Program-made: the position numbers and the translations under genes | Notes under the pieces: model-generated | Seen by the model: the letters and a program-made list of their open reading frames with translations, nothing else | Told to the model about the DNA's origin: nothing | Database searches by the model: none | Shown here: positions 1-47,262 of the stretch, in pieces | How positions within the stretch are numbered: position 1 is the first letter of the stretch | Layout of the letters: every line of letters begins with the position of its first letter | IMG/VR virus record: IMGVR_UViG_2718217795_000004 | Length of the DNA stretch: 47,262 nucleotides | Direction: 5' to 3' (one strand) | Source: a virus | Taxonomy: Duplodnaviria; Heunggongvirae; Uroviricota; Caudoviricetes

Positions 1-294
1 TCACCCACGATTAACCAACAGCCAGACCAGCAGACACGCCACCACCGGCACAGCAAAATCCATCAGGCTTGCCACATCCCACGCGCGCGGATCAAAACCG
101 CCCCACCACGGCATATTCATTCGCTTGCCATGCCCGAACATTTCAATCCAGCGATATTCTGCCTGGGTGTGTTCACGCGCAATGAAGAACGTACAACCGG
201 CTATCGCCCCGTAAGCCCAGTTCCCGGTAAAAAGACCAACCAGTACCTGCGCAGCCACAGCACAAAGCGCGTGAAGGAAAGGTGTTATATCCAT
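1..294 (-). CDS. small hypothetical membrane protein (97 aa)
   Basis: Complete ORF; ATG at 294 preceded by strong SD (AAGGAGGAG); two to three hydrophobic segments in the translation. Function unknown. Confidence 0.5.
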   Translation of the reverse strand: MDITPFLHALCAVAAQVLVGLFTGNWAYGAIAGCTFFIAREHTQAEYRWIEMFGHGKRMNMPWWGGFDPRAWDVASLMDFAVPVVACLLVWLLVNRG

Positions 295-319
295 TACTCC
301 TCCTTTATCCAATATCGCT

Positions 320-1009
320 TCAGGAAGTTGATAACAACTTTAATTCTGACTCAAGTTCTTCAACTCTTTCAGTCAGTTTCTGGATATGGTCAATCAGTGG
401 AACAACCAGACGTTCGTACATTACACCTTCGGCAACAAGGCCATTGCTGGAAATAGCTTCAGGAGCATCATTCTCGTTAGCTGGTCGCCAGTGTACAAAC
501 TGAGGGGCAATTTCTCCAACTTCCTCGGCAATCAACCCGTAGAATCCCCAGTCACGCCTGTCATTTTCGCATTGCGACCTGTACCACACAGGGCGCATCT
601 TGAAAATGAGATCGGCGTGCTCTGAATCTATCGTCTCTACTGAATGTTTATAGCGAATAGACGATGTTGACCGCAGTACAGACGAAATTGCAGGGTCAGG
701 ATTAAGATAAAGGTTTGCCGCCGCTGTTGTCGTGGCCAAATTCCATAAATAAAACGCTTCACGACCTGTCAGCGGGTAAAAATCACCGCCATAACGACCG
801 CTTTCCAGATCGTTCGCTTCCACTTTGTTTTTCAGCTTATTATCAACTTCAGTTTTTGTGTATCTGGTGCTGATATCCTGCTTTGCACTGGTCATATCAA
901 TCTGAAGCGTTGATACTTTTCCGTTAATTGAGGAAATATCTTCCTTAGTTTTACTGACATCTCCCTTTAGCGTTTTGATGTCTTCAGGAATTACTGTCGA
1001 TGTAGCCAT
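320..1009 (-). CDS. tail-fibre-like protein with C-terminal intramolecular chaperone (peptidase S74-like) domain
   Basis: C-terminal motifs (GFYGLIAEEVGEIAPQFV ... LIDHIQKL..EELESELK) resemble the autoproteolytic chaperone domain of endosialidase/L-shaped tail fibres; only 229 aa, so probably a short fibre or remnant. Confidence 0.5.
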   Translation of the reverse strand: MATSTVIPEDIKTLKGDVSKTKEDISSINGKVSTLQIDMTSAKQDISTRYTKTEVDNKLKNKVEANDLESGRYGGDFYPLTGREAFYLWNLATTTAAANLYLNPDPAISSVLRSTSSIRYKHSVETIDSEHADLIFKMRPVWYRSQCENDRRDWGFYGLIAEEVGEIAPQFVHWRPANENDAPEAISSNGLVAEGVMYERLVVPLIDHIQKLTERVEELESELKLLSTS

Positions 1010-1018
1010 TTTTCTTCC

Positions 1019-1300
1019 TCACATCCAGCCACGAAGTTGATGCTCAACAGCAACCACGTATTCATCGAATATTGACGATTTTTTTGCATCATTAATGATG
1101 CGCACGTTTACAAAATATCCGTCTTCCTTAACACATACCGGTTCGCCATCTTCAGTTAGTTCTCCGGTTTCTTTGTACACGTTACCTATCACGTCAATAA
1201 GAATATCATCCTGCATCGACTCGTCATCATAATAGCCAATACTCTCCATAAAGGCCGAAAAGTCGGCCCTGTCGGCAAATTTGAGTGTTAAATCTTTCAT
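1019..1300 (-). CDS. hypothetical protein (93 aa), possibly fibre-associated
   Basis: Compact ORF immediately downstream of the side tail fibre gene, overlapping its stop by 4 nt; no recognisable Tfa motifs. Confidence 0.4.
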   Translation of the reverse strand: MKDLTLKFADRADFSAFMESIGYYDDESMQDDILIDVIGNVYKETGELTEDGEPVCVKEDGYFVNVRIINDAKKSSIFDEYVVAVEHQLRGWM

Positions 1301-3705
1301 TTAATACTCTCCCCCATTTGTGCCTCAGTTAATTCTTTATGCCAAATGCGTAAATTTTTCACATGACCGAACAGGTGTCTGTTGCCACTGGATGATTGTC
1401 CACCGATATTAATATTACCGGCAGTATAACGTTGCAATGTATGCAGAGACGGGGAGCTGCTACCTAAAATTCCATCAACAACAACCTGCAACTGTTTATC
1501 TTCTGTAAACTTAAAGCCAGTAACAAATTTCCTTTTCTCTCTATTCCCATATGCTTTATATTCTGTTTTTGTTCCTTTGCCATTGGTGATAATTAGCCTT
1601 TTACCACGAGTGGTAAAACCAAAATACATATAACTTTCATCAGAAACTTCAGTCGTCGCCCCTGTAATTGAGATATTAAGCAAACGCGCAGAGCCTTCTA
1701 AATTAGGCATTTCAGAATCCCAATTAACATTAACTTCCATGAGAACACTAACTGGTGGCGTTGCCCAGTTGAAAGGTATAGGTATGATTACCTGGTCACT
1801 TGCTCTCGTGGCACCGACCTCTGTTGTGATGATAAAAGATGAGGCGTTTAGTCCCTTTTCGAATTGAGGGGTTGTTAACATTAATTTATCGCCAGACTTG
1901 ATTGATCGTTGATGTGCTCCAAACTCAAAACGTCCATACATATTTTTTGCTTCTGGTGATTTGTAGGTAAACTCAACACGAATCCATCCATTAGACTCTC
2001 TGAATATGTTATAAGTTGCCGCCTCACCTCCAGAATAACTCAACATATCGCCAGTCTCGCAATCAATATATGCACCAGCGGTCAGTGTGTTACTTGAGCC
2101 ATCGTCGTTAACATATGATATTCTTGGACGCAACGTGATAATACCATCCCCACTTACTTTTTTAACTCTGCAGGATAAAGTAACTGATTCATTTGCCGAA
2201 ACTGAAATAACCCTGGTATATCCAGTAGAAATTAATGTCGCCCTTTCAGTTGTGGATGTTTCTTTAACGCCAAACAAACCATAACTGAAACCATACTCAT
2301 CAACTCCCGTGGTAATAGTTAAGTTAGCAGTGTCATAGTTCCACGATACTGGTGTATTCGTATAAGAAAAAGTATTCGTTCTCTGACCTTCAATGAGCAG
2401 ACCATCTTTTTCAAAACGTGGTTCATTTATCGCTGATTCAGCAAAACACCCAGACTTATCTATATACGTTGCAGTTGACGCCCTGGTAAATGAAACAACC
2501 TTTTCAGACGGCAATGCAATAACATCGTCACCAACTGTGATGCTCTTATATCCAGGAGCAAACCCGGTAATCATATCCAGTGAATCGTTAAACGGTATCC
2601 ACACATCAGGCAACGGCTGTAAGACATATTTATACGGCTCCGCAGCCTGGCTTGCGTACTCTCTGGCTGCATCTTCGCTTGCTTTAGCTGCCGTCTGGCT
2701 TGCTGCCGATGCTTTCGCTGAGTTCGCAGCCGCTGTTTCGCTCACCTTTGCGTTGGTTTCACTGGTTTTTGCTGCTTTTTGGCTGTTGGCTGATGCAGTG
2801 GCAGAAGCAGCCGCCGCGCTTGCAGAGCCAGCTGCAGCACTCTCGCTTTCGGCTGCTGCAGCCTGACTGTTTTTCGCCGCAGTTTCGCTGGCTTTGGCAT
2901 TCGTTTCGCTGGTCTTCGCTGCTGTCTGGCTGGACTTTGCGTTAGTTTCACTCGTCTTCGCAGCTTTCTGGCTGTTAGCCGCAGCAGTTGCTGATCCGGC
3001 TGCTGAAGTCGCAGAACCGGCTGCTGCGCTCTCGCTTTCAGCTGCTGCAGCCTGGCTGTTTTTCGCCGCAGTTTCACTGGCTTTGGCATTCGTTTCGCTG
3101 GTCTTCGCTGCCGTCTGGCTGGACTTTGCGTTGGTTTCGCTCGTCTTTGCGGCTGTCTCACTGTTTTTCGCGTTGGTTTCTGATTTTTTGGCTGCAGTCG
3201 CGGAGTTTGCCGATGCAGTCTGTGAGGCCGCTGCCGCCTGTGCGCTGTTAGCTGCATTCGTTTCTGAGGTTTTCGCCGCGTTCTTCGATGATGCCGCTGC
3301 AGTTTCGGATTTCTTTGCCGCCGCTGCGCTCTGAGAGGCGGCTTCAGCGTTGCGTGCCGCTTCTTCCACCATTTCCTCAAAACGACGCAATGCCTCCGGC
3401 ATGACATCATCTTCCGTCATGGCACCGAGAAAATCATTCAGCGTACCTGGTCTGGAACCTTCATAGACGGTAATGGTTCCGGCATGTGAAGGCGGAAAAC
3501 CTTCAACCAGCAGGGTGACGCTGTACTGGCCATACTCAACATCCATGCTGTAACGCCCGGCTTCATCCGGATTTTCAGAGGCCACTGTGTTGACCAGTAC
3601 CGTGGTGCTGTTACGCTTTGCCTTCAGTTGAATAGTGCAGTTCTGTATTGGTTTTCCCGCACCATCTTTCAGCACACCTGAGATTTTTACTGCTGCCATA
3701 TCCAC
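1297..3705 (-). CDS. stf: side tail fibre protein, Stf-like N-terminus with divergent distal domain
   Basis: N-terminus (AVKISGVLKDG..KPIQNCTIQLKA..RYSMDVEYGQYSV) closely matches lambda Stf; long Ala/Ser/Thr-rich repeat shaft; C-terminal region has a LamG/ConA-like signature (HLFGHVKNLRIWHKELTEAQM). Confidence 0.85.
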   Translation of the reverse strand: MDMAAVKISGVLKDGAGKPIQNCTIQLKAKRNSTTVLVNTVASENPDEAGRYSMDVEYGQYSVTLLVEGFPPSHAGTITVYEGSRPGTLNDFLGAMTEDDVMPEALRRFEEMVEEAARNAEAASQSAAAAKKSETAAASSKNAAKTSETNAANSAQAAAASQTASANSATAAKKSETNAKNSETAAKTSETNAKSSQTAAKTSETNAKASETAAKNSQAAAAESESAAAGSATSAAGSATAAANSQKAAKTSETNAKSSQTAAKTSETNAKASETAAKNSQAAAAESESAAAGSASAAAASATASANSQKAAKTSETNAKVSETAAANSAKASAASQTAAKASEDAAREYASQAAEPYKYVLQPLPDVWIPFNDSLDMITGFAPGYKSITVGDDVIALPSEKVVSFTRASTATYIDKSGCFAESAINEPRFEKDGLLIEGQRTNTFSYTNTPVSWNYDTANLTITTGVDEYGFSYGLFGVKETSTTERATLISTGYTRVISVSANESVTLSCRVKKVSGDGIITLRPRISYVNDDGSSNTLTAGAYIDCETGDMLSYSGGEAATYNIFRESNGWIRVEFTYKSPEAKNMYGRFEFGAHQRSIKSGDKLMLTTPQFEKGLNASSFIITTEVGATRASDQVIIPIPFNWATPPVSVLMEVNVNWDSEMPNLEGSARLLNISITGATTEVSDESYMYFGFTTRGKRLIITNGKGTKTEYKAYGNREKRKFVTGFKFTEDKQLQVVVDGILGSSSPSLHTLQRYTAGNINIGGQSSSGNRHLFGHVKNLRIWHKELTEAQMGESIK
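2790..3180 (-). repeat. tandem duplication of a ~189-bp (63-codon) unit inside the stf shaft
   Basis: Near-identical DNA segments around 2845-2940 and 3035-3130; encodes repeated KTSETNAKSSQTAAKTSETNAKASETAAKNSQAAAAESESAAAGSA. Confidence 0.8.
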
Positions 3706-3708
3706 TCC

Positions 3709-3737
3709 ACAAAAAAGCCCGCCTGAACCGGCGGGCT
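3709..3737 (-). terminator. intrinsic terminator downstream of lom
   Basis: On the minus strand, GC stem CCCGCC/GGCGGG followed by a U-tract (TTTTTTGTGG). Confidence 0.55.
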
Positions 3738-3763
3738 GTCATAACACTGTGTTACCTGGCTAA

Positions 3764-4363
3764 TCAGAATTTATAACCGACACCAACGATGAAACCGTCA
3801 GTGCGCCAGTCGCCACTGCCGGAACCTTCATAAGCAATATCAATGGCCACGGATTCGGTCGGGTTAAACTGCACGCCAGCCCCCCATGCCAGAGACGTGT
3901 CGCTGTGGCGACCGTCATCACTTCCGGTCAGCACATCGTGCGTTTTCCCCTTGTTGTCAGTTACGCGGATATAATCTCCGGAGAAAGTCGAAACACGGCT
4001 GTAAGCCATACCCGCCATCGCATACGCGCTGAACCATTCATTCACGCGCACAGACGGCCCCGCCATCACGCTGAACCAGCGGTTACGCACGGAATCTTCA
4101 TGCCAGCGGGTATCGCTGTAACGGGTAAGCTGGCGATTCTTGTCTCCTGCATAGCTGAATGACGTCACCAGCCCCAGTGTGTCCGTAAACTCATAACGGT
4201 ATTTCACGTTAATGCCCTTCAGGTCATCACTGCCTGGCATATCAGTATGGGTCTGAAGATACCCGGCGCTTAGTGTGGACTGATGCTCTGCTGCGCTCGC
4301 TGGCATACCAGCGGCAACCAGCCAGACTACTGCAGACAGAATAACAGCACATAATTTACGCAT
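3764..4363 (-). CDS. lom: Lom outer-membrane protein (Ail/Lom family)
   Basis: 199 aa with signal peptide and beta-barrel C-terminal GVGYKF; position between J and stf as in lambda. Confidence 0.9.
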
Positions 4364-4384
4364 AATTACCTCTCGCTTTTCTGC

Positions 4385-4412
4385 AATAAAAAAGGCACCA
4401 TTTCTGGTGCCC
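4385..4412 (-). terminator. intrinsic terminator between J and lom
   Basis: Minus-strand hairpin GGCACC-AGAAAT-GGTGCC followed by TTTTTTATTG. Confidence 0.55.
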
Positions 4413-4430
4413 GTATCTGGGTTATAAAAT

Positions 4431-7400
4431 TCAGCTAATCGTGATGCCTGCAGTGGCTTTCTTCATCACCACAACCAGCAAATCGCTGATACTTGCTGTG
4501 GGATACCAGCCATTTACCAGCCATGCCGATACAGAAAATTCCAGTGTCATGACACCACTGCCTGCAGGCATATCAATAACACCCGTATATATCAGCGTAT
4601 TATCCAGAGCCGTTCGGTTATAAATTTCAGCACCGTTTTTTCGTACTATCAGACGGCATGAGGAGTAGATATCAGTATGATCTTGCTCATGTTTAGCGCC
4701 ACTGAATGCCACCGCCGGGATAACAATTTGCCGGTCAAACGGCTGATCGTCATAAACCCTGACGGTAATGGTTCCTGATGGCCACCGCTCCGGTGCACGG
4801 GAGTCCCGGGGGAAAGCTTTGCCCACTGTTTTAACGAGATCACCTTCAATCTGGTTGGCGGACAGTTTTCCCAGAACCCGACAGTTCTCGTTAATCGTGA
4901 CGTTGTTGAGCGTCCCGGAGTTCGCATTCACGTTACCGCTGATATCGGCATTTTTCGCCGTCAGCCGCCCGTCCGGTGTCAGGGAAAATGCCGGAGGATT
5001 ACCGCCGCTGGTAATGGTGGGAGCCGTCAGATATTTCAGGAACACTTCATTCATGTATATCTGATCGCCCTGCCCAACAAACATCGGCTTTGTGTTGCCA
5101 TTCGCAGGATTAATCATCGCAATCCTGTCTGCCGCCAGCAGCACCTGACTCTGCATGCCGTCAGGGGTGTTTTCAATACCGGCACCAATACCCGCGATAT
5201 AAAGGCGTCCGTCCTGCATCTGCTGCAGCTTCACAGCCCACATGCTGTTCAGGTTATTATTTGTATCAACCTGAACCTTCTGTATCTGCTGGATCGCTGC
5301 ACTCTGGTCTTCCAGTTTCTTATTGACGGTCTGCGTGATTTCATTACTGACATCCGTGATGGACGTTCTGATTTCCGCCAGGTCAGGCGCAAGCTGACCG
5401 TTATCAATCTGCGTCCACAACTCCTGAGCCAGATGGGTTTTCCCTATCTCTCCTTTGAAAAAATCCAGATAGCCGGATGCATCATCACTCGGCTGGCCAA
5501 CAGCCTCCACGAATGCCGATTTGCCAACGGTGTTCACACTGCGGATGTAAAAATAATAATCATGGCCCGGCTTGATATTGATACTGGCAGCTATCCAGTA
5601 CAGCGCCGTGCCAAGATAGCGGGCTGTGGTTTCAACCTGCCTGATATCCGCAATCCGCTTTTCCGAGAACCAGAACTCAAACTGTACCGTCGGGTCATAA
5701 ACGGCAAGATGCGGCGTGGCGGTGATCTGAAAATAGCCCGGAGTCAGCTCAATCCGCGACGGCGCTGACGGTGCGGCAATCCGGAACGATACCGACGCCG
5801 GATCGCCCTGCTGCCCCCACGCATTTACTGCCCGGACTGTCAGCGTGTAACGCCCCAGCGCCAGTTGCCTGAAGCGGTATGTGGTTTCCGTCGTCCGGGC
5901 TGTGCTGACAAGCCGCTCACTGCCGTCATCCGCTGCCACGGTCAGGCGAAGCATAAAGCTCACCCCCTTCACCACCTTCGGCGTGTCCCATCGCGCCAGT
6001 ACCTGATATTCCCCGCTGTCTGCGGTGACTTCGGCAGTCAGGTGCTGCACTGCTGGCGGCGTGACACCATTCACCGTGCCGCTCTGGTCACCGTCAAAGT
6101 GCGCCCCGTTATCCACGATGGCTTCTTTCTCCGGTACATGCTGCACGGCAGTGATGGCATACGTGCCGTCGTCGTTCTCACGGATACTCACGCAGCGGAA
6201 CAGTCGCTGGCGCAGCGTCGGCAGCTTCAGCCCCCACACGCTGTATCCGGCAACGCCATCAGGAACACGGCTCACTTTTACCTTCACGCCATCGGTGACG
6301 GACTGAACCTCCACGCTGACCGGATTGCCACTTCCGTCAACCAGGCTTATCAGCGTGGTACCGGAGGATGGCAGCGTGATTTCACGGTCGAGCGTCAGCG
6401 TCCGGGTCTGGCTGTTCACCGCCAGCACACGACCACCGGTGCTGATACCGGCATAGTCATCATCACAGATTTCAATAACATCGCCCGGTACATGGCGAAG
6501 CCCTTCTGCGCCGACGCTGAAATCCACGGTCTGCGTTTCCAGCAGTTCTGTTTTAATCAGCCACAGCCCGGCGCGGTGTGCCTGCCCCCGACTGGTACAG
6601 CCAAAGGCATCCATCTTCGTGACGTTACGACCGTAACGGGCTATGGCCTGCGTGTCCTCTACAAGCTCTGTCGCCGTCTCCCAGCCGTTATCCGGGTCAA
6701 TCCAGTTCACCTCAACGGCATTATGGCGGTCCTTCAGGGCGCTGAAGCTGTAGCGGAACGGCGCGCCATCATCCGGCATCACCACATTACTGCGGTTATA
6801 GGTCCACACCTTATCTGATGGTCGGTCCTGCACGAACGTCAGCGTCTGCCCGTTCCATACCGGCATACAGCGCATCGCCGAGCAGAAATCACTGAGCACA
6901 TCCCACGCCTTGCGCTGTGTGGTCAGGTACGCATTACAGGTGATGCGTGGCTCCGTGCCGCCAAAGCCGTCCGGCACTGACTGGTCGCAATTCTGGCCGA
7001 TGACATACAGCGCCCATTTGTCCACATCCGCCGCACCAAGACGTTTTCCCATGCCGTAGCGCGGATGGGTCAGCATATCCCACAGACACCAGGCCATGTT
7101 GTTGCTGTATGCCGGTTTTAACGTTCCGTCCCAGATACCGCTGTATTGCCGCGTCTGCGGGTTATAGTTCGACGGCACCTGCAGAATGCGCCCGCGAAGA
7201 TGATAATTACGGCTCACCTGCTGGCTGCCGAACTGCTCCGAGTCCACCTGCACGCCAACCAGTGCCGTGTTCGGGTAGCACTGTTTCACATCGATGATTT
7301 CGGTGTATGACGACCAGAGCGTTTTGTTCTGCAGCTGGTCTGTGGTGCTGTCCGGCGTCATCCTGCGCATCCGGATATTAAACGGGCGCGGCGGCAGGTT

Positions 7401-7910
7401 ATCCACCACCACCGAGGCCAGATACTGCGAGGTGGTTTTGCCCTTAATGGTGATGTCTTTTTCCGTCACCCAGCCACCGTTACGCTGTATCTGAACCAGC
7501 AGGCGGACTTCCGATGGATTCCTGTCCCCCTTTGAGGTGGTTTCCACCAGTGCCTGTACACCGAAGGTAAAGCGCAGACGGTCGATGTTTGCCGACGTGA
7601 TGGTCCGGGTGATCGGCGTGTCATATTTCACTTCCGTACCCAGCACCGTCTCGGAGCCGGAGGATTCAAATCCCTCCGGCGGTGACTGCTCCTGCTCACC
7701 GGCCCGGAACACCACCGTGACGCCAGATATATTGGTATTCCCCTCACTGTCCAGCACCGGCGTACTGTTCAGCAGCACGCTTTTTAATCCATCCACCGGA
7801 CCTTCAACCGGCCCTTCGCTGATGGCATCGATCACACTCAGCAGCTGCGTGGACTTCAGGTTGTCCTTCGCTTCGCGCGGGGTATGCCCCTTACTGCTGC
7901 CTTTACCCAT
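4431..7910 (-). CDS. J: host specificity protein J (central tail fibre)
   Basis: 1159 aa; long stretches near-identical to lambda J from recall ([24 protein letters not shown]... through the C-terminal receptor-binding part). Confidence 0.95.
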
Positions 7911-7970
7911 TCCTCACGCTCCATAAACGACAAAACCGCCCGCAGGCGGTTTCACATAAAACATTTTGCA

Positions 7971-8618
7971 TCAGCGACCAATCACCACAACCTGACCACC
8001 ATCCCCTTCGTCTGCCGTGCTGATCTCCTGAGAAACCACGCGTGACCCCACGCGCATTTCACCGTACAGAACCGGCAGAACATTGCCCTGGGCAACCATG
8101 TTATCCAGTGACGAGAAATAGGTGTTCTGTTTGCCGTTATCTGTACTGGCTGCCGTGGGCGTCCTGGCTTTCGGTGCCAGCATCTGCGCCACACCGCCCA
8201 GGATCATACTGGCCCCTGCCGCATACATGCCCGATACAGCCGCGGCACCCAGCCAGCCCACAGGGTTCCACCATGCCACCGCAATCAGCGCCGCACCCAG
8301 CACCGCCTGAAACACACCGCCACTTTTAGCTCCCGCCAGACGCGGCACGATGTGGATCACGGCACCATTTGCCAGCGATTCATTAAGACGGGCAGATAAT
8401 TCGGTTTCGCCTGCATCACGCCCGGCAATGCGCACCTGATACCAGCCGTCATTCAGTTTCTGACGAAACGCCGGGAGCTGTGTGGCCAGTGCCCGGATGG
8501 CTTCAGCCCCCGTTTTCACACGAAGGTCGATACGGCGGCCAAATCGTTGTAAATCCCCGTAAAGGCAGATGCGCGCCATGCCCGGTGACGCCAGAGGGAG
8601 TGTGTGCGTCGCTGCCAT
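7971..8618 (-). CDS. I: tail assembly protein I
   Basis: 215 aa; lambda I-like ends (..NGKQNTYFSSLDNMVAQGNVLPVLYGEMRVGSRVVSQEISTADEGDGGQVVVIGR). Confidence 0.9.
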   Translation of the reverse strand: MAATHTLPLASPGMARICLYGDLQRFGRRIDLRVKTGAEAIRALATQLPAFRQKLNDGWYQVRIAGRDAGETELSARLNESLANGAVIHIVPRLAGAKSGGVFQAVLGAALIAVAWWNPVGWLGAAAVSGMYAAGASMILGGVAQMLAPKARTPTAASTDNGKQNTYFSSLDNMVAQGNVLPVLYGEMRVGSRVVSQEISTADEGDGGQVVVIGR

Positions 8619-9259
8619 TTGTCGGTATACCTCTCTCGTTTGCTCAGTTGTTCAGGAATATGGTGCAGCAGCTCGCCGTCACCACAGTAAATGGCGGCGT
8701 GATTCGGCACCGATGAACCAAAACAGCACAGCAGGATATCGCCCGCCTGTGCAGAGGACAGGGGCACCCGATAAAAGCCGGAGGCCTCCATATTGTCCAG
8801 GTAAAGATTCTGGCCGTTACGCCACCAGTCATCCCCGCGATGAAAATCCGGCATCTCAATTCCCGCCAGATGGTATGCATCCCGGAACATCGTGTAACAG
8901 TCCGTCACCCCGTGCTCAAAGCGCCGCCCGGTAAGATGTGGCACACAGCGGAACTTGTGAATCGCCCCCCGGCAGACCAGCCACCACGGCAAATCACTCT
9001 GCACCTGCAGCCGCCGGTCAACCTCACTCAGCCAGGGCAGACCACCGGGATGACTGTGGACCAGTGCCACAATCTCACCCTGCATCTCTGCCTGCAGCCA
9101 GTCCTCCGGAGCCATCCGGAAATACACCTCCGGCTCACCGGAGATATTCACGCAGGGAAAATATCTTTCCCCCTCCGGCGTTCTCACCACGAAGCCGCAC
9201 GACTCCGCTGGCGCACATCGCCGGGCGTGCGCCAGAATCGCTGATTCTGTCTCTGTCAT
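8516..9259 (-). CDS. K: tail assembly protein K (NlpC/P60 and JAB/MPN-like)
   Basis: 247 aa; near-identical to lambda K from recall (MTETESAILAHARRCAPAESCGFVV... HSHPGG ...); overlaps I as in lambda. Confidence 0.9.
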   Translation of the reverse strand: MTETESAILAHARRCAPAESCGFVVRTPEGERYFPCVNISGEPEVYFRMAPEDWLQAEMQGEIVALVHSHPGGLPWLSEVDRRLQVQSDLPWWLVCRGAIHKFRCVPHLTGRRFEHGVTDCYTMFRDAYHLAGIEMPDFHRGDDWWRNGQNLYLDNMEASGFYRVPLSSAQAGDILLCCFGSSVPNHAAIYCGDGELLHHIPEQLSKRERYTDKWQRRTHSLWRHRAWRASAFTGIYNDLAAVSTFV

Positions 9260-9264
9260 GGGAT

Positions 9265-9963
9265 TTACTGCGAAAGTTTGTTAATGGAAAGGAAGCCGCC
9301 AAAGTTGCCGACGTTATTGCGAAACTTACAGCCACTCAGGCATTTGCTGCATTTATCCTTCGTGATATCGGTTGTCGGCTGGTCATATTCATCCGCGACA
9401 GCCGGACCGTGATAACCGCACTCATCACCGCGATAGGTCCAGGTGCAGGTGTTGGCCAGCATGATACGTCCCGGAAAAACAGCGCCGTCCGTTTCCGTCG
9501 GCGTGGACAGTACAAAGGAGGCACTGACCGCGCTCAGTTCGCTGCACTGCTCAATACGCCAGCGGCTGATCACCTCCTGCTCCGGATCGGCGTCACTGTT
9601 TCCGTTGACGAAGTTCACCGCATCCAGAAAACGGGCGTAAACCTTACGCCTGACCACCGTTCCGCCGACCAGACTCTGCAGGTCTTCCGCCATCCCGGTG
9701 ACCATGCCGTGCAGATTAGAGACTTTCAGCGTTGGCCTTGCACTGGCACCTTTGCCGTTCATCTCAAATCCACTCCCCTGAATGGGATAGGCCTGATACT
9801 GCCGACTCTGCCAGGTGACAGACTCTCCTTTCTCGTTCTGCTCATTGCAGAAAAAGTAGCGATCCCCGCCTACCTCGGTCAGGTCGATTTCCCAGAGCAC
9901 CACGCTGGCCGACTGCTCCGCACGAATGCATTCATTCAGCGTTTCCTGTTGTATGTCCTGCAT
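9265..9963 (-). CDS. L: minor tail protein L
   Basis: 232 aa; lambda L-like throughout ([12 protein letters not shown]...CSKCLSGCKFRNNVGNFGGFLSINKLSQ). Confidence 0.9.
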   Translation of the reverse strand: MQDIQQETLNECIRAEQSASVVLWEIDLTEVGGDRYFFCNEQNEKGESVTWQSRQYQAYPIQGSGFEMNGKGASARPTLKVSNLHGMVTGMAEDLQSLVGGTVVRRKVYARFLDAVNFVNGNSDADPEQEVISRWRIEQCSELSAVSASFVLSTPTETDGAVFPGRIMLANTCTWTYRGDECGYHGPAVADEYDQPTTDITKDKCSKCLSGCKFRNNVGNFGGFLSINKLSQ

Positions 9964-10301
9964 CAGATCACCACTTCGTCAAACTGACACGAAAAATCGG
10001 TATAGGTGATATGTTCTGTCGCTGACCACGTTCGACACACCACTCTGATTTTTCTGTTAATACCAGGCGGGCGCCAAAAAAAAGATTTATAGCCTTCATG
10101 CCGGGCTAAAAATTTTTCAAATGAATCACGTTCATTCGCCTCAACTTTGAAATCACAGGTGAAAACGCGCAGAGAATGATTAAGTCCATTTGGACTTCGT
10201 TGCTCATAACCATCACCAAATCTTACAGTTTTTATCGATGGTTTATTTTCTGTTTTCATTCCATCCTCTGGTAACCAGTGAAATTCTTCCGTATTAGCCA
10301 C
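9963..10301 (-). CDS. M: minor tail protein M
   Basis: 112 aa; conserved [10 protein letters not shown] motif of the lambda M family; position between H and L. Confidence 0.8.
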
Positions 10302-13300
10302 TTAACATTCCCCCATCACGTCGCATATTTAACAGATTGCCCTGCACCCGCTGATCAACCATCCCCATAAGTGCTTTTATTGCCTGAGGGCCAATCTCTC
10401 CATTCTGGCCGTCATTTTGAATAGTGATTTGGTATACAGGGGCATAGGTAATATCTCCGCCTCCATTACCACTTTTACTATTAATAGCTCTGACACCAAG
10501 AGAACCATCGGAAGTTCGTGTTAATGGCATAATGGCTTCCGGTCCAGCCTCACCAAAAACACCAGCCCCTTTTGCAAAAGCAAAAAATTGCGGGGAATCA
10601 TAAATACCGTTCGAATACGTGCTCAATGACGGAGACTCATAAACACCGCCCTTTGCATTCGGAATAAATTTACTAATAGCACTCCCGATAGTTCCTAAAA
10701 TCCCCCCAGAAGAACTGTTACTAATGCTGTCGAAAATCCCAGTAATTGAAGCCTTTAATGCTATTCGACTAAGATCCGAAATCACGGAAGTAGCGAAAGA
10801 ACGAAAATTTGCCTTGCCTGTCGTGACAAAATCACCCAGCGCATCGGTCATCCCATCAAACATCTGAGTCGTGGTTGATTTTATCTGCTCACTGATATCC
10901 TTAGTGTCATCCAGCCAGTTATTGAATCCCTGGGAGGCACCACTAACCCAGTCTCCTGCCTGAATATCGAGCTGCTCGTTTTTCTGTCTGACAATTTCTT
11001 TTTCCCGTTCCAGAGCATCATTCAGAGCCTGCATTTTCTCTTGAAAAACATGATCTGACATTCCACGGGATTTATCTGCATAGTCACGTTCAAGTTGCAG
11101 ACGCTGATTGTTATATCCATGTTCAATCCGCAGTAATTCCTGCTGGCGTTGCTGATTTTTATCGCCAACCCCATAACCAGCAATCTGAATATCATACCCC
11201 TGCTGACGATTATCAATCGAAGCCTGCAATGAATCACGCCATGCTGTTATTTCGGCGGATTCCTTGATTAGCCTGTTATTCTTTTCAATCGCAACATTTT
11301 TCTCCATCAACGCGGTTATTTCTTCCCGGTGTAAGAGAAGCGATTTCTGATCCTGGGTTAATTTCGATGATGGTCGTGACTCTAGGTCGGCAATCCGCTG
11401 ACGCCACTTAACCAGTTCCTGTTCAGAGGAACTTAATTTAACGGTCAACTCAGCTTGTGAACTTAGTAACGCATTCTGTTGATTCAGATGATCAATCATT
11501 CGTTGGGCTGCATCATCAGAATAACCTTTCGCCTTTGGTTGCTTTGGATCTTTATAACGCTCATTTATTTGAGCGATAAGATTATTATATTCTTCCTTTG
11601 AATACTGATTCTTTAGCTTTTCCAGTTTTGCAAGTTCACTAGCTCTCTGCTGCTCCCGGGTCTGATATTGTTTTGAAAAGGCATCTGCTCTCTGTCTGAG
11701 TTCAATTCCTTCCTGTTGTCGCTTGTTGTAATCGTTTATTGATGAATTTAGTACGTCCTGAGCAATTTTTTCTGCTTGAAGTACGCCCAATTGCTGCTTT
11801 AATCGTGCCAGCCTTTTATTTTGAGCTCCGCCATCTCCAATGCCACCTAACCCGAAAACTCCGGGTCGGGTATTTTTTTCTATTTCATCAATTTGACGGA
11901 GAACATCTGAGATTTTTTGATCAAGGGAGGCCTCACGGCCAATATCCAGCATGGAATCCCATGCCCATTTTGCGGAGTCTGCGACAGCTTTCCATGCAGT
12001 CTCAAGATAACCAAGATTTTCTTTAATCTGGTTGGTGCGCTGGATCATTGAGGATGAGTATGCTTCTGTCGCAATGCGGGCGGCCTCCTGCTGGTTCCCT
12101 TCATCCTGTAGCGCCTTAATCTGGTTATAAGTCGCAATTGTCAGAAAATGGTACTGATCATTAAGTTTTGATATGGCACTGACAGGATCCTTTGCAATTT
12201 CATTGAAGTCATTAACCAGTTGTTCGGTTGATATTCCTGTTACTTCGCTCGTTTTTACTATCGCTGTCGTCACTTGCTCCAGCGAACTGCTCGCTACCTT
12301 TCCCGAACGCACAAGCTGGTTTAATACTGCCGCCGCAGCGCCAGTTGTCGAATCAGCCGCATTCCCGGCACGTTGAACTATATCGGCCAATTGCCCGCTG
12401 GTTGTCCCCAACTGATTTCCGGTAAGAATAAGAGATTTATTAAATTCGTCCTGCTCCTGAGAGCCTTTATAGTAAGCCAGCCCTAAGACGCCAACGGCTG
12501 CTGCGGCCAGGGTAAAAGGATTAATTAATCCCAGCACATAAGAACCAACACCTTTGATCGCCGGGCCTATCCCACCGAACATATCTTTTAGCTGGCCGCC
12601 CTGCTGCATTAACACCATAAAAGGCGACTGACCAGTGGACAACCCAACAACAATATCCGTCATTTGTGCAGGCAACATGCGCATAGCAAAAGCCGTTTGT
12701 TTTGCCGACATTCCGGTTTTGCTTAATTGAGATTGAGTAACCTCAAGCTCACTCCGCATAGCACGAAGTTTTCCAGAAAGTTCCTCATACATTTCAGGAG
12801 AGAGCATCCCCTTAGCTTTTGCTTCATTGAGCTGTTTCTGTTGTTCTACCAGACGATTAAAAGCAGTTCCGACAGGGTCAAGTTGAGCAATCAGACGTTG
12901 CAAAGCAGCAACCTGTTCATCATGCGCTTTTGCTGCTTCTCGCTCTGCCTGAGCCTCTCCGGTAAGCTCTCGCCGTGTTTCCTGTATTTTTCGGCTATAA
13001 TTCTCAAACTGAGAACCATTTATTTTCCCGGATGCAAACGCAGCATTAAGTTCATCCTGCTGTTGTTCAAGATTTCTTAGCGCCGCAGCCAGAGGGTCGA
13101 TCTTGTCCAGCATTCTTTGAAAGGCCTGAGCCTGCGCTTCCTGCTGGGCGGCAGCAAGTTTTCCGGCCTTCTCGGCTTCTCTCTGCGCTTGCGCAACCCC
13201 GCTCAATTCCTCTGTGGTTTCATTAAGTTTACGGACAAGAAATTCATATTCTTCTTTATCAATAAGCCCTTTATCGAAAAATTTCTTTAATTCAGAATAG

Positions 13301-13527
13301 CGTCGACCGACAGTATCAATTGCGGCACCAACTGGATCAATAGCTGCTTTTAATTTTGCGAGCGCGTTCTTCTCATCTTCTGTTGCCTTAGTCACTTTCC
13401 CTGCGCTATTTGCAGCAGTTTCCCCAGCCTGCGTCATTTTGACTAATGAGGAGGTCAGATTGTCAGCATTATTTTTCGCTCCAGTGCTATCAATAATTAT
13501 TGCGAGACGCGAGGTTTGCTCTGCCAT
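10294..13527 (-). CDS. H: tail tape measure protein H
   Basis: 1077 aa, coiled-coil rich; lambda H-like segments ([11 protein letters not shown]...[17 protein letters not shown] and C-terminal ...[10 protein letters not shown]). Confidence 0.9.
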
Positions 13528-13543
13528 TTATTAAAACTCCTGA

Positions 13544-13571
13544 CAACAAAAAACCCACCGCGAAGTGGGTT
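13544..13571 (-). terminator. terminator-like hairpin in the T-H intergenic gap
   Basis: Minus-strand stem ACCCAC/GTGGGT followed by TTTTTTGTTG, inside an unusual 165-bp gap between T and H. Confidence 0.4.
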
Positions 13572-13692
13572 TCAGGCGACATAATAGTAGATATAGCGAT
13601 TACGAGGCCACGCAATGCTTTTCTCCAGGAGCATCATCGATTTAATTAAAGACACCATCACATCTCTGTAACAGAGTGTACGTAATTAACAA

Positions 13693-14462
13693 CTACACAC
13701 ACTGCTCCTGAAAATACTGGTCATCCAGTGCAAAGATCACTGCTTCAAATTCATCGCGCTCAATCAATACCGGATGAGTGGCTAAATATTCATTTATCTC
13801 TGTCAGAGATAAAGGCAAAGGCACCCCAGCCATTCCAGCATAACGTCGGGCACGGGATATTACCGAATAGGCGTACAACAACTCCTTAAGCACCGGGTCT
13901 ATTTCTGGTTCCGGTATCGGTGGCAACCTGAGTTTTTCTCGCTTCCATCTTGCCTTTTCCCCCCTTTCTCCCCCGAACTCCGATAACCACCGCTGGGCAG
14001 CTATGGCTTTTTTATCGTATCCTGCTTCTGCTGCTCTTTACCCTGGGCGATGCTGGCTGCTTCTGCAAGGATCTGCCAGTACAACTCTGGATTCTGCTTA
14101 AGCAGCGCGATCCCTCGTTCTGCCGTATATTCCAGTGCAACCTCAACACCATTAACCAGTTCACCAACCCCTTTCCAGTCTTTCAGCAGATAACGAGCGG
14201 CATTATCAATGAGTAAATCATCAACAGAATCCACCTCGGAAACCTTTGAAATATCAAACTCCTTCGTTCCGACGTGCAAACTGGCATCCATTTTCTCAAT
14301 GTGGCGACGGATTAATGCATTACGGGAGCGATACTGATCGTTATCGCTGCTTGCCACCAACAGTTTTAACCCGTCTACAGGTTTTAAGTCCTTCATTGGC
14401 GTAAACCAGCGTTCTCCACCAATGATAATTTTCTGATTAAGAATAAACATCCATAACCTCAT
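13693..14462 (-). CDS. tail assembly chaperone G-T (product of programmed -1 frameshift)
   Basis: The -1 frame is open from the slippery site at 14007-14013 through 13693; arrangement matches the conserved G/GT frameshift of long-tailed phages. Confidence 0.65.
14001..14462 (-). CDS. G: tail assembly chaperone G
   Basis: 153-aa ORF between the major tail gene and the tape measure gene; ends two codons after an A_AAA_AAG slippery heptamer. Confidence 0.75.
   Translation of the reverse strand: MRLWMFILNQKIIIGGERWFTPMKDLKPVDGLKLLVASSDNDQYRSRNALIRRHIEKMDASLHVGTKEFDISKVSEVDSVDDLLIDNAARYLLKDWKGVGELVNGVEVALEYTAERGIALLKQNPELYWQILAEAASIAQGKEQQKQDTIKKP
14007..14013 (-). promoter_or_regulatory. -1 ribosomal frameshift slippery heptamer A_AAA_AAG
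   Basis: Read directly: ...ACG ATA AAA AAG CCA TAG in the G frame, with the -1 frame continuing open into T. Confidence 0.7.
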
Positions 14463-14510
14463 TCAATGCGTCCCCCTGTAGGGCAGTACCACAGGAGGAA
14501 TAACGGAAAA

Positions 14511-15473
14511 TCAACTAATCGCCTCAGCACTGGCTTTTGCGATCACGGCAGCCGGGGAATTTTTTTTTCTGGTTATCGTAGGTGCTTCATCTGCTGCGGT
14601 AATGCTCAATTGAACCTGGATAATGTCGCTATTACCCCCATCAGGCCATTCACCTGACACCTGAACCTTCGGGAAACTGAAAGTGTATGCCCCCTCTCCA
14701 TTCGAAAGCGTGAAGCTGAACGGAACTGTTTCTCCAGTCAGTGTTTTACTCCAGATTTCCCACGCGGCTTTAGACCATGAAAGCGTCACCGTACCGGACG
14801 GTGTAAAAGTAGTCGGAATATTTGCTCCTGCATAAGGCGAGCCAGTCCCGATACAACGCTGTGTCTGGAGTTTGTTATCGAACTGAATATCAAAACTGTC
14901 GATACAAAAACCGTTACCTCCGGCAACACCATTCAGGCTTACTGCTGAAACCTCCTTAAACGAATAACGTAGCTTTCCTGCACTATCCACAGGTTCGCCT
15001 TTGATAAAATTCGTATCATCGGCCTTTGATTCCCAGTCCAGTCCGGCAAAGGTTACGGTCGCTGTAATATCGCCGTCGTTAGGGATCTGCATTTTCCATG
15101 AGCCAACCTGCGCTCCTCTGACGACAGAGGCAATTCCGACATCGGACGCATAGGTCGCCAGAGAAAATGTTATTCGCTCATTCCCCATTGTCAGAGAATC
15201 GCCTGACCATTCCGCGCCGAAACAGGATGCAAGAAAATCATCATGTTGACCCCAGCGAAATTTGGTACCAACATCACCGCCGACATCCACAGTGCCAGGC
15301 GTCGCCCCCTGAGCCATCCGGGAGCCACCAATCTCATTATTTTCGCCTTTATTCTGGGTGGGTTTTACTCCCCAGCTTGTGCGTTTTAATAAACTCCAGT
15401 CACCACTTGCTGGCGTAGTGCCTGCAACCGTCTCCCGGATAAATGCCGAGATAACCTTTGCACCTGAACTCAC
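14511..15473 (-). CDS. major tail (tube) protein, V-position
   Basis: 320 aa; GTG start with AGGAGG SD; immediately upstream of G/T; Gly/Thr/Ser-rich composition typical of tail tube proteins. Confidence 0.7.
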   Translation of the reverse strand: MSSGAKVISAFIRETVAGTTPASGDWSLLKRTSWGVKPTQNKGENNEIGGSRMAQGATPGTVDVGGDVGTKFRWGQHDDFLASCFGAEWSGDSLTMGNERITFSLATYASDVGIASVVRGAQVGSWKMQIPNDGDITATVTFAGLDWESKADDTNFIKGEPVDSAGKLRYSFKEVSAVSLNGVAGGNGFCIDSFDIQFDNKLQTQRCIGTGSPYAGANIPTTFTPSGTVTLSWSKAAWEIWSKTLTGETVPFSFTLSNGEGAYTFSFPKVQVSGEWPDGGNSDIIQVQLSITAADEAPTITRKKNSPAAVIAKASAEAIS

Positions 15474-15499
15474 AGGAGCCTCCTATGTCATTAATTGCG

Positions 15500-15892
15500 C
15501 TAGAGCGCGCGATATGGAATTTGAAGATTAAGCTGGAACCAGCCATTCTTTTCGCCAACGGCTATTGAGGAAACAGCCTGGTAACTGAGACGATCGTCAT
15601 CCTGAAACTCAAACAGTTCCCGCAATTTATCGGCTGTCTCAGTAATGAGTTTTGAACCAGAACCTGCGGGGACAAATAACTGAATAATGATTATCCCCGT
15701 GCGATAAACAATCGGCCCCGCGCCAATTTCATTAACTCCAGCCTGCCCGGGAATATTACTTAACCGCGCCCAGATTAACTTACCGGAAGGATCGAACGTT
15801 GGCGCGTTCGGATACAATACGTCTTTTCCATCAATAATCGTCTGTGCCGTCATTCTGGAAATAACCGTATTTCTGATTTCAGTAAACGTCAT
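15500..15892 (-). CDS. tail terminator / tail completion protein (U-position)
   Basis: 130 aa; position between head-tail joining genes and the major tail gene. Confidence 0.55.
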   Translation of the reverse strand: MTFTEIRNTVISRMTAQTIIDGKDVLYPNAPTFDPSGKLIWARLSNIPGQAGVNEIGAGPIVYRTGIIIIQLFVPAGSGSKLITETADKLRELFEFQDDDRLSYQAVSSIAVGEKNGWFQLNLQIPYRAL

Positions 15893-16269
15893 TTGTAAGC
15901 CTGTAAAACACCATGAAAAGCGTTGGCATACACGCCAGTTGGCGCTTGTTGTGAATGACCGTTTTCAAGATCCTCTGCATAAGGAAGGTTATTCTGGATA
16001 TAAATAACTCCGTAATTTGCAGCTTTCGAAATAACCCCGTTCCCACGCTGAACCGCAATCGTACCGTTCGGATCCACGTTATCAGATATACCAAAATCGG
16101 GATGCTGTAACGACACCAGGTTGTTATTTCTGAAACGTCCGGTATCAACCGGAGCAGCAATATCAATAGCAGTAAGAATCTGCATAGCGATGTAGCGAAT
16201 TTTCAGCCCCACATCTTCCTCAATCATCCCGGCAAATATTGACGGTTCTATATCCCATGCCTTTGCCAT
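15889..16269 (-). CDS. HK97 gp10-like head-tail joining protein
   Basis: 126 aa with VDTGRFRNN motif characteristic of the HK97 gp10 family; overlaps the next gene by 4 nt. Confidence 0.6.
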   Translation of the reverse strand: MAKAWDIEPSIFAGMIEEDVGLKIRYIAMQILTAIDIAAPVDTGRFRNNNLVSLQHPDFGISDNVDPNGTIAVQRGNGVISKAANYGVIYIQNNLPYAEDLENGHSQQAPTGVYANAFHGVLQAYK

Positions 16270-16653
16270 TTACGCTCTCCTTAACTGGATAGAGTAAACT
16301 GATGCGGAAGGATCTACACTCGCTGTAATTACCTCGTATCGTTGTAACTGCCTTAATACAGGATCATAAATCTCAATAATATGGTCGACAGCGGGTTTAT
16401 CCGTAACCTCGCATACCAGAGCGGTTAATTTAAGGTCACCATGCAAAATATTAATCCCATCAATTCTGCCCAGCTTATAACGTGTCAACACGCCTCGCCC
16501 GGTATAGATTGCGGTGGATTCGCCGCCAGTTTCCGTCACAGGATCCCAGTGCCGGTGCGTAACGTAAGAACCAGAAAAATCACTCACGGCGTCCGCTAAA
16601 TCCTCATCAAAAGCAGCGGCAACCTCTGACTGAATCTCTTCACGAAGCCCCAT
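16270..16653 (-). CDS. head-tail adaptor / head closure protein
   Basis: 127 aa; gene order within the head-tail joining block. Confidence 0.5.
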   Translation of the reverse strand: MGLREEIQSEVAAAFDEDLADAVSDFSGSYVTHRHWDPVTETGGESTAIYTGRGVLTRYKLGRIDGINILHGDLKLTALVCEVTDKPAVDHIIEIYDPVLRQLQRYEVITASVDPSASVYSIQLRRA

Positions 16654-17048
16654 TATCCCCCCCTCACAACCCTGACTTGTGAGCGACTAAGTCCGTACGG
16701 TTTCAGCAGTGCTATCGCAAGCTGTAAATCGGGTTCAAGCAATACAGTGCTGTTTGCTGACAACTCAGCAAATGATTTCGATACACTGACCCCGTCAGCC
16801 GACACGACTTTACTGATAACAACGCCAGAATCATTTTTCTGCTGAAACAACTTACCGAATGAGGCAATTCTGGCTGCATATGCTCCCGCAAGTTTTACCT
16901 CTTCCGGAATACGGGATGGGTTAATTTTCAGGTTGAAGCCATTAAGCCAGGCATTAGCCATTAAAACAGCTTTATTTTTAGCGTTCTCACTCGTCCAGGC
17001 GTTCCCAAACGCATTATCAACGTCATCACAGGTCACGTAAGTGATCAT
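16653..17048 (-). CDS. head-tail connector protein (gp6-like)
   Basis: 131 aa; position directly after capsid genes; AGGAG SD upstream. Confidence 0.5.
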   Translation of the reverse strand: MITYVTCDDVDNAFGNAWTSENAKNKAVLMANAWLNGFNLKINPSRIPEEVKLAGAYAARIASFGKLFQQKNDSGVVISKVVSADGVSVSKSFAELSANSTVLLEPDLQLAIALLKPYGLSRSQVRVVRGG

Positions 17049-17051
17049 GTG

Positions 17052-17228
17052 TTACTCCTGAGTTTTCCAGCCCATAGCCTTCCAGTTGTCAACTTCATCA
17101 GGATGAACATTAGCGATAGTTGGTGCGCCGGGAAACATCTGATAATCGGTCACCATAACCACTAACTCAATTTGCGTTTTTTGTGCGGCTTCACGCTGTG
17201 CTCTTTGCTCTTTAGTTAATCCGGCCAT
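17052..17228 (-). CDS. small hypothetical head-region protein (58 aa)
   Basis: Not in the ORF track (<60 aa). ATG at 17228; translation MAGLTKEQRAQREAAQKTQIELVVMVTDYQ...; tightly packed between capsid and connector genes. Confidence 0.4.
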   Translation of the reverse strand: MAGLTKEQRAQREAAQKTQIELVVMVTDYQMFPGAPTIANVHPDEVDNWKAMGWKTQE

Positions 17229-17270
17229 ATGCCCTCCATTAAAAATGGGGCCGAAGCCCCGTTTGAATGT

Positions 17271-18410
17271 TTAACCAAGAATCAGACAACCATGTGCCGG
17301 CTTCACTGATGAAACACCCCATGCCAGTCCAACTTCATAGCGCACCTGGCGATACTGACGATACAGTGCAATCTGGAACGTAATCCCTGAAATCGGGTCC
17401 GTAACATTCATTACATCATCAGCATTATCGCCACCTTCCGGCATTGCCGGAGTACGGGATGCCAGCAGAAACGCGTTGCGATCAAACGCCATATTTGCAG
17501 TAAAGGAGCCAACAACTGTGATTGCAGTATCATCGGCCAGATCCTGACGCAGTCCGGGCGCTGCAAGAGTAATCAGATTGCTGGTCGCTGCTGCCACAAC
17601 ATACTGATTCGGATCGCCAGCGAACGTAACAATCTGACCTGCAGAAATACTCCCCGAACCAGTATCAATGGAAATAAGAACATCGCCTTCTTTTTTCTCG
17701 CCATTCACGAGATAACCAGTTGCAGCAACCTTTGGCGCTCGTTTTACACCTGCCGAACTGTGAATATTGAATCCCTCCAGACGCCCCAACACGCCCTCAC
17801 GCAGTAGCTGTTCAGTGCCGGATTCATTCACTTTAAACAGTACAGACTGTTTTCCGCGCAAATTAGCAATGGCAGTGGAGCCAAGCACCATCTGCAGATC
17901 GGTTGTCGGTGCGCCGTTATCCTCCAGAACCTGACGAGCCAGAGCAGCATCAGAAAGATCATCTTTAACACCAAACGGCGTTGTCCCTGCGGTTCCCACG
18001 GCGCGGGAAGCACCGAAATACAACGCACCAAGATCAGCCTCAACCTCGTTTGCAAGGGCGCGAAAAGCCTGCTTGAACTGATCAGCCAGAATGGTGTTGT
18101 AAGTCCCTGAAGGGCCAAGAGCCAGTTGTTCTTCACCATTCCATTTAACCGGTGCCATTTTGGATTTAGTAATTTTCACATCAACAGTGCCAATATTTTG
18201 ATCACCGGTATTCGGAGCTGACGGCCCCGGTACGATATCTTCGGTTTTCGCCTCAGGCGCAACTGGCGCGGTTACCGTCTGATCTTTTGCTGCGGCGTCA
18301 GCTTTTGCGTTTTTTGCTACCGCAGGGATAAAACCTACCTGCTCACGGGATACAATATCCAGGGCGGTATAAATAGTCGGGATCAACCCGGTCAGGGTAT
18401 TTCCAGCCAT
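17271..18410 (-). CDS. major capsid protein
   Basis: 379 aa from the ATG at 18410 (AAGGAA SD); follows the scaffold gene; size and position typical of a major capsid protein. Confidence 0.7.
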   Translation of the reverse strand: MAGNTLTGLIPTIYTALDIVSREQVGFIPAVAKNAKADAAAKDQTVTAPVAPEAKTEDIVPGPSAPNTGDQNIGTVDVKITKSKMAPVKWNGEEQLALGPSGTYNTILADQFKQAFRALANEVEADLGALYFGASRAVGTAGTTPFGVKDDLSDAALARQVLEDNGAPTTDLQMVLGSTAIANLRGKQSVLFKVNESGTEQLLREGVLGRLEGFNIHSSAGVKRAPKVAATGYLVNGEKKEGDVLISIDTGSGSISAGQIVTFAGDPNQYVVAAATSNLITLAAPGLRQDLADDTAITVVGSFTANMAFDRNAFLLASRTPAMPEGGDNADDVMNVTDPISGITFQIALYRQYRQVRYEVGLAWGVSSVKPAHGCLILG

Positions 18411-18508
18411 AATTAAATATTCCTTAAAAATTTGCGTAATTGTGAATAGATGGAGTAATGAGCTATCCAGCCCTGACACCAGCTCCCATCCGGAAGCTGA
18501 CAAATGTG

Positions 18509-19273
18509 TTAATCAACAATTGTGATACCGTCTTTCAATGCGTTTTGCTTACCTGCAACATCCAGTGCATCAAAAGCAGAGCGTTTCATCGTTTTCTGAC
18601 CAATATCATGCTGTGTCGGACGGGAGCCGCCGCCATTGTTGCCACTGGCTTTCAGGATGTAGTCTTTCTGAGGGTAATTTTCGACGAGGAACTCCAGCGC
18701 CTCATCAAACTGCGCCAGTTCGCCAGGCTTCGCGCGGGAATAAATTTTGTTGCCGGAAGCGTCATAAGCAACGATCTTCCCTTCTTCCACTTTGAATGCC
18801 TGCCCGAAGCGGGCTTGTAATAAATCTGCCGGGATCGCAATTTTATCGGCAATATATTTTGAACCCGCAAAACTACCGCCAATCATAGAATCGTAAAGCT
18901 GCGTCTCCAGCATCTGAGAGCGTTGCTTTTCTTCATCTAATTGCTGCTGAAAATTTTTCGTAATTTCTGCCTTAACCTGGTCAACCTGTCCCGCATCGAT
19001 CAGCTTTTTCTGGTCGATTTTTGACAGCATTTCCAGTGCCTCGATCGCCTTCTTCGGGTCTTCGATAGCGGCAAACTTAGCCAGTTTTTCCTCTGCAGCT
19101 TCTTTAGCCAGGCGATGATTTTTTACCTCGCCATTAAGCTCTGTAATTTTTTTTATCGCCAGCGGTGCATCGAAGCCGATTTCTTTACCATCGTCGTGCA
19201 CATAAACTGGCAGGCCAGCAGTATCAATTTCTGCGTATTGTTTTCCGTTAATCTCGACTGTTTTCAGTTTCAT
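18509..19273 (-). CDS. scaffolding protein
   Basis: 254 aa from MKLKTVEING; helical, charged, coiled-coil-like; lies between head morphogenesis and capsid genes. Confidence 0.6.
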   Translation of the reverse strand: MKLKTVEINGKQYAEIDTAGLPVYVHDDGKEIGFDAPLAIKKITELNGEVKNHRLAKEAAEEKLAKFAAIEDPKKAIEALEMLSKIDQKKLIDAGQVDQVKAEITKNFQQQLDEEKQRSQMLETQLYDSMIGGSFAGSKYIADKIAIPADLLQARFGQAFKVEEGKIVAYDASGNKIYSRAKPGELAQFDEALEFLVENYPQKDYILKASGNNGGGSRPTQHDIGQKTMKRSAFDALDVAGKQNALKDGITIVD

Positions 19274-19331
19274 ATTAGTACCTGGTTTAAGTCTTCCGAC
19301 AGTTACGCTGCTCACCATCCGGATCGCAGCA

Positions 19332-19358
19332 ATAAAAAAGGCCACCCGAAGGTAGCCT
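19332..19358 (-). terminator. terminator-like hairpin between head morphogenesis and scaffold genes
   Basis: Minus-strand GGCTACC-TTCG-GGTGGCC stem-loop followed by TTTTTTATT. Confidence 0.45.
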
Positions 19359-19377
19359 GTTGTAATAAATGATTTAT

Positions 19378-20493
19378 TTAAATCCCTGCTTTTCTGAATA
19401 CCTGTGCATCACGCTCACGGAGTTGCTTCAGCGTCAGCCATTCGCCTTTATCGGTGTAAAATTCATCTGGCGACATACCGCCATCCCGAATCAGCTTTGC
19501 CCGGGTTTCCCCCACAATCTGTTTTTGTCTGGTGTAAGGCTGACGCAAAAACCATTCCCTGTAGGTTGTATCTCCGGCCACCACGCCATCCATGCTGGCC
19601 CGCTCAGCCGGGGAAATATCACGAACATCAATACCCAGTTCCTTCGCTGATTTCAGAATGAACGTTTCCGTTGAGCGGCAGCAGAAATGAATTTTTCCCG
19701 GCCCATGCAAATAAGGCACACTGTGACCTACAGGTTTATTATCCAGCGTATATTTGAGGCGATCCCTGATTCGACATTGTGGCGTAGTACGATTATCAAG
19801 CGTTGATAACCATTGCTTACCCTTAATCAAATCATTATTCGCGCTGGCAAAACTCTCACGGGCAGTAGCAGCAAGATGTCCAACCGCTGTTTTTGCAATG
19901 CTGGCCGCATTAGCCCGGCTCATCTGCAATGCACCATCCTGAAATCCCTTGCTGACATGTCCCCGAATTTTTCTTGCGATCTGCTCATTGGTATCCCCCA
20001 GCAAAAAACCCTGACGCACCGTATTTGTTATGCGTCTGAGCCGATCCGCCTCAAGATCCAAGGCCCACTCACTGAGCAGTCGTCCCTGGAATGGTCGCGC
20101 CATTGCAGCGGCGTAAAGTGCATCAGAAGATATACCAACCAGAGGGTGAACATCAGCAACAAAATCAGGTAGCAGAGAATCAAACAGACTTAACTGATAA
20201 CCAGCCTCATAAATTGCCAGCTCGTTCAGCTCTCCGGAGAGACTGGTAAACATGCTGTTAATAGCAGCGCGGTTAACCTCTCTGACACTCGCCAGAAGTG
20301 ACTCCAGGCGCGTAACGGTAAAACTACCAGGATCGAGGCTGTCCAGTGCTACCAGCAGGCGAGCTGTAAGCTCCGCATCGCTGTCATTCAGTATTTTCAC
20401 CATTCTGGCAGCCACACCAGTGCTATAGCGGGATATCCAGACTGCATGAGCAATTGATTCATCACGCAGCCGTTCATTCACGGTTTGCATCAT
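19378..20493 (-). CDS. head morphogenesis protein (SPP1 gp7 / Mu F-like)
   Basis: 371 aa; position directly after portal; minor-head-protein-like composition. Confidence 0.7.
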   Translation of the reverse strand: MMQTVNERLRDESIAHAVWISRYSTGVAARMVKILNDSDAELTARLLVALDSLDPGSFTVTRLESLLASVREVNRAAINSMFTSLSGELNELAIYEAGYQLSLFDSLLPDFVADVHPLVGISSDALYAAAMARPFQGRLLSEWALDLEADRLRRITNTVRQGFLLGDTNEQIARKIRGHVSKGFQDGALQMSRANAASIAKTAVGHLAATARESFASANNDLIKGKQWLSTLDNRTTPQCRIRDRLKYTLDNKPVGHSVPYLHGPGKIHFCCRSTETFILKSAKELGIDVRDISPAERASMDGVVAGDTTYREWFLRQPYTRQKQIVGETRAKLIRDGGMSPDEFYTDKGEWLTLKQLRERDAQVFRKAGI

Positions 20494-21880
20494 TGATTTC
20501 CATCAGCATTACACTCTGATTTTTTAATTCATCGATCACTTCCTCTGGACGGGAATCCTGATCGATAAATTTCAACGCCTGCAACACCCGAACCGCATCA
20601 ATCTGACGTATATCACCGCCCTGACGCAATGACTGAACAGCCAGCGCGGAGGATGAGTCAAACACCTGGGCAGATACATCCAGTTCAGTGCGCACATCCA
20701 CATTGCCACCGCAACTCTCTCCGCTCCATTCCGCCATTATCTGGAGAATATTATCGAGGGCATCTTCGAGGGAGTTCGCCATTGTATAAAGCGGCGAGTG
20801 TTCCTGCATCCGCTCTTCATTAGTCTGATCAACAGATTTGGTGGATGTATTTTCAGCCCGCAGAAGTTTAGCGCCGGCATGACGCATCTGATTTTCCAGC
20901 TTCTCAAGTGATGTTTCGCCAGATTCTATCGCTGCGCCACTATGTTCAACATATTCGAGGCCATTTTTTGTTCTGTCCTCAAAAATCGTAGCGGTGGATG
21001 CACCAACCGTCAGTTCTTCATTCCTGTCCAGCCCGTAGGCCACCAGCAATGGAACGCGGGCAACATGAAGAATATTGTCCTGCTCGCTCTGGCTTTGCCA
21101 GTGCTTGATATTCAGCAAGCCAAGATTAAGCAATGGCGGTGTACCACGCATAAACCCTGTTTTCTTCGTATACAGTGTTACCAGAGGAATATCATCACGG
21201 CTGGTATTCCATGACTCATGAAGCATCCAGACAGATTCGCCATTAGTACCTTCGCTGCGTCGATAAATTTCTACTCGACGGGGCATAATATGGCGGATCT
21301 GCTCCACCTTCTTCTGCCCGAAATCATCACCATCAATAATGATGACCTCTTTTATACGCAAATCAGTGAGAACAACTTTCCCTTTTTCAACTTTCGATTT
21401 CCATCCAATAACCTGGCGTGGATTCAGCATCGTAACGTACGGGCGACCACCGGCCGCGTTTTCATCGGCTTTTGTCCGAATCTCGTTCATATCCGTTCGT
21501 GGATAGTCCACCAGCGCATGTGCCACACCATACTGAAATGCGAGACTGAAAAATTGCTGCGCCCACACATCCAGTCGGCTCCCCTCCATGTCGATATTTT
21601 CTGCATATTCCCTGATTTTTTCCGGCGTTTCCTCACTCAATACTGTCGGCTCTGCAAATATGCGCCCAATATTTTGTTTGATGCTTTCTTCATACACAGG
21701 AAGTAGCGTAGCCACAGACAGGCGTTTTTTATAAGCGTCTTCATCTTCATTAGGCCATTTGGGGAGATAATTTTCCCCCTGCCTGCGCATTTCAAGCGTA
21801 CCGCCCATCAATGCGTCGTTAATATCCCACGCCTCCAGCATATCGTTATAGTCGAGGTTGGGTGTTGATATATCAGCCAT
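20474..21880 (-). CDS. portal protein
   Basis: 468 aa immediately downstream of the terminase large subunit; size and order typical. Confidence 0.8.
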   Translation of the reverse strand: MADISTPNLDYNDMLEAWDINDALMGGTLEMRRQGENYLPKWPNEDEDAYKKRLSVATLLPVYEESIKQNIGRIFAEPTVLSEETPEKIREYAENIDMEGSRLDVWAQQFFSLAFQYGVAHALVDYPRTDMNEIRTKADENAAGGRPYVTMLNPRQVIGWKSKVEKGKVVLTDLRIKEVIIIDGDDFGQKKVEQIRHIMPRRVEIYRRSEGTNGESVWMLHESWNTSRDDIPLVTLYTKKTGFMRGTPPLLNLGLLNIKHWQSQSEQDNILHVARVPLLVAYGLDRNEELTVGASTATIFEDRTKNGLEYVEHSGAAIESGETSLEKLENQMRHAGAKLLRAENTSTKSVDQTNEERMQEHSPLYTMANSLEDALDNILQIMAEWSGESCGGNVDVRTELDVSAQVFDSSSALAVQSLRQGGDIRQIDAVRVLQALKFIDQDSRPEEVIDELKNQSVMLMEINDANRE

Positions 21881-21882
21881 AA

Positions 21883-23193
21883 TTAAATCCGAAGTGATGT
21901 GACTCTTCCGGTCGGTTTGACAATAGGGAATTGCTTAACGATGAAATAACCTCCGGCATCATTCGGGTGATCATTGCCAGATTTTTTATCAGGCTCCCCC
22001 TTATCATCCCAGACCTGTTGCTCCAGAGATTCGGCATATACCGGACAACGCTTCACATTAACTTTATAGCGACGCTCACCATTGGCATTGCAGAACATTG
22101 CATTCATTGAGTTAACGCGATCTTTTACTGGCGGGTTCGAGCTGTTCACCACAACGTTAAAACCTGCCTGCTTAAGCTGGGCTATATCCGTCGTACTTGC
22201 GTTACTTGATTTTCTGGAATCTCCGGAAGCATCTGGATAAATATAAATCTCCCTCACTTTCCGGTAATCATGCCCGTCATACGGCCAGAAGCGTTCTTTA
22301 ATGAGGCGGATCATATCCGGCGTATCGTAGGCATTGATGATTTCAGTTACCGCACATGGAAGCCCCAAACGCAGCACATGGACGATTCCCGCCATCTTTC
22401 CAACGTTAAAATCCATCCCAATATAAATCGGCTCCCCTGGCTGCTCCACTTCTTCGCAATTATTCAGTTTCCGGTCAAACTGATGGTAAACAGTACCACT
22501 TGTCAGGTTAGTAAACCGTCCTAGAAGATAGGCTTTAATCAACTCTGGAGGGTATGATTCAAGAAGTGAAGGAATGTAATCTGCTGGCAGGTTCTTTTCA
22601 TTATCGAAAGTAGATGCCTGCACCAGACCATACAGTGAGGCCAGCTCTGTTTTTTCACGCACGGCTTTAACAAACTGCTCGTAGACAAATTTGAATCCTT
22701 CCGGCGTGGTTGTAACGTCAATACCGTTGCGAAGTCCATCAATCTTATAACGCATACGCGCAATTATCTTGCGCCACGCCGTTCTGGCTTTTTCCTTCGG
22801 CAAAATATCCAGTTCATCCACCAGCGCATTACCAATTTTGAAACCGACGATCGTTTGTGGCTTCTCCATCGATCTGCAGATAGTGGTTCCCCGATACTGG
22901 CGTCCGTAATAAAAGTGAACCTCTTTATTTCCCTCATTAATTTTTACGTTCAATCCCCAGTCAGCAGCAACTTCTTCCACTGTAGGGTAAAAAATATCGC
23001 GAATTTGGGGATACGTTGGCGCAAAATATCCCTGATTTATACCTGGATGCTCCCAAATCCCCTTGCATATGCCGCCACACCCAACCCATGTTTTGCCCGA
23101 GCCAAAACCAGCAATATAGGCTTTAAATTTATGGGGCATTGAAAGAAATCGCGCCTGAGGCACATTAAGCGTCGGAGAGATCATCTTCATCAC
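21883..23193 (-). CDS. terminase large subunit
   Basis: 436 aa; Walker A-like GFGSGKT near the N-terminus; position upstream of portal. Confidence 0.9.
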   Translation of the reverse strand: MMKMISPTLNVPQARFLSMPHKFKAYIAGFGSGKTWVGCGGICKGIWEHPGINQGYFAPTYPQIRDIFYPTVEEVAADWGLNVKINEGNKEVHFYYGRQYRGTTICRSMEKPQTIVGFKIGNALVDELDILPKEKARTAWRKIIARMRYKIDGLRNGIDVTTTPEGFKFVYEQFVKAVREKTELASLYGLVQASTFDNEKNLPADYIPSLLESYPPELIKAYLLGRFTNLTSGTVYHQFDRKLNNCEEVEQPGEPIYIGMDFNVGKMAGIVHVLRLGLPCAVTEIINAYDTPDMIRLIKERFWPYDGHDYRKVREIYIYPDASGDSRKSSNASTTDIAQLKQAGFNVVVNSSNPPVKDRVNSMNAMFCNANGERRYKVNVKRCPVYAESLEQQVWDDKGEPDKKSGNDHPNDAGGYFIVKQFPIVKPTGRVTSLRI

Positions 23194-24259
23194 TCCTTAA
23201 TCTGGCATCAACCACATTAATATTGATCGCCACAGGCTGGGGATGTTCATTATCCTCCACCGTTTCGATCTCTTTGCGCAGCTTCTGGTTTTCTATTCTG
23301 CGCCGTTCAATTTCCAGTTCCTGTAGCCGCTTATCTGCACATAATGCCCCGCCAGCAGAAAGCAAACGCAACAATTCACGCCGGGCGGCAGCCTTATCCT
23401 CCAGCAGGATCTCAACACCGTATTTTCCGAGCTTTGACCCTGCATATAATTGCCGCGCATCCCCATCAAGCAGTGTGGTATCAGCCATATAAAGCTGTCC
23501 CGTTCCCTCACCGCAGCACTTCGGGCAATCCGGATTGGGTATGGCGTTATCAACAAAGCCGAGGCCTCCATATTCCGGCTCGGGTTTACCATCTCTGGAG
23601 GCCTGTGCCGCAGCCTTATCGAATTCTGCAATATCACGCCACTGGTAGAGATGATTCTCGCCCCAGCAATAACGGCAGTTAACACGGCGAAATTGTGCCA
23701 ACTGATTGGGGTCGGCCTGGACAATGGCCATCAACTGGCTCACCAGTAAATCCAGGTCTGCGGTATGGCGTTTCTGGTACTGATTGCGGAAGTAGCTGAT
23801 AGCACGATAAACCCTGGCATTTCTAAGCATACGGCTGGCGTTGCTGTTAGCTGTCGCACCTTGCCCCTCATAACCAGCCAGTCGGTATGCCTCTGTCGGC
23901 TTTTTCCCCTGAGCAACCAACATGGCGAATTTTGCCTGCTGGTCAGAAATACCGAATTCATCGGGGCAGAACGAAATTTCTTCCGTGTCCCCCTCAATCA
24001 GGAGTGCATCGGATACAGCCTTTTTTTTCTGAGATTTTCCGTTCTGCCTTTGCGCAGTCTGCGCAGTTTTTTTTCGCGCACTTTTTTGCGCAGTTTTGCG
24101 CATTTCTTTCTGCGCATTTTTCGGAGTTTTTTTGATGTAACGACGGGCTGTTGCGTAGTTCAGTCCCCTTGCTTCACACCATGCCACCGGAGATATACCG
24201 GAGCGGGTGTATTCAGCAATATACTCCTGCTGCAACGCCCCCCAGTCCGGTCTGCTCAT
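23165..24259 (-). CDS. terminase small subunit (with N-terminal HTH extension)
   Basis: 364 aa; Terminase_2-like motif (KFAMLVAQGKKPTEAYRLAGYEG..ANSNASRMLRNARV); overlaps the large subunit start. Confidence 0.7.
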   Translation of the reverse strand: MSRPDWGALQQEYIAEYTRSGISPVAWCEARGLNYATARRYIKKTPKNAQKEMRKTAQKSARKKTAQTAQRQNGKSQKKKAVSDALLIEGDTEEISFCPDEFGISDQQAKFAMLVAQGKKPTEAYRLAGYEGQGATANSNASRMLRNARVYRAISYFRNQYQKRHTADLDLLVSQLMAIVQADPNQLAQFRRVNCRYCWGENHLYQWRDIAEFDKAAAQASRDGKPEPEYGGLGFVDNAIPNPDCPKCCGEGTGQLYMADTTLLDGDARQLYAGSKLGKYGVEILLEDKAAARRELLRLLSAGGALCADKRLQELEIERRRIENQKLRKEIETVEDNEHPQPVAININVVDARLRSDEDDLSDA

Positions 24260-24262
24260 CAG

Positions 24263-24514
24263 TTAGTCCTGATTTTTATCCACCCTGAGTAGTTCGCGCA
24301 GAGCAAAGGCATCCCCTTTTCTGGCAAGCTTAAACAATGCCGCTCGTAACTCGGCTTCACCTTTCGCTCTGCCCTTACGGATGGCCGCATAAAAATCTGT
24401 CATTGCTTCCCGATTTTCTTTCAGTCGGTTCAGATCAACATCCAGAACGTCAGCGATTTGTTGTGCAGTCATCCGGCACGCTGCCAGAGACTCGACTTTC
24501 GAATACGGAATCAT
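24263..24514 (-). CDS. small HTH-like DNA-binding protein (83 aa)
   Basis: Helix-turn-helix-like segment (MTAQQIADVLDVDLNRLKENR); immediately upstream of the terminase small subunit. Confidence 0.45.
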   Translation of the reverse strand: MIPYSKVESLAACRMTAQQIADVLDVDLNRLKENREAMTDFYAAIRKGRAKGEAELRAALFKLARKGDAFALRELLRVDKNQD

Positions 24515-25382
24515 TTGTCACCCCCATTGATATGCAGGGTGTCTTCTTCCTGTATTTTTCGTGAAGGATTTTTACTGCAGCGTTGTTCCAGGTGACCTGA
24601 TGGTGAATGCGTTTATGGCTGGCACCCATCAGTGAGATTTTTACGCACGACGGCGCATACATGACGGAGTAAAAACTTTTAACGTAGGTTCCGTAATCCA
24701 GATACAGCTCGGTCATTCCGCCGCTGTTTTTCTGCGTCTGTTTCTGCCCTAACTGGACAGCACCGATCGTCATAAACAATTCACCACAGCGACCGAGATT
24801 CGTGTACGTATTCACATCCTCGTTAATGCGCCCCATGAATGAGAACGGTCGATCAACCGAACAGATAAAGCTGTTCATTGCCTTGCGTTTCACCCACGAA
24901 GCATGGCCGCCATTGTCACCAAGAAAATCCCCGCCCTGCGACATAGCGATGGAAAGCGCGGGTATTGATTCGTAATACGCCAGCATTTCAGAAAGGATCG
25001 CATCCAGTTTCCTTATCGGGAAATAGGCCTGGTCATAGTTGCGATCCACCCGAAACTGGAACTCGTGATAATCATCATCGAGCTGAATGAAGTATTTACA
25101 CCCGACCAGTTTTGCCAGGTCGAAACAGGCATTACGGGCGTAAAAAATTGAGCGGCGGTCACCAAAATTATCGGCTTCGTCAAAACGACTGGCAATATCG
25201 GCTTTGGAAAATACCAGCACCTGTTCACCAAATTCAGCCATGTACTGATGCCGTGTCTTATCTTCATCATCAACAACGATAAAAATTTTCCCGGTATAGC
25301 CAGCACGACGCAACGTCCGGTAAGTCAGAACTTTGTCCGGTCGCCCGTGAGTCAGAATAAAGGCGCAAAAATCATCACGCAT
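24450..25382 (-). CDS. GT-A-fold-like protein (putative nucleotide-sugar transferase; ydaY-position)
   Basis: 310 aa; N-terminal hydrophobic strand (CAFILTHGRP), VVDDED near residue 37 and a DDD (DxD-like) motif near residue 102, spacing typical of GT-A folds; overlaps the ParB-like gene stop. Confidence 0.55.
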   Translation of the reverse strand: MRDDFCAFILTHGRPDKVLTYRTLRRAGYTGKIFIVVDDEDKTRHQYMAEFGEQVLVFSKADIASRFDEADNFGDRRSIFYARNACFDLAKLVGCKYFIQLDDDYHEFQFRVDRNYDQAYFPIRKLDAILSEMLAYYESIPALSIAMSQGGDFLGDNGGHASWVKRKAMNSFICSVDRPFSFMGRINEDVNTYTNLGRCGELFMTIGAVQLGQKQTQKNSGGMTELYLDYGTYVKSFYSVMYAPSCVKISLMGASHKRIHHQVTWNNAAVKILHEKYRKKTPCISMGVTNDSVFESRVSGSVPDDCTTNR

Positions 25383-26163
25383 ATTCCTCCTCCCCGCTAT
25401 GCATGATCGCCACCATGCGCTGCGTCATTCGGACAAATCCATTTTCAATAGCCTGCTGATAATCAATGATCACCAGCGCCGACTCCTCGAAAAGGCACTG
25501 AATTTCAGCGGGGGCATGAGCGTAATAGTCCGCAATTCTGCTGAAATTAAACACCGTGTGACGTTCTGCCGCACACAGGAGGAATTTCTCAATATCAGGA
25601 TCAAGGGACGCCGAACGTATCCGGCTGATCAGCTCCTGAGTTTTCGTATCGTCGTACAGTTCACTGATATCCGGTTTACCGCCCGACGGCTCATAAACAG
25701 GCGTATCAATTTTCGTCGTATACGGCTCCTCCTTATTTCCTGTACCGGGCAAAACATCCGTCAACAGTTCATCAATTTCTGTCGGGCCGAAGCCTGTCAG
25801 GGAGACATCAAAATCAGCATTGATTAGGTCCGACAGCTCCATCCGCAATAGATCTTCATCCCAGCCAGCATTCATCGGTAGGCGATTATCTGCCAGGCGG
25901 TACGCCTTTTTCTGCTCATCCGTCAGGCCAGACAGAACAATGACCGGAACAGAATCCATTTTGAGCATTTCAGCCGCCATAACACGACCGTGACCCGCAA
26001 TAATTTCGCCCTTTTCGTCAATCAGCACCGGATTAGTCCAGCCGAATTGCTTAATACTTTCTACCAGTTGTGCCACCTGCTCAGTACTGTGCGTCCTGGC
26101 GTTGTGCGCATACGGTGACAATTCTTGTAATGGGCGATAGACTATCTTTAATTTCTCGCTCAT
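25375..26163 (-). CDS. ParB-like nuclease-domain protein (ynaK-position)
   Basis: 262 aa; N-terminal ParB/Srx-like segment (ELSPYAHNARTHSTEQVAQLVESIKQFGWTNPVLIDEKGEIIAGHGRVMAA). Confidence 0.75.
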   Translation of the reverse strand: MSEKLKIVYRPLQELSPYAHNARTHSTEQVAQLVESIKQFGWTNPVLIDEKGEIIAGHGRVMAAEMLKMDSVPVIVLSGLTDEQKKAYRLADNRLPMNAGWDEDLLRMELSDLINADFDVSLTGFGPTEIDELLTDVLPGTGNKEEPYTTKIDTPVYEPSGGKPDISELYDDTKTQELISRIRSASLDPDIEKFLLCAAERHTVFNFSRIADYYAHAPAEIQCLFEESALVIIDYQQAIENGFVRMTQRMVAIMHSGEEEYA

Positions 26164-26180
26164 ACAGCCTTGCTTTATGA

Positions 26181-26214
26181 ATAAAACGCACCCCAGCAGC
26201 CAGTGCTACTGGGG
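26181..26214 (-). terminator. terminator-like hairpin downstream of trkG
   Basis: Minus-strand 9-bp stem (one mismatch) followed by a short U-run. Confidence 0.35.
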
Positions 26215-26300
26215 GCGGAGGTGTTGCTGGTAAAGTTAGGTATTGGATCAATGAGTGAGTCAATATAATATTAAACTCACAATTATAAATCAGCCATATA

Positions 26301-27776
26301 TTAGGAGCGCCAAAAAAAACCTGAAAACAATATAATAACAGGATAAATTTCAAGGCGACCAAGAATCATAGCTATGCACATTAAATATTTTGCAATGTCA
26401 TTAAGCACTCCGAATGACGATGCAGTAGCCCCAAAACCTAATCCCATATTATTAATACATGCAGCCACTGTTGCAAATGATGTAAGAAAATCATATCCCA
26501 TACCATTTAACACCAGTATAAAAAACACCGTGAAGAGAGTATAAAGAAAAAAGAAACTCCATACAGACCTCATTACACGATCTGTAACTATCTTCCCTCC
26601 TACATTTACACTCAACAACGCTCTGGGATGAGAAAGCTGATTTATCTCGTGTTTGCTTTGTTTGAAAAGTATAAGAAATCGAAGTGACTTAATTCCACCA
26701 CAAGTTGAACCTATACATCCCCCAAAGAAACTTGACAACAGCAAAAACACTATCGTGTGCGTGGGCCAGTTTGCATAATCCTGCGTAGCTAAACCATTAT
26801 CAGTGAGCATGGAGCTGGCAAGAAAAAACGAATGAATAAAACTTCCATGCAAGTCATACATACCTATATGCCAGACCTGGAAAGAGGTAACAATGATCAC
26901 CCCTAAGGCTATTAACAGAAAGAAACGAAGTTCAATATCTCTGATTAAAGGTTTTATCGTTTTCCTGCTAATAACAATATACCAAAGAGTGAAGTTGAAA
27001 GCCGATAGCAGGGAAAAAGAACCAGCCACCAGCTCAACCAAATAGTTATTAAAATATCCGATACTCTCGCTATGAGTTGAGAAACCACCAAGCGAAACTG
27101 TGGAAATCCCGTGACAAATAGCATCAAACAAAGGCATTCCTGCAAGTCTATAACAGACAATACAAGCAATACCTAATAAAGAATAAGTTATCCACAGTGT
27201 CCGTGACGTATCGGCCAGGCGGGGAGTGAGTTTGTCATCCTTAAATGGCCCCGGCATTTCTGACTGATAAAGCTTTGCACCACCAATACCCAATAATGGC
27301 AATACAGCAACCGCCAGAACAATAACTCCTAAACCACCTATAAAATTTAACTGTGACCGATAGTACAAATATGCCCGAGGTAATGAACTAACATCATCAA
27401 TTACAGTTGCTCCTGTTGTTGTTATTCCAGAAACCCCTTCAAACAGAGCATCAATGAACGTTAAATTAAGTTCTGAGTCAATCCATAAAGGGAATGCACT
27501 AATAACAGAAAACAAAATCCAAAACATTACAATTATAATAAACCCATCACGGGTACGTAATTGAATGCCAGATTTCTTAGTTGTATACCACGCTCCGCCA
27601 CCAATGCAAAAAAATATAACGAAAGTTATAAAGAAAACGAATAGGCTTTTTTCTTTATAAAACAATGCTACAACCATTGGTGGCAACATTGAAAGACTAT
27701 AGAGCCAAACCAGGAACCCACACATATGAGTAACAACTCTTACATGAGATGTATTCATATCTAAATATTCTTTCAA
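26301..27776 (-). CDS. trkG: TrkH/TrkG-family potassium uptake protein
   Basis: 491 aa polytopic membrane protein with repeated GxG-containing pore-like segments; visibly AT-rich gene; matches the known Rac cargo gene trkG. Confidence 0.9.
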   Translation of the reverse strand: MKEYLDMNTSHVRVVTHMCGFLVWLYSLSMLPPMVVALFYKEKSLFVFFITFVIFFCIGGGAWYTTKKSGIQLRTRDGFIIIVMFWILFSVISAFPLWIDSELNLTFIDALFEGVSGITTTGATVIDDVSSLPRAYLYYRSQLNFIGGLGVIVLAVAVLPLLGIGGAKLYQSEMPGPFKDDKLTPRLADTSRTLWITYSLLGIACIVCYRLAGMPLFDAICHGISTVSLGGFSTHSESIGYFNNYLVELVAGSFSLLSAFNFTLWYIVISRKTIKPLIRDIELRFFLLIALGVIIVTSFQVWHIGMYDLHGSFIHSFFLASSMLTDNGLATQDYANWPTHTIVFLLLSSFFGGCIGSTCGGIKSLRFLILFKQSKHEINQLSHPRALLSVNVGGKIVTDRVMRSVWSFFFLYTLFTVFFILVLNGMGYDFLTSFATVAACINNMGLGFGATASSFGVLNDIAKYLMCIAMILGRLEIYPVIILFSGFFWRS

Positions 27777-27895
27777 TTATAACCACCTTGCTGCAATATT
27801 ATGATTATACTGTATAAAATTTAACTCCTCTTAGATCTTACTTCACTGTTCCTTATGAAACAATCATCAAAATGAATCATATTGTAGTTAAGATT

Positions 27896-28360
27896 TTACT
27901 TTAAACACTGTTCGGTTATGTATTGCTGAGCACCTTCAAGTTGGGCCTGCATCATTACCAGTCGTTCCCGGAGGGTGAAATAATCCCGTTCAGCGGTGTC
28001 TGCCAGTCGGGGGGAGGCTGCATTATCCACGCCGGAGGCGGTGGTGGCTTCACGCACTGACTGACAGACTGCTTTGATGTGCAACCGACGACGACCAGCG
28101 GCAACATCATCACGCAGAGCATCATTTTCAGCTTTCGCATCAGCTAACTCCTTCGTGTATTTTGCATCGAGCGCAGCAACATCACGCTGACGCATCTGCA
28201 TGTCAGTAATTGCCGCGTTCGCCAGCTTCAGTTCTCTGGCATTTTTGTCGCGCTGCTCTTTGTAGGCGGTGGCGTTATCACGGTAATGATTAACAGCCCA
28301 TGACAGGCAGACGATGATGCAGATAACCAGAGCATAAATAATCGCGGCGACTCTGCTCAC
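27896..28360 (-). CDS. Rz: spanin, inner-membrane subunit Rz
   Basis: N-terminal TM ([17 protein letters not shown]) plus coiled-coil; lambda Rz-like; probable GTG start at 28360 overlapping the endolysin stop (GTGA). Confidence 0.85.
27955..28140 (-). CDS. Rz1: spanin, outer-membrane lipoprotein Rz1 (embedded in Rz, +1 frame)
   Basis: 61 aa; lipobox LPLVVVGC and PPPPP run; essentially identical to lambda Rz1 from recall. Confidence 0.85.
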
Positions 28361-28890
28361 TGATCTATCCCCCAACAGGCTAATGCGCTTTCCTGGTCAC
28401 GACGAATAACCTGTCCATAGCAGTTATTTGAACGTATGCGGCAATCGCGCCCACCATCTTTTATCCACCAGCGAATCGCCTCGCATGCACCCTTACGATC
28501 ACCGGCATTCAGCCGCTTATAAAACGTCGACGGGAAACACTTACCGGGGCCAATGTTATAGGGACAAAATGACGCTATACCCGCTTTCTGTGGTTCGGTC
28601 AGTGGTACTTTAATATTGCGCTCCACCCATGCCAGCGCCTTATCACGTTCAATAGCGTTAACCTGGTCGCATTTTTCCTTCGACAGCCTCATTCCCGGTA
28701 TGACGGGCTTACCATCCACCATTGTGGCACCACGACAGATGGTCCATATACCGGAACCATCGCGGTATGCCGTTGTGTGGTTACCTTCTTTTTCATCCAG
28801 AAACTGGTCGAGAATATCAGGCGCAGGCGCACCGACGGCAATCAGTGCCAGAACGGCAGCCGACAGGCCGTATCTGATTTTTGCGTTCAT
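28357..28890 (-). CDS. R: SAR endolysin (GH24 lysozyme, R21-type)
   Basis: 177 aa; Gly/Ala-rich N-terminal signal-anchor ([17 protein letters not shown]) then catalytic E..D..T pattern ([20 protein letters not shown]). Confidence 0.85.
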
Positions 28891-28995
28891 GGATATTTAT
28901 CAGGATTTATCGGTTTCTGAACCCTGGATATGTTTATCTGTCCCGGCCTGTTGAATCAGGCAAGGAATAGTTAAATACAATAGAGAGGATTGTTT

Positions 28996-29268
28996 ATGGA
29001 CAATAGCACCATTTCTCTACAGGAGTTGCTCGACTGCATTTCCAAGCTTCGGGATGATGTAAATGCCCTTACTGTCGCATTTTCATATCTGGCATTCTCA
29101 ATTCCCAAGGAACAAATGCAACCAACACTGGCATCGCTCCAGCTTGAATCACTCAACCCCAAATGGTCCCAGCAACAACAAAATTCTTTCAAGTGGCTGG
29201 CGGTATTACTGGAAGAAAAATATGCTGGTGAAATTACCATTTCGGCGGAGTCTTCAGTGAACCAGTAA
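28996..29268 (+). CDS. hypothetical protein (90 aa), opposite strand inside the lysis cassette
   Basis: ATG at 28996 with GAGAGGA SD; protein-like translation (MDNSTISLQELLDCISKLRDDVNALTVAF...); transcribed against the late operon. Confidence 0.55.
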   Translation: MDNSTISLQELLDCISKLRDDVNALTVAFSYLAFSIPKEQMQPTLASLQLESLNPKWSQQQQNSFKWLAVLLEEKYAGEITISAESSVNQ

Positions 29269-29578
29269 TTCTTCCCGGCAGTTTTCCTTTGTAGGTTATC
29301 CACACACCCTGCGCCTCTAAAATTATGGGGCGCTTTTCCGGTGACTGCTCATCCCCTTCACATAACCCTGCAGCAACATCCAGGAAGACCTGTCTGATGC
29401 TCCTTCTGGCTGCTGCCTCATAAAACTCCAGCGCGGCACCTTCAACACGGTCCAGCGAGATGTCCAGGTCTAAAATTTCACCGTCAAAGCGTTTTTTGTC
29501 CCGTAACGCTAAAGTTACCGTAACTTTATTCTCAAAATTGCGGATCCCTTTCACAATCAGTTCATAGTTTTGAGTCAT
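29234..29578 (-). CDS. hypothetical cytoplasmic protein (114 aa) between pinholin and endolysin
   Basis: ATG at 29578 with GGGGAGAG SD overlapping the pinholin stop; no TM segment. Confidence 0.5.
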   Translation of the reverse strand: MTQNYELIVKGIRNFENKVTVTLALRDKKRFDGEILDLDISLDRVEGAALEFYEAAARRSIRQVFLDVAAGLCEGDEQSPEKRPIILEAQGVWITYKGKLPGRITGSLKTPPKW

Positions 29579-29582
29579 TGAA

Positions 29583-29798
29583 TTACTCTCCCCGTGCCGC
29601 CTTACGACGGTCCTCTCTGATTTTGAAATACAGGTTAGTCAGATATGTCAGCAGCCCAAACAGCAGACTCCCCAGCACGCCTATTGCCGCCCACTGAGAC
29701 GGGGAAACCCTGTCCAGCAACTGCAGGAACCAGTAGCCCGTTCCCACCGCTGACGTGGTGTATGACACACCTGTTGTGATTTTTTCCATCTGGTCCAT
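29583..29798 (-). CDS. S: pinholin (phage 21 S-like) with dual-start motif
   Basis: 71 aa from MDQMEK (Met1/Met4); C-terminus [20 protein letters not shown] matches S21 from recall; GGAG SD upstream. Confidence 0.85.
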
Positions 29799-30105
29799 AC
29801 CCCGTCTCCCGTTATCCGGAAGCTGACAACAATAAAAAAGCCACCAGTTAACTACTGATGGCTCTGATAACTCATGCAAGCGTCTCAGACGATCCACTGA
29901 CACTACCGGTGAGTTTAACGATACCTTCCATTTGACTGGCTCACTTTTTATGATGATGCCGGTGTATTTATCTCCAGCACCAGACTTTCTATCTCAACGC
30001 CATACGTTGCATTTTTGGTAATATCCGTCAGCGTCAGTGCATTTAGTCCCACTGCCAGACCGTCTTTTATGGCCTGGAATGCCGGGCCAGTACGATGACG
30101 TAGTA

Positions 30106-30309
30106 TCACTCCGGCTCAGTTGCACCACTGACCACCACATCACCTTCTGCTGCAATCGCCTGCATCAGGGTATAAGGGGTTATGGCCACCGGACTACCAA
30201 ACGGCTGCCAGCCCTCTTTCAGTTTATGTGTCAGCTTTTCCGCAAGATCTGACGGCGCCGCCGCCCTGACAACATCATAGTGTTTAAATGCCATGGTTCT
30301 TTCCACCAT
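30106..30309 (-). CDS. hypothetical small protein (62-67 aa)
   Basis: ORF upstream of the lysis cassette with an AT-rich promoter-like region; start ambiguous (TTG at 30309 or ATG at 30294). Confidence 0.45.
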   Translation of the reverse strand: MVERTMAFKHYDVVRAAAPSDLAEKLTHKLKEGWQPFGSPVAITPYTLMQAIAAEGDVVVSGATEPE

Positions 30310-30554
30310 CTGAAAAATAATTCTTTAAAATACCTGACATGTAATACAGAAAAAACACAAAACCATACCTTAAATAAAAACTTGATTATCAAGCAGATAT
30401 GCATGGATAAACTACAAGACGAGATATAAACCACCCTGCATTTAAATAAACAATAAACAACATCAGAAAAATAATTCTGCTCTATGGTTTACATTCAAAA
30501 ATATCATTTATACTTTTCAGAACATCACCAGCAAGGCATAAACAAGGAAACTAA

Positions 30555-30890
30555 ATGAAGTGGATTGTGATTGATACAGTTATCCAGCCATCATGCGGAA
30601 TATCTTTTTCAGTCATATGGAGTAAAGTAAAATTAATAATCTGGTATCAATCGGATGCTTTCTTACCTCCTGAAAGTATATTTACACTGACTCACACAGG
30701 TATCATGCTCAATAACAAAGTGCTACCTGTAACCATTTACAACGTAGTACCATTCAATAAAACATTCTGGAATTTAATCAAAAACAGCCAGGAATGCCCT
30801 ACAAATACAGATAACGTATTGAATGAATGCTTTAATAACCGTTGCATTCTGCAAATATGTCCTTATGGACTAAAACAACAAAGTCCATAA
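30555..30890 (+). CDS. hypothetical protein (111 aa), AT-rich moron
   Basis: ATG with AAGGAA SD; AT-rich; followed by an 11-bp perfect inverted repeat and a GC hairpin. Confidence 0.45.
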
Positions 30891-30907
30891 GGAGTTTACT
30901 CACATCT

Positions 30908-30946
30908 GACAAAATCAATATAAACAGCCCCTCCGGAGAGGGGCTG
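30908..30946 (-). terminator. GC-rich hairpin terminator (bidirectional-looking)
   Basis: Stem AGCCCCTC / GAGGGGCT with loop CGGA; on the minus strand followed by TTTATATTGATTTTG. Confidence 0.5.
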
Positions 30947-31337
30947 GAGAGTGGCGCTATGTGCCATTGCATGGTGCCGGGTGCCTCCCGGTGAATTCAG
31001 TACCAGCACCTGAATCCGCGATTATCCCATATACCTACTCGCTGATTGCCCCTCCGCACAGGGGGATTCACCATGCCAGTTTCTTTTAACAAACTCCCCG
31101 CAAACCAGACAACAGTCAACCGCCTGAATTGTGAAGTATTTAAAAATTTCTCCCGCTAACTGATACCCGGCTAACAGTCTGGCGTTTTCTTTTTCAGCAA
31201 CGGGAAAGCAACAACCACCACACCCGCCACCAGCACACCGTCAGCCAGCACTGACATTATCCGGCTGCTGCAATGCCACTCACAAAAACAGTAAGCAATC
31301 ACTTTTTACCGTAACAAGTGATAATCCAGATATGTAT

Positions 31338-31691
31338 CTACCCCAGATGAGTAATCCGAAGTTCATCCATACCACAGGTACTGGCTATTCTGTTGTACTC
31401 CTGAACAAGAGCAAATAATTCTGAATTAGCAACCATGAACTCATCGCAAACCCTCTGTATAGCATCACTATTCAGAATAATAACGTCTCTTCCCGAAAGA
31501 CGATCAGGAGTACAGAACAAAACTGTCAAACGGCTGAAGGCCTTTGCTCGTCCTGCATTGACTATATCAATACGCTGCCTAAGGATGAAACACCCCGACG
31601 CCTCATCAATATTCACTCTACCCACACCATATGAATGATAAATATTTAATGCTGAAAAAACCATTAGACCGTATAACAAACACTCAATCAA
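31338..31691 (-). CDS. hypothetical protein (108-117 aa)
   Basis: ORF in the late operon between the tRNAs and lysis genes; weak SD, AT-rich; coding status uncertain. Confidence 0.35.
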   Translation of the reverse strand: MIECLLYGLMVFSALNIYHSYGVGRVNIDEASGCFILRQRIDIVNAGRAKAFSRLTVLFCTPDRLSGRDVIILNSDAIQRVCDEFMVANSELFALVQEYNRIASTCGMDELRITHLG

Positions 31692-31804
31692 TACTTAACA
31701 GAACTTTTATTTTTGACAAACATAAAATATTTTCAACAATATCCTGAGCCAGGTATATTTCAGTATAAGGCTCTGCCGGAAGGAATCTGGAAGAATGAAT
31801 ATAG

Positions 31805-31878
31805 CGCGCTGTACTGGATTCGAACCAGTGACCGATTGCTTAGAAGGCAATTGCTCTGTCCGGCTGAGCTAACAACGC
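31805..31878 (-). tRNA. tRNA-Arg (anticodon UCU)
   Basis: Hand-folded cloverleaf: acceptor GCGTTGT/ACAGCGC, D-stem GCTC/GAGC, anticodon stem ATTGC/GCAAT with loop CTTCTAA, T-arm ACTGG-TTCGAAT-CCAGT; no encoded CCA. Confidence 0.8.
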
Positions 31879-31889
31879 TGAATACCGAT

Positions 31890-31969
31890 AATGGACCGCC
31901 ATCGGGGACCCGCCCCCGCACCAACAACCCTGTTATCGTGTCGTCTGCTCTTCCTGATAAGCTAATGGC
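31890..31969 (-). other. degenerate tRNA-like element (argN-position pseudo-tRNA?)
   Basis: Perfect 7-bp acceptor pairing (CCGCCAT/ATGGCGG) with 3' TCCA and a D-arm-like stem, but anticodon and T arms do not fold canonically. Confidence 0.35.
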
Positions 31970-31978
31970 GGTTTGTGA

Positions 31979-32054
31979 TGGTGGCCCTTGCTGGATTTGA
32001 ACCAGCGACCTGGCGATTATGAGTCGCTCGCTCTCACCACTGAGCTAAAGGGCC
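31979..32054 (-). tRNA. tRNA-Ile2 (anticodon CAU, ileX/ileZ-like)
   Basis: Cloverleaf with acceptor GGCCCTT/AAGGGCC, anticodon loop CTCATAA, T-arm GCTGG-TTCAAAT-CCAGC, encoded CCA; closely resembles E. coli ileX from recall rather than a Met tRNA. Confidence 0.8.
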
Positions 32055-32090
32055 GGGAGCAGAATAATAACGGTCCGTAATTAATTCCGC

Positions 32091-32116
32091 AATAAAAAAC
32101 CCGCTCGGCGGCGGGT
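32091..32116 (-). terminator. tR'-like intrinsic terminator
   Basis: Minus-strand ACCCGC-CGCCGA-GCGGGT stem-loop followed by TTTTTTATT, about 65 nt downstream of the predicted late start. Confidence 0.6.
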
Positions 32117-32164
32117 TGTAGAAACTCTTCTAACGTCAGGCATAAAAAGCCCATTGTTATGACG

Positions 32165-32192
32165 AATTTACCACAGATTCCGGAAAAATCAA
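32165..32192 (-). promoter_or_regulatory. pR'-like late promoter with qut-like region
   Basis: -35 TTGATT, 16-nt spacer, -10 TAAATT just after the Q stop; downstream CGTCATAACAATGGG resembles the lambda pR' initial transcribed/pause region. Confidence 0.5.
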
Positions 32193-32197
32193 CCTTG

Positions 32198-33019
32198 TTA
32201 CCTAGTTACCTTTTTTAACTGCCGCTCAGCCCATGCTTCTTCAATATCAAACCGGGTCACCAGCGCATCATAGAATTTCTTAACTGTTTTTTCCCATGAC
32301 GCGCGTGTTATCTGGTTTGTCACCTCGCATATAGCATTAAATGCCTCCGTTGATGGTAGTCTTTCATAGCCACGACCACCACAACGCTGGCAGTCTCTGA
32401 TAACAGGCATACCACGTTTTACCGACTCTTCACGATGAATGGCGACACCACGCCCACGGCAATCCTTACAGGCGGTGGAAACCTCACCCTTTCCGCCACA
32501 CTCCGGACAGGCAACTTTTACCACCTCCCTGACTTTTTTCCATTCTTCCCAGTAAGACGAATACACACCTTTCGTACACTTTGCCCATACCGGCGGCTTA
32601 CCATCCGGATACTGGACCTTGTTTGTAAAAACTACGCTTTCAATAAATTTTTCCCCATAGCAACAAGGGCACTGCTTTTTACTCGCTGCGCTACGGGCAT
32701 AATCCTCAAAAGCGTACGAAGCCATAATGCGCATCACTACCGGTTTTATTTCTGCCGGAAGTTTTCTCAACGCCGCCACACGATCGCACCGACTGAGTGC
32801 ATAATCTGCCAGTAATTCTGTTGCCCGCGCCCTGTCATTCATACTGATGCCCATTTTCCCCAGGAACGCAGAAAAACCCATCTCAGCCCGATTCTGTGTC
32901 ATGCCCTGCGCGGCCATCACATCAGTGATACTCAGCGCATCTTTTGACGTTGAGGCCGATGCATCGGTCAGGCCAGGGGATTTTGGGGAGTAGTATTTCG
33001 GTAAATCTTCCAGTTTCAT
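32198..33019 (-). CDS. Q: late antiterminator Q (lambda Q family)
   Basis: 273 aa; lambda-Q-like motifs (SPKSP, DVMAAQGM, Cys-rich zinc finger CPECGGKG..CKDCRGRG, C-terminal ...YDALVTR). Confidence 0.85.
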   Translation of the reverse strand: MKLEDLPKYYSPKSPGLTDASASTSKDALSITDVMAAQGMTQNRAEMGFSAFLGKMGISMNDRARATELLADYALSRCDRVAALRKLPAEIKPVVMRIMASYAFEDYARSAASKKQCPCCYGEKFIESVVFTNKVQYPDGKPPVWAKCTKGVYSSYWEEWKKVREVVKVACPECGGKGEVSTACKDCRGRGVAIHREESVKRGMPVIRDCQRCGGRGYERLPSTEAFNAICEVTNQITRASWEKTVKKFYDALVTRFDIEEAWAERQLKKVTR

Positions 33020-33033
33020 TTTTTGACCTGCTC

Positions 33034-33390
33034 TTAATGCATTATGGGGTAAATCTTCACCCCCAGACGTCCACCAGATACTGGCTGACCACGAACGATA
33101 TTGATTTCATCAAACTGCTCATCGTCCATTAACACTCCCGCATGCGTCAGCGCATCCAGCGGTGCTTTCAGGATATTGTCCAGGTCGCGACGACGCTTAT
33201 CCGGTGGCTCTGCAATCACCTTTATCGCCAGCCTTCCGGACAGGCTTAATTTCAGCCGCTGCTGGCGAACAATAAGCGCCACAGCCCGGCGATAACGCTT
33301 TCCCTCCTCCGAGATAAAATATGTGCTGCCACGGCGTCGCCAGTAAGTGTTCACCGTCGGTTGGTAAGGTAAAACCAAATCTATGAGCAT
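33034..33390 (-). CDS. rusA: Holliday junction resolvase RusA
   Basis: 118 aa with the RusA signature PPDKRRRDLDNILKAPLDAL. Confidence 0.9.
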   Translation of the reverse strand: MLIDLVLPYQPTVNTYWRRRGSTYFISEEGKRYRRAVALIVRQQRLKLSLSGRLAIKVIAEPPDKRRRDLDNILKAPLDALTHAGVLMDDEQFDEINIVRGQPVSGGRLGVKIYPIMH

Positions 33391-33402
33391 CAGTCACCTC
33401 TT

Positions 33403-34452
33403 TTACCCAAGCACGCCAGTTGCAAAGGCGTGATCAAGAAAACGAAAAATTAAATCAACCTGAGAACCATGCTTTTCTTCGAACGCCAGCGGATCCGCAT
33501 GAAGCTCGTTGTGATGCTCCCGACACAGCGGTAGCGTGAAAATATCGTGAGATTTTGTCCCCATTCCGCCCTGACCATGACCAATCAGGTGATGGGGATC
33601 GTCGGCTGGCTTACCACAACACGCACACGGCTGTGTCTTCACCCAGCGTGTGTATTTCTCGTTAACCCAGCGGCGACGTTTAGGTCGATTCATGAAAGAT
33701 TCCGGAGACTCAGGATCAACGGCAATGCTGACCACCGTCTTTTCCTGTGGTGGGTTCTGTTGCTGGTGGGCGTGAGGCAGCGGCGCAAGATTTTTTGTGC
33801 GCTGTTTCAGTATGCTGGTGGCGGTCTGCTCTCCCGGTACGATGTCGCTTTCACGGTACATTGAGCGGATTTTTTCCGCACGCAACCCCAGCGAACGACG
33901 TAATACCGCTTCCGGTAGCGCGTCCGTCACCTGATTGCGGACCGCCCACCAGGATAATTCAGCCAGAGATAATTCCCGCTCCTGTGTGCCATTCATTGCG
34001 TGACGAATGACGTCAATCATCCATGCTGACAAGTTTTGGTGAGCAAGTTGCTCAAGTGATTCGGAGGTCTGGTCACGCAACTGGTTGTCGCAGTGCCAGC
34101 ACAACACCATTGCGCCGGTACCATAACGGTGAATGACGGTTTCGCTGTGATGATAATCGCCGTGTGGCCACTGGCAGGATTTAATATGGCGCAACAGCCA
34201 GTCAGACAATGCACCAGCACCACCAGCAGCACGAATCACCCGTGCGTTACTGAAAAACGGCAGCAATGTTTTGTCTTCCACCAGCGGCTGGCGAGCGGCA
34301 GGAACGACCCCGGACGGCAGATTACGCATGCTTTTCGGTTCCGGCTCCACCAGTAACCGGGTATTGTGGAATACCGGCATGGATTCACGGCCCGGCTTAA
34401 CGATCACCAGCCCGAGTTCCGGTACCAGAACAGGTCGAAGTAATACCCGCAC
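33403..34452 (-). CDS. DUF968-like protein with C-terminal HNH-like zinc motif (YdfU-like)
   Basis: 349 aa; C-terminal CACCGKPADDPHHL...CREHHNELH; position upstream of rusA/Q as in Qin-type prophages. Confidence 0.7.
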   Translation of the reverse strand: MRVLLRPVLVPELGLVIVKPGRESMPVFHNTRLLVEPEPKSMRNLPSGVVPAARQPLVEDKTLLPFFSNARVIRAAGGAGALSDWLLRHIKSCQWPHGDYHHSETVIHRYGTGAMVLCWHCDNQLRDQTSESLEQLAHQNLSAWMIDVIRHAMNGTQERELSLAELSWWAVRNQVTDALPEAVLRRSLGLRAEKIRSMYRESDIVPGEQTATSILKQRTKNLAPLPHAHQQQNPPQEKTVVSIAVDPESPESFMNRPKRRRWVNEKYTRWVKTQPCACCGKPADDPHHLIGHGQGGMGTKSHDIFTLPLCREHHNELHADPLAFEEKHGSQVDLIFRFLDHAFATGVLG

Positions 34453-34453
34453 G

Positions 34454-34843
34454 TTACCTCCAGATGCGTTGCTGGAATGTGCGGGACGGACGCGGTGGGC
34501 GTTCGGAGTAAGGCAATCTGACTGAGATTATCCAGTGACGGTAGTCGAGGCTAAGGGCTTTTTTAACCTCGTATCCGCGCCTGCGGTAACACTGAATTAT
34601 CCATTCAGCCTGCTCTTCAGTGCATGGTGGATGCTGGAACCAGTCCGATTTGAATGCATGAAAACGCCGTCCGCACCTGCTGGCAAAGACGGCAGAATCA
34701 TCAGAATTGTGTAATTTGGTATCGTGCGCCATCGGTTGTCTCTGCTGGCGCAGCAGGTGCCAGTTGTTCAGGCTGGCGTATAAAGTATAAATAAACTGGT
34801 TCCAGTGTAAAGCCCCTACATTAATGGAATAAAAGTCAAACAA
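34454..34843 (-). CDS. hypothetical protein (129 aa or shorter)
   Basis: ORF coupled (2-nt gap) to the DUF968-like gene; start uncertain. Confidence 0.45.
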   Translation of the reverse strand: MFDFYSINVGALHWNQFIYTLYASLNNWHLLRQQRQPMAHDTKLHNSDDSAVFASRCGRRFHAFKSDWFQHPPCTEEQAEWIIQCYRRRGYEVKKALSLDYRHWIISVRLPYSERPPRPSRTFQQRIWR

Positions 34844-35094
34844 CAGATTGTTGGGATAAACACAACGCTTATTATTAAAAGCGATTAGATAAATTAAATT
34901 TTAATGTTATGCAATTTTACCAGATCACCATAACATCTCGTTTGAAACCACCGAAACAACAACCATATCAATATTGATTATGTTAAAGTGAGTAAATATG
35001 GAAAACAACAAATCTGCACATTACGCTCCTTTTTTATCTGTGATACTTTTTGTTTTATGCTGTGTGTGGGCATTATTTTTATAAAAATATTTAC

Positions 35095-35122
35095 AGATAA
35101 AATAAACCCGCCGAAGCGGGTT
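35095..35122 (-). terminator. intrinsic terminator downstream of hok
   Basis: Minus-strand AACCCGC-TTCG-GCGGGTT hairpin followed by TATTTTATCTG. Confidence 0.5.
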
Positions 35123-35190
35123 AAGTGCGGGTGCATTGAGGATGCCTGACACATCAGAGGTGGCGAGGGATTTCTCCCTCGCCGGGTCTC

Positions 35191-35346
35191 TTACTCCTCA
35201 GGTTCGTAAACTGTGAAGACAGCGACCTCCGTCTGGCCGGTTCGGATTCGTACCTCGCAGAGGTCTTTCCTCGTTACCAGTGCCGTCACTATGACGGTTA
35301 AACAGATGACGATCAGGGCGATTAACATCGCCTTTTGCTGCTTCAT
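35191..35346 (-). CDS. hok: Hok-family type I toxin (HokD/RelF-like)
   Basis: 51 aa MKQQKAMLIALIVICLTVIVTALVTRKDLCEVRIRTGQTEVAVFTVYEPEE, hallmark Hok sequence; AAGGAG SD; 3' stem-loop GGCGAGGGA-GAAAT-CCCTCGCC. Confidence 0.85.
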   Translation of the reverse strand: MKQQKAMLIALIVICLTVIVTALVTRKDLCEVRIRTGQTEVAVFTVYEPEE

Positions 35347-35603
35347 AGCCTGCTTCTCCTTGACCTTTCGGTCCGTAAGAGGCTAATCTCTATGTGTCGC
35401 ATAGATATGGCCTCAGATTAATGTTAAACGTCTTGCAGGACGCGTAATGTTACCTGGGGCTTTTCTCTATCTGCCGTTGGTGTTCATGCCCGAGGCAGAT
35501 AGCCTCAAGCACCCGCAGTCATTCTACTTAACTAAGATTTCCCCGCAAACCGTTTTTGTCCAGCACAATAAATATCCAACTAAACCAATGGAGTTCGCTG
35601 TAT

Positions 35604-35783
35604 TTACCGCCAGTATTCAATGCACATGACCGCCATGAACACCCCTAAAAAAAGGGCATTTATATATCCAAATATTAATATCAAAACATCAACTTTTTCC
35701 ATATACCTTGCTGTGAAGATGATGGGCATACATGATACGAACAACCAGAACGCAACAAACAAAAACTGCAATGCGTTTTTCAT
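35604..35783 (-). CDS. small two-TM membrane protein (59 aa)
   Basis: ATG at 35783 preceded by a strong SD (TAGGAGGAATA); two hydrophobic helices; AT-rich. Confidence 0.5.
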   Translation of the reverse strand: MKNALQFLFVAFWLFVSCMPIIFTARYMEKVDVLILIFGYINALFLGVFMAVMCIEYWR

Positions 35784-36069
35784 TATTCCTCCTACAATCA
35801 ATGCGCAATTACATTTAAACACACCTCAATTTGGCCGGACATATAAATATCTAAACTAGAAAAAATCACTTACATAGCGTTACAAACTCTTTAGTCTAAA
35901 GGTTCATCGTAAAACATTCCCCATACTTATCAGTCCGTTCCGTGCCAGGTAGCTTATTGCCTTATCTGGCAACCTATAATCAGGTTTCCGCTTTTTCAGT
36001 TGGCTGGTCGTTTAACCGACATAGTTAACCCATTAATCTAGTTGCCGGATGTTGGTGGATTTTCGCGTT

Positions 36070-36327
36070 TTAGTTGTTCATAAAAGTGCACAGCTTTAAC
36101 CAGTTCTTCTGATGTAACCGGGACTGGCGGGGCAGTGAATAAGGCCTGAATTTCATAGTTCGGACTGTCGTTACAATCCTCTTTTTTCGGTACATATTTC
36201 CAGTCACCAGACCACTACTTCCCCTGAAAGTCCGTAACGCCTTTTTTTTCACGTAGCGATATCGCCATGCCACTGTTTTTGCTTGCCCCGCCGTTTCATG
36301 CCCTTCCTGATAATTAACCTCGCTCAT
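36070..36327 (-). CDS. hypothetical basic protein (85 aa)
   Basis: Start ATG overlaps the upstream gene stop (ATGA); contains an A8 homopolymer run; coding status uncertain. Confidence 0.35.
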   Translation of the reverse strand: MSEVNYQEGHETAGQAKTVAWRYRYVKKKALRTFRGSSGLVTGNMYRKKRIVTTVRTMKFRPYSLPRQSRLHQKNWLKLCTFMNN

Positions 36328-36500
36328 TCATCGCCCCACTCATCACAATATGCTTCGACCGGAGTTTTTCCTGCTTCATAATCATCACGCCATGCTTCAG
36401 CATCAGCAGCACTGCCACCACGTAACTCTGCATAGTCCATTAACAGTTCATGCCATGCTTCAAAACTGACGTTGTATTTAGTTGAACCAAAATCAGCCAT
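36324..36500 (-). CDS. small acidic protein (58 aa)
   Basis: Not in the ORF track; MADFGSTKYNVSFEAWHELLMDYAELRGGSAADAEAWRDDYEAGKTPVEAYCDEWGDE; start overlaps the upstream stop (ATGGCTGA). Confidence 0.45.
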   Translation of the reverse strand: MADFGSTKYNVSFEAWHELLMDYAELRGGSAADAEAWRDDYEAGKTPVEAYCDEWGDE

Positions 36501-36675
36501 TTTGTTCTTCCTCTTCGTCTTTTATTTCGTGATATGAGTAATTGCAGTAGTTAAAGAAAATATCTTTTGCTTCGTCATGTATTTCATCAGGCGTCGCATC
36601 ATCATCCACTTCGAATTCATCCTCGAAATCTCCACCGGCTATTCCCGTTTCAATAATTATTTTAAACTTTCGCAT
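36493..36675 (-). CDS. small highly acidic protein (60 aa)
   Basis: About one third Asp/Glu (DFEDEFEVDDDATPDEIHDE...DEEEEQ); first gene of a translationally coupled trio. Confidence 0.5.
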   Translation of the reverse strand: MRKFKIIIETGIAGGDFEDEFEVDDDATPDEIHDEAKDIFFNYCNYSYHEIKDEEEEQNG

Positions 36676-36768
36676 TTCACTACCGCCCTTTCGGGCGGCC
36701 TCCTGATGTTCTGAGGGTGCAGAAATCCCTCCGGTTAAGGATTAAATTTTTAACAGAGCTAAGTTTAA

Positions 36769-37125
36769 TTATTCAGTTCTGGATTTTGTCGCCCTGCGTA
36801 TCCGCGCTTTCGCGTTACGCTCAATCTGAATTAGCTTTTCTATATTTTTTCGCCTTTCCCGCTCCTCCTGACGCAAGAGCCTTACATCATCTGCCAGTCT
36901 GGTTTCTCTTTTCGCCACAGAGAGCATCCAGTCAAATGGCTCCACAACTGCACCGCAGATTTTACAGCGGACCTGACGCTCTTTTTCGTCAACCCGGACA
37001 GAGGCGTGATGACAATATGGTCTTTCCGATGGCTCATAAAGAAAATTAACCTGATTACGAGGGTCATCCTCTTTTACCGGAAATAAAACGATATTGCTTA
37101 ACTCATCCTCTGGTTTTATTTCCAT
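36769..37125 (-). CDS. hypothetical protein with CHH/CxxC zinc-binding-like motif (118 aa)
   Basis: ATG at 37125 with SD AAGGAGAGGAG; motif PYCHHASVRV..RCKICGAVV; basic C-terminus. Confidence 0.5.
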   Translation of the reverse strand: MEIKPEDELSNIVLFPVKEDDPRNQVNFLYEPSERPYCHHASVRVDEKERQVRCKICGAVVEPFDWMLSVAKRETRLADDVRLLRQEERERRKNIEKLIQIERNAKARIRRATKSRTE

Positions 37126-37182
37126 GCTCCTCTCCTTTGATGCGAATGCCAGCGGTAATTGAAGCCTGATAGCTAATTTCAC

Positions 37183-37605
37183 TCACAGTACCGCCTCCTG
37201 AAAATTACCCTGATAGAAAGCCAGTACACGCTGCATAGCTTCACTCTTCCGGCACTCGCGACAGATTATGTTTAGGCGACTGTCGTAGCGACGTATTTCT
37301 CCGTCAGGTAACGACCAGATAAGGTCCGGATCAACCACAACCGGTTTCTTCAGCTTTGCCCTCGATAATTTTTTGCGGGCATTTTGCCAGTCTTTACGAG
37401 CCTGTTCAGACGGGAATAACCCGTAGCCAGAATTGTATACATCGCCACTGGCAACCAGCTCTCTGGCCAGAACGCTCATCAGATATCTTGTTGCCCCAGT
37501 TTTAGCTTCCAGTTGTCGTAACGTCTCGCGCCCACTCTGGCGTACGAGTTCAAGAACCTGTCCTTTAATTTTTTCCCGCTCTTCTTGTGTAAAAACTTTT
37601 GCCAC
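37183..37605 (-). CDS. hypothetical protein (140 aa)
   Basis: GTG start with AGGAGG SD; flanked by a 16-bp direct repeat (37204-37219 and 37610-37625). Confidence 0.5.
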   Translation of the reverse strand: MAKVFTQEEREKIKGQVLELVRQSGRETLRQLEAKTGATRYLMSVLARELVASGDVYNSGYGLFPSEQARKDWQNARKKLSRAKLKKPVVVDPDLIWSLPDGEIRRYDSRLNIICRECRKSEAMQRVLAFYQGNFQEAVL

Positions 37606-37645
37606 AAGCCCTCCTGAAAATTACCTCATGACCAGAAATTAACAC

Positions 37646-38722
37646 TTACCCCCTGAAGCCCGGCGGAATTTCGTTATCCGGTTCAGAAATATGATTCACA
37701 CAACGCTGGTTGTTCGTGCCGCTTACCGGGAGCAGCCAGGGGTTTTCAAAATTCCGGTCCGGTCCAAAAAACGTCGTCGCTCGCTGAACAAATTCCGTTC
37801 CCGTTTTCCCGGTAGCCGCAAGGTATCTTGCGTAACGCCTCACGCCATCCAGCATGGCCTCTGGTGGCACCCCCTCGCGTAATCTGGCTTTCCAGGCACT
37901 GAAAGCGGATTTCTTCGGGTTTGCCCCGGCACGCAACGGGTATTCCCGCCAGACCTGTTCGAACACATCAGGATAATCCACTCGTCCCACAGGCTGCCCG
38001 GTGTTTTCCGGGACTACCCGATCGGCTTCCCGCTGAATGGCGGAATCGGCTTCAGGCTGCTGAAGTTGGTGTGATTGCTCCTGCCTTGCGGTCATCACCT
38101 GCTGCACAGCGCCCGAATCGGCTTTCAGCGCATACGCTGAATCGGCTTCCGGTGTCGTGCCTGCGGGCTGGCCAGGAGTGACGGTCTGAACATCCCCTGC
38201 CTGGTTCGTGGCGTTTTTTACGCCATGGACCATAGTGTTTTGATCTTCTTGATCTGTATCTTTATCTGTATCTTTATCTGTCGTGACTCGTCGTGACATG
38301 TGCGTGACATTTCGTGACTCGCCGTGACAATCGCCATTTTGTTCCCGCTTTCTTTCCCTCTCTCGCTGCGCCCTCTTGCGCTCTGCCGGAGATTTTGCGG
38401 TTTGCGAAATATTGCCGTTGTCCTCTTTCAGCACCTGGCGTTTTTCCCATCCAGTGATTAAATCACCATCAAGTACCCGCCCCTGCATCGTCTGCAAAAT
38501 TGAATCAATTACCTCTTCTGTCACGTCGAGCGCACTTGCCAAATCTTCTGTCGTGACATCAATGTGACCTCGCGTGACATTTCGTGACGCGCTCACCAGG
38601 AGGTGGATATACACTGCCATCACTGTTGCAATTGGCTGCCCTGACACCCTGGCAATTGTTCGCCACTTAGGGTCATTTGGCATGTCATGCCATAATCTGA
38701 GCCAGGCGTTAGCCATACTCAC
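37646..38722 (-). CDS. replication initiation protein (replisome-organiser N-domain, O-like)
   Basis: 358 aa; N-terminal MANAWLRLWHDMPNDPKWRTIA typical of phage replisome organisers; two clusters of CGTGACA iterons lie inside the gene. Confidence 0.7.
   Translation of the reverse strand: MSMANAWLRLWHDMPNDPKWRTIARVSGQPIATVMAVYIHLLVSASRNVTRGHIDVTTEDLASALDVTEEVIDSILQTMQGRVLDGDLITGWEKRQVLKEDNGNISQTAKSPAERKRAQRERERKREQNGDCHGESRNVTHMSRRVTTDKDTDKDTDQEDQNTMVHGVKNATNQAGDVQTVTPGQPAGTTPEADSAYALKADSGAVQQVMTARQEQSHQLQQPEADSAIQREADRVVPENTGQPVGRVDYPDVFEQVWREYPLRAGANPKKSAFSAWKARLREGVPPEAMLDGVRRYARYLAATGKTGTEFVQRATTFFGPDRNFENPWLLPVSGTNNQRCVNHISEPDNEIPPGFRG
38221..38600. repeat. putative origin iterons (two clusters of CGTGAC(A) repeats) inside the replication gene
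   Basis: 38281-38335: five ~10-bp-spaced copies of (t/c)CGTGAC; 38530-38600: four more copies; preceded by the tandem 12-mer tatctttatctg. Confidence 0.6.
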
Positions 38723-38787
38723 CTCTTCTGATACCGAATCTTTTTACTCACGAGTTGCCGGAAGCGATTCGATATGGCTATTGTCAG

Positions 38788-39213
38788 TCAATGTACTGCC
38801 ACAGCATTTCCTGCCGGGCCACCACGGTTCATCTGATTGAAACCGGCGATTGCCACTGCGACAAAATCATCAGCGTCTCTCACCAGTCGCTCCCGCGTCT
38901 CCACCAGCTCCCGAAAATAAGCTGAACTGTGGCTGCGCATTCTGGCCACCAGCAAAGGTGGCATTGCCTTTTCGATCGCTGGTAACAACGCCTGAATTTT
39001 TTCAACTGCATCAGGGGTGTCTTTCTCTACCCAGCGGAAAATTTTCTGGGTATTGCGAGCCAGGGCTTCCGGATGGCTGTCGTCATACAGTTCCGGGAAC
39101 GTCATTCCCAGCTCGAAATACGCTTTGGTAATTTTCGCAGCCGGTACTTTTTCGCCGTCCGGATGCGCCCAGGCATTCATCGCCATGCGGATGTGTTCAT
39201 GCTTGATTTTCAT
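38788..39213 (-). CDS. cII-position regulator (possibly YdaT-like)
   Basis: 141 aa from MKIKHEH; immediately downstream of the cro-like gene; assignment by position and recalled size only. Confidence 0.5.
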   Translation of the reverse strand: MKIKHEHIRMAMNAWAHPDGEKVPAAKITKAYFELGMTFPELYDDSHPEALARNTQKIFRWVEKDTPDAVEKIQALLPAIEKAMPPLLVARMRSHSSAYFRELVETRERLVRDADDFVAVAIAGFNQMNRGGPAGNAVAVH

Positions 39214-39439
39214 GAATCCCCCCTTGGTTAGAAGGCGGATTATGATCAGAACCGGGAATGACAACCGTCGGTATGTGTAACTCATATTTGAGCGCCCCGG
39301 CAGTGACTGCCTGAATTAGCAACGCCCATTTCCACGGAACCTCTTCCCCCCACATGCTGACTGTGGTTTTTGACGTTCCTAGAGCTGCGGCTGTTTTAAC
39401 AACTCCGCCAAAATAGCCTAATACTTCTGATTTTTTCAT
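39197..39439 (-). CDS. cro: Cro-like repressor (YdaS-like HTH)
   Basis: 80 aa from MKKSEVLGYFGG; HTH segment GVVKTAAALGTSKTTVSMW resembles lambda Cro [20 protein letters not shown]; divergent from the cI-like gene. Confidence 0.65.
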   Translation of the reverse strand: MKKSEVLGYFGGVVKTAAALGTSKTTVSMWGEEVPWKWALLIQAVTAGALKYELHIPTVVIPGSDHNPPSNQGGIHENQA

Positions 39440-39530
39440 GAGTCGCTCCATAAAACTGAACGTCAAAAGTTTAATAATCAAAACCAAAGAAAGTCAAGAA
39501 ACAAAACCATCTGTGTTTTAAAATCAAAAC
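39440..39530. promoter_or_regulatory. divergent cro/cI promoter-operator region
   Basis: 91-bp AT-rich intergenic region with TGTTTT-N6-AAAACA inverted repeat (GTGTTTTAAAATCAAAACAT) abutting the cI start and further CAAAAC repeats. Confidence 0.5.
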
Positions 39531-40169
39531 ATGAGCAAGCAAACTATATCTGAACGCATAACCCAACGTATGCATGCGCTAAACCTGAAAGGCAAAGACC
39601 TTGTCAATGGCACTGGCGCATCAAAAGGCTCCGTAAGTCAATGGATGAACGGTGGAGGAGCGCCGTCCTCGCGTTACATAAGTTCACTGGCAAAAATATT
39701 GAAAGTAAACGAAAATTGGCTTCTTAATGGAGGAGAGTTAAATACAGGTGATTCGCTTGATCTATCTTTACCGCCGATAAAAACGGTTCCGCTACTATCA
39801 CTTCAGCAGGCAGCAAGCTGGAGTGATTATATGAAAAATTCCTCAATAACCTCTTGTGTGCAGCTTGTCGGAGAAATCCCGGTCAATACCTTTGCAGTTG
39901 TTCTAGAGAGTGACAGTATGTCAACATCTGGTGGGGGAGTTTCCATCCCAAATGGTTCAACAGTTTTTGTTGATCCCGATCGAACCGTACAACCAGGAAA
40001 TATTGTCCTTGCCTTACCCAAAGGGACCACAACACCTGTCATTCGTAAACTGGAGATAGAAGGGCCGGATATTCTTTTAGTCCCCACGAATCCTCGCTAC
40101 CCTTCAATTATGCTGGATGATCTATCTTGCATATTGGGCGTATGCTTTAAAATTCAACAAGATATTTAA
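39531..40169 (+). CDS. cI: CI-like repressor (HTH_XRE plus S24 LexA-like peptidase domain)
   Basis: 212 aa; N-terminal HTH (LNLKGKDLVNGTGASKGSVSQWMNG); C-terminal Ser/Lys dyad context (VVLESDSM ... VIRKL). Confidence 0.85.
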   Translation: MSKQTISERITQRMHALNLKGKDLVNGTGASKGSVSQWMNGGGAPSSRYISSLAKILKVNENWLLNGGELNTGDSLDLSLPPIKTVPLLSLQQAASWSDYMKNSSITSCVQLVGEIPVNTFAVVLESDSMSTSGGGVSIPNGSTVFVDPDRTVQPGNIVLALPKGTTTPVIRKLEIEGPDILLVPTNPRYPSIMLDDLSCILGVCFKIQQDI

Positions 40170-40233
40170 CCAACCTCATCTATTTGATTAACTGTATGCC
40201 ATCGTGGTGATGGCTTAACAGCTGCCTGCTTAA

Positions 40234-40282
40234 AATGTTTTGATAAAAAAACATTGACCTGAAAAGTTCGTTTTTCTAAACT
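40234..40282 (+). promoter_or_regulatory. pL-like promoter with operator palindrome
   Basis: Perfect inverted repeat AATGTTTT-gataaa-AAAACATT (40234-40255) overlapping -35 TTGACC (40254-40259); 17-nt spacer; -10 TAAACT (40277-40282). Confidence 0.5.
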
Positions 40283-40461
40283 TCATTCATTCCCTCACCC
40301 CATCCTACAGAATGCAGGGCAATACTTCGAGTTACCAGGCAGTGGTCAGGGGTTAAGTAGCCAGCCCGAGGCGTAAGAACATGACGGCAGGGTTCAACTT
40401 TAATAACTATGCAGCAGGTTTTTGTTCCGCTACCCCAGCGTTAAGGGGAAATGAGGTCAGC

Positions 40462-40614
40462 ATGGATACTATCGATCTTGGCAACAACGAATCTCTGGTA
40501 TGTGGCGTGTTCCCCAACCAGGATGGAACGTTCACCGCCATGACTTATACCAAAAGCAAAACATTCAAAACTGAAACGGGCGCACGTCGCTGGCTTGCCA
40601 GAAATACTTGCTAA
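40462..40614 (+). CDS. small protein (50 aa), YdaF-like
   Basis: MDTIDLGNNESLVCGVFPNQDGTFTAMTYTKSKTFKTETGARRWLARNTC; small Rac early-left-region protein by position and size. Confidence 0.45.
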   Translation: MDTIDLGNNESLVCGVFPNQDGTFTAMTYTKSKTFKTETGARRWLARNTC

Positions 40615-41035
40615 TCCATTATTTAGATTAATTCAATATTCTCGCTGTAGGGGTATAGCAGAAACCACCAAAGCCCGGAGGTGGTGAAATAAAACCGGGC
40701 ACAATACGAAGGCGCATTTCCGGTATCCATAAAGAGTCGGTCTTGTCTGTTAAATTTAAATGGTGGGAGTGCGCCTCCGGTTGTAAATAACGACATTGCT
40801 GTGTGTAGTCCTGGCGTCATCAGTTTTTTTCTTGAAGTTCGGCTGATGTCCGCCCTTTTTAAAGTGAATTTTGTGATGCGGTGAATGCGGCTAAGCGCAC
40901 GCGGCACAGTTAAAAGTCATGTTAGTCCTTATTGGTTTGGGTGGGAAAGCCGACTGTAATTGTTAACTGGTTGCAGTCACCTGGAGGCACCAGGCACCGC
41001 ATCGACAAAGTTCATTTGTAAAAATGGAGATAATT

Positions 41036-41257
41036 ATGATTGCTCATCACTTTGGAACTGATGAAATACCACGTCAGTGTGTGACTCCTGGCGATTATGT
41101 TCTTCATGAAGGCCGGACATATATTGCCTCGGCAAACAATATTAAAAAGCGAAAACTTTATATTCGTAACCTGACCACAAAAACATGCATTACTGACCGC
41201 ATGATTAAAGTCTTCCTCGGTCGTGATGGTTTACCTGTAAAGGCGGAGTCATGGTGA
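41036..41257 (+). CDS. kilR: Kil-type cell-division inhibitor KilR
   Basis: 73 aa [26 protein letters not shown]...; size and position match Rac kilR (recalled). Confidence 0.65.
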
Positions 41258-41427
41258 TGACCAAGAAAATAAAATGTGCTTACCACCTTTGCAAAAAAGA
41301 CGTTGAAGAAAGCAAAGCTATTGAAAGAATGCTTCACTTCATGCACGGGACTTTATCAAAAGACGAACCGAGAAAATATTGCAGTGAAGCTTGTGCCGAA
41401 AAAGACCAGATGGCACACGAACTTTAA
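41257..41427 (+). CDS. ydaE: small zinc-finger protein YdaE-like (56 aa)
   Basis: Not in the ORF track; [14 protein letters not shown]...KYCSEACAEKDQMAHEL with Cys/His pairs; start overlaps the kilR stop (TGATGA). Confidence 0.55.
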   Translation: MTKKIKCAYHLCKKDVEESKAIERMLHFMHGTLSKDEPRKYCSEACAEKDQMAHEL

Positions 41428-41501
41428 TTAATTGACTATTCGAAACTGAATTTATGCCAGAAATGGCAGGGATTCGCTCAACCTTAATTAAGGAGAAAAA
41501 C

Positions 41502-41777
41502 ATGATTACCAATTATGAAACCACTGTTGTAACTACCGATGACATTGTTCATGAGGTGAATCTGGAAGGAAAGCGCATTGGCTACGTAATTAAAACAGAA
41601 AATAAAGAAACCCCATTCACTGTGGTTGATATCGATGGTCCATCAGGCAACGTAAAAACACTTGATGAAGGTGTCACAAAAATGAGCCTGGTTCACATCG
41701 GAAAGAATCTGCCCGCAGAAAAAAAAGCCGGATTTCTGGCAACTCTGATCGCAATGAAATTAAACGGTGAAATCTGA
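41502..41777 (+). CDS. racC: RacC-like protein (91 aa)
   Basis: ATG with AAGGAG SD; directly upstream of recE as in Rac. Confidence 0.6.
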   Translation: MITNYETTVVTTDDIVHEVNLEGKRIGYVIKTENKETPFTVVDIDGPSGNVKTLDEGVTKMSLVHIGKNLPAEKKAGFLATLIAMKLNGEI

Positions 41778-41876
41778 AAAAAAGAAAGCCTGCACTGTGT
41801 GCAGGCCTGAGTGAAGAACCTGGGACATTTATTCATCACTCGCAGTAATTTTAATCTGAGTTGAGGTTAAAAAACA

Positions 41877-44477
41877 ATGAGCACAAAACCACTCTTCCTT
41901 TTACGGAAAGCGAAAAAATCATCCGGTGAGCCTGACGTCGTCCTGTGGGCAAGCAACGATTTTGAATCGACCTGTGCCACTCTGGACTACCTGATCGTTA
42001 AGTCAGGTAAAAAACTGAGCAGCTATTTTAAAGCTGTTGCCACGAATTTTCCTGTCGTTAATGACCTGCCCGCTGAAGGTGAGATCGATTTTACCTGGAG
42101 TGAACGCTATCAACTCAGCAAAGACTCCATGACATGGGAACTAAAACCGGGAGCAGCACCAGACAACGCTCACTATCAAGGCAATACCAACGTCAACGGC
42201 GAAGACATGACTGAGATTGAGGAGAATATGCTACTCCCAATTTCTGGCCAGGAACTGCCCATTCGTTGGCTTGCTCAACACGGCAGCGAAAAACCGGTAA
42301 CGCACGTTTCACGCGACGGACTCCAGGCATTACACATTGCTCGGGCTGAAGAACTACCGGCTGTTACTGCCCTGGCTGTTTCCCACAAAACCAGCCTGCT
42401 CGACCCGCTGGAAATTCGCGATCTCCACAAACTGGTTCGTGACACTGACAAAGTTTTCCCTAATCCTGGTAATTCAAACCTGGGACTGATAACTGCTTTT
42501 TTCGAAGCATACCTGAACGCTGACTACACCGATCGAGGACTGCTGACAAAAGAGTGGATGAAGGGTAATCGTGTTTCACACATCACTCGCACGGCTTCCG
42601 GTGCTAATGCTGGCGGCGGAAACCTCACCGATCGCGGCGAAGGTTTCGTACACGATCTGACGTCACTGGCGCGCGACGTAGCCACTGGCGTACTGGCCCG
42701 TTCAATGGATCTGGACATCTATAACCTTCATCCGGCACACGCTAAACGCATTGAGGAAATTATCGCTGAAAATAAACCGCCCTTTTCTGTTTTCCGCGAC
42801 AAATTCATCACCATGCCTGGCGGGCTGGATTATTCCCGCGCCATCGTGGTTGCGTCCGTAAAAGAAGCACCAATTGGGATCGAGGTCATCCCCGCGCACG
42901 TCACTGAATATCTGAACAAAGTACTGACTGAAACCGATCATGCCAACCCTGATCCGGAAATCGTGGATATTGCCTGCGGTCGCTCCTCTGCCCCGATGCC
43001 GCAGCGAGTAACAGAAGAAGGAAAACAGGATGATGAAGAAAAACCGCAACCATCTGGAACAACGGCAGTTGAACAGGGAGAGGCTGAAACAATGGAACCG
43101 GACGCAACTGAACATCATCAGGACACGCAGCCGCTGGATGCTCAGTCACAGGTAAATTCTGTTGATGCGAAATATCAGGAACTGCGGGCAGAACTCCATG
43201 AAGCCCGGAAAAACATTCCATCAAAAAATCCTGTCGATGCCGATAAATTGCTTGCTGCATCACGTGGTGAATTTGTTGACGGAATTAGCGACCCGAACGA
43301 TCCGAAATGGGTAAAGGGGATCCAGACTCGCGATTGTGTGTACCAGAACCAGCCAGAAACGGAAAAAACCAGACCAGATATGAATCAACCTGAGCCAGTA
43401 GTGCAACAGGAACCGGAAATAGCCTGCAATGCCTGCGGCCAGACTGGCGGGGATAACTGCCCTGACTGTGGTGCGGTGATGGGCGACGCAACATACCAGG
43501 AAACATTCGATGAAGAGAGTCAGGTTGAAGCTAAGGAAAATGATCCGGAGGAAATGGAAGGCGCTGAACATCCGCACAATGAGAATGCTGGCAGCGATCC
43601 GCATCGCGATTGCAGTGATGAAACTGGCGAAGTCGCAGATCCCGTAATCGTAGAAGACATAGAGCCAGGTATTTATTACGGAATTTCGAATGAGAATTAC
43701 CACGCGGGTCCCGGTGTCAGTAAGTCTCAGCTCGATGACATTGCTGATACTCCGGCACTATATTTGTGGCGTAAAAATGCCCCCGTGGACACCACAAAGA
43801 CAAAAACGCTCGATTTAGGAACCGCTTTCCACTGCCGGGTACTTGAACCGGAAGAATTCAGTAACCGCTTTATCGTAGCACCTGAATTTAACCGCCGTAC
43901 AAACGCCGGAAAAGAAGAAGAGAAAGCGTTTCTGATGGAATGCGCAAGCACAGGAAAAACGGTTATCACTGCGGAAGAAGGCCGGAAAATTGAACTCATG
44001 TATCAAAGCGTTATGGCTTTGCCGCTGGGGCAATGGCTTGTTGAAAGCGCCGGACACGCTGAATCATCAATTTACTGGGAAGATCCTGAAACAGGAATTT
44101 TGTGTCGGTGCCGTCCGGACAAAATTATCCCTGAATTTCACTGGATCATGGACGTGAAAACTACGGCGGATATTCAACGATTCAAAACCGCTTATTACGA
44201 CTACCGCTATCACGTTCAGGATGCATTCTACAGTGACGGTTATGAAGCACAGTTTGGAGTGCAGCCAACTTTCGTTTTTCTGGTTGCCAGCACAACTATT
44301 GAATGCGGACGTTATCCGGTTGAAATTTTCATGATGGGCGAAGAAGCAAAACTGGCAGGTCAACAGGAATATCACCGCAATCTGCGAACCCTGTCTGACT
44401 GCCTGAATACCGATGAATGGCCAGCTATTAAGACATTATCACTGCCCCGCTGGGCTAAGGAATATGCAAATGACTAA
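41877..44477 (+). CDS. recE: exonuclease VIII RecE
   Basis: 866 aa, the size of Rac RecE; C-terminal nuclease-domain region; followed by an overlapping recT. Confidence 0.9.
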
Positions 44478-45279
44478 GCAACCACCAATCGCAAAAGCCG
44501 ATCTGCAAAAAACTCAGGGAAACCGTGCACCAGCAGCAGTTAAAAATAGCGACGTGATTAGTTTTATTAACCAGCCATCAATGAAAGAGCAACTGGCAGC
44601 AGCTCTTCCACGCCATATGACGGCTGAACGTATGATCCGTATCGCCACCACAGAAATTCGTAAAGTTCCGGCGTTAGGAAACTGTGACACTATGAGTTTT
44701 GTCAGTGCGATCGTACAGTGTTCACAGCTCGGACTTGAGCCAGGTAGCGCCCTCGGTCATGCATATTTACTGCCTTTTGGTAATAAAAACGAAAAGAGCG
44801 GTAAAAAGAACGTTCAGCTAATCATTGGCTATCGCGGCATGATTGATCTGGCTCGCCGTTCTGGTCAAATCGCCAGCCTGTCAGCCCGTGTTGTCCGTGA
44901 AGGTGACGAGTTTAGCTTCGAATTTGGCCTTGATGAAAAGTTAATACACCGCCCGGGAGAAAACGAAGATGCCCCGGTTACCCACGTCTATGCTGTCGCA
45001 AGACTGAAAGACGGAGGTACTCAGTTTGAAGTTATGACGCGCAAACAGATTGAGCTGGTGCGCAGCCTGAGTAAAGCTGGTAATAACGGGCCGTGGGTAA
45101 CTCACTGGGAAGAAATGGCAAAGAAAACGGCTATTCGTCGCCTGTTCAAATATCTGCCCGTATCAATTGAGATCCAGCGTGCAGTATCAATGGATGAAAA
45201 GGAACCACTGACAATCGATCCTGCAGATTCCTCTGTATTAACCGGGGAATACAGTGTAATCGATAATTCAGAGGAATAA
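44470..45279 (+). CDS. recT: recombinase RecT
   Basis: 269 aa from [16 protein letters not shown], matching Rac RecT from recall; start overlaps the recE stop. Confidence 0.9.
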
Positions 45280-45334
45280 TTCAGCCTGGCGGTGTAATAC
45301 ACCGCCAACTTGAAATATTTTTATGAGAAAAATT

Positions 45335-45529
45335 ATGAGATATGACAATGTTAAACCATGTCCATTTTGTGGTTGTCCATCAGTAACGGTGAAAGCCATT
45401 TCAGGATATTACCGAGCGAAGTGTAACGGATGCGAATCCCGAACCGGTTATGGTGGAAGTGAAAAAGAAGCACTCGAAAGATGGAATAAACGAACCACTG
45501 GAAATAATAATGGAGGTGTTCATGTATAA
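45335..45529 (+). CDS. ralR: RalR (Lar) restriction-alleviation / type I toxin DNase
   Basis: 64 aa MRYDNVKPCPFCGCPSVTVKAISGYYRAKCNGCESRTGYGGSEKEALERWNKR..., matching Rac RalR from recall. Confidence 0.8.
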   Translation: MRYDNVKPCPFCGCPSVTVKAISGYYRAKCNGCESRTGYGGSEKEALERWNKRTTGNNNGGVHV

Positions 45530-45731
45530 AATTACCGCCACTATTGAAAAGGAAGGTGGCACTCCTACTAACTGGACAAGATATTCAAAATCTAAACTAA
45601 CGAAATCAGAATGCGAAAAAATGCTCTCAGGTAAAAAAGAAGCAGGCGTTTCCAGAGAGCAGAAAGTAAAACTGATAAATTTTAATTGCGAGAAACTTCA
45701 GTCCTCGAGAATTGCATTGTATTCAAATTAA
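45522..45731 (+). CDS. ydaC: YdaC-like small protein (69 aa)
   Basis: ATG overlaps the ralR stop; size and position as in Rac. Confidence 0.6.
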   Translation: MYKITATIEKEGGTPTNWTRYSKSKLTKSECEKMLSGKKEAGVSREQKVKLINFNCEKLQSSRIALYSN

Positions 45732-45809
45732 AACTTCATAGCTGATTATTAATAATCAACATCGGGCGTCAATTTCAGTCTAACATTGGCGCCTGCCAGA
45801 GGTGATGCG

Positions 45810-46025
45810 ATGGCACAAGTAATCTTTAATGAAGAGTGGATGGTTGAATACGGCCTGATGCTTCGCACTGGTCTGGGGGCCAGACAAATTGAAGCATACC
45901 GCCAGAACTGTTGGGTGGAGGGCTTCCACTTCAAACGAGTATCTCCTTTAGGTAAGCCAGACAGCAAACGAGGGATTATCTGGTACAACTATCCAAAGAT
46001 AAATCAGTTTATCAAAGACTCATGA
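45810..46025 (+). CDS. xis: excisionase (Xis-like)
   Basis: 71 aa from [10 protein letters not shown] with GAGGTGA SD; ends 1 nt before the integrase start. Confidence 0.75.
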
Positions 46026-46026
46026 T

Positions 46027-47262
46027 ATGTCTAAATTACCAACAGGTGTCGAGATTAGAGGTAGATACATTCGCATCTGGTTCATGTTTCGAGGAAAACG
46101 ATGTCGGGAAACATTAAAAGGCTGGGAGATTACAAACAGTAATATTAAAAAGGCCGGAAATTTAAGAGCACTGATAGTTCATGAAATAAACTCCGGTGAA
46201 TTTGAGTATTTAAGACGTTTTCCCCAGTCCAGCACTGGGGCAAAAATGGTGACAACGAGAGTCATAAAAACGTTCGGGGAGCTTTGTGATATCTGGACAA
46301 AAATTAAAGAGACAGAGTTAACAACAAACACAATGAAGAAAACGAAATCACAATTAAAAACACTCAGAATAATAATTTGTGAAAGTACCCTGATATCACA
46401 TATTCGTTATAGCGATATCTTAAACTACCGGAATGAACTGCTGCATGGAGAAACGCTTTACCTGGATAATCCAAGATCCAACAAAAAAGGAAGAACCGTG
46501 CGCACAGTTGATAACTATATCGCCCTGCTCTGTTCGCTGTTACGTTTTGCGTATCAGTCGGGATTTATATCAACCAAACCATTTGAAGGAGTAAAAAAAT
46601 TACAGCGAAACAGAATAAAGCCTGATCCGTTATCTAAAACAGAATTCAATGCATTAATGGAAAGTGAAAAAGGACAAAGCCAGAACATGTGGAAATTTGC
46701 AGTTTACTCAGGACTTCGTCACGGGGAACTGGCAGCTCTGGCGTGGGAGGACGTGGATCTCACAAAGGGAATAGTGAATGTCAGAAGAAACCTGACGATA
46801 CTTGATATGTTCGGTCCCCCAAAAACAAATGCCGGGATCCGGACAGTAACACTACTGCAGCCTGCTCTTGAAGCACTGAAGGAGCAATACAAACTGACCG
46901 GGCATCATCGCAAAAGCGAAATCACCTTTTATCATCGGGAGTACGGCAGAACCGAAAAGCAAAAACTGCATTTTGTTTTCATGCCCAGGGTGTGTAACGG
47001 AAAACAAAAACCTTATTACTCGGTAAGCAGTTTGGGGGCAAGGTGGAATGCAGCAGTAAAACGTGCTGGTATTCGCCGCCGTAATCCGTACCATACGCGG
47101 CATACTTTTGCCTGCTGGCTGTTGACGGCAGGAGCGAACCCGGCATTTATAGCCAGCCAAATGGGGCATGAAACTGCGCAGATGGTGTATGAAATTTACG
47201 GTATGTGGATTGATGACATGAACGACGAACAGATAGCCATGTTGAATGCGCGGTTATCATAG
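46027..47262 (+). CDS. int: tyrosine integrase (Rac IntR-like)
   Basis: 411 aa; C-terminal catalytic region with conserved R...HTRHT...Y context (NPYHTRHTFACWLL ... EIYGMW); ends at the window edge. Confidence 0.9.
   Translation: MSKLPTGVEIRGRYIRIWFMFRGKRCRETLKGWEITNSNIKKAGNLRALIVHEINSGEFEYLRRFPQSSTGAKMVTTRVIKTFGELCDIWTKIKETELTTNTMKKTKSQLKTLRIIICESTLISHIRYSDILNYRNELLHGETLYLDNPRSNKKGRTVRTVDNYIALLCSLLRFAYQSGFISTKPFEGVKKLQRNRIKPDPLSKTEFNALMESEKGQSQNMWKFAVYSGLRHGELAALAWEDVDLTKGIVNVRRNLTILDMFGPPKTNAGIRTVTLLQPALEALKEQYKLTGHHRKSEITFYHREYGRTEKQKLHFVFMPRVCNGKQKPYYSVSSLGARWNAAVKRAGIRRRNPYHTRHTFACWLLTAGANPAFIASQMGHETAQMVYEIYGMWIDDMNDEQIAMLNARLS

What the first reader, a model, noticed from the sequence alone, without database searches (positions are those of the whole stretch)
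24450..26163. ParB-like nuclease-domain protein coupled to a GT-A-like enzyme directly upstream of the terminase genes
Two overlapping genes (25375-26163 ParB/Srx-like; 24450-25382 with hydrophobic strand, VVDDED and DDD motifs at GT-A-like spacing) sit between the trkG moron and the small HTH/terminase genes. This is the slot where phages usually carry DNA methylases or other DNA-modification/anti-restriction functions. A DNA-binding ParB-like partner with a sugar-transferase-like enzyme suggests a DNA-glycosylation or other base-modification module, or a packaging-associated factor. In K-12 Rac the equivalent genes (ynaK/ydaY) are, as far as I recall, truncated and uncharacterised.
Basis: partly seen in the sequence, partly recalled or inferred. 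Interest (0 to 1): 0.6.

Follow-up and report, generated by a model that had tools for sequence, protein, structure and literature searches.

The report
Two-part phage glycosyltransferase, acceptor unknown
Two coupled prophage genes encode a sugar transferase from the family that glycosylates phage and trypanosome DNA, plus a dedicated acidic partner protein; the pair is conserved from E. coli phages to archaeal viruses but has no enzyme to make the usual DNA acceptor, so what it glycosylates is an open and easily testable question.

Summary
Two intact, translationally coupled minus-strand genes lie between the trkG moron and the terminase genes.

- **Enzyme (24450-25382).** It is a GT-A glycosyltransferase of Pfam TAGT (PF20691, 121.6 bits) with the R...DDD...ED catalytic motifs.
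- **Partner (25375-26163).** It has a ParB/Srx N-domain of the type fused to phage DNA methyltransferases. It also has an undescribed ~110-aa acidic C-terminal domain preceded by a near-invariant YTxK..PxYEP motif.
- **Linkage.** The C-domain and this TAGT subfamily are linked in essentially every testable locus (about 235 loci, bacteria and a haloarchaeal virus). The ParB domain is missing in at least 10 lineages. One natural fusion joins GT, ParB and C-domain.
- **Position.** The module usually sits just upstream of the terminase genes.
- **Missing acceptor source.** No 5-hydroxymethyl-pyrimidine source was found in the window, in two complete phage genomes or near any locus. ThyA/gp42 was tested directly; TET/JBP only by annotation and partial Pfam censuses.

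Best reading (about 0.45): a two-subunit late enzyme that glycosylates phage DNA on a non-canonical acceptor. The main rival is protein glycosylation (about 0.3). I rate it a new variant of a known kind.

The parts
25375..26163 (-). Partner gene (262 aa; ynaK full-length form): ParB/Srx N-domain, acidic linker and dedicated C-terminal domain.
   Evidence: ORF. ParB_N 29.3 bits and PHROG 620 at 3.2e-90 over its full length. Homologous over its full length from E. coli to Lactobacillus, Nocardia and Porphyromonas phages and halovirus HHTV-2. pI 4.59, net charge -21.
25759..26163 (-). ParB/Srx-like N-domain (residues 1-135) with the GHGR P-motif at 25984-25995.
   Evidence: Foldseek hits to CDP-bound ParB, Noc, PadC, KorB, sulfiredoxin and SerK, probability 1.0. 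It matches the N-terminal module of ParB-DNA methyltransferase fusions: PADLOC MTase_II 1e-38 and phrog_498 3.7e-51. R60 is conserved in 109 of 123 sequences that have the domain. The domain is absent in at least 10 lineages.
25687..25722 (-). Near-invariant linear motif YTTKIDTPVYEP (residues 148-159) in a predicted disordered linker.
   Evidence: Conservation in 137 distinct partners: Y148 136, T/S149 134, P155 137, Y157 136. pLDDT is below 50 across residues 137-155. The motif is retained at the N-terminus of C-domain-only partners.
25378..25746 (-). Partner C-terminal domain (residues 140-262): acidic, all-helical, no Pfam family. This is the constant companion of this TAGT subfamily.
   Evidence: No Pfam family and no PDB relative. 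1192 representatives at E<=1e-3, always at the extreme C-terminus of the protein. R201, H202, Y214, E226 and D234 are each conserved in at least 135 of 137 sequences. A TAGT gene lies directly downstream in 76 of 78 viral loci and 72 of 73 testable genome loci.
24450..25382 (-). GT-A glycosyltransferase gene (310 aa), TAGT family. RefSeq calls it 'GREB1-related protein' or hypothetical.
   Evidence: Pfam PF20691 121.6 bits, PHROG 842 at 2.7e-103. RefSeq names. The AF2 N-terminal half has pLDDT above 90 with a Rossmann-like fold. All top Foldseek hits are GT-A enzymes.
24717..25361 (-). Pfam TAGT catalytic domain (residues 8-222) with VVDDED (25260-25277), the DXD-type DDD (25071-25079) and NED (24816-24824).
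   Evidence: R14, D102-D104, K167 and D189 are invariant across a 12-sequence alignment spanning bacteria and an archaeal virus. This matches the R...DDD...EDY/F motif set described for DNA-glycosylating phage GT-A enzymes and JGT.
24528..24716 (-). Subfamily-specific C-terminal extension of the GT (residues 223-285; GGMTxLY, GTYVKSFY, RxHH), lying beyond the Pfam domain.
   Evidence: G222, T224, Y227, K235, P244, S245, H260 and H261 are invariant. The region lies outside the Pfam envelope. AF2 does not model it without the partner (pLDDT below 40). The subfamily HMM does not detect T6 TAGT.
24453..24527 (-). Non-conserved 25-residue tail of the E. coli GT, overlapping the next gene.
   Evidence: Homologues end at about 285-290 aa. 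The tail overlaps the 83-aa ORF at 24263-24514.
25375..25395 (-). Gene junction: the partner stop codon overlaps the GT start codon, with the SD sequence GGAGGAGG inside the partner's last codons.
   Evidence: Sequence read directly. Overlapping junctions (gap -160 to +13 nt) are the rule in the other loci.
26191..26214 (-). Terminator-like hairpin that closes the trkG moron just upstream of the partner gene. The pair is then read with the late/packaging genes.
   Evidence: 10-bp stem with 7 GC pairs and a T-run. Position read relative to the partner start.
24263..24514 (-). Context only: small HTH-like ORF (83 aa; RefSeq aa) between the GT and TerS.
   Evidence: phrog_309 TerS-like segment, 8.3e-23. 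RefSeq annotation. RBS GGGGGTG.
21883..24259 (-). Context only: terminase small subunit (23165-24259) and large subunit (21883-23193) genes immediately downstream.
   Evidence: Terminase_2, Terminase_6N and Terminase_6C; phrog_51.

Best explanation
The two genes encode one obligate two-protein glycosyltransferase.

**Catalytic subunit.** It is a GT-A enzyme of the TAGT family. It probably works like an inverting GT2/SpsA-type enzyme: the DDD motif would hold the metal and nucleotide-sugar, and the Asp of NED would act as the base.

**Partner.** Its constant part is a ~110-aa acidic helical C-terminal domain preceded by a YTxK..PxYEP motif. I infer that this part docks on or activates the enzyme, perhaps on the GT's subfamily-specific C-terminal extension. 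Its ParB/Srx N-domain is the same kind that is fused to phage DNA methyltransferases. It is an optional add-on and probably acts as a nucleotide-dependent switch or targeting module.

**Timing and target.** The pair is translated together at the head of the late/packaging operon. Most likely it transfers a sugar from a nucleotide-sugar onto replicated phage DNA shortly before or during packaging, and the glycan protects the DNA from host nucleases. Because no 5hmC or 5hmU source was found, the acceptor would have to be something other than the family's known acceptors.

**Shown:** family membership, fold, conserved catalytic motifs, obligate linkage, the fusion, position, and absence of thymidylate-synthase-type hydroxymethylases (no TET/JBP was seen in annotation or partial Pfam censuses).
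**Inferred:** complex formation, DNA as the acceptor, timing, and the protective role.
For: **Family and fold**
- PF20691 at 121.6 bits with the full profile covered. GT-A Foldseek hits.
- Invariant R14, D102-104 and D189 match the motif set of DNA-glycosylating phage GT-A enzymes and JGT.
- Characterised family members act on DNA: T2/T6 TAGT and 5hmC GT-A enzymes.

**Obligate pairing**
- 87 of 87 TAGT loci have an overlapping, same-strand upstream partner.
- Starting from the C-domain, 76 of 78 viral loci and 72 of 73 testable genome loci have a TAGT directly downstream.
- A natural GT-ParB-C-domain fusion occurs on 3 contigs.
- The window junction indicates translational coupling.

**DNA link**
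- The partner N-domain equals the N-module of ParB-DNA methyltransferase fusions (1e-38; 3.7e-51).
- A ParB-like protein without an HTH is an experimentally proven activator of a phage DNA dioxygenase on dsDNA. The hypothesis that ParB directs DNA-modification enzymes during packaging is published.
- Neighbours are DNA-metabolism and packaging genes: terminase, HNH, RusA/NinG, N6_N4 MTases; in a T4-like Vibrio phage, primase, helicase and exonuclease.
- TerL starts within 1.5 kb downstream in 28 of the 31 cluster representatives where I could detect it.
- The GT is mildly basic (median pI 8.7).

**Glycan diversification**
- Optional second TAGT genes, sugar-nucleotide enzymes, a radical SAM gene and an amidoligase next to the module suggest glycan diversification, as seen for DNA glycans under selection from host defence.
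Against: - No source of a DNA hydroxyl acceptor was found. There is no ThyA/gp42-like protein in the window, in phage c5, in Vibrio phage pv27 (apart from a genuine TS next to DHFR) or near about 250 loci. No TET/JBP appeared in the RefSeq annotation, in Pfam scans of the window's unannotated proteins or in two neighbourhood censuses.
- Glycosylation of unmodified DNA has no precedent (my own knowledge).
- The partner is strongly acidic and has no recognisable DNA-binding domain.
- One family member, GREB1, glycosylates a protein.
- The authors of the largest GT survey judged GT contigs without 5mYOX or ThyS 'less likely' to be DNA hypermodification.
- Similarity to the characterised T6 enzyme is undetectable except through the Pfam model.
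- TET/JBP absence was not tested with a dedicated HMM over all loci.
Confidence: 0.45

Rival explanations
1. Protein O-glycosylation. The GT glycosylates a protein rather than DNA. The target could be its own partner on the near-invariant Tyr/Thr of the disordered YTxK..PxYEP motif (as in glycogenin or GREB1 chemistry), or a packaging or virion protein made from the adjacent genes.
For: - GREB1, a TAGT-family member, O-GlcNAcylates ER-alpha.
- The top structural neighbours include peptide and protein glycosyltransferases: SunS/ThuS, ColGalT1, and glycogenin, which self-glucosylates a Tyr (the glycogenin chemistry is from my own knowledge).
- Y148, T/S149 and Y157 are almost invariant and lie in a predicted disordered segment.
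- The partner is acidic and lacks a DNA-binding domain.
- No DNA acceptor source was found.
- Phage GT genes placed among structural genes and proposed to modify the capsid are known in mycobacteriophages.
Against: - The ParB N-domain is the DNA-methyltransferase-associated type, and the neighbours are DNA-metabolism genes.
- In a T4-like Vibrio phage the module lies among replication genes, far from the structural genes.
- A dedicated substrate protein whose only known property is to be glycosylated has no obvious benefit to a phage.
- The invariant R201/H202/Y214/E226/D234 set looks more like a functional site than a passive substrate.
Confidence: 0.3
2. Glycosylation of a nucleotide, RNA or small molecule. 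The ParB/Srx domain would bind an NTP-like ligand and the GT would glycosylate a nucleotide-derived molecule, for example a host immune signal, a tRNA base or a nucleotide pool component. This would make it a counter-defence or metabolic function.
For: - ParB-fold domains bind CTP, ATP or GTP, and some are enzymes acting on small substrates (Srx, SerK).
- The accompanying radical SAM proteins resemble MoaA- and viperin-type enzymes that act on NTPs, though only weakly.
- No DNA acceptor source was found.
Against: - The ParB domain is dispensable in at least 10 lineages.
- No characterised family member acts on free nucleotides; the related dioxygenases were inactive on nucleosides and nucleotides.
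- Neither protein hits a defence-system model, apart from the partner's ParB N-domain matching the ParB module of a methyltransferase model.
- The radical SAM similarities are far below every family cut-off.
Confidence: 0.1
3. Packaging accessory. The pair is part of the DNA-recognition or packaging machinery (an auxiliary to, or replacement for, the small terminase), and the GT fold plays a structural or regulatory role rather than making a protective modification.
For: - The module lies directly upstream of the terminase genes in most lineages.
- In some phages it abuts TerL with no TerS-sized ORF between them (Nocardia NTR1, L158, L163).
- It is the first gene pair after cos in phage c5.
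Against: - Catalytic residues are invariant across domains of life, so the enzyme is active.
- A TerS-sized ORF is present between the module and TerL in most loci, and the window has its own 364-aa TerS.
- The module is absent from many related lambdoid phages and lies away from terminase in HHTV-2, pv27 and L174.
- Tandem GTs and sugar-tailoring genes make sense only for real glycosylation.
Confidence: 0.08
4. Decaying prophage cargo with no present function in this strain.
For: - Many E. coli copies are truncated or fused to other genes. Only 866 of 1609 genomes carry at least 80% of the region.
- ynaK is a pseudogene in strain CFSAN061763 and an 87-aa stub in K-12.
- Many deletion-fusion products appear among the homologues.
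Against: - Both ORFs are intact in the window, with all conserved motifs, a coupling junction and backbone-like GC3.
- The rest of the prophage looks complete, from integrase to tail fibres.
- The family is under strong purifying selection across phyla.
Confidence: 0.03

Closest known systems
T2/T6 beta-glucosyl-HMC-alpha-glucosyltransferase (the phage enzyme after which RefSeq/PHROG name this family; PF20691)
   Same: Same Pfam family: T6 scores 37.2 bits and the window protein 121.6 bits against a cut-off of 27.5. The T6 enzyme has been assigned to the GT-A fold by AF3 modelling. Both are phage-encoded and soluble.
   Different: Direct similarity is undetectable: hhalign probability 0.1, and the subfamily HMM does not hit T6. 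T6 TAGT extends a glucose already placed on 5hmC by alpha-GT, and it sits next to dCMP hydroxymethylase. The window has no hydroxymethylase and no primary GT. T6 has neither the partner protein nor the C-terminal extension. The RefSeq label 'beta-glucosyl-HMC-alpha-glucosyltransferase' on the temperate-phage genes is therefore an over-annotation.
5mYOX/ThyS-associated phage GT-A DNA glycosyltransferases and trypanosome base-J glucosyltransferase JGT (Pyle et al. 2023 preprint, later Cell Rep 2024)
   Same: GT-A fold and the R...DDD...ED(Y/F) active-site motif set. Neighbours include ParB-like proteins, terminase, second GTs and sugar epimerases.
   Different: Those enzymes act on 5hmC or 5hmU supplied by a neighbouring dioxygenase or hydroxymethylase. 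None was found here. That study set aside the ~65% of GT contigs without such a neighbour as less likely to be DNA hypermodification. No dedicated partner domain was described.
ParB-dependent phage T-dioxygenase system (5mYOX176/ParB176; O'Toole et al., PNAS 2026)
   Same: A ParB-fold protein without an HTH is encoded next to a post-replicative DNA-modifying enzyme and is needed for its activity on dsDNA. Both its N-domain and its C-terminal domain are required. This is the best mechanistic precedent for an activator-type partner.
   Different: The client enzyme is an Fe/2OG dioxygenase, not a GT. In that work the GT-associated dioxygenases belonged to the ParB-independent subclass. Here the ParB N-domain is dispensable and a distinct C-domain is the constant element. 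Whether the ParB176 C-terminal domain is related to this C-domain could not be tested, because no sequences were available.
ParB(N)-DNA methyltransferase fusion proteins of phages and prophages
   Same: The partner's N-domain matches their N-terminal module closely (PADLOC MTase_II 1e-38; phrog_498 3.7e-51). They have the same phage and prophage distribution.
   Different: There the ParB module is covalently fused to the modifying enzyme, which acts on canonical bases. Here it is joined through a docking-type C-domain to a separate GT, and only rarely fused (P0390).
GREB1 (animal TAGT-domain protein)
   Same: Same Pfam family. RefSeq names the E. coli protein 'GREB1-related'.
   Different: GREB1 is a large eukaryotic protein that O-GlcNAcylates the oestrogen receptor. 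It has no ParB or C-domain partner. It matters only as evidence that the family can take protein acceptors.
Canonical chromosome or plasmid ParB (Spo0J, Noc, KorB)
   Same: Same N-terminal fold, with a GxxR P-motif.
   Different: The partner has no HTH and no ParB dimerisation domain, and it scores below the TIGR00180 cut-off. No ParA is present in the prophage. The protein is acidic. It is not a partition protein, so the 'chromosome partitioning protein' annotations in phage records are misleading.

Membership tests
Pfam PF20691 TAGT (TET-associated glycosyltransferase) | Sequence matches the family HMM above the gathering score. | tested here: met
   121.6 bits against 27.5, E 5.5e-35, profile positions 4-205 of 205. 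For comparison, the characterised T6 enzyme scores 37.2 bits.
Pfam PF20691 TAGT (TET-associated glycosyltransferase) | GT-A fold with a DXD-type metal/nucleotide-sugar site and the R...DDD...ED motif set. | tested here: met
   The AF2 N-terminal half has pLDDT above 90. Foldseek hits SpsA, ColGalT1, SunS and glycogenin with probability about 1.0. R14, D102-104 and D189 are invariant. The C-terminal half of the model has low confidence.
Pfam PF20691 TAGT (TET-associated glycosyltransferase) | Genomic association with an enzyme that makes 5-hydroxymethyl-pyrimidine (TET/JBP dioxygenase or ThyA-like hydroxymethylase). | tested here: not met
   No such gene in the prophage, in phage c5 or in pv27. 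No ThyA/gp42 hits at E<=10 in the ORFs of about 250 loci, and the scan's positive control was found. No TET_JBP or Thymidylat_synt family appeared among those listed in two Pfam censuses. Caveat: singleton families were partly hidden, and TET/JBP was not searched with its own HMM.
Pfam PF20691 TAGT (TET-associated glycosyltransferase) | Transfers a sugar to a DNA base derivative. | not testable with these tools
   This needs nucleoside LC-MS or in vitro assays.
T-even beta-glucosyl-HMC-alpha-glucosyltransferase (the function implied by the PHROG/RefSeq name) | The acceptor alpha-glucosyl-5hmC is available (dCMP hydroxymethylase plus alpha-GT in the same genome). | tested here: not met
   Neither gene is in the window. 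T6 has both next to its TAGT. There is no detectable direct similarity to T6 TAGT.
ParB/Srx superfamily (PF02195 ParB_N) | N-domain matches the HMM and has the ParB/Srx fold with a GxxR P-motif. | tested here: met
   29.3 bits against 26.3. Foldseek hits ParB-CDP, Noc, PadC, Srx and SerK. GHGR at residues 57-60; R60 is conserved in 109 of 123 sequences.
Canonical partition ParB (TIGR00180; ParABS) | HTH DNA-binding domain, C-terminal dimerisation domain, and a ParA partner with parS. | tested here: not met
   TIGR00180 scores 38.1 bits against a 58.45 cut-off, and only the N-domain aligns. No HTH was found by Pfam. No ParA is annotated in the prophage. parS was not searched for.
ParB/Srx superfamily (PF02195 ParB_N) | NTP (CTP/ATP/GTP) binding or hydrolysis. 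| not testable with these tools
   Published work found no sequence rule that predicts the ligand.
ParB-type activators of phage DNA-modifying enzymes (ParB176 class) | ParB N-domain plus a C-terminal domain without an HTH, encoded next to the client enzyme. | tested here: met
   Architecture. Adjacency and coupling. Compared with the published description.
ParB-type activators of phage DNA-modifying enzymes (ParB176 class) | The client enzyme depends on the partner for activity on dsDNA; homology of the C-terminal domains. | not tested
   No ParB176 sequence was available. Dependence needs an experiment. Absolute linkage and the fusion argue for dependence.
Proposed family: TAGT-partner C-terminal domain (no existing name) | ~110-aa domain at the extreme C-terminus, a preceding YTxK..PxYEP motif, invariant R-H...Y...E...D residues, and a TAGT gene immediately downstream. 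| tested here: met
   1192 representatives, always C-terminal. Conservation counts. Linkage in 76 of 78 viral loci and 72 of 73 testable genome loci. No Pfam or PDB relative.

The most novel reading that the evidence does not exclude
The module installs a kind of DNA glycosylation that does not start from 5-hydroxymethyl-pyrimidines. A sugar would be attached directly to a canonical base, or to another DNA position, by a GT whose acceptor site is completed by the dedicated partner domain. If so, many temperate phages, including lambdoid prophages in roughly a third of E. coli genomes and phages of gut Clostridia, Bacteroidota and haloarchaea, would carry a DNA modification not yet described.
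Probability: 0.2. Interest if true: 0.9.

Novelty: new variant of a known kind. Interest (0 to 1): 0.65.

Why it matters
- **Gap in the current picture.** DNA glycosylation by phages is understood only as decoration of 5hmC or 5hmU. Two recent surveys report many phage GTs with no known companion enzyme and leave their function open: 288 of 753 phage genomes with 'solitary' TAGTs, and ~65% of 25,000 GT contigs with no 5mYOX or ThyS nearby.
- **What this analysis adds.** A large share of such GTs may form one coherent, very widespread two-component system. It has a previously unrecognised partner domain, a defined genomic position and optional glycan-tailoring genes, and I found no known route to the usual acceptor.
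- **Both likely outcomes are informative.** A new DNA modification chemistry would bear on restriction evasion, on sequencing artefacts and on enzymatic DNA-labelling tools. A dedicated phage protein-glycosylation system coupled to packaging would also be new.
- **It is easy to test.** The genes are native to E. coli prophages and to cultivable Lactobacillus phages, so two plasmids and a mass spectrometer would answer the question.
- **Annotation fixes.** The analysis corrects three widespread annotations: 'beta-glucosyl-HMC-alpha-glucosyltransferase', 'chromosome partitioning protein', and the supposed ydaY equivalence.

Tried and rejected
1. **Founding paper.** The paper that defined TAGT (Iyer et al. 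2013) is not held in the library by DOI or PMC id. What it says about ParB is cited only through later papers.
2. **Solved structures.** Sequence and profile searches of the PDB found no relative of the GT subfamily or of the C-domain.
3. **Comparison with T6 TAGT.** The profile-profile comparison was negative, so any link to the characterised enzyme rests on the Pfam model alone.
4. **AF2 models.** They are only half informative. GT residues 217-310 and the partner C-domain have low confidence.
5. **First viral scan.** The scan with the GT alignment returned mostly near-identical E. coli prophages. I obtained diversity by scanning with the C-domain alignment instead.
6. **TerL detection.** My offline phmmer-based detection is incomplete; it missed, for example, the L172 TerL that Pfam finds. 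The distances to terminase are therefore lower bounds.
7. **TET/JBP seeds.** Supplements of the dioxygenase papers hold no sequences. TET/JBP absence therefore rests on annotation, on Pfam scans of the window's unannotated proteins and on two censuses that hide some singleton families.
8. **Defence system rejected.** PADLOC gives no defence-system assignment. The GT has no hit, and the partner matches only the ParB module of a methyltransferase model.
9. **Partition function rejected.**
10. **O-antigen/cell-surface (gtr-type) function rejected.** I reject this by inference only: both proteins look soluble and lie in the late operon beside DNA-metabolism genes. No transmembrane or signal-peptide prediction was run.
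11. **Radical SAM as QueE or viperin rejected.** Only generic core similarity, far below the cut-offs.

Full report
**1. Observation**

They overlap by 8 nt. The GT start codon lies inside the partner's last codons and is preceded by GGAGGAGG, a classic translational-coupling junction.

The partner has GHGR at 57-60.

Base composition (GC 0.48-0.50, GC3 0.54) matches the phage backbone. The upstream trkG moron differs (GC 0.377, GC3 0.32) and ends in its own terminator-like hairpin at 26191-26214. Downstream lie an 83-aa HTH-like ORF, a 364-aa TerS and TerL.

The element is a Rac-like lambdoid prophage running from int/xis/recET to the tail fibres. The 2.1-kb region occurs in 1609 of 5426 complete E. 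coli genomes, and 866 of these carry at least 80% of it.

**2. The enzyme**

The 310-aa protein matches Pfam PF20691 (TAGT, TET-associated glycosyltransferase) at 121.6 bits against a cut-off of 27.5, over the whole profile. It also matches PHROG 842 at 2.7e-103. RefSeq calls it 'GREB1-related protein' or hypothetical.

An AF2 model is confident for residues 1-150 (pLDDT above 90, Rossmann-like) but not for 217-310. Foldseek against the PDB returns only GT-A enzymes at the top: ColGalT1, SpsA, SunS/ThuS and glycogenin, with probability about 1.0.

R14, D102-D104, K167 and D189 are invariant across homologues from enterobacteria, Lactobacillus, Nocardia, Porphyromonas and Vibrio phages and halovirus HHTV-2. 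This is the R...DDD...ED(Y/F) set reported for DNA-glycosylating phage GT-A enzymes and the base-J glucosyltransferase.

The spacing D38/D41, D102-104, D189 mirrors the D39, D98/D99, D191 arrangement of the inverting GT2 enzyme SpsA. That comparison comes from my own knowledge of SpsA; I did not test it beyond the Foldseek hit.

Residues 223-285 lie outside the Pfam domain but carry invariant motifs (GGMTxLY, GTYVKSFY, RxHH). They are a subfamily-specific extension. The last 25 residues are an E. coli-specific tail that overlaps the next gene.

The family is very large: at least 8000 clusters at 90% identity. No member of this subfamily has a solved structure.

**3. The partner**

The N-terminal 135 residues have the ParB/Srx fold:
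- Pfam ParB_N scores 29.3 bits against a cut-off of 26.3.
- Foldseek hits CDP-bound ParB, Noc, PadC, KorB, sulfiredoxin and SerK.

It is not a partition ParB. It scores below the TIGR00180 cut-off, has no HTH, and the prophage has no ParA.

The domain most closely resembles the N-terminal module of phage ParB-DNA methyltransferase fusions (PADLOC MTase_II 1e-38; phrog_498 3.7e-51).

Aligning the partners from distant phages shows homology over the whole length, not only the ParB domain. After an acidic linker comes a near-invariant motif, YTxK(I/V)xxPxYEP, and then a ~110-aa helical domain. In 137 distinct sequences the counts are:
- Linker motif: Y148 136, T/S149 134, P155 137, Y157 136.
- C-domain: R201 137, H202 135, Y214 137, E226 137, D234 137.

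AF2 predicts the motif to be disordered and the C-domain to be helical, with modest confidence.

The C-domain has no Pfam family. It gives only a recurrent sub-threshold PF23887 match and has no PDB relative. An exhaustive phmmer search of 1.84 billion representatives found 1192 proteins at E<=1e-3. In all 150 listed matches the domain sits at the extreme C-terminus. Most are 240-310 aa (ParB plus C-domain), and a subset are 128-200 aa (C-domain alone).

Partners are strongly acidic (median pI 4.5, net charge -24). The GTs are mildly basic (median pI 8.7).

**4. Linkage**

- **From the GT:** 87 of 87 loci have an overlapping, same-strand upstream ORF that matches the C-domain HMM. These were 80 IMG/VR loci (mostly near-identical E. 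coli prophages), six phage records and one RefSeq genome.
- **From the C-domain, IMG/VR:** of 78 diverse loci, 76 have a TAGT gene directly downstream. One ends at the contig edge, and one has the TAGT 1 kb away.
- **From the C-domain, one genome per species:** of 80 loci, 72 have an adjacent TAGT, one has it 0.8 kb away, and seven cannot be tested because the contig ends.

The loci contain at least 56 GT clusters below 65% identity. Hosts span:
- Clostridia, Negativicutes and Bacteroidota;
- Actinobacteriota, Verrucomicrobiota, Kiritimatiellia and all proteobacterial classes;
- Melainabacteria, Chlorobi, Acidobacteria, CPR and Cloacimonadota;
- a haloarchaeal virus.

The 'solitary' TAGT of 191-kb T4-like Vibrio phages has an unannotated-function 139-aa upstream gene that is the C-domain alone. 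At least ten lineages have C-domain-only partners with ample upstream sequence and no separate ParB gene. A few others have non-ParB N-domains.

One protein (P0390, 534 aa, on three contigs) fuses a divergent TAGT, a ParB N-domain and the C-domain. It is followed by a second TAGT gene and then TerL.

T6, which has the characterised TAGT, has neither a C-domain nor a ParB next to it.

The conserved unit is therefore C-domain plus this TAGT subfamily. The ParB domain is a frequent but dispensable addition.

**5. Position and accessories**

In Lactobacillus phages phi jlb1 and c5, Nocardia phage NTR1, a Porphyromonas phage and the fusion-bearing contig, the module lies immediately before the terminase genes. 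In c5 it is the first gene pair after cos.

TerL starts within 1.5 kb downstream in 28 of the 31 cluster representatives where my incomplete search detected it. Usually one TerS-sized ORF lies between.

I ran two Pfam censuses: all ORFs around 9 loci, and the two genes on each side of the module in a list of 37 further loci. Both are dominated by terminase and portal families, with HNH, RusA/NinG, VRR-NUC and N6_N4 methyltransferases.

Recurrent optional neighbours:
- A radical SAM gene in 7 of the 129 flanking ORFs in the second census, typically ~310-335 aa and immediately after the GT. It matches no curated family and gives only generic MoaA, viperin or SPASM-type core hits.
- A second, divergent TAGT in about a dozen loci.
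- Cytidylyltransferase-like proteins, UDP-galactopyranose mutase, an epimerase/dehydratase and an amidoligase.

None of these accessory genes is in the E. coli window.

**6. The missing acceptor**

Characterised TAGT-family enzymes glycosylate hydroxyl groups:
- glucosyl-5hmC (T2/T6);
- 5hmC (phage GT-A enzymes);
- 5hmU (JGT);
- a protein Thr/Ser (GREB1).

I found no 5-hydroxymethyl-pyrimidine source.
- **RefSeq annotation of the same prophage** lists no dioxygenase, hydroxymethylase or DNA methyltransferase.
- **Pfam scans of ten unannotated or DUF proteins in the window** find none.
The same scan does find the thymidylate synthase of Vibrio phage pv27, so the method works.
- **Complete phage genomes:** phage c5 (31.8 kb) and pv27 (191 kb) have no hydroxymethylase. 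The pv27 enzyme sits next to DHFR, as expected for a true thymidylate synthase.
- **TET_JBP and Thymidylat_synt** do not appear among the families listed in either census.

The remaining gap is that TET/JBP was not searched with its own HMM across all loci.

**7. Mechanism**

Firmly supported:
- The enzyme is an active GT-A glycosyltransferase.
- It works with a dedicated partner, very probably as a complex (absolute linkage, coupling, fusion).
- It is expressed with the packaging genes.

Inferred:
- **Role of the partner.** The closest precedent is the 2026 demonstration that a ParB-like protein lacking an HTH is required for a phage thymine dioxygenase to act on dsDNA. There, both the N- and C-terminal domains were needed, and nucleotide-site mutations were tolerated.
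- **Identity of the acceptor.** DNA is favoured by family precedent, by the methyltransferase-type ParB module, by the DNA-metabolism and packaging neighbourhood (including a replication-module location in pv27), and by glycan-diversifying accessories. DNA is disfavoured by the lack of any acceptor-generating enzyme, by the acidic partner without an HTH, and by the absence of any precedent for glycosylating unmodified DNA.

I put DNA glycosylation on a non-canonical acceptor at about 0.45. The alternatives are:

| Reading | Probability |
|---|---|
| Protein glycosylation (the partner's own Tyr/Thr motif, or a packaging or virion protein) | about 0.3 |
| Nucleotide, RNA or small-molecule target | about 0.1 |
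| Packaging accessory role | about 0.08 |
| Decay | about 0.03 |

**8. Comparison with the literature and novelty**

ParB genes near phage DNA-modification genes, and GTs near ParB and terminase, have been noted before. The idea that ParB directs modification enzymes during packaging is attributed to Iyer et al. 2013.

Recent surveys explicitly leave such GTs unexplained: 'solitary' TAGTs in 288 of 753 phage genomes, and ~65% of 25,000 GT contigs without 5mYOX or ThyS. A 2025 survey of the ParB-CTPase fold lists methyltransferase and DUF fusions but no GT partner. I found no paper that characterises ynaK beyond an overexpression screen of the truncated K-12 stub, and none that describes the C-domain or the obligate pairing.

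The system is therefore a new variant of a known kind: a two-component form of the DNA-glycosyltransferase family with an undescribed partner domain and an unknown acceptor.

**9.

- K-12 ynaK (87 aa) is the truncated partner. ydaY is a tail-region gene that lies between the tail tube and tape measure genes in intact prophages. K-12 lost the GT, terminase and head genes by deletion.
- The labels 'beta-glucosyl-HMC-alpha-glucosyltransferase' and 'chromosome (plasmid) partitioning protein' on these genes in phage records are not supported.

Noticed in passing
Related loci: L172:1262-2227, L097:8216-9208, L141:8210-9148, L112:8981-9937, L124:8971-9981, L142:8245-9201: An uncharacterised radical SAM family (~310-335 aa) sits immediately downstream of the TAGT gene in a subset of diverse, mostly metagenome-derived phages (7 of 129 flanking ORFs in the second census, which drew on a list of 37 loci). 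It matches no NCBIfam equivalog and gives only generic MoaA, tungsten-cofactor-maturase, twitch/SPASM or viperin core hits far below the cut-offs. It may make or tailor the acceptor or the sugar.
   Followed up: partly
Related loci: L099, L108, L112, L124, L130, L136, L146, L159, L165, L168, L090-L092; protein P0390 (L088, L089): About a dozen lineages carry two tandem TAGT genes after the partner, usually a divergent one followed by the canonical one. In one lineage the extra GT is fused to the partner (GT-ParB-C-domain, 534 aa). This suggests stepwise building of a di-saccharide.
   Followed up: partly
Related loci: L166:7966-8880, L151:3154-4251; census alignments A6 and A7: Other optional neighbours of the module are an Amidoligase_2 protein, a UDP-galactopyranose mutase, cytidylyltransferase-like proteins and an NAD-dependent epimerase/GDP-mannose dehydratase. 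These are sugar-nucleotide or tailoring enzymes.
   Followed up: no
L259:30930-32042 (Vibrio phage pv27, record 80930-82042); also L259:39401-39928 and 41506-41970: The T4-like Vibrio phage that carries the C-domain-only form of the module also encodes a PurZ-type '2-aminooxy adenylosuccinate synthetase', an HD phosphohydrolase and an RfaE-II-like nucleotidyltransferase. PurZ is a marker of 2-aminoadenine (Z) genomes, so this phage may combine Z-DNA with the GT module.
   Followed up: no
window 26301-27776 and 26191-26214: The trkG-like K+ transporter gene is a low-GC moron (GC 0.377, GC3 0.32) inserted between the lysis genes and the partner gene. It is closed by its own strong terminator-like hairpin, 28 nt before the partner start codon.
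   Followed up: partly
window 24263-24514: An 83-aa ORF with a good RBS overlaps the GT's non-conserved tail and matches only an internal segment of a small-terminase PHROG (phrog_309, 8.3e-23). RefSeq starts it at Met15 (69 aa). It may be a split-off HTH module of TerS.
   Followed up: no
window 23165-24259: The small terminase is unusually long (364 aa). It has an N-terminal HTH region weakly resembling IS66 TnpA (NCBIfam, 4e-4) and a C-terminal part that forms its own PHROG (phrog_29114).
   Followed up: no
E. coli genomes; K-12 locus L175:3378-3981: The module is often decayed in E. coli. Nearly half of the positive genomes carry less than 80% of the region, ynaK is a pseudogene in strain CFSAN061763, and many database proteins are deletion fusions of ynaK or the GT with Lom, tail-fibre or terminase fragments. 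K-12 retains only an 87-aa ParB stub. A 2026 overexpression screen reported that this stub raised the MICs of six antibiotics.
   Followed up: partly
Partner C-domain, window about 25500-25560 (residues ~200-222); also L005, L076, P0308: A sub-threshold Pfam match to PF23887 (mycobacteriophage L5 gene 47-like; E 0.008-0.07) recurs at the same conserved FLxxAAxRHxxF segment in several distant partners. This may be a remote relationship.
   Followed up: no
Phage records in GenBank/RefSeq (H16-H51): Temperate-phage copies of the GT are labelled 'beta-glucosyl-HMC-alpha-glucosyltransferase', and the partners 'ParB-like partition protein/nuclease' or 'chromosome (plasmid) partitioning protein'. Both names imply functions that the genomic context contradicts.
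   Followed up: yes
window 14001-14462 (RefSeq 'protein YdaY' in L007:9802-10161): The gene that RefSeq names ydaY lies between the tail tube and tape measure genes, the usual place for tail assembly chaperones. It has no Pfam hit.
   Followed up: partly

What the first reader, a model, noticed from the sequence alone, without database searches (positions are those of the whole stretch)
28996..29578. Two extra genes inserted inside the lysis cassette, one antisense to the late operon
Between the pinholin (29583-29798) and the SAR endolysin (28357-28890) lie a 114-aa cytoplasmic protein with an SD overlapping the pinholin stop, and a 90-aa ORF on the opposite strand with its own SD. A canonical S21-R21-Rz-Rz1 cassette has neither. 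They may modulate lysis timing or be independent morons, and an antisense gene here would collide with late transcription.
Basis: partly seen in the sequence, partly recalled or inferred. Interest (0 to 1): 0.45.

Follow-up and report, generated by a model that had tools for sequence, protein, structure and literature searches.

The report
Two accessory genes inside prophage lysis cassette
Between the hole-forming and wall-degrading lysis genes of this Rac-like E. coli prophage sit two real, conserved, already annotated small genes of unknown function: an optional late gene (ydfR) and a backwards-facing passenger gene, an arrangement found in about a fifth of complete E. coli genomes.

Summary
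The window is a Rac-like lambdoid prophage. Its late operon is on the - strand and carries an S21-type pinholin, a SAR endolysin and Rz/Rz1.

**ydfR (29234-29578, -).** It is a DUF1327/YdfR-family gene (141.8 bits) whose ribosome-binding site overlaps the holin stop. Residues 1-74 are 80% identical to E. coli K-12 Qin YdfR. A 2026 paper reports that this part of the K-12 protein binds the catalytic half of RNase E. The gene is optional: 427 phage records have this holin type and 101 have YdfR.

**ORF90 (28996-29268, +).** It is a genuine gene (phrog_2411, UniRef name 'Ybl58', RefSeq 'hypothetical protein').
- It is the only frame open in all 10 lineages examined, and pN/pS is 0.32-0.36.
- Relatives at 28-45% identity exist. 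In 40 of 40 species genomes of Serratia, Sodalis and related genera they form a fixed chromosomal locus, dinI-X-bssS.
- It lies on a ~285-bp presence/absence segment of lower G+C.
- It is an acidic, soluble, three-helix protein.

Best reading: ORF90 is an antisense, moron-like passenger (layout as I recall for lambda bor), and ydfR is a non-essential late accessory gene. Neither function is shown. The genes are ordinary and already annotated, including in BL21(DE3). Interest is modest.

The parts
29583..29798 (-). Class II (S21-type) pinholin with a Met1/Met4 dual start
   Evidence: PF04971 at E 9e-33; phrog_9876 and phrog_20, category holin; sequence read
29586..29593 (-). Shine-Dalgarno-like GGGGAGAG for ydfR, inside the last holin codons. 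The holin stop is at 29583-29585, and 4 nt separate it from the ydfR ATG.
   Evidence: Read directly from the sequence. Database ORFs that fuse holin and YdfR (P0065, P0068, P0090) show how tight the junction is.
29351..29578 (-). ydfR codons 1-76: acidic N-terminal domain (pI 4.9), predicted as three beta strands followed by one long helix
   Evidence: PF07041. AlphaFold2 pLDDT 63-84 over this part. 80% identity and 95% positives to K-12 Qin YdfR residues 1-74. pN/pS 0.44.
29234..29350 (-). ydfR codons 77-114: basic C-terminal module (pI 10) ending ...ITGSLKTPPKW. This part is mosaic within the family.
   Evidence: Alignment A6 and the variants. pLDDT below 50. The tail resembles the ends of 62-63-aa late-strand ORFs that pair with ORF90 homologues in other phages.
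28996..29268 (+). ORF90 (phrog_2411; UniRef 'Ybl58'; RefSeq WP_000370546.1 'hypothetical protein'): acidic (pI 4.4), soluble three-helix protein, antisense to the late operon
   Evidence: Distant homologues. Only frame open in all 10 lineages examined. pN/pS 0.32-0.36. AlphaFold2 pLDDT 79.7 with helices 8-34, 38-52 and 59-76.
28984..28989 (+). Shine-Dalgarno AGAGGA for ORF90, 6 nt before the ATG
   Evidence: Sequence. Invariant in 39 distinct copies and retained in diverged E. coli copies.
28951..28981 (+). Promoter-like TTGAAT-N19-TACAAT upstream of ORF90. A candidate only: the spacer is too long for the consensus.
   Evidence: TACAAT invariant. The consensus scan found no promoter here.
28954..29238 (.). 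Presence/absence segment of about 285 bp carrying the promoter-like element, the SD and ORF90 codons 1-81. In phages without ORF90, about 12 bp stand in its place. G+C is 0.42 against 0.52-0.54 for the holin and endolysin genes.
   Evidence: Pairwise alignment with phage vB_EcoS-611R1. Two-piece matches H4-H13 and H35-H39. G+C values.
28357..28890 (-). SAR endolysin (R21-like lysozyme)
   Evidence: PF00959 at E 1.3e-24; phrog_7; N-terminal Gly/Ala-rich hydrophobic segment
27896..28375 (-). Rz spanin, with Rz1 embedded at 27955-28140
   Evidence: PF03245 at E 9e-53 and PF06085 at E 2e-19
29837..29865 (-). Terminator-like hairpin with a U-run on the late strand, just upstream of the holin start
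   Evidence: Fold -19.4 kcal/mol, z-score -2.8.

Best explanation
Two unrelated accessory genes share the gap between the pinholin and the SAR endolysin.

(1) ydfR is a late-operon gene. It is translated right behind the holin, with its SD inside the holin's last codons and a 4-nt spacer. It encodes a soluble two-module protein: an acidic beta3-alpha N-domain and a basic, mosaic C-terminal tail. It is an optional add-on to S21-type cassettes, not part of the lysis machinery. By close homology of the N-domain to K-12 YdfR, it most likely acts in the cytoplasm late in infection by binding the catalytic half of RNase E and/or RNA, so affecting RNA turnover. This last step is inferred, not shown.

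(2) ORF90 is a single-gene, moron-like unit on a ~285-bp presence/absence segment, facing against the late operon. It encodes an acidic three-helix cytoplasmic protein. In Serratia, Sodalis and related genera, members of its family are a fixed chromosomal gene between dinI and bssS. It is most likely transcribed on its own in the lysogen, when the late operon is silent, and acts as a small protein-binding regulator for the host or prophage rather than in lysis. After induction, Q-modified late transcription would run over it.

Shown here: that both are real genes, their family membership, the indel, their distribution, and the genomic contexts. Inferred: when each is expressed, RNase E binding by this particular YdfR, and any physiological role of ORF90.
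For: ydfR:
- PF07041 at 141.8 bits.
- 80% identity to K-12 YdfR over residues 1-74. Residues 1-72 of K-12 YdfR sufficed for a two-hybrid signal with RNase E 1-597. Strep-YdfR co-purified Rne 1-598 and DNase-resistant nucleic acid (PMC13232886).
- 101 phage records carry it against 427 with the same holin type.
- pN/pS 0.41, and intact in 39 of 39 distinct copies.
- No transmembrane segment.

ORF90:
- phrog_2411 over its full length.
- A profile search over 1.84 billion proteins finds homologues of 81-106 aa. There are 86 clusters, in Serratia, Sodalis, Citrobacter, Chimaeribacter and Acerihabitans among others.
- 40 of 40 species genomes examined show dinI-X-bssS on one strand. Other stand-alone chromosomal contexts also occur.
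- The + frame is the only one open in all lineages. pN/pS is 0.32-0.36.
- The indel is mapped, and the segment has lower G+C.
- The SD and the TACAAT element are invariant.
- The same module sits next to a different endolysin set (L090). ydfR is largely deleted with ORF90 intact in L085.
- It is antisense at other late-region positions in a Citrobacter prophage and in a lambda-like contig.
- An isolated phage, Chlobot, carries both genes at 98.6% identity.
Against: - I had no expression data for either gene.
- The promoter candidate for ORF90 has a 19-nt spacer, and a transcription start about 7 nt after TACAAT would fall inside or after the SD. The consensus scan found no promoter and no + strand terminator. 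The classical moron definition is therefore only partly met.
- ORF90 is rare in sequenced phage isolates (3 records). Some copies carry nonsense or frameshift mutations, so selection may be weak in cryptic prophages.
- The YdfR-RNase E contact was not shown with purified, nuclease-treated proteins and could be bridged by RNA. Overproducing K-12 YdfR changed few transcripts (PMC13232886). The C-terminal part of the window's YdfR is unrelated to that of K-12.
- Tight translational coupling to the holin, and linkage to the holin rather than to the endolysin, would also fit a holin-related role.
- In three phage lineages ORF90 homologues overlap the 3' end of a late-strand ORF with a YdfR-like tail. 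This hints at a functional pairing that the 'two unrelated genes' reading does not explain.
Confidence: 0.55

Rival explanations
1. YdfR, alone or together with ORF90, is a lysis-timing regulator. As a cytoplasmic factor it would act on the pinholin, for example through the holin's charged C-terminal tail, in the way T4 RIII acts as a cytoplasmic antiholin cofactor (RIII role from my own knowledge).
For: - The SD lies inside the holin's last codons with a 4-nt spacer, so YdfR is made together with the holin.
- ydfR directly follows an S21-type holin in every intact copy inspected.
- It stays with the holin when the neighbouring endolysin set is different (L090).
- PMC13232886 cites a genetic screen that linked K-12 ydfR to envelope integrity.
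Against: - About three quarters of phage records with this holin type lack ydfR, so it is not needed for pinholin/SAR lysis.
- There is no transmembrane or signal segment.
- It matches no known lysis-regulator family.
- The envelope phenotype of a ydfR knockout could be a polar effect on the endolysin gene immediately downstream (inference).
- ORF90 homologues occur where there are no lysis genes at all.
Confidence: 0.2
2. The important product of the ORF90 unit is its RNA. A transcript made in the lysogen, antisense to ydfR and the holin, would pair with late mRNA. It would either silence leaky lysis-gene expression or exclude superinfecting relatives. This is how the BTP1 asRNA STnc6030 works.
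For: - The orientation is antisense to the late operon in all three phage lineages seen.
- The 3' overlap with a late-strand ORF is conserved.
- No + strand terminator follows ORF90, so a transcript would extend into ydfR and the holin gene.
- There is a precedent in PMC7067206.
Against: - Constraint at the protein level is clear. pN/pS is 0.32-0.36, only the + frame is open in all lineages, and homologues at 28-45% identity keep their length and helix pattern.
- Most family members are chromosomal genes with nothing to be antisense to.
- There is no Rfam match.
- An RNA role could exist in addition to the protein role, but it cannot be the main reason the ORF is kept.
Confidence: 0.12
3. ORF90 and the YdfR tail module, or the free 62-63-aa 'tail ORFs', form a two-gene mobile unit whose products or transcripts work together. 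The pair might be a regulator with its target, or an addiction-like pair.
For: - In E. coli, Citrobacter and a lambda-like contig, the ORF90 homologue converges on and overlaps (35, 14 and 20 nt) a late-strand ORF ending in ITGSL(K/R)xP or LTGDILIP.
- The Citrobacter and lambda-like short ORFs are homologous to each other (E 7e-7).
- The Citrobacter ORF is homologous to the C-terminal extension of a 161-aa YdfR variant (E 1e-10).
- The last 30 nt of ORF90, including its stop codon, are encoded in ydfR-tail DNA.
Against: - Only three lineages were seen, and the tail similarity to YdfR is weak (E 7e-4 for a single comparison).
- ydfR exists widely without ORF90.
- ORF90 homologues exist widely without any such partner.
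- The overlap may simply mark one old insertion event that was inherited.
- There is no match to any defence or toxin-antitoxin model.
Confidence: 0.1
4. ORF90 is a chance open frame. The real coding sequence would be on the late (-) strand (the 110-aa ORF at 28971-29303), or the segment would be non-coding.
For: - The - strand frame that shares wobble positions with ORF90 is open in this window and also shows low pN/pS (0.23).
- 3 of 22 distinct close copies carry nonsense mutations in ORF90, and frameshifted clusters exist.
Against: - The - strand frame has 1-2 stop codons in E. coli copies with 76-79% protein identity and 1-5 stops in distant homologues. The + frame is open in all.
- The low pN/pS on the - strand is the expected by-product of shared third codon positions.
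- The - strand product is rich in Cys, Ser and Trp and has no Pfam match.
- Profile searches recover + frame homologues across genera.
Confidence: 0.03

Closest known systems
E. coli K-12 Qin prophage YdfR (P76160), in essQ-ydfR-rrrQ-rzpQ
   Same: Same Pfam family (PF07041). Same position, directly after an S21-type holin and before the lysozyme gene. The N-terminal 74 residues are 80% identical. PMC13232886 reports that this part binds the N-terminal half of RNase E.
   Different: The C-terminal parts are unrelated after residue 74 (114 aa against 103 aa). In K-12 the ydfR stop overlaps the rrrQ start. Here, 343 bp containing an antisense gene separate ydfR from the endolysin gene.
Phage lambda bor (orientation and expression stated from my own knowledge; PMC7067206 lists bor among the lambda genes expressed in lysogens)
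   Same: A small accessory gene lodged in the lysis region of a lambdoid late operon, on the opposite strand, and thought to be expressed from the prophage while late genes are silent. This is the classic moron layout.
   Different: Bor is an exported lipoprotein with a known phenotype (serum resistance) and lies after Rz/Rz1. ORF90 has no signal peptide or lipobox, is acidic and helical, lies between the holin and the endolysin, overlaps ydfR tail to tail, and has no known phenotype. There is no sequence relationship.
Uncharacterised chromosomal gene between dinI and bssS in Serratia, Sodalis, Chimaeribacter, Acerihabitans and Biostraticola
   Same: Same protein family as ORF90 (E 1e-8 to 1e-15 in a profile search). 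Same size and three-helix pattern. Shared motif ELL..I..LR..VN.L..AFSYLAFS...E......L..ES.N.
   Different: It is a fixed core-genome locus, found in 40 of 40 species genomes examined, on the same strand as its neighbours, with no phage genes and no convergent partner ORF. Identity to ORF90 is only about 30-36%.
Salmonella prophage BTP1 antisense RNA STnc6030 (PMC7067206)
   Same: A transcription unit inside prophage late genes, antisense to them. STnc6030 is active in the lysogen, which is only inferred for ORF90. It shows that antisense units in late operons are tolerated and can be useful.
   Different: STnc6030 is a non-coding RNA with a demonstrated exclusion phenotype. ORF90 is clearly under protein-level constraint, and no RNA function has been tested.
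Phage modulators of RNase E: T4 Srd and phiKZ Dip (from my own knowledge)
   Same: These are phage proteins that bind host RNase E and change RNA decay during infection. That is the kind of role inferred for YdfR.

Membership tests
DUF1327 / YdfR family (PF07041) | Score above the Pfam gathering threshold over most of the model | tested here: met
   141.8 bits against a cut-off of 25. Residues 1-112 match model positions 1-92 of 93. Also phrog_406 over its full length at E 2.5e-67.
DUF1327 / YdfR family (PF07041) | Located directly downstream of an S21-type (class II) holin in a lambdoid late operon | tested here: met
   4-nt spacer after the PF04971 holin. The same layout is seen in K-12 Qin, a BL21(DE3) derivative and several phages.
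DUF1327 / YdfR family (PF07041) | Binding of the N-terminal domain to the catalytic half of RNase E and to RNA (reported only for K-12 YdfR) | not testable with these tools
   Only homology is available: 80% identity over residues 1-74 to the fragment used in PMC13232886.
PHROG 2411 / 'Ybl58' small-protein family | Full-length profile match | tested here: met
   E 4.3e-59, residues 1-90 on model positions 1-90 of 90. The exact sequence is on at least 1000 contigs and is named Ybl58 in UniRef.
Moron (independent accessory transcription unit in a phage operon) | Presence/absence polymorphism between otherwise collinear phage genomes | tested here: met
   Segment 28954-29238 is replaced by about 12 bp in vB_EcoS-611R1 and relatives. 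1220 of 5426 genomes carry ORF90 DNA, against 3750 that match the 692-bp ydfR-ORF90 query, mostly in its ydfR part.
Moron (independent accessory transcription unit in a phage operon) | Base composition different from the flanking genes | tested here: met
   G+C is 0.42 for the segment against 0.54 (holin) and 0.52 (endolysin). The difference is mild.
Moron (independent accessory transcription unit in a phage operon) | Its own promoter | tested here: inconclusive
   Only TTGAAT-N19-TACAAT was found. It is conserved, but the spacer is too long. The consensus scan found no promoter upstream of ORF90.
Moron (independent accessory transcription unit in a phage operon) | Its own terminator | tested here: not met
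   No convincing + strand terminator follows 29268. The only + strand candidates are 5-bp stems at 29757 and 29995.
Moron (independent accessory transcription unit in a phage operon) | Expression from the repressed prophage | not testable with these tools
   No transcriptome or proteome data were reachable. Literature searches by name and by accession found nothing.
Known lysis regulators (antiholins, and accessory proteins of the LydB, LysA/LysB or RI/RIII kind) | Sequence membership in a described lysis-accessory family | tested here: not met
   Pfam, NCBIfam and PHROGs give only families of unknown function for both proteins.
Known lysis regulators (antiholins, and accessory proteins of the LydB, LysA/LysB or RI/RIII kind) | A membrane or periplasmic segment. 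This is required for most of these proteins but not for RIII-like cytoplasmic factors. | tested here: not met
   The highest 19-residue hydropathy is 0.69 (YdfR) and 0.88 (ORF90), against 1.70 for the holin.
Anti-phage defence or toxin-antitoxin components | Match to a PADLOC model | tested here: not met
   No hit at E up to 0.1 for YdfR, ORF90, a long YdfR variant, or two chromosomal ORF90 homologues.

The most novel reading that the evidence does not exclude
ORF90 and the YdfR tail module could be a conserved convergent gene pair that moves between lambdoid late regions and tunes late-mRNA fate. In this reading the RNase E-binding YdfR is made with the holin. The antisense unit, whose protein comes from a host family fixed next to the SOS gene dinI, supplies either a partner protein or an RNA duplex over the junction between the holin and endolysin genes. 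Together they would set the ratio or timing of holin and endolysin synthesis, or exclude related phages.
Probability: 0.06. Interest if true: 0.6.

Novelty: new member of a known kind. Interest (0 to 1): 0.3.

Why it matters
**For annotators.** Extra ORFs inside a lysis cassette need not be lysis genes. The Q-S-R-Rz stretch of this prophage also carries iraM and trkG, so it looks like a cargo-rich stretch.

**For function.**
- ydfR is one of the most widespread uncharacterised late genes of E. coli prophages. ydfR-like DNA is in about 69% of complete genomes, and Stx1a and Stx2c phages carry the gene. It now has one experimental lead, RNase E binding. The mosaic structure described here shows which part, the N-domain, is the conserved unit to test.
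- ORF90 links a prophage gene present in about 22% of complete E. coli genomes, BL21(DE3) included, to an unstudied core gene between dinI and bssS in Serratia, Sodalis and relatives. One experiment in either system would inform both.

None of this changes how pinholin/SAR lysis is understood.

Tried and rejected
1. **ORF90 as an inverted copy of the C-terminal extension of the 161-183-aa YdfR variants.** BLASTP found nothing.
2. **The 110-aa - strand ORF (28971-29303) as the true gene.** It has low pN/pS only because it shares wobble positions with ORF90, and it is interrupted by stops in all other lineages.
3. **SOS control of the family.** A good CTG-N10-CAG box precedes the Serratia proteamaculans group genes. 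It is absent in S. plymuthica, S. marcescens, Sodalis and others, and absent in the window. A shared 'tggtCTGTAAT' -10-like element is the only common upstream feature.
4. **Fold searches.**
   - No PDB sequence relatives were found.
   - The afdb50 library was unavailable.
5. **Rfam over 27800-30600:** no match at E up to 1.
6. **PADLOC and NCBIfam:** nothing for either protein.
7. **The search for related loci with the divergent alignment A4** failed for lack of conserved stretches. It was repeated with the Serratia-type alignment A7.
8. **Literature.** One paper mentions DUF1327, and none mention Ybl58 or the WP accessions. Apart from PMC13232886, the ydfR hits were melanoma cell-line names, Bacillus ydfR, or passing mentions.
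9. **Proximity of rne to dinI-X-bssS in Serratia-like chromosomes**. I noted it but treat it as coincidence.
Full report
**What the window is.** The 692-bp stretch between the endolysin and holin genes is 100% identical to E. coli CFSAN061763. In that genome it lies in a full-length Rac-like lambdoid prophage next to ttcA. The late operon is on the strand that is the - strand of the window, in this order: Q, tRNAs, iraM (+ strand), class II holin, 'YdfR family protein', 'hypothetical protein' (+ strand), lysozyme, Rz, trkG, terminase, head and tail genes. Pfam confirms the cassette:
- holin PF04971 (29583-29798)
- lysozyme PF00959 (28357-28890)
- Rz PF03245
- Rz1 PF06085

The holin has a Met1/Met4 dual start. 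The endolysin has a Gly/Ala-rich N-terminal segment and E-8-D-5-T spacing.

**Observation check.**
- ydfR (29234-29578, -, 114 aa) starts 4 nt after the holin stop, and a GGGGAGAG stretch lies inside the last holin codons.
- ORF90 (28996-29268, +, 90 aa) has AGAGGA 6 nt before its ATG.
- The two genes converge and overlap by 35 nt.
- Both products are soluble by hydropathy.

**ydfR.**
- It matches DUF1327 (PF07041) at 141.8 bits and phrog_406 over its full length.
- The family is confined to Escherichia and Shigella prophages in the searches I ran.
- It is very common. 3750 of 5426 complete E. coli genomes match the 692-bp ydfR-ORF90 query, mostly in its ydfR part. 101 phage records encode YdfR, many of them Stx1a- and Stx2c-converting phages.
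- It is optional. 427 phage records have the same holin type, so about three quarters of S21-type cassettes do without it.
- It directly follows the holin in every intact copy I inspected, including one where the next lysis genes are a different set: Phage_holin_8, Phage_holin_3_7 and Peptidase_M15_4 (L090).
- It is under moderate purifying selection (pN/pS 0.41) and is intact in 39 of 39 distinct close copies.

**YdfR protein architecture.** The protein is modular.
- Residues 1-76 form a conserved acidic domain. AlphaFold2 predicts three beta strands and a long helix with pLDDT 63-84.
- The basic C-terminal part (pI 10) is poorly predicted and mosaic. The variants are:
  - 114 aa, ending ...TPPKW or ...TPPEF;
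  - 116 aa, ending ...TPPESQP;
  - 176-183 aa, with a helical extension;
  - 103-119 aa, unrelated after about residue 80.
- Fold and PDB searches gave nothing significant.

**The one experimental lead for YdfR.** Göpel et al. (RNA Biol 2026, PMC13232886) studied K-12 Qin YdfR.
- Residues 1-72 gave two-hybrid signals with RNase G and, more strongly, with RNase E constructs. The full-length fusion did so only with Rne 1-597.
- Strep-YdfR co-purified Rne 1-598 and DNase-resistant nucleic acid.
- Overproduction changed few transcripts.
- No test with purified, nuclease-treated proteins was reported for YdfR.

The window's YdfR is 80% identical (95% positives) to the K-12 protein over residues 1-74 and unrelated after that. 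I therefore infer, but cannot show, that this YdfR also contacts RNase E and/or RNA late in infection.

**ORF90 is a real gene.**
- RefSeq and GenBank annotators call it 'hypothetical protein'. UniRef names the identical sequence 'Ybl58', and it occurs on at least 1000 contigs.
- It matches phrog_2411 over its full length and no Pfam, NCBIfam or PADLOC model.
- In 39 distinct copies of the 692-bp region there are no indels, and variable sites in ORF90 fall 14/9/24 by codon position.
- pN/pS is 0.32-0.36.
- The - strand frame that shares wobble positions (the 110-aa ORF at 28971-29303) also scores low, at 0.23. That frame carries 1-2 stops in E. coli copies whose protein is 76-79% identical and 1-5 stops in distant homologues. 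The + frame is open in all ten lineages checked.
- A profile search of 1.84 billion representative proteins found relatives of 81-106 aa. They are 28-47% identical to ORF90 and share a motif. A second search found 86 clusters in Serratia, Sodalis, Citrobacter, Chania, Gibbsiella, Chimaeribacter and Acerihabitans.
- AlphaFold2 gives three helices (8-34, 38-52, 59-76) at mean pLDDT 79.7, with a disordered tail. Fold searches return only generic helical matches.
- Some copies are decaying. 3 of 22 distinct close copies have nonsense mutations, and frameshifted clusters exist.

**Where the ORF90 family lives.**
- *Fixed chromosomal locus.* In 40 of 40 species genomes of Serratia, Sodalis, Chimaeribacter, Acerihabitans and Biostraticola, the homologue lies between dinI and bssS on the same strand.
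- *Other stand-alone chromosomal sites.* These include Sodalis ligni, an unassigned metagenomic lineage, and an E. coli island next to an AIDA-type autotransporter.
- *Phages.* In phages it always faces against the late genes, but at different places:
  - between holin and endolysin in E. coli;
  - just upstream of the holin in a Citrobacter freundii prophage;
  - upstream of two small genes and the terminase in a lambda-like contig.
- In one E. coli variant most of ydfR is deleted while ORF90 is intact.

These contexts argue that the protein has a function of its own that is not tied to lysis.

**The indel.** Against phage vB_EcoS-611R1, which has ydfR directly followed by R, the window-specific segment is 28954-29238, and about 12 bp stand in its place in 611R1.
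- The segment starts at a TTGAAT hexamer. It contains TTGAAT-N19-TACAAT, the SD and ORF90 codons 1-81.
- The last 30 nt of ORF90, including its stop codon, lie in ydfR-tail DNA that ORF90-less phages also have.
- TACAAT and the SD are invariant in 39 copies. However, the 19-nt spacer is long, and the consensus scan reports no promoter or + strand terminator here.
- G+C of the segment is 0.42, against 0.52-0.54 for the neighbouring lysis genes.
- ORF90 DNA is in 1220 of 5426 complete E. coli genomes, but in only 3 of 50,697 phage records.
- One of those three is the isolated phage Chlobot, at 98.6% identity. The arrangement is therefore compatible with a working lytic cycle.
- A BL21(DE3) derivative carries identical YdfR and ORF90 proteins in its Rac remnant.

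**An unexplained regularity.** In all three phage lineages the ORF90 homologue overlaps the 3' end of a late-strand ORF by 35, 14 and 20 nt.
- The Citrobacter partner (63 aa) and the lambda-like partner (62 aa) are homologous to each other (E 7e-7).
- The N-terminal part of the Citrobacter ORF matches the C-terminal extension of a 161-aa YdfR variant (E 1e-10).
- Its tail...KITGSLRAPIKL, resembles the YdfR end...RITGSLKTPPKW (E 7e-4 for a single comparison).
- Chromosomal homologues have no such partner.

This may reflect one old insertion that was inherited, or a functional pairing. I keep the pairing as a low-probability rival.

**Mechanism.**
- *ORF90.* I commit to the following reading. 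It is a moron-like antisense passenger, transcribed on its own in the lysogen while the late operon is off, and it encodes a small acidic helical protein that acts by binding another protein. After induction, Q-modified late transcription would run over it. The layout is that of lambda bor, a lysogen-expressed gene that, as I recall, sits on the opposite strand beside the lysis genes. PMC7067206 lists bor among the genes expressed in lysogens.
- *ydfR.* It is an optional late gene made with the holin, and it most likely acts on RNase E or RNA.
- *Rivals.* These are a cytoplasmic holin regulator, an antisense-RNA role like BTP1 STnc6030 (PMC7067206), and a functional gene pair.
- *What separates them.* All of these hinge on experiments I could not run: TSS mapping, start-codon mutants, lysis curves and RNase E assays.

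**Novelty and verdict.** Both genes are already annotated in thousands of genomes, and ydfR at this position has been known since the K-12 genome was annotated. Three points may not have been described before; my literature searches found no description:
- the family-level link of ORF90 to the dinI-bssS locus;
- the mapped indel;
- the modular make-up of YdfR with the recurring convergent pairing.

These points are descriptive and do not change how lysis is understood. I rate the finding as a new member of a known kind, with modest interest.

Noticed in passing
window 26301-27776 (-): trkG (Trk potassium transporter, G+C 0.377) lies directly after Rz/Rz1 as late-region cargo. The same holin-ydfR-ORF90-R-Rz-trkG order is found in the Rac remnant of a BL21(DE3) derivative. 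From memory, K-12 Rac keeps trkG without this lysis cassette.
   Followed up: partly
window 30555-30890 (+): iraM (anti-adapter protein, G+C 0.34) is a second accessory gene facing against the late operon, between Q and the holin. With trkG it suggests that the Q-to-Rz stretch collects cargo genes.
   Followed up: no
window 29837-29865 (-): A strong terminator-like hairpin (12-bp stem followed by UUUUUUAUU; -19.4 kcal/mol, z-score -2.8) lies on the late strand about 40 nt upstream of the holin start. It could insulate the lysis genes from upstream cargo and tRNA transcription unless Q antitermination is active.
   Followed up: partly
window 28971-29303 (-): A 110-aa open frame lies exactly antisense to ORF90 and shares its wobble positions. 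It is open only in this sequence type and is a by-product, not a gene. It is a useful warning that low pN/pS alone cannot identify the coding strand.
   Followed up: yes
L094 5239-5430 (-) and L099 5248-5436 (-): Two unannotated-family ORFs of 62-63 aa (MTLEQ...ITGSLRAPIKL and MTLEQ...LTGDILIPLES) lie on the late strand of a Citrobacter prophage and a lambda-like contig. Each converges on and overlaps an ORF90 homologue. They share modules with long YdfR variants.
   Followed up: partly
L091-L093, L104-L143, L149-L151: The ORF90-family gene is a fixed chromosomal locus between dinI and bssS in Serratia, Sodalis, Chimaeribacter, Acerihabitans and Biostraticola. As I recall, E. coli K-12 has dinI directly next to bssS. 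A conserved 'tggtCTGTAAT' element precedes the gene, and a LexA-like box occurs only in the S. proteamaculans group. In L149, rne lies about 2 kb upstream, which is probably coincidence.
   Followed up: partly
L089 and L090: In L089, a Stx-encoding prophage (RIP plus SLT_beta genes), the holin-ydfR-ORF90 trio is followed, after an IS66 insertion, by a Phage_holin_8 gene rather than an R21-type lysozyme. In L090 the trio is followed by a second, different lysis set: Phage_holin_8, Phage_holin_3_7 and Peptidase_M15_4. The result is two holin systems in tandem.
   Followed up: no
window 31804-31878 (-) and 31979-32054 (-): Two tRNA genes lie between Q and the lysis genes: tRNA-Arg (anticodon tct) and a tRNA with anticodon cat. 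ARAGORN calls the second one Met and RefSeq calls it Ile.
   Followed up: no
window 30106-30309 (-): A 67-aa DUF1737 ORF lies upstream of the holin (PF08410, E 1.1e-16). RefSeq marks the corresponding feature as an incomplete pseudogene.
   Followed up: no
proteins P0065, P0068, P0090, P0150, P0165, P0171, P0179: Database ORFs that fuse the holin (PF04971) to YdfR (PF07041) in one reading frame. Given the 4-nt spacer, they are most simply single-base frameshifts, read-through mutations or sequencing errors. I did not check them individually.
   Followed up: no

Follow-up and report, generated by a model that had tools for sequence, protein, structure and literature searches.

The interval 30106-31691 of the window (the whole stretch of viral DNA analysed here, 47,262 nt) very probably belongs to an intact lambdoid E. 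coli prophage of the Rac type, as the variable cargo zone with which its late operon begins, and all of its parts are of known kinds. Besides the gene iraL and the sRNA STnc100, it contains an esterase gene that is broken and two small phage genes that are conserved. This cargo is ordinary, widespread and already known, not new. An earlier reading, made from the letters alone (the sequence-only reading), had listed three ORFs here, and all three could be confirmed at their positions and on their strands: 30106-30309 (-, 67 aa), 30555-30890 (+, 111 aa) and 31338-31691 (-, 117 aa, TTG start). That they are uncharacterised and without homologues, as was also claimed, is not true for any of them. 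The features of the interval and its flanks are, in the direction of late transcription:

32198-33019, - strand, Q antiterminator (Pfam Antiterm)
32098-32192, - strand, putative pR'-like late promoter and tR'-like intrinsic terminator, directly downstream of Q
31979-32054, - strand, tRNA with CAT anticodon, ileZ-type (ARAGORN; Rfam tRNA, 72.5 bits; an identical gene is tRNA-Ile in PGAP)
31895-31971, - strand, degenerate argN-type tRNA-Arg(TCG) (alignment with CFT073)
31804-31878, - strand, tRNA-Arg(TCT), argO-type (ARAGORN and Rfam)
31338-31616, - strand, most likely a 92-aa CDS with GTG start, family phrog_2873 (PHROG profile, homologue starts)
31171-31302, - strand, DUF3927 small membrane protein, 43 aa (Pfam PF13064)
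30916-31105, - strand, sRNA STnc100, RF02076 (Rfam, 132.4 bits, E 3e-30)
30555-30890, + strand, iraL, predicted RssB anti-adaptor of the IraM/IraL family, 111 aa (NCBIfam NF007393)
30488-30554, + strand, predicted iraL promoter with 5' UTR (TTTACA 30488-30493, 17-nt spacer, TACTTT 30511-30516)
30106-30309, - strand, DUF1737 ORF, 67 aa, N-terminal remnant of the nanS-p/yjhS esterase (Pfam DUF1737, E 1e-16)
29948-30109, - strand, 53-aa ORF, C-terminal remnant of nanS-p in another frame (phrog_143, 582-632 of 634)
29583-29798, - strand, class II (P21 S-type) holin (Pfam Phage_holin_2_1, E 4e-32)

The slot between Q with its pR'/tR' region and the tRNAs on one side and the holin on the other is real. 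The late genes of the phage lie on the - strand in the order Q, terminator, tRNAs, holin, lysozyme and Rz, and only the ORF 30555-30890 runs in the opposite direction, as had been noticed earlier. The hexamers of the putative late promoter, TTGATT (32192-32187) and TAAATT (32170-32165) with a 16-nt spacer, were read by eye and are below the scan threshold; the tR'-like hairpin at 32098-32117 was found by the terminator scan. From 32193 to 32094 the sequence shares 88% identity with what follows Q in a Stx2a phage (L009). The proposed ileZ-argN-argO-type tRNA set is present in part: the CAT and TCT genes are intact, but in the tRNA-Arg(TCG) between them about 40 nt in the middle are scrambled in comparison to CFT073, where the gene is intact, and neither ARAGORN nor Rfam calls a tRNA at 31895-31971 in the window. 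The lower boundary of the slot is the holin gene, the first of the lysis cassette, to which the PGAP holin gene of an identical locus (L001) maps; its product is 93-96% identical to the holins of Stx2 phages. The lysis genes encode a P21-type holin, YdfR, lysozyme and Rz. What lies in the zone differs among related phages, which carry stx2AB, TolA-C-domain genes, iraL or iraM, and a full or deleted nanS-p.

The interval was described as markedly AT-rich, which applies to some of its parts. In comparison to the window (47.8% GC) the whole interval has 41.5% GC, iraL with its promoter 31.8% and, more mildly, the 117-aa ORF 41%, but the DUF1737 ORF (53%), STnc100 (55%) and DUF3927 (52%) are not AT-rich. 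Likewise only one half of the proposed promoter-like and terminator-like signals is borne out by the counts: six promoter-like sites are not above chance (5.7 expected), but the eight terminator-like sites are enriched (2.6 +/- 1.5 expected).

The ORF in the middle is iraL, a gene published in 2014 (Hryckowian et al., PMC4045071). Its product matches NCBIfam NF007393 with 162 bits (cut-off 121) over residues 1-110. It is identical to IraL of CFT073 (c1429) in 109 of 111 aa (98%), differing by V/I at residue 25 and I/T at residue 98, and among 5426 complete E. coli genomes 1445 carry iraL. In K-12 the same family is represented by IraM (b1160; PDB 8twd, E 9e-32), with 63% identity over 107 aa; both are RssB anti-adaptors adjoining prophage DNA. 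In contrast to iraL, the context of iraM is the edge of e14, and IraL is longer by four C-terminal residues; regulation and RssB-binding mode are also reported to differ between the two (PMC4045071).

RssB binding and a longer RpoS half-life were shown just for the genes of CFT073 and S. sonnei; in CFT073 IraL interacts with RssB, and the RpoS half-life is roughly halved in an iraL deletion mutant (PMC4045071). From the 98%-identical CFT073 gene we infer that 30555-30890 encodes an RssB anti-adaptor which stabilises RpoS. IraL would bind the adaptor RssB and block the delivery of RpoS to ClpXP, so that RpoS would go up in growing lysogens. The lysogen harbours iraL, whose known effect in growing cells is a higher RpoS level and, with it, a change in stress resistance. 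The finding is of value for annotation and leaves current understanding unchanged.

The surroundings of the gene are also those known from CFT073. Over 2.6 kb (32096-29500) the window is 98% identical to the potB prophage of that strain, in which iraL was studied, and iraL has the same neighbours there, namely DUF3927, the STnc100 region, the DUF1737 stub and the holin. CFT073 departs from the window in that an IS200C follows tR' and the third tRNA is intact, and the rest of the prophage differs, since the one in the window is Rac-type with trkG and the one in CFT073 is located at potB. The published 5' end of iraL (ACATCACCAGCAAGG...) is present upstream of 30555-30890, and the match to the mRNA end mapped by 5'RACE in CFT073 (PMC4045071) places the transcription start at 30522, with a 5' UTR of 33 nt. 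This leader differs from that of CFT073 in two bases; both hexamers of the promoter, which is predicted from sequence, are the same.

iraL is a classic moron: a module of about 600 bp with 32% GC that is oriented against late transcription and has its own sigma-70 promoter. Besides its low GC (31.8% against 47.8%) it shows presence and absence between colinear phages. Phage Min27 lacks the module and has 262 bp instead of the 672 bp of the window, being otherwise colinear; at the position of iraL, phage Stx2_EH1910 contains a 73%-identical iraM-like gene. Of the proposed lysogenic-conversion cargo this one ORF, with its own promoter, is genuine. Upon induction, polymerase modified by Q would transcribe antisense across iraL, which should switch the gene off.

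Two suggestions on the expression of iraL were dropped. A bidirectional terminator common to iraL and STnc100 was considered, but no clear + strand terminator follows iraL: the only hairpin there (30925-30946) has its T-run on the - strand. Control of iraM-type genes by AppY, a prophage AraC regulator, was also considered, but according to the published report iraM expression is unchanged by AppY.

Within the interval the sequence-only reading had overlooked STnc100 at 30916-31105 and the DUF3927 gene at 31171-31302. The sRNA is matched in full length (model positions 1-206) at 132.4 bits against a gathering score of 47, and its fold has a z-score of -2.3. Its 3' end coincides with the intrinsic terminator 30925-30946. 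The published qPCR primers for STnc100 match here (PMC12370729), and in Stx2 phages the sRNA is reported to be located 75 nt downstream of stx2 (PMC12370729). A relationship to PasD has been reported in a preprint (Zhu et al. 2026). Terminal hairpin and location in a prophage late region are shared with the STnc100 of Stx phages, and nothing notable differs. A + strand "hypothetical protein" pseudogene annotated by PGAP at about 30961-31086 lies antisense inside STnc100 and is probably spurious.

The first ORF is what is left of an ordinary late-region gene, nanS-p. Residues 6-67 of the DUF1737 ORF are 90% identical to residues 1-62 of the YjhS protein (632 aa) of a Stx2a phage, and the ORF corresponds to positions 1-58 of the 634 positions of phrog_143. 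The other end of the gene lies just outside the interval, at 29948-30109, and had been overlooked. This 53-aa ORF is 83% identical (tblastn) to the 3' end of yjhS, annotated as "9-O-acetyl-N-acetylneuraminic acid deacetylase" in Stx1a phages, and matches YjhS residues 596-626. A central SASA catalytic domain in a single reading frame is absent; only YjhS residues 1-62 and 596-626 are represented, in different frames. As judged from these alignments, the catalytic body of a nanS-p sialate O-acetylesterase gene is missing here and the two ORFs are its remaining ends; what is left is hence a remnant, a non-functional member of its family.

Could the 67-aa DUF1737 ORF instead be a functional stand-alone small protein? 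It matches phrog_2036 from end to end (67/67, E 4e-49), and its exact sequence recurs on 1000 contigs or more and falls in a cluster with 691 members; one widely spread prophage lineage may, however, suffice to explain this abundance. PGAP flags the ORF as a pseudogene without C-terminus, and the alignment to residues 1-62 of a 632-aa esterase is followed by the C-terminal fragment in another frame. We therefore consider a stand-alone protein rather unlikely, with about one chance in four, and treat the ORF as a remnant of nanS-p.

It was further proposed that the interval occupies exactly the position of the toxin genes in Stx phages. The flanks are indeed colinear with the Stx2a phage Stx2_EH1910, with identities of 88% for the tRNAs, 71% for STnc100-iraM-nanS start and 93% for the holin. 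Min27 shares with it and the window the colinear arrangement of the post-Q region, tRNAs, STnc100, the DUF1737 start of nanS-p and the holin; the opposite-strand iraM-like gene is found in Stx2_EH1910 only. However, stx2AB (L009, 3133-4500) replaces exactly the segment 31135-31793 of the window, between flanks of 88% and 71% identity, and therefore the toxin slot proper holds only the 92-aa gene (the third ORF) and DUF3927. No similarity to stxA or stxB was found in this segment, the ORFs there being phrog_2873 and DUF3927. iraL is separate from the stx slot, as an AT-rich opposite-strand moron between STnc100 and nanS-p. In contrast to the Stx2a phages, the window thus has no toxin and carries the 92-aa gene and DUF3927 at the stx2AB place, its nanS-p is reduced to two stubs and its third tRNA is degenerate. 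The comparison places iraL-type genes and STnc100 on one backbone with the Shiga-toxin cassette.

The ORF 31338-31691 is most likely real but overextended, to judge from its homologues, and the conserved CDS would be 31338-31616 with 92 aa; the first 75 nt at the 5' end of the ORF are probably not coding. Residues 10-117 of the 117-aa ORF match positions 1-108 of the 108 positions of phrog_2873 (E 6.6e-70), a conserved family of the phage late region with homologues in Citrobacter. The 21 representative homologues of the 92-aa protein include proteins of 91-95 aa that start at the position equivalent to 31616, with identities of 33-64%, those at 33-40% among them. The position of the Shine-Dalgarno sequence before GTG 31616 is conserved, and two of the related loci (L006 and L007) have in-frame stops upstream. 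A locus scan with a narrower alignment of the family returned three genome loci.

One could argue that 31338-31691 is no gene at all but a frame open by chance, either in a non-coding leader that is conserved or in an RNA that follows the tRNAs and is processed. The gene has no PGAP annotation in two reference genomes, and the longest frame begins with TTG at 31691 without a Shine-Dalgarno sequence. The ORF is kept at 65% nucleotide identity with one in-frame indel, and the excess of third-position differences (35/33/54 for the three codon positions) is modest. The first 23 residues of the 117-aa model are of low confidence, but for the 92-aa core AF2 predicts a helical hairpin with confidence (pLDDT 87.4), and Rfam gives nothing at E<=1 in 31338-31691. 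As homologues down to 33% identity retain length, start and Shine-Dalgarno site and the frame belongs to phrog_2873, a non-coding origin is very improbable, and the 92-aa CDS is retained.

Neither Pfam, NCBIfam nor PADLOC gave a match for the 117/92-aa protein. A PDB profile search revealed weak matches only (best UPF0335/GapR, E 0.022), and the fold search gave no match beyond generic helical hairpins.

The three ORFs are highly unlikely to be novel, uncharacterised cargo for lysogenic conversion or anti-phage defence. The variability of the zone and the lack of a known function for the 92-aa protein and DUF3927 would agree with such a role, but iraL is published and 98% identical, and the DUF1737 ORF is a nanS-p remnant, which refutes novel cargo for these two ORFs; the third belongs to an ordinary conserved lambdoid late-region family (phrog_2873), not to strain-specific cargo. 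As for defence, no meaningful PADLOC match was found: iraL, the 117-aa ORF, DUF3927 and the 53-aa ORF gave none, and the DUF1737 stub gave a marginal one (E 0.0097).

The neighbour of the 92-aa gene, DUF3927, matches PF13064 with 95.6 bits against a gathering cut-off of 25. It belongs to phrog_1470 ("TciB-like"), is annotated by PGAP and is syntenic with the 92-aa family and the holin in Citrobacter. The 92-aa gene, DUF3927 and STnc100 are most likely transcribed from pR' once Q overrides tR'. Helical hairpins usually oligomerise or bind partners. The 92-aa protein may do so too and act together with the adjoining membrane peptide late in infection. The pair lies in the place of stx2AB and is conserved as far as Citrobacter, and one might speculate on an unstudied late-expressed two-part module (acting at the membrane on lysis timing, superinfection or colicin entry) or an AraC-linked anti-activator, at which the arrangement in the related locus L002 hints, though we give this a low probability.

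The narrower suggestion that the 92-aa hairpin is a small anti-activator, comparable to the AraC negative regulators, which has no role in lysis but binds an AraC-type regulator of a prophage, or else some other protein of the host, is improbable as well. In one divergent relative (L002) an AraC-family gene (HTH_18, phrog_1450) is followed after 21 bp by a 56%-identical homologue, and small helical hairpins are typical protein binders. However, no AraC gene adjoins in the window, CFT073, mEp460, Citrobacter or L006, what constantly accompanies the gene is DUF3927 and the lysis genes, and comparisons of sequence and profile did not connect it to any family of regulators. A role as ANR-like AraC partner, seen at a single locus and without sequence link, was therefore kept only as a low-probability rival.

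In non-Stx relatives it is this pair that fills the toxin slot; both genes are small, very common and unstudied, and standard pipelines miss one of them. In mEp460 and Citrobacter braakii the pair is found in the same order upstream of the lysis cassette. In contrast to the window, a TerB-domain gene lies between the 92-aa family gene and DUF3927 in Citrobacter and L006, and in L002 the pair is preceded by the AraC-family gene.

The region 30106-31691 is already known, and it carries cargo at the Stx position that is built from known or ordinary elements. The sequence-only reading was right about the cargo, but not in regarding it as uncharacterised. The following features were found in late-transcription order.

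32198-33019, minus strand: Q antiterminator (Pfam Antiterm, E 6e-55)
After Q, minus strand: putative pR'-like promoter, read from the sequence
32098-32117, minus strand: intrinsic terminator (terminator scan)
31979-32054, minus strand: tRNA, CAT anticodon
31895-31971, minus strand: degenerate argN-type tRNA-Arg(TCG), middle member of the usual ileZ-argN-argO trio
31804-31878, minus strand: tRNA-Arg(TCT)
31338-31691, minus strand: third ORF, with the 92-aa gene
31171-31302, minus strand: DUF3927 membrane peptide, 43 aa (95.6 bits; phrog_1470)
30916-31105, minus strand: sRNA STnc100 (132 bits, gathering score 47)
30925-30946, minus strand: terminator closing STnc100 (terminator scan)
30555-30890, plus strand: middle ORF, iraL
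30106-30309, minus strand: first ORF, DUF1737 stub
Downstream of the three ORFs, minus strand: lysis cassette (P21-type holin, YdfR, lysozyme, Rz/Rz1)
26301-27776, minus strand: trkG, just after Rz (Pfam TrkH, 483 bits; 37.7% GC)
25375-26163, minus strand: ParB_N-domain protein, between trkG and the terminase genes
24450-25382, minus strand: TET-associated-type glycosyltransferase (Pfam TAGT; phrog_842 'beta-glucosyl-HMC-alpha-glucosyltransferase')

As Q, terminator, tRNAs, ORFs and lysis genes follow each other in this order, the earlier description of the slot is right, and the three proposed ORFs, between tRNAs and lysis genes, are present with these coordinates and strands. The tRNA-Arg(TCG) is called neither by ARAGORN nor by Rfam, and its central ~40 nt are unlike the intact CFT073 copy. 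Within Q lies a zinc-finger segment of the DnaJ type, CXXCXGXG (Pfam DnaJ_CXXCXGXG, E 8.5e-07, under cut-off), and quuQ upstream of stx2 in phage Stx2_EH1910 has the same length as the Q gene of the window.

The GC content is 41.5% in the region and 47.8% in the window, mainly due to 30310-30900 (31.8%) with a milder contribution of the 117-aa third ORF (41%). The term 'markedly AT-rich' is therefore appropriate for the iraL segment and mildly for the third ORF, but not for the DUF1737 ORF (53% GC), STnc100 (55%) and DUF3927 (52%). Of the signals claimed for the region, the terminator-like sites are enriched (8 versus 2.6 +/- 1.5 expected), whereas promoter-like consensus sites occur about as often as chance predicts (6 versus 5.7).

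The toxin position was located by BLAST of the window against the Stx2a phage Stx2_EH1910 (L009). Post-Q region and tRNAs are each 88% identical, the holins 93%. Window 31135-31793 has no identity to L009 3133-4500, which holds stx2A and stx2B, while STnc100, the iraM-like gene and the nanS-p start are 71% identical; the nanS-p body is present in Stx2_EH1910 and deleted from the window. By this alignment only the 92-aa gene and DUF3927 occupy the toxin position, and iraL and the DUF1737 stub are backbone common to some Stx phages. The three ORFs had all been assigned to the exact Stx slot, which fits the third one but not the other two, outside the replaced segment.

The 92-aa/DUF3927 pair, whose role is the single point beyond what is already known of the region, recurs 5' of the lysis cassette in Citrobacter braakii and in one more contig, in both of which a TerB-domain gene separates the two genes. 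In phage mEp460_ev081 (L003) the pair is followed by two TolA C-terminal-domain genes (2528-3502) replacing iraL and the nanS-p remnant. Possible decoys against colicins or filamentous phages, these genes of a close relative are a sign of the variability of this zone. In L002, an assembly contig of 1.7 kb, the homologue (56% identical to the 92-aa gene) is preceded at a distance of 21 bp by an AraC-family gene (164-889; HTH_18, phrog_1450, 241 aa) and followed by an STnc100 copy.

The third ORF is not annotated by PGAP and matches no Pfam or NCBIfam model, but does match phrog_2873 (E 7e-70). Its close relatives are mostly near-identical E. coli and Shigella proteins, with two at 56% identity, and an exhaustive profile search revealed 21 representative homologues, including 91-95-aa proteins at 33-40% identity. 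The 56% relative is 65% identical in nucleotides and preserves the reading frame, with a single in-frame indel; the differences by codon position are 35/33/54. The ORF is a real gene with homologues, and its start had probably been drawn too far upstream. The 91-95-aa homologues start at about residue 26 of the 117-aa ORF; 5' of a conserved GTG (31616) the window has GTGGG where relatives have AGGAG or AAGGG; and in-frame stops are found 10 and 3 codons upstream of the GTG in two other loci with relatives (L006 and L007, respectively). These observations point to a CDS at 31338-31616 (minus strand, 92 aa). AlphaFold with a diverse alignment confidently predicts a hairpin of two helices, 3-34 and 50-81 (pLDDT 87.4), and the first 23 residues of the modelled 117-aa version are unstructured. 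Fold and profile searches with the protein gave nothing beyond generic or designed helical hairpins; it presumably oligomerises or binds a partner.

The middle ORF is identified by sequence as iraL, a known and characterised lysogenic-conversion gene (c1429 in the uropathogenic strain CFT073, PMC12890032). It passes the NCBIfam IraM model (162 bits, cut-off 121), shares 63% identity with K-12 IraM and also hits 8twd, a solved IraM chain. The CFT073 potB prophage product, named 'anti-adapter protein IraM', is identical in 109 of 111 aa. This homologue, not recognised in the earlier reading, has a published function: IraL interacts with RssB, and iraL deletion lowers log-phase RpoS level and half-life (PMC4045071). 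The 5'RACE end of the CFT073 iraL mRNA, ACATCACCAGCAAGGCATAAACAAGGAAAC... (PMC4045071), is found in the window at 30522, preceded by TTTACA-17-TACTTT with both hexamers identical to CFT073. Identity to that prophage (L008) is 98% across the 2.6 kb of window 32096-29500, apart from an IS200C transposase (11701-12159) between tR' and tRNAs in CFT073. With its AT-rich DNA, opposite strand, own promoter and variable presence among colinear phages iraL is a true moron: STnc100 homology and nanS-p start are 262 bp apart in Stx2 phage Min27 but 672 bp in the window, while Stx2_EH1910 has the iraM-like gene (73% identical) in the same place and orientation. Among 5426 complete E. coli genomes, 1445 have the gene with its promoter (>90% identity).

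DUF3927 and STnc100, between the third and middle ORFs, had been missed. Sequence homologous to STnc100 occurs in 286 phage records, mostly of Stx2 phages. The sRNA is reported to lie 75 nt downstream of stx2 in Stx2 phages and to be detectable in outer membrane vesicles (PMC12370729), and a preprint (10.64898/2026.05.13.724894) connects it with PasD. In identical genomes PGAP calls a partial 'hypothetical protein' pseudogene at ~30961-31089 (plus strand), antisense within STnc100, which is probably an annotation artefact.

In the lysogen, iraL would be transcribed from its own promoter and IraL would sequester RssB; this would protect RpoS from ClpXP and keep stress-response genes expressed in growing cells, as was shown elsewhere. 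Upon induction, Q-modified polymerase would pass tR' and transcribe tRNAs, 92-aa gene, DUF3927 and STnc100, and then run through the STnc100 terminator and across iraL in antisense into the lysis genes.

The first ORF, for which no obvious homologues had been seen, is a DUF1737 domain, 90% identical to the start (residues 1-62) of YjhS/NanS-p, the 632-aa esterase of Stx2_EH1910. PGAP labels it a pseudogene without C-terminus. The adjacent ORF 29948-30109 (minus strand), in a different frame, matches positions 582-632 of 634 in phrog_143 (the final ~50) and the yjhS 3' end of Stx1a phages ('9-O-acetyl-N-acetylneuraminic acid deacetylase'). Together they are the remnant of a nanS-p gene without the SASA catalytic body. 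The 67-aa product is very common in exactly this form and has a PHROG to itself, so that it may retain a residual role.

Defence cargo, also proposed, found no support: PADLOC models gave no meaningful match among the proteins of the region, with a marginal E of 0.0097 on the DUF1737 stub. The region is identical or nearly so in hundreds of sequenced E. coli; a 2.3-kb query spanning the slot (29900-32200) is covered to at least 80% in 858 genomes. In E. coli genome H1 an IS3 element lies inside the matched region.

A second moron is trkG, which marks an intact Rac-type prophage; integrase and RecE-type exonuclease are encoded at the opposite end of the element. K-12 Rac retains rzpR-trkG but is not known to have the Q-to-lysis region present in the window. 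The ParB_N and TAGT genes (24450-26163) may form a DNA-modification module. Within the lysis cassette, a 92-aa ORF on the opposite strand (28990-29268, plus) overlaps the ydfR 3' end where GC dips locally. This ORF has a match in phrog_2411 (E 5e-59, unknown function), and its CFT073 counterpart is annotated by PGAP.

What the first reader, a model, noticed from the sequence alone, without database searches (positions are those of the whole stretch)
35191..35402. Hok-type type I toxin with a short overlapping leader ORF (mok-like)
The 51-aa ORF is an unmistakable Hok family member. A 19-codon upstream ORF ends in TGA overlapping the hok ATG (CTATGAAG), consistent with mok-style translational coupling, and the mRNA 3' end has a fold-back stem-loop. 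Unlike the Qin hokD/relF arrangement no relBE genes are upstream, so regulation would have to rely on a Sok-like antisense RNA on the plus strand, which I cannot confirm from sequence alone.
Basis: partly seen in the sequence, partly recalled or inferred. Interest (0 to 1): 0.45.

Follow-up and report, generated by a model that had tools for sequence, protein, structure and literature searches.

The report
Ordinary prophage hok/sok toxin-antitoxin locus
This is a complete but already well-known hok/mok/sok type I toxin-antitoxin cassette in a Rac-like E. coli prophage; its only unusual feature is that the leader reading frame stops exactly at the toxin's start codon.

Summary
Window 35191-35346 (-) encodes a 51-aa Hok/Gef peptide (Pfam E=2.6e-22). 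It is identical to RefSeq 'HokD' WP_000813256.1 and differs from K-12 HokD by A46V.

Unlike K-12 Qin hokD, whose leader is replaced by relBE, this copy keeps the whole regulatory leader:
- a weak hok promoter and an mRNA 5' end at 35514;
- tac/fbi 5'-3' pairing and an anti-SD/mok-SD pairing;
- a 19-codon mok (35402-35343) ending in AUGA on the hok start;
- an intrinsic terminator at 35122-35105.

The Rfam sok model scores 100.8 bits. The annotated sokC (K-12) and sokW (phage 933W) both map to + strand 35396 to about 35468, with promoter TTGACC-18-TAATCT and a terminator hairpin.

The locus is 92% identical to hokW-mokW-sokW of 933W/Sp5, which has been characterised experimentally. Full-length copies occur in 4026 of 5426 complete E. 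coli genomes, so the element is already known.

The short mok is a common allele (803 genomes). It fits R1 genetics, where mok translation is needed only up to the hok start region.

One side observation: the first ~18 nt of Sok and the start of mok form a sharp hypervariable island. This island explains why mok occupies all three reading frames among near-identical loci.

The parts
35521..35548 (-). Candidate hok promoter: -35 TTGCGG (35548-35543), 16-nt spacer, -10 TAGAAT (35526-35521). The -10 hexamer occupies -12..-7 relative to the predicted mRNA start G35514.
   Evidence: Read directly from the sequence. Position 1 of the Rfam model aligns to 35514. The -10 region is conserved in 933W, phage Rac and HannyBb. 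The -35 is weak (3/6), so the consensus scan did not report it. Not verified experimentally.
35098..35514 (-). Full-length hok mRNA (about 417 nt): leader, mok, hok, 3' UTR with fbi, terminator.
   Evidence: Rfam sok model covers 35514..35344. Fold energy -170.1 kcal/mol, z = -8.3 against shuffles. 92-96% identical over 94-98% of its length to phage hok loci including 933W hokW.
35503..35514 (-). tac (translational activator) element, the 5'-terminal 12 nt GGGUGCUUGAGG.
   Evidence: Pairs with fbi (nt 374-386) in the full-length minimum-energy fold. Pairs with nt 53-59 (GCCCC anti-SD region) when the fbi is removed, and forms a local hairpin (nt 7-13 with 19-25) in other truncations. This matches the three R1 conformations described in PMC9841398.
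35456..35459 (-). Anti-SD (ucb) CCCC that sequesters the mok Shine-Dalgarno in the closed mRNA.
   Evidence: mok SD nt 101-104 pair with nt 56-59 in the full-length fold.
35411..35414 (-). mok Shine-Dalgarno GAGG.
   Evidence: Sequence. GAGG is unchanged in all but one of the 74 loci (GATG in one locus), although it borders a hypervariable stretch.
35343..35402 (-). mok-like leader ORF: 19 codons plus TGA, with the stop overlapping the hok ATG (AUGA).
   Evidence: The ATG is homologous to the annotated mokW/mokC/mok start codons. The exact 45-nt allele occurs in 803 of 5426 E. coli genomes.
35356..35360 (-). hok Shine-Dalgarno AGGAG.
   Evidence: Sequence. Invariant among relatives; this is also the point where homology to K-12 Qin hokD begins.
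35191..35346 (-). hok toxin ORF, 51 aa (HokD-type, V46 allele).
   Evidence: Pfam HOK_GEF E=2.6e-22. RefSeq annotates the identical sequence as hokD WP_000813256.1.
35129..35141 (-). fbi (fold-back inhibition) element, CCUCAAUGCACCC.
   Evidence: Pairs with the 5' 12 nt in the fold. The tac/fbi duplex energy is -29.7 kcal/mol.
35105..35122 (-). Intrinsic terminator of hok mRNA (AACCCGC-UUCG-GCGGGUU followed by UAUUUUAU).
   Evidence: Terminator scan.
35360..35389 (+). Candidate Sok promoter: -35 TTGACC (35360-35365), 18-nt spacer, -10 TAATCT (35384-35389). It lies antisense to the hok SD and the end of mok.
   Evidence: Read from the sequence. It lies 7 nt upstream of the position to which the annotated 5' ends of sokC and sokW map. 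It falls below the consensus scan's threshold because the -10 matches only 3/6. sokW has its own promoter, shown by mutagenesis in PMC8621323.
35396..35468 (+). Predicted Sok antisense RNA (about 70 nt): a 5' tail complementary to the mok start codon and SD, then a long hairpin (35409-35461) and UUUUCUCU.
   Evidence: Mapping of annotated sokW (933W) and sokC (K-12) through alignment gives 35396 -> 35464/35470. Fold energy -26.1 kcal/mol, z = -4.1. The Rfam sok hit spans it. Strand logic was checked on K-12 and 933W. Expression was not tested.

Best explanation
The locus is a complete, canonical hok/mok/sok type I toxin-antitoxin cassette of the lambdoid-prophage hokD/hokW lineage. It lies in the early-right (nin-type) region of a Rac-like prophage at ttcA. 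The proposed mechanism is inferred by homology to R1 and hokW-sokW, supported by structure predictions made here.

1. A weak promoter makes a ~417-nt hok mRNA starting at G35514.
2. In the full-length RNA the 5' tac element pairs with the 3' fbi element, and the mok Shine-Dalgarno is held by an upstream anti-SD. The RNA is therefore neither translated nor bound by Sok.
3. Slow 3' trimming removes fbi. tac then captures the anti-SD and frees the mok ribosome-binding site.
4. Ribosomes translate the 19-codon mok, terminate at UGA inside AUGA, and thereby open or re-initiate at the hok start. The 51-aa membrane toxin is made.
5. A short, unstable antisense RNA (Sok, + strand 35396 to about 35468), made from a stronger promoter inside the mok/hok-SD region, pairs with the mok start region. 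It blocks mok, and hence hok, translation and marks the duplex for RNase III.
6. When Sok synthesis stops, the toxin is made.

The physiological role is less certain. For the closest studied relative, Sok loss on prophage induction and faster lysis and phage release were shown. Prophage retention or exclusion of other phages remain possible.
For: Toxin: Pfam HOK_GEF E=2.6e-22; the identical sequence is annotated hokD in RefSeq; HokD is reported toxic when expressed (preprint 10.1101/2025.08.07.668861).

Leader and Sok: Rfam RF01794 scores 100.8 bits against a cutoff of 59, over the full model length 1-157. The same model hits the annotated sokC, sokB and sokW regions on the hok strand. Annotated sokC and sokW both map to 35396 -> 35464/35470 (+). 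Sok hairpin z = -4.1.

mRNA switch: the full-length fold has z = -8.3 with nt 1-12 paired to nt 374-386 and the mok SD paired to CCCC at nt 56-59. After fbi is removed (cut at nt 363), the 5' end pairs with nt 53-59 and the mok SD pairs with nt 133-136. These are the tac/fbi, SD/ucb, tac/ucb and SD/dcb pairings described for R1 (PMC9841398).

mok: the ATG is invariant and the SD is unchanged in all but three of 74 sampled loci, within a hypervariable stretch. In about 127 full-length relatives the ORF from that ATG always reaches the hok start. R1 genetics shows that mok translation is required up to the hok start region and is dispensable beyond it.

Closest homologue: hokW-sokW, 91.8% nucleotide identity, was shown to be a working type I TA with its own sokW promoter. 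Its sokW RNA disappears and HokW is produced after mitomycin C (PMC8621323).

Abundance: full-length locus in 4026 of 5426 E. coli genomes; this mok allele in 803.
Against: Nothing here measures transcription, processing, translation or toxicity of this particular copy. Neither promoter passes the consensus scan. Chromosomal hok loci of E. coli were reported unable to mediate post-segregational killing (Pedersen and Gerdes 1999, as cited). Minimum-energy folds of a 417-nt RNA are only indicative, and the refolded structure depends on where the 3' end is cut. The mok frame here differs from the majority in-frame type, and its coupling efficiency has not been tested.
Confidence: 0.88

Rival explanations
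1. The cassette is structurally intact but silent, like the K-12 chromosomal hok loci. On this view the 2-nt deletion that creates the short mok frame weakens or abolishes coupling, so the copy is a disarmed passenger of the prophage.
For: Relative to the majority type (mok ATG 57 nt upstream and in frame with hok; 108 of ~130 sampled contexts), this allele has a 2-nt deletion after ATGC plus a 1-nt insertion in the GAAA hairpin. Chromosomal hok loci were reported inactive in post-segregational killing. No expression data are available for this copy.
Against: All regulatory elements are present. The allele is found at >=99% identity in about 800 genomes and in 15 distinct IMG/VR contexts, so it is not a private lesion. 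In R1, stop codons in mok downstream of the hok start have no effect; only stops upstream of it abolish toxicity. Here the stop lies just past the hok AUG. Retention of the Sok promoter and hairpin would be unnecessary for a dead toxin.
Confidence: 0.1
2. The 19-codon ORF is a chance open frame. On this view hok is translated directly from its own AGGAG, and Sok acts only through RNase III cleavage or by occluding the hok ribosome-binding site.
For: A 19-codon open frame has roughly 0.4 probability by chance. The peptide sequence is not conserved and the frame differs among close relatives. hok has a strong SD of its own.
Against: The ATG and its GAGG are conserved in the middle of the most variable part of the locus. 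In all sampled full-length loci the frame stays open to the hok start, in whichever of the three frames it lies. Predicted Sok ends at 35396 and does not reach the hok SD or AUG (35360-35344), so it covers only the mok start region. In R1, mutations of the mok start codon abolish Hok production.
Confidence: 0.03

Closest known systems
hokW-mokW-sokW of Stx2 phage 933W / Sakai prophage Sp5 (AF125520; Takada et al. 2021, PMC8621323)
   Same: 91.8% nucleotide identity over 94% of the mRNA. It has the same leader, including the 16-18-nt extension of the Sok hairpin that K-12 hokC lacks, and the same tac/fbi. The fbi is conserved, but 933W diverges over the window's terminator hairpin (35122-35105), and the match covers only query nt 3-402. 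The Sok 5' end maps to the same position. It is prophage-borne. It has been shown experimentally to be a type I TA whose Sok RNA disappears on induction.
   Different: mokW is a 70-aa in-frame N-terminal extension of HokW (ATG 57 nt upstream). Here mok is a separate 19-codon ORF ending at the hok start (56 nt upstream). The Hok C-terminus differs (FVDYESEK against FTVYEPEE). In 933W the locus lies at the far end of the genome record (58.4-58.7 kb of 61.7 kb). Here it lies between the replication genes and the Q antiterminator. The first ~18 nt of Sok differ at several positions.
hokD (relF) of the K-12 Qin cryptic prophage
   Same: The coding sequence is nearly identical, with one amino-acid change (A46V). 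The hok SD, 3' UTR, fbi and terminator are the same. RefSeq gives this copy the same gene name. The general prophage position is also the same, upstream of a DUF968/YdfU-type gene and Q.
   Different: In K-12, homology stops at the hok SD. Everything upstream (hok promoter, tac, anti-SD, mok, Sok gene) is replaced by relBE. The K-12 copy is therefore a truncated derivative, and the window holds the complete form.
hokC (gef)/mokC/sokC of E. coli K-12
   Same: The leader is homologous throughout, and the mok ATG aligns. Both have the same Sok -35 TTGACC (K-12 sequence read from the alignment). Annotated sokC maps onto the predicted Sok. Rfam sok scores 118 bits there and 101 here.
   Different: mokC is in frame with hokC (69 aa). 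The Sok hairpin is 16-18 nt shorter. The 3' UTR is unrelated (IS186 lies immediately downstream in K-12).
hok/mok/sok (parB) of plasmid R1, the paradigm
   Same: It has the same set of elements and the same predicted conformational switch. mok has 19 codons upstream of the hok start in both.
   Different: R1 mok continues for 70 codons overlapping hok in the other out-of-frame register, with its ATG 58 nt upstream (numbering). HokW, a near-relative of this Hok, is only 44% identical to R1 Hok. R1 is on a plasmid and has a proven post-segregational killing role.

Membership tests
[quoted passage not shown] | Small hydrophobic Hok/Gef toxin peptide (~50 aa) | tested here: met
   Pfam PF01848 E=2.6e-22, profile positions 1-42 of 42.
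[quoted passage not shown] | cis-encoded antisense RNA gene (Sok) overlapping the mok translation-initiation region, with its own promoter and terminator | tested here: met
   Rfam RF01794 scores 100.8 bits. Annotated sokC and sokW map to 35396-35464/70 (+). Promoter TTGACC-18-TAATCT read from sequence. Hairpin plus U-tract, z = -4.1. Met by homology and sequence only; transcription was not tested.
[quoted passage not shown] | Leader ORF (mok) whose translation reaches the hok initiation region | tested here: met
   19-codon ORF 35402-35343 with a GAGG SD; its stop overlaps the hok AUG. The start codon is homologous to annotated mokW/mokC/mok.
[quoted passage not shown] | Long-range 5'-3' pairing (tac/fbi) that closes the full-length mRNA | tested here: met
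   nt 1-12 pair with nt 374-386 in the minimum-energy fold. Duplex energy -29.7 kcal/mol; whole-RNA z = -8.3.
[quoted passage not shown] | mok SD sequestered by an upstream anti-SD in the closed form; tac captures the anti-SD after 3' truncation | tested here: met
   Predicted in the folds of full-length and fbi-less RNA, and consistent with the Rfam consensus 5' hairpin. The result depends on the chosen 3' cut point.
[quoted passage not shown] | 3' processing of hok mRNA, RNase III cleavage of the Sok duplex, membrane depolarisation by Hok | not testable with these tools
   Known for R1 and partly for hokW-sokW from the literature. Not measured for this copy.
K-12-type hokD/relF arrangement (relB-relE-hokD operon, Qin) | hok preceded by relBE, with the hok leader, mok and sok absent | tested here: not met
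   The window keeps the full leader. K-12 aligns only from the hok SD onward. No relBE lies within 12 kb in the identical RefSeq locus. The coding sequence is hokD-type, but the arrangement is the complete ancestral one.
hokW-mokW-sokW type (933W/Sp5) | mok as an in-frame 70-aa N-terminal extension of Hok | tested here: not met
   The in-frame reading is closed by a TAG. Here the mok ATG is 56 nt upstream of the hok ATG, not 57. All other parts of the locus are homologous at about 92%.

The most novel reading that the evidence does not exclude
The first ~18 nt of Sok, together with the mok SD-ATG spacer and mok codons 2-6 (window 35386-35413), form a hypervariable island in an otherwise almost invariant locus. 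Mean diversity there is 0.28, against 0.017 at hok third-codon positions and 0.05-0.07 in the rest of the leader and the 3' UTR. There are 16 haplotypes with a median of 7 differences. The most novel reading still open is that the Sok recognition domain is under diversifying selection, so that co-resident prophage hok/sok copies (median 2, up to 9 per genome) do not cross-repress one another. This would resemble immunity specificities. On this reading, mok's frame plasticity (all three frames, including this minimal 19-codon form) is a tolerated by-product. I found no description of this in the papers searched, and the recent Hok survey explicitly left Sok and mok unanalysed.
Probability: 0.25. 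Interest if true: 0.35.

Novelty: already known. Interest (0 to 1): 0.12.

Why it matters
It matters little as a discovery. The element is annotated in RefSeq, is present in about three quarters of complete E. coli genomes, and belongs to one of the best-studied antisense-RNA systems. Three practical points follow.

1. The gene name 'hokD' hides the fact that most E. coli copies are complete hok/mok/sok cassettes, unlike the truncated K-12 reference copy.
2. The natural 19-codon mok ending at AUGA is an independent, population-scale confirmation of the R1 result that mok only has to be translated up to the hok start.
3. The Sok gene and mok are not annotated in these genomes. The Rfam 'sok' model reports the hok strand, so automated annotation gives the wrong strand for the antitoxin.

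Tried and rejected
1. The sigma-70 consensus scan of 35050-35700 found no promoter on either strand. I do not take this as evidence of absence.

2. The terminator scan found the hok terminator but not the Sok terminator.

3. I tested whether co-resident copies avoid sharing a Sok 5' haplotype. Only four same-genome contig pairs were available in IMG/VR; three differ and one is identical. That is what random draws would give, since the chance of identity is about 0.13 from the haplotype frequencies. In complete genomes the window's allele occurs twice in about 80 genomes (883 places in 803 genomes). The test is therefore inconclusive and gives no support for exclusion.

4. I considered that the Rfam hit on the - strand meant Sok lies on the hok strand. 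I rejected this because the same model hits the hokC, hokB and hokW sense strands, while the annotated sokC, sokB and sokW lie opposite.

5. I considered that the 2-nt deletion is a private inactivating lesion. I rejected this because of its frequency.

6. I did not retrieve the R1 sequence itself. The R1 comparison rests on the numbering and description in PMC9841398. No protein-database, structure-prediction or metagenome searches were needed.

Full report
**What is in the sequence.** On the minus strand, 35346..35191 encodes MKQQKAMLIALIVICLTVIVTALVTRKDLCEVRIRTGQTEVAVFTVYEPEE. It matches Pfam HOK_GEF over the whole profile at E=2.6e-22. Immediately upstream, ATG 35402 opens a 19-codon frame (MRHIEISLLRTERSRRSRL) whose TGA (35345-35343) overlaps the hok ATG as ATGA. 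A GAGG lies 8 nt before that ATG.

**Where it sits.** A 901-nt stretch around the locus is 100% identical to at least 16 complete E. coli chromosomes, where the ORF is annotated hokD, WP_000813256.1. The annotated neighbourhood is a Rac-like lambdoid prophage next to ttcA. It runs intR, xisR, rcbA, ralR, recT, recE, kilR, a repressor/Cro pair, replication genes, hok, then DUF968, RusA, antiterminator Q, two tRNAs, lysis genes, trkG and terminase. hok is co-oriented with the early-right operon, between the replication genes and Q. No relBE is present.

**Relation to K-12 hokD.** In MG1655 the order is relB-relE-hokD-rem-ydfU. Aligned to the window, K-12 is almost identical from the hok Shine-Dalgarno (AGGAGAAGCAGGCTATG) to the terminator. 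The only amino-acid change is A46V (GCT->GTT). Everything upstream in K-12 is relE sequence. The window's upstream region instead aligns with the hokC/sokC and hokB/sokB leaders. The window therefore holds the complete form of the cassette, of which K-12 hokD is a 5'-truncated remnant.

**The Sok gene.**
- The Rfam sok model (RF01794) matches 35514..35344 on the minus strand over its full length, at 100.8 bits against a gathering score of 59.
- That model begins with the hok mRNA 5' end and ends at the hok AUG, so it describes the hok sense strand. On K-12 hokC, K-12 hokB and 933W hokW it also hits the hok strand, while the annotated sokC, sokB and sokW lie on the opposite strand inside the hit.
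- Carrying the annotated sokC and sokW coordinates through alignments puts the Sok 5' end at window 35396 (+) in both cases, and the 3' end at 35464 and 35470.
- Seven nucleotides upstream of 35396 lies TAATCT (35384-89). Eighteen nucleotides further up lies TTGACC (35360-65), which overlaps the complement of the hok SD.
- The 75-nt RNA folds into a long hairpin (35409-35461) followed by UUUUCUCU, at -26.1 kcal/mol and z = -4.1. Its unpaired 5' end is complementary to the mok start codon, and the mok SD (35411-35414) lies in the 5' arm of the hairpin stem.
- The consensus promoter scan did not call this promoter or the hok promoter, because each has one weak hexamer.

**The mRNA switch.** The 417-nt RNA from 35514 to 35098 folds at -170.1 kcal/mol, z = -8.3.
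- In that fold the 5'-terminal 12 nt pair with nt 374-386 (35141-35129), and the mok SD pairs with CCCC at nt 56-59.
- When the 3' end is cut before the fbi (at nt 363), the 5' end pairs with nt 53-59 and nt 13-21 pair with nt 40-48. This is the hairpin in the Rfam consensus. The mok SD then pairs with nt 133-136.
- Other cut points give a local 5' hairpin.
- These are the tac/fbi, SD/anti-SD, tac/ucb, SD/dcb and metastable structures described for R1 (PMC9841398).
- An intrinsic terminator follows at 35122-35105.
- A -10 hexamer TAGAAT occupies -12..-7 relative to 35514, with a poor -35 TTGCGG 16 nt upstream.

**How common and how well known it is.** The 426-nt locus is found at >=80% coverage in 4026 of 5426 complete E. 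coli genomes, with a median of 2 and up to 9 places per genome. It is also found in 105 phage records. In phage 933W the homologous locus (91.8% identity) was annotated hokW, mokW and sokW in the GenBank record itself. In Sakai prophage Sp5, hokW-sokW was shown experimentally to be a type I TA. HokW is toxic, and sokW expressed from its own promoter neutralises it, with partial dependence on RNase III and Hfq. After mitomycin C, sokW RNA disappears, HokW accumulates in the inner membrane in a RecA-dependent manner, and phage release drops by half without the locus (PMC8621323). A 2025-26 survey reports hok in almost 80% of Enterobacteriaceae genomes and enrichment in prophages.

**The mok variant.** Close relatives differ in the distance from the mok ATG to the hok ATG.
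- 57 nt: in frame, giving a 70-aa N-terminally extended Hok, as in annotated mokW and mokC.
- 58 or 55 nt: a 67-68-aa overlapping frame, as in R1 and in the annotated mok of a Rac phage record.
- 56 nt: this 19-codon ORF ending in AUGA.
- The differences come from a 2-nt indel just after ATGC and a 1-nt indel in a small GAAA hairpin before the hok SD.
- Among about 130 distinct IMG/VR contexts the counts are 108 in-frame (70 aa), 1 in-frame but with a shortened 56-aa product, 15 short, 3 overlapping and 3 without a hok leader.
- The exact 45-nt sequence around the window's mok start occurs in 803 of 5426 genomes.
- In every full-length locus the frame opened by the conserved ATG stays open at least to the hok AUG.
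- For R1, stop codons in mok upstream of the hok start abolish toxicity, whereas stops downstream do not. R1 mok also has 19 codons before the hok start.
- The window's allele is thus a natural minimal mok, compatible with coupling by termination and re-initiation or by unfolding of the hok initiation region. This step is inferred, not shown.

**Side observation.** In an alignment of 65 distinct full-length loci, column diversity is 0.00-0.02 in hok (0.017 at third-codon positions), 0.05 in the leader and 0.07 in the 3' UTR. It rises to 0.28-0.34 in 35386-35413, which is the first ~18 nt of Sok plus the ~10 nt before its start. Sixteen haplotypes differ by a median of 7 positions, while the mok ATG stays fixed and the GAGG stays nearly fixed. 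This island is the source of the mok frame changes. Whether it reflects selection for Sok specificity among co-resident copies could not be decided: three of four same-genome pairs differ, as expected by chance.

**Verdict.** The finding is real and correctly interpreted, and the missing Sok gene is located. It is an ordinary, already-described prophage hok/mok/sok cassette. Activity of this particular copy and its physiological role remain untested.

Noticed in passing
window 35386-35413 (both strands): A sharp hypervariable island among otherwise near-identical hokD/hokW-type loci. It covers the mok SD-ATG spacer, mok codons 2-6, the first ~18 nt of predicted Sok and the ~10 nt before its start. 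Diversity is 0.28-0.34, against 0.017 at hok third-codon positions, with 16 haplotypes. Indels here put mok in all three frames.
   Followed up: partly
window 35208-35205 (-), hok codon Y47 plus the next base: The Tyr codon is TAC followed by G, which is the TadA editing motif UACG. K-12 hokC, hokD and hokE are reported to be A-to-I edited at this Tyr to give Cys, with hokD at about 6% (PMC5630033, PMC12214031). The window's only amino-acid difference from K-12 HokD (A46V, GCT->GTT) lies immediately 5' of this motif and could alter the editing loop.
   Followed up: partly
window 35344-35514 (-); L003, L004, L005: The Rfam family named 'sok antitoxin' (RF01794) is modelled on the hok mRNA sense strand, running from the mRNA 5' end to the hok AUG. 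Its hits therefore report the strand opposite to the real Sok gene. This was confirmed on annotated sokC, sokB and sokW. RefSeq annotates neither Sok nor mok at this locus.
   Followed up: yes
window 45528-45706 (-) and about 45335-45529 (+): A second type I toxin-antitoxin pair lies in the same prophage. RalA antitoxin sRNA scores 225 bits in Rfam over the full model length, next to the ralR endonuclease toxin gene.
   Followed up: no
window 30916-31105 (-), 31805-31878 (-), 31982-32054 (-): An STnc100 sRNA homologue (132 bits) and two tRNA genes (annotated tRNA-Arg and tRNA-Ile in the identical RefSeq locus) lie just downstream of the prophage Q antiterminator gene.
   Followed up: no
window 35366-35373 (-): The small GAAA-loop hairpin just upstream of the hok SD exists in two versions among relatives: GACC-GAAA-GGUC here and UGCC-GAAA-GGCA in 933W. 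They differ by compensating changes and one nucleotide of length. The two versions combine freely with the two versions of the mok start, giving spacings of 55, 56, 57 and 58 nt.
   Followed up: partly
window 35604-35822 (-) and about 35904-36327 (-): An unannotated 72-aa hydrophobic ORF with no Pfam match lies directly upstream of the hok promoter. Further upstream, RefSeq marks a frameshifted hypothetical gene. This suggests some decay of this part of the prophage.
   Followed up: no
L064 and two other IMG/VR loci: The K-12-type relE-hokD junction (leader replaced by relE) is rare among viral contigs: about 3 of ~130 contexts against about 127 full-length. In complete E. coli genomes the K-12-like partial match (query nt 161-417 only) appears mainly in K-12-derived strains in the spread listing.
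   Followed up: partly

Follow-up and report, generated by a model that had tools for sequence, protein, structure and literature searches.

The locus examined here is a promoter-less accessory-gene cassette in the delayed-early rightward operon (window minus strand) of a Rac-type lambdoid prophage, the window being the whole 47,262-nucleotide stretch of DNA that was analysed. The cassette consists of two intact genes of separate families (hereafter ORF1 and ORF2) and one dead gene. Both intact genes belong to families that are already catalogued and common, and the outcome is mainly a clean annotation result, with two known hypothetical families and, next to them, a pseudogene that had been misread as a basic partner protein. 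Roughly every second complete E. coli genome has DNA matching the cassette, which is also found in Stx-converting phages and on a P1-like plasmid. Our best guess for the two small proteins is that they are made with the delayed-early operon and act as acidic binders or inhibitors.

The genomic setting is well defined. Over the 761 bases compared, the locus has 100% identity to the chromosome of E. coli CFSAN061763, in which the stretch at the window coordinates reads intR-xisR-ralR-recT-recE-kilR and then cro-ydaT-O-like-DUF977. After DUF977 come the cassette, hokD, DUF968-rusA-Q, lysis genes, trkG and structural genes. The prophage is similar to Rac and possibly defective. As originally proposed, the ORFs occupy a nin-type position between replication genes (O-like and DUF977) and DUF968-rusA-Q, and three minus-strand ORFs are present: ORF1 (36493-36675; 60 aa), ORF2 (36324-36500; 58 aa) and a third ORF (36070-36327; 85 aa). 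The start-on-stop junctions described for them are also found, with an 8-nt overlap between ORF1 and ORF2 (ATGGCTGA) and a 4-nt overlap between ORF2 and the third ORF (ATGA). Two of the three ORFs had been described as shorter than 60 aa; only ORF2 is strictly below that length, and ORF1 has exactly 60 residues. Overlaps occur in 14 of the 47 same-strand neighbour pairs in the window, which indicates that those of the trio are ordinary here.

The cassette resembles the lambda nin and P22 ea genes in its location between replication genes and Q, its tight packing, its overlapping stops and starts, its mosaic exchange between phages and its lack of a promoter of its own. On the coding strand from 35700 to 37300, we found no promoter-like or terminator-like site. 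By contrast, ORF1 and ORF2 are not homologous to the named nin and ea genes (NinB-H and Ea22), and their sole Pfam match is DUF7167. An Rfam scan matched the neighbouring sok/hok element only, and the ORFs in the unannotated gap at 35347-35903 have no PHROG match.

ORF1 is identical to RefSeq protein WP_001224662.1, which is named 'DUF7167 family protein'. It matches Pfam DUF7167 (PF23768) over all 60 of the 60 profile positions (55.1 bits, the cutoff being 24.4; E 7.9e-15) and PHROG 1997 over positions 1-57 of 57 (E 9e-31); in Pfam at E <= 1, the only other match is a sub-threshold one to AnkX_ins. The protein has the hallmarks of the family (MRKF-K-V-IET..GG...FEV-DDAT-EEI..EA..F.N.CNY) as well as its strong acidity, and no feature distinguishes it from other members. 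The DUF7167 family has no solved structure, and a full-text literature search for 'DUF7167' found no paper. The AlphaFold model of ORF1 (pLDDT 87.4) predicts a beta-hairpin and one helix.

ORF2 is identical to RefSeq protein WP_000753058.1 and belongs to PHROG 519 (E 2e-22). The match spans the whole length of ORF2 but only columns 76-137 of the 143 in the profile. The AlphaFold model (pLDDT 84.2) predicts a three-helix bundle. ORF2 has no Pfam family at E <= 1, and a Pfam scan of 34 divergent members of the ORF2 family revealed no family in common; NCBIfam gave no match for any of the three ORFs. A profile search among 1.84 billion proteins recovered 74 cluster representatives (E <= 1e-3) that have in common the core W16, L20, W37, Y41 and G44, i.e. 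the residues of ORF2 that are conserved in the family alignment. ORF2 shares its motif (FxxW..L...A..G.S.AD..AW..DY.AG.TP.EA) and its acidity with stand-alone proteins of ~50-65 aa from many phages. Its homologues occur mostly in virulent phages of 150-160 kb, e.g. Vi01 (a Salmonella phage) and Det7; another virulent phage with a homologue is Klebsiella phage 0507-KN2-1.

The third ORF had been read as a protein of 85 aa (pI 11). Our comparison shows that it is an out-of-frame reading of a pseudogene on the minus strand (35904..36327), whose start overlaps the stop of ORF2 and which derives from a 171-aa PHROG 660 gene. RefSeq annotates it as 'frameshifted; internal stop', in agreement with our DNA alignment to intact alleles. 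Relative to the intact 171-aa alleles, the gene carries at least five inactivating lesions: (i) an A8 homopolymer (36242..36249) that is A6 in intact alleles, a +2 slip that shifts the frame after codon 28; (ii) a TAG in the ancestral frame (36215..36217) where intact alleles have CCG or CAG; (iii) a 90-nt in-frame deletion, with its junction at 36054..36067 between two AATCC.CCAG direct repeats, which costs ~30 codons (VETGAWKD...GKADNPP); (iv) a second TAG in the ancestral frame (36038..36040) where intact alleles have CAG; and (v) a 4-nt deletion past this second TAG (~36006-36007). The ancestral stop TGA (35904-35906) marks the end of the pseudogene. The same poly-A run is the site of the frame change in other broken alleles of relatives, with products of 85 aa and 40 aa.

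The profile matches follow the same pattern. The intact 171-aa form matches PHROG 660 at 4e-75 and the frame-corrected translation of the window's copy at 2e-23 over residues 2-93, whereas the literal 85-aa ORF aligns over residues 2-31 alone (E 0.0055) and is not an uninterrupted family member. Among the loci retrieved for this comparison, we counted 30 copies of the intact 171-aa form and 15 copies of a 119-aa form, both from E. coli prophages; FIG00640069 of mEp460 is another relative. The PHROG 660 family has no Pfam entry, and the intact 171-aa relative, which has no Pfam match, lacks the Ead_Ea22 domain (PF13935) and is not Ead/Ea22-like. By contrast, a genuine Ea22-like protein in the same slot matches Ead_Ea22 at 3.8e-26, and the two kinds of protein have only their first seven residues (MSEINYQ) in common.

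These results bear directly on the idea of a three-gene module in which the basic ORF3 product would pair with the acidic proteins, e.g. as a neutralising partner. All three ORFs are linked by start-on-stop overlaps, their charges are opposite (pI 11 for ORF3 against ~4 for ORF1 and ORF2), and in copies of the E. coli type the three positions mostly occur together. However, the basic sequence arises only from the +2 slip in the poly-A run and has no family match past residue 31, the locus has the lesions listed above and is a pseudogene in RefSeq, and the intact third protein is not basic-rich and is replaced by Ea22-like genes in some phages. Sequence comparison thus effectively refutes a module with a basic ORF3.

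The 'trio module' is not supported for this window for a further reason besides its dead third member, namely that it is only in the E. coli-type clade that ORF1-family and ORF2-family genes are found side by side. An ORF2-family gene is present in four of 38 diverse DUF7167 loci, all four of the E. coli type, and DUF7167 is present in none of the 10 inspected loci of distant ORF2 homologues. On these counts we rejected the idea that the two genes form a conserved pair beyond that clade; elsewhere each family occurs alone.

Within E. coli, the cassette is widespread. Its DNA has matches in 2556 of 5426 complete genomes, and the exact ORF1 and ORF2 sequences are each found on at least 1000 contigs. 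Carriers include the Ea22-rich accessory-gene region of phage vB_EcoS-689R5, the Stx-type phage ArgO145 and a P1-like plasmid. The presence of near-identical copies at the nin position, in the Ea22-rich region, in Stx phages and on a P1-like plasmid suggests that the cassette moves as a block.

Allele comparison shows ORF1 and ORF2 to be real genes under strong purifying selection. Their polymorphism falls mainly at third codon positions, and pN/pS is ~0.1 (0.104 among 27 alleles of ORF1 and 0.085 among 20 alleles of ORF2). We regard it as very improbable that the three ORFs are all functionless remains of a defective prophage. Such decay is seen in the third gene and in some genomes with frameshifted or nonsense ORF1 alleles, and the host element is Rac-like, Rac being often defective. 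Against this stand the low pN/pS of both genes, the conservation of both families across distant temperate and virulent phages, and an intact ORF1 in 75 of 79 IMG/VR loci, in many of which the third gene is broken.

We then considered the acidity of the two proteins, which had led to their designation as candidate DNA-mimic or anti-defence factors. The described composition is correct: ORF1 contains 33.3% Asp+Glu (net charge -15, pI 4.05) and eight aromatic residues, and ORF2 contains 25.9% Asp+Glu (net charge -11, pI 4.06) and nine aromatic residues. They are the two most acidic of the 57 annotated proteins in the window (median Asp+Glu 11.9%), and both have the acidity and low pI of the DNA-mimic class. 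The acidity also extends to their families, with a median net charge of -13 among 40 DUF7167 members and -10 among 34 ORF2-family members. Small acidic DNA-mimic inhibitors include T7 Ocr and gp5.9, lambda Gam, phi29 p56, ArdA and Acrs of the AcrIIA4 and AcrIF2 types. ORF1 and ORF2 are like these proteins in being small, in having a very low pI and in their presumed early expression, a likeness that we treat as a lead and not as a test.

The homology searches did not extend this likeness. At E <= 1, neither protein matches a Pfam family of the Ocr, ArdA or Acr kind. When both families were compared with PDB sequences by profile search, the best matches had E values of 0.58, 0.24 and 0.093 and were unrelated proteins in each case; the matches to uL23 and AnkX were weak and partial. 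Structure searches found no fold neighbour among solved anti-defence proteins, with low power for folds of ~60 residues; the best Foldseek match of the ORF2 model in the PDB has an E of 4.6, again with low power at ~60 residues, and a BFVD search returned uncharacterised phage proteins only. Such negative homology tests have little power for fast-evolving proteins of 60 residues, and acidity is conserved in both families; an anti-defence or DNA-mimic role is therefore still one of the possibilities, which these results neither support nor refute.

In its specific form, this reading holds that a carboxylate-rich surface of ORF1 and/or ORF2 imitates the DNA backbone and blocks restriction-modification, BREX, CRISPR or similar DNA-binding defences, which we consider improbable. 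The extreme acidity kept across both families and the early-operon accessory position of both genes are consistent with it, and known mimics can be as small as this (T7 gp5.9 has 52 aa and phi29 p56 has 56 aa). On the other hand, neither a Pfam match to Ocr, ArdA or Acr, nor a PDB sequence relative, nor a solved anti-defence fold neighbour was found, and the invariant or nearly invariant W, L, W, Y and G of ORF2 would point to a turn and a hydrophobic core rather than to an array of charges. The base rate is also low, with DNA mimics accounting for 11 of 268 catalogued anti-defence proteins (EVADES preprint, 10.1101/2025.06.06.658234). Literature searches with DUF7167, the WP accessions and the PHROG identifiers returned a single flag in favour, i.e. 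that PHROG 519 members in Kuttervirus genomes are candidate Acrs, by the machine-learning predictor PaCRISPR only (PMC9409062). The literature on anti-defence genes of nin or accessory regions contained nothing about the ORF1 and ORF2 proteins. A broader version, in which ORF1 and/or ORF2 represent a new, structurally unrelated class of DNA mimic or of nuclease or defence inhibitor, also seems rather unlikely. Within it, DUF7167 could be, for example, a gp5.9- or Gam-like blocker of RecBCD or of a restriction/BREX-type complex. If such a class exists, it would travel on a mobile cassette carried by lambdoid, Stx and P1-like phages.

The gene neighbourhoods of DUF7167 bear on a narrower proposal, namely that ORF1 blocks a host nuclease acting on DNA ends, such as RecBCD, and so protects phage DNA ends and recombination intermediates. 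T7 gp5.9, lambda Gam and P22 Abc offer an analogy, and in T7 gene 5.9 lies directly before the gene 6 exonuclease. DUF7167 adjoins nuclease or recombination genes in several distant phages: (i) in Klebsiella Guernseyvirinae, DUF7167 overlaps the start of a 454-aa exonuclease gene by 11 nt, and a gp2.5-like SSB gene comes after the exonuclease gene; (ii) in Enterococcus phage MDA2, a 180-aa exonuclease gene overlaps DUF7167 by 13 nt; (iii) in prophage-like contigs, the order is arf, erf (or an AAA_24 protein), ssb, an unnamed gene, dam, DUF7167 and hot; and (iv) in locus L224, the gene of a 355-aa protein (SbcD-like by eye) overlaps DUF7167 by 4 nt. However, the association of DUF7167 with exonucleases, suggestive in three or four lineages, failed across 30 non-redundant viral contexts, in which neither a nuclease family nor any other family is dominant among the neighbours (DUF551 in four, Ead_Ea22 in three, Metallophos in one and DNA_pol_A_exo1 in one). 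Moreover, in the window ORF1 lies ~5 kb from recE/recT, in the opposite arm of the prophage, and it has no sequence or fold likeness to solved proteins, RecBCD inhibitors with deposited structures included. Nuclease inhibition by ORF1 is thus quite improbable in our estimate. The single Metallophos match among the scanned DUF7167 neighbours is probably the 355-aa SbcD-like protein.

Other neighbours invite a different explanation, in which ORF1 and ORF2, rather than inhibiting the host, modulate DNA replication, recombination or regulatory proteins of the phage itself as small acidic adaptors or chaperone-like subunits. In many phages, genes of DNA metabolism lie next to members of both families. 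ORF2 homologues follow the P2 gpA replication protein in one setting and a DUF927 primase-type protein, Dam and an Rv2179c-like exonuclease in another; DUF7167 occurs near DNA polymerase A, an SNF2 helicase, a primase and the polymerase III theta homologue HOT; and in the window two other genes separate the cassette from the replication gene, which lies ~1 kb upstream of it. By contrast, no partner gene is conserved. In addition, the cassette passes between phages whose replication modules are unrelated to one another (lambdoid O-like, Stx-phage P-type and P1-like), which argues against a module-specific partner. This explanation appears unlikely.

The explanation that accounts best for the evidence overall, and to which we give about an even chance, is a promoter-less cassette of acidic genes encoding independent stoichiometric binders that serve host takeover or counter-defence. 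Read-through from the early promoter would supply the transcript of the cassette, and translation of ORF2 would start by re-initiation or coupling where it overlaps ORF1 by 8 nt. Each acidic protein seems too small to be an enzyme and would probably act stoichiometrically in lytic growth; the AlphaFold models of both proteins are confident, single compact folds without enzyme-like relatives. The proteins may bind a basic, possibly nucleic-acid-binding, surface on a protein of the host or of a rival element, and such binding may serve to take over the host or to counter its defences. ORF1 and ORF2 would act independently, not as parts of a three-part machine. Against this independence, ~66 of 74 IMG/VR loci have a PHROG 660-type third gene, so that some functional linkage among the three genes is conceivable. 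This mechanistic part is drawn only from size, charge, conservation and genomic position. If either protein is a counter-defence factor or a host-takeover inhibitor, a very common factor would be added to the arms race between E. coli and its phages, and DUF7167 and PHROG 519 would gain a function.

The proposed mode of expression is consistent with signals in the cassette. ORF1 and ORF2 combine a stop/start overlap with a Shine-Dalgarno (SD) motif in the upstream gene (GAGGA, 9 nt before the ATG of ORF2), as in a translationally coupled operon; the coupling itself is predicted. Upstream of ORF1, an SD-like AGGAGG hexamer (36699..36704, minus strand) lies 23 nt from the ATG, directly 5' of a hairpin (CCGCCC-GAAA-GGGCGG; 36683..36698, minus strand) with a GNRA loop. 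The MFE and centroid folds both contain this hairpin. It is thus located between the hexamer and the start of ORF1 and leaves 7 nt to the ATG. We suggest that the hexamer, hairpin and ATG possibly form a 'split SD' arrangement. In T4 genes 38 and 25, such a hairpin brings a distant SD near the AUG. The ORF1 leader is similar in its order of AGGAGG, 16-nt GNRA hairpin, 7 nt and ATG, which is kept with the gene at mosaic junctions. It differs from the T4 cases in that the hairpin is predicted from sequence and its covariation is not significant, the observed score being reached by 252 of 500 shuffles. The hairpin loop in relatives is GAAA or GGCA, and AGGAG is invariant in 13 distinct upstream variants. 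In two Stx-phage contexts (L005 and L100), the conserved cassette sequence begins at CAGGAGG and the hairpin.

The three overlapping ORFs lie on the minus strand at 36493–36675 (ORF1, 60 aa), 36324–36500 (ORF2, 58 aa) and 36070–36327 (third ORF as read, 85 aa). The ORF1/ORF2 junction is ATGGCTGA, with the ATG of ORF2 8 nt within ORF1, and ORF2 overlaps the third ORF by 4 nt at ATGA. These overlaps match the layout given in the original prediction, but such junctions are ordinary here, occurring in 14 of the window's 47 pairs of adjacent same-strand genes. The acidic, aromatic-bearing composition attributed to the first two products is also correct: Asp + Glu amounts to 33.3% in ORF1 (net charge −15, pI 4.05, 8 aromatic residues) and 25.9% in ORF2 (net charge −11, pI 4.06, 9 aromatic residues), and the two rank as the most acidic among the window's 57 annotated proteins (median Asp + Glu 11.9%).

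Sequence comparisons show the first two ORFs to be genuine genes that are conserved. ORF1 matches Pfam DUF7167 (PF23768; 55.1 bits, cutoff 24.4) and PHROG 1997 (9e-31); ORF2 matches PHROG 519 (2e-22) and no Pfam family. They are identical to RefSeq WP_001224662.1 and WP_000753058.1, respectively. Each exact sequence occurs in at least 1000 contigs, named solely as 'prophage protein', 'hypothetical' or 'DUF7167', and 2556 of 5426 complete E. coli genomes contain a DNA match to the locus. Polymorphism is mainly at third positions, with pN/pS of 0.104 for ORF1 (27 distinct alleles) and 0.085 for ORF2 (20 distinct alleles). ORF1 is intact in 75/79 IMG/VR loci; the integrity of ORF2 in these loci is by construction because they were selected through it. 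Both genes are already annotated, in catalogued families without assigned function.

The third small protein of the original prediction is not a gene product but a pseudogene, annotated as such: RefSeq describes 36327–35904 as 'hypothetical protein; frameshifted; internal stop'. In related phages the slot holds an intact gene, of 119 aa in vB_EcoS-689R5 and most often of 171 aa among the IMG/VR relatives; the longer form matches PHROG 660 (4e-75) and no family in a Pfam scan. Alignment to an intact allele reveals five minus-strand lesions: expansion of a poly-A run from A6 to A8 (36249–36242), TAG in place of CCG or CAG (36217–36215), loss of 90 nt between a pair of AATCC.CCAG repeats (junction around 36062/36061), another TAG (36040–36038) and loss of 4 nt (around 36007/36006). 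The ancestral stop codon is still present (35906–35904). Only residues 2–31 of the literal 85-aa ORF match PHROG 660 (E 0.0055), whereas residues 2–93 of the frame-corrected translation do so (2e-23). Beyond codon 28, the 85-aa, pI-11 'protein' is just the translation of the wrong frame. Other Rac-type copies carry this same broken allele. The 171-aa form is uninterrupted in 30/76 IMG/VR loci, and at least 15 further copies among the loci retrieved carry the intact 119-aa form.

The poly-A run is a recurrent slippage site: among related loci (L009–L088), broken alleles with 85-aa and 40-aa products change frame there, with intact alleles beside them, and one 36-aa allele stops in frame just downstream. 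The third gene opens with seven codons (36307–36327, minus strand; MSEINYQ or MSEVNYQ) that it shares with the genes of otherwise unrelated Ead/Ea22-like proteins of 185–270 aa, which take its place in other phages of this set. This shared start looks like a conserved recombination junction. In one IMG/VR locus the slot is filled by a homologue of the 118-aa protein encoded upstream of ORF1, and one phage record has a 252-nt plus-strand CDS, 'hornerin', ∼130 bp upstream of its third-gene copy.

A 761-base query spanning the locus matches the E. coli CFSAN061763 chromosome with 100% identity. At the window coordinates of that chromosome (a span of 47,262 bp), the RefSeq annotation reads as a fairly complete Rac-type lambdoid prophage. 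One arm contains intR, xisR, rcbA, ralR, recT, recE and kilR; the other contains cro, ydaT, an O-like replication gene, DUF977, the 118-aa zinc-ribbon protein, the trio, hokD/sok, DUF968, rusA, Q, tRNAs, lysis genes, trkG, and head and tail genes. This order, with O-like and DUF977 genes before the trio and DUF968–rusA–Q after it, bears out the nin-like position first proposed, which falls in a stretch absent from K-12 Rac. No promoter-like or terminator-like sites were found on the coding strand at 35700–37300, so the trio genes would lie within the long early rightward transcript.

The 118-aa protein (36769–37125, minus strand; PHROG 1621, 1.8e-56) has a weak sub-threshold Zn_Ribbon_TF match (E 1.6e-4), and its C-terminal tail is basic and rich in Lys/Arg; its 357-nt gene lies just before the cassette (trio plus upstream hairpin) here and in several other phages (L005, L007 and L100). 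The type I toxin–antitoxin locus hokD/sok (35191–35514, minus strand; 51-aa toxin; sok match to Rfam RF01794, 100.8 bits, E 5e-23) lies ∼560 bp downstream of the pseudogene. The unannotated AT-rich gap between them (35347–35903, GC 35–38%) contains a hydrophobic 72-aa ORF (35604–35822, minus strand) and a plus-strand 79-aa ORF, neither with a PHROG match. The prophage also carries an IraM gene (30555–30890), and tRNA-Arg and tRNA-Ile (31805–32054) downstream of Q.

Near-identical cassettes occur in an Ea22-rich accessory-gene region of vB_EcoS-689R5, in Stx-type phages (e.g. ArgO145) and in a P1-like plasmid, adjoining hot, humD and phd-doc; their common sequence starts at CAGGAGG and the hairpin, just upstream of ORF1. 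The three genes do travel together, by recent transfer. The copies share >90% DNA identity and are therefore not independent evidence for a module. Among divergent members the ORF1 and ORF2 families separate: of 38 diverse DUF7167 loci, just 4, all E. coli-type, contain an ORF2-family gene, and the 10 loci examined around distant ORF2 homologues all lack DUF7167. Such homologues occur downstream of an Rv2179c-like exonuclease and Dam in one context and of P2 gpA in another. Distant DUF7167 genes stand after erf (or an AAA_24 protein), ssb and dam, and before hot, excisionase and integrase, in that order. Another distant ORF2-family member (P0165; 2501–2677 of L102; L102/L103 are JGI metagenome contigs) is followed, 63 nt downstream, by genes for tandem SocA_Panacea-domain proteins; as Panacea is an antitoxin domain, this setting, found once, is unusual for a small acidic protein.

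Exonuclease neighbours of DUF7167 were examined further because the T7 gp5.9 and lambda Gam genes adjoin exonuclease genes. In unrelated virulent phages (Klebsiella Guernseyvirinae, L106/L108, and Enterococcus phage MDA2, L107; both 2501–2671), DUF7167 overlaps the start or end of an exonuclease gene by 11–13 nt, which recalls T7 gene 5.9 ahead of gene 6. A Pfam scan of 76 DUF7167 neighbours in 30 non-redundant viral contexts found no dominant family (DUF551, 4; Ead_Ea22, 3; single matches including Metallophos and DNA_pol_A_exo1). The pattern does not extend across this census, and the association is anecdotal.

Both families are widespread. DUF7167 relatives occur in prophages of Klebsiella, Citrobacter, Yersinia and Pseudomonas and in virulent Klebsiella and Enterococcus phages. 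A search of 1.84 billion proteins with the ORF2 profile retrieved 74 cluster representatives, most of which by far are stand-alone and 50–65 aa long; they share W16, L20, W37, Y41, G44 and an AD..AW..DY.AG.TP motif. Of 198 cultured-phage records matching ORF2, 178 do so at <60% identity, and those listed are mostly 150–160 kb Salmonella and Klebsiella phages (Vi01, Det7, 0507-KN2-1). Acidity is a trait of both families (median net charge −13 for DUF7167 and −10 for the ORF2 family). In one 72-aa E. coli ORF2 variant (P0001), the most conserved part is duplicated internally in tandem, so that a 14-residue segment (DDYEAGKTPVEAYC) is present twice.

AlphaFold2 models built with family alignments confidently predict small folds, a three-helix bundle for ORF2 (pLDDT 84.2) and a beta-hairpin followed by one helix for ORF1 (pLDDT 87.4, C-terminal tail less confident). 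The suggested searches for DNA-mimic or anti-defence relatives were negative. Foldseek gave a best E of 4.6 for ORF2 against the PDB; for ORF1 against BFVD, its matches were all similarly sized, uncharacterised phage proteins (best E 1.2e-3, phAPEC8). Neither family had a match in profile searches of the full set of PDB chain sequences, which may or may not include Ocr, ArdA, Gam, p56 or Acr entries. DNA mimicry, which the acidity would fit, is thus improbable given these results and a low base rate, mimics being 11 of 268 catalogued anti-defence proteins (preprint 10.1101/2025.06.06.658234). Its sole published hint is a machine-learning prediction of PHROG 519 members in Kuttervirus genomes as Acr candidates (PMC9409062).

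Taken as anatomy, the finding is ordinary: the locus very probably encodes two independent, conserved, very acidic mini-proteins with overlapping stop and start codons in a delayed-early operon. Both appear too small for enzymes and might bind stoichiometrically, during lytic growth, to a basic surface on a protein of the host or of a rival element; we propose such a binder or inhibitor mechanism tentatively. Their remaining appeal is that they are very common, strongly selected, uncharacterised and cheap to test.

Upstream of ORF1, an AGGAGG lies directly 5' of a GNRA hairpin of 6–7 bp (CCGCCC-GAAA-GGGCGG; together 36683–36704, minus strand) that ends 7 nt before the ATG, resembling the split Shine–Dalgarno arrangement of T4 genes 38 and 25. 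Covariation in the hairpin is not significant (252/500 shuffles). The loop in relatives is GAAA or GGCA, and the element accompanies ORF1 at mosaic junctions.
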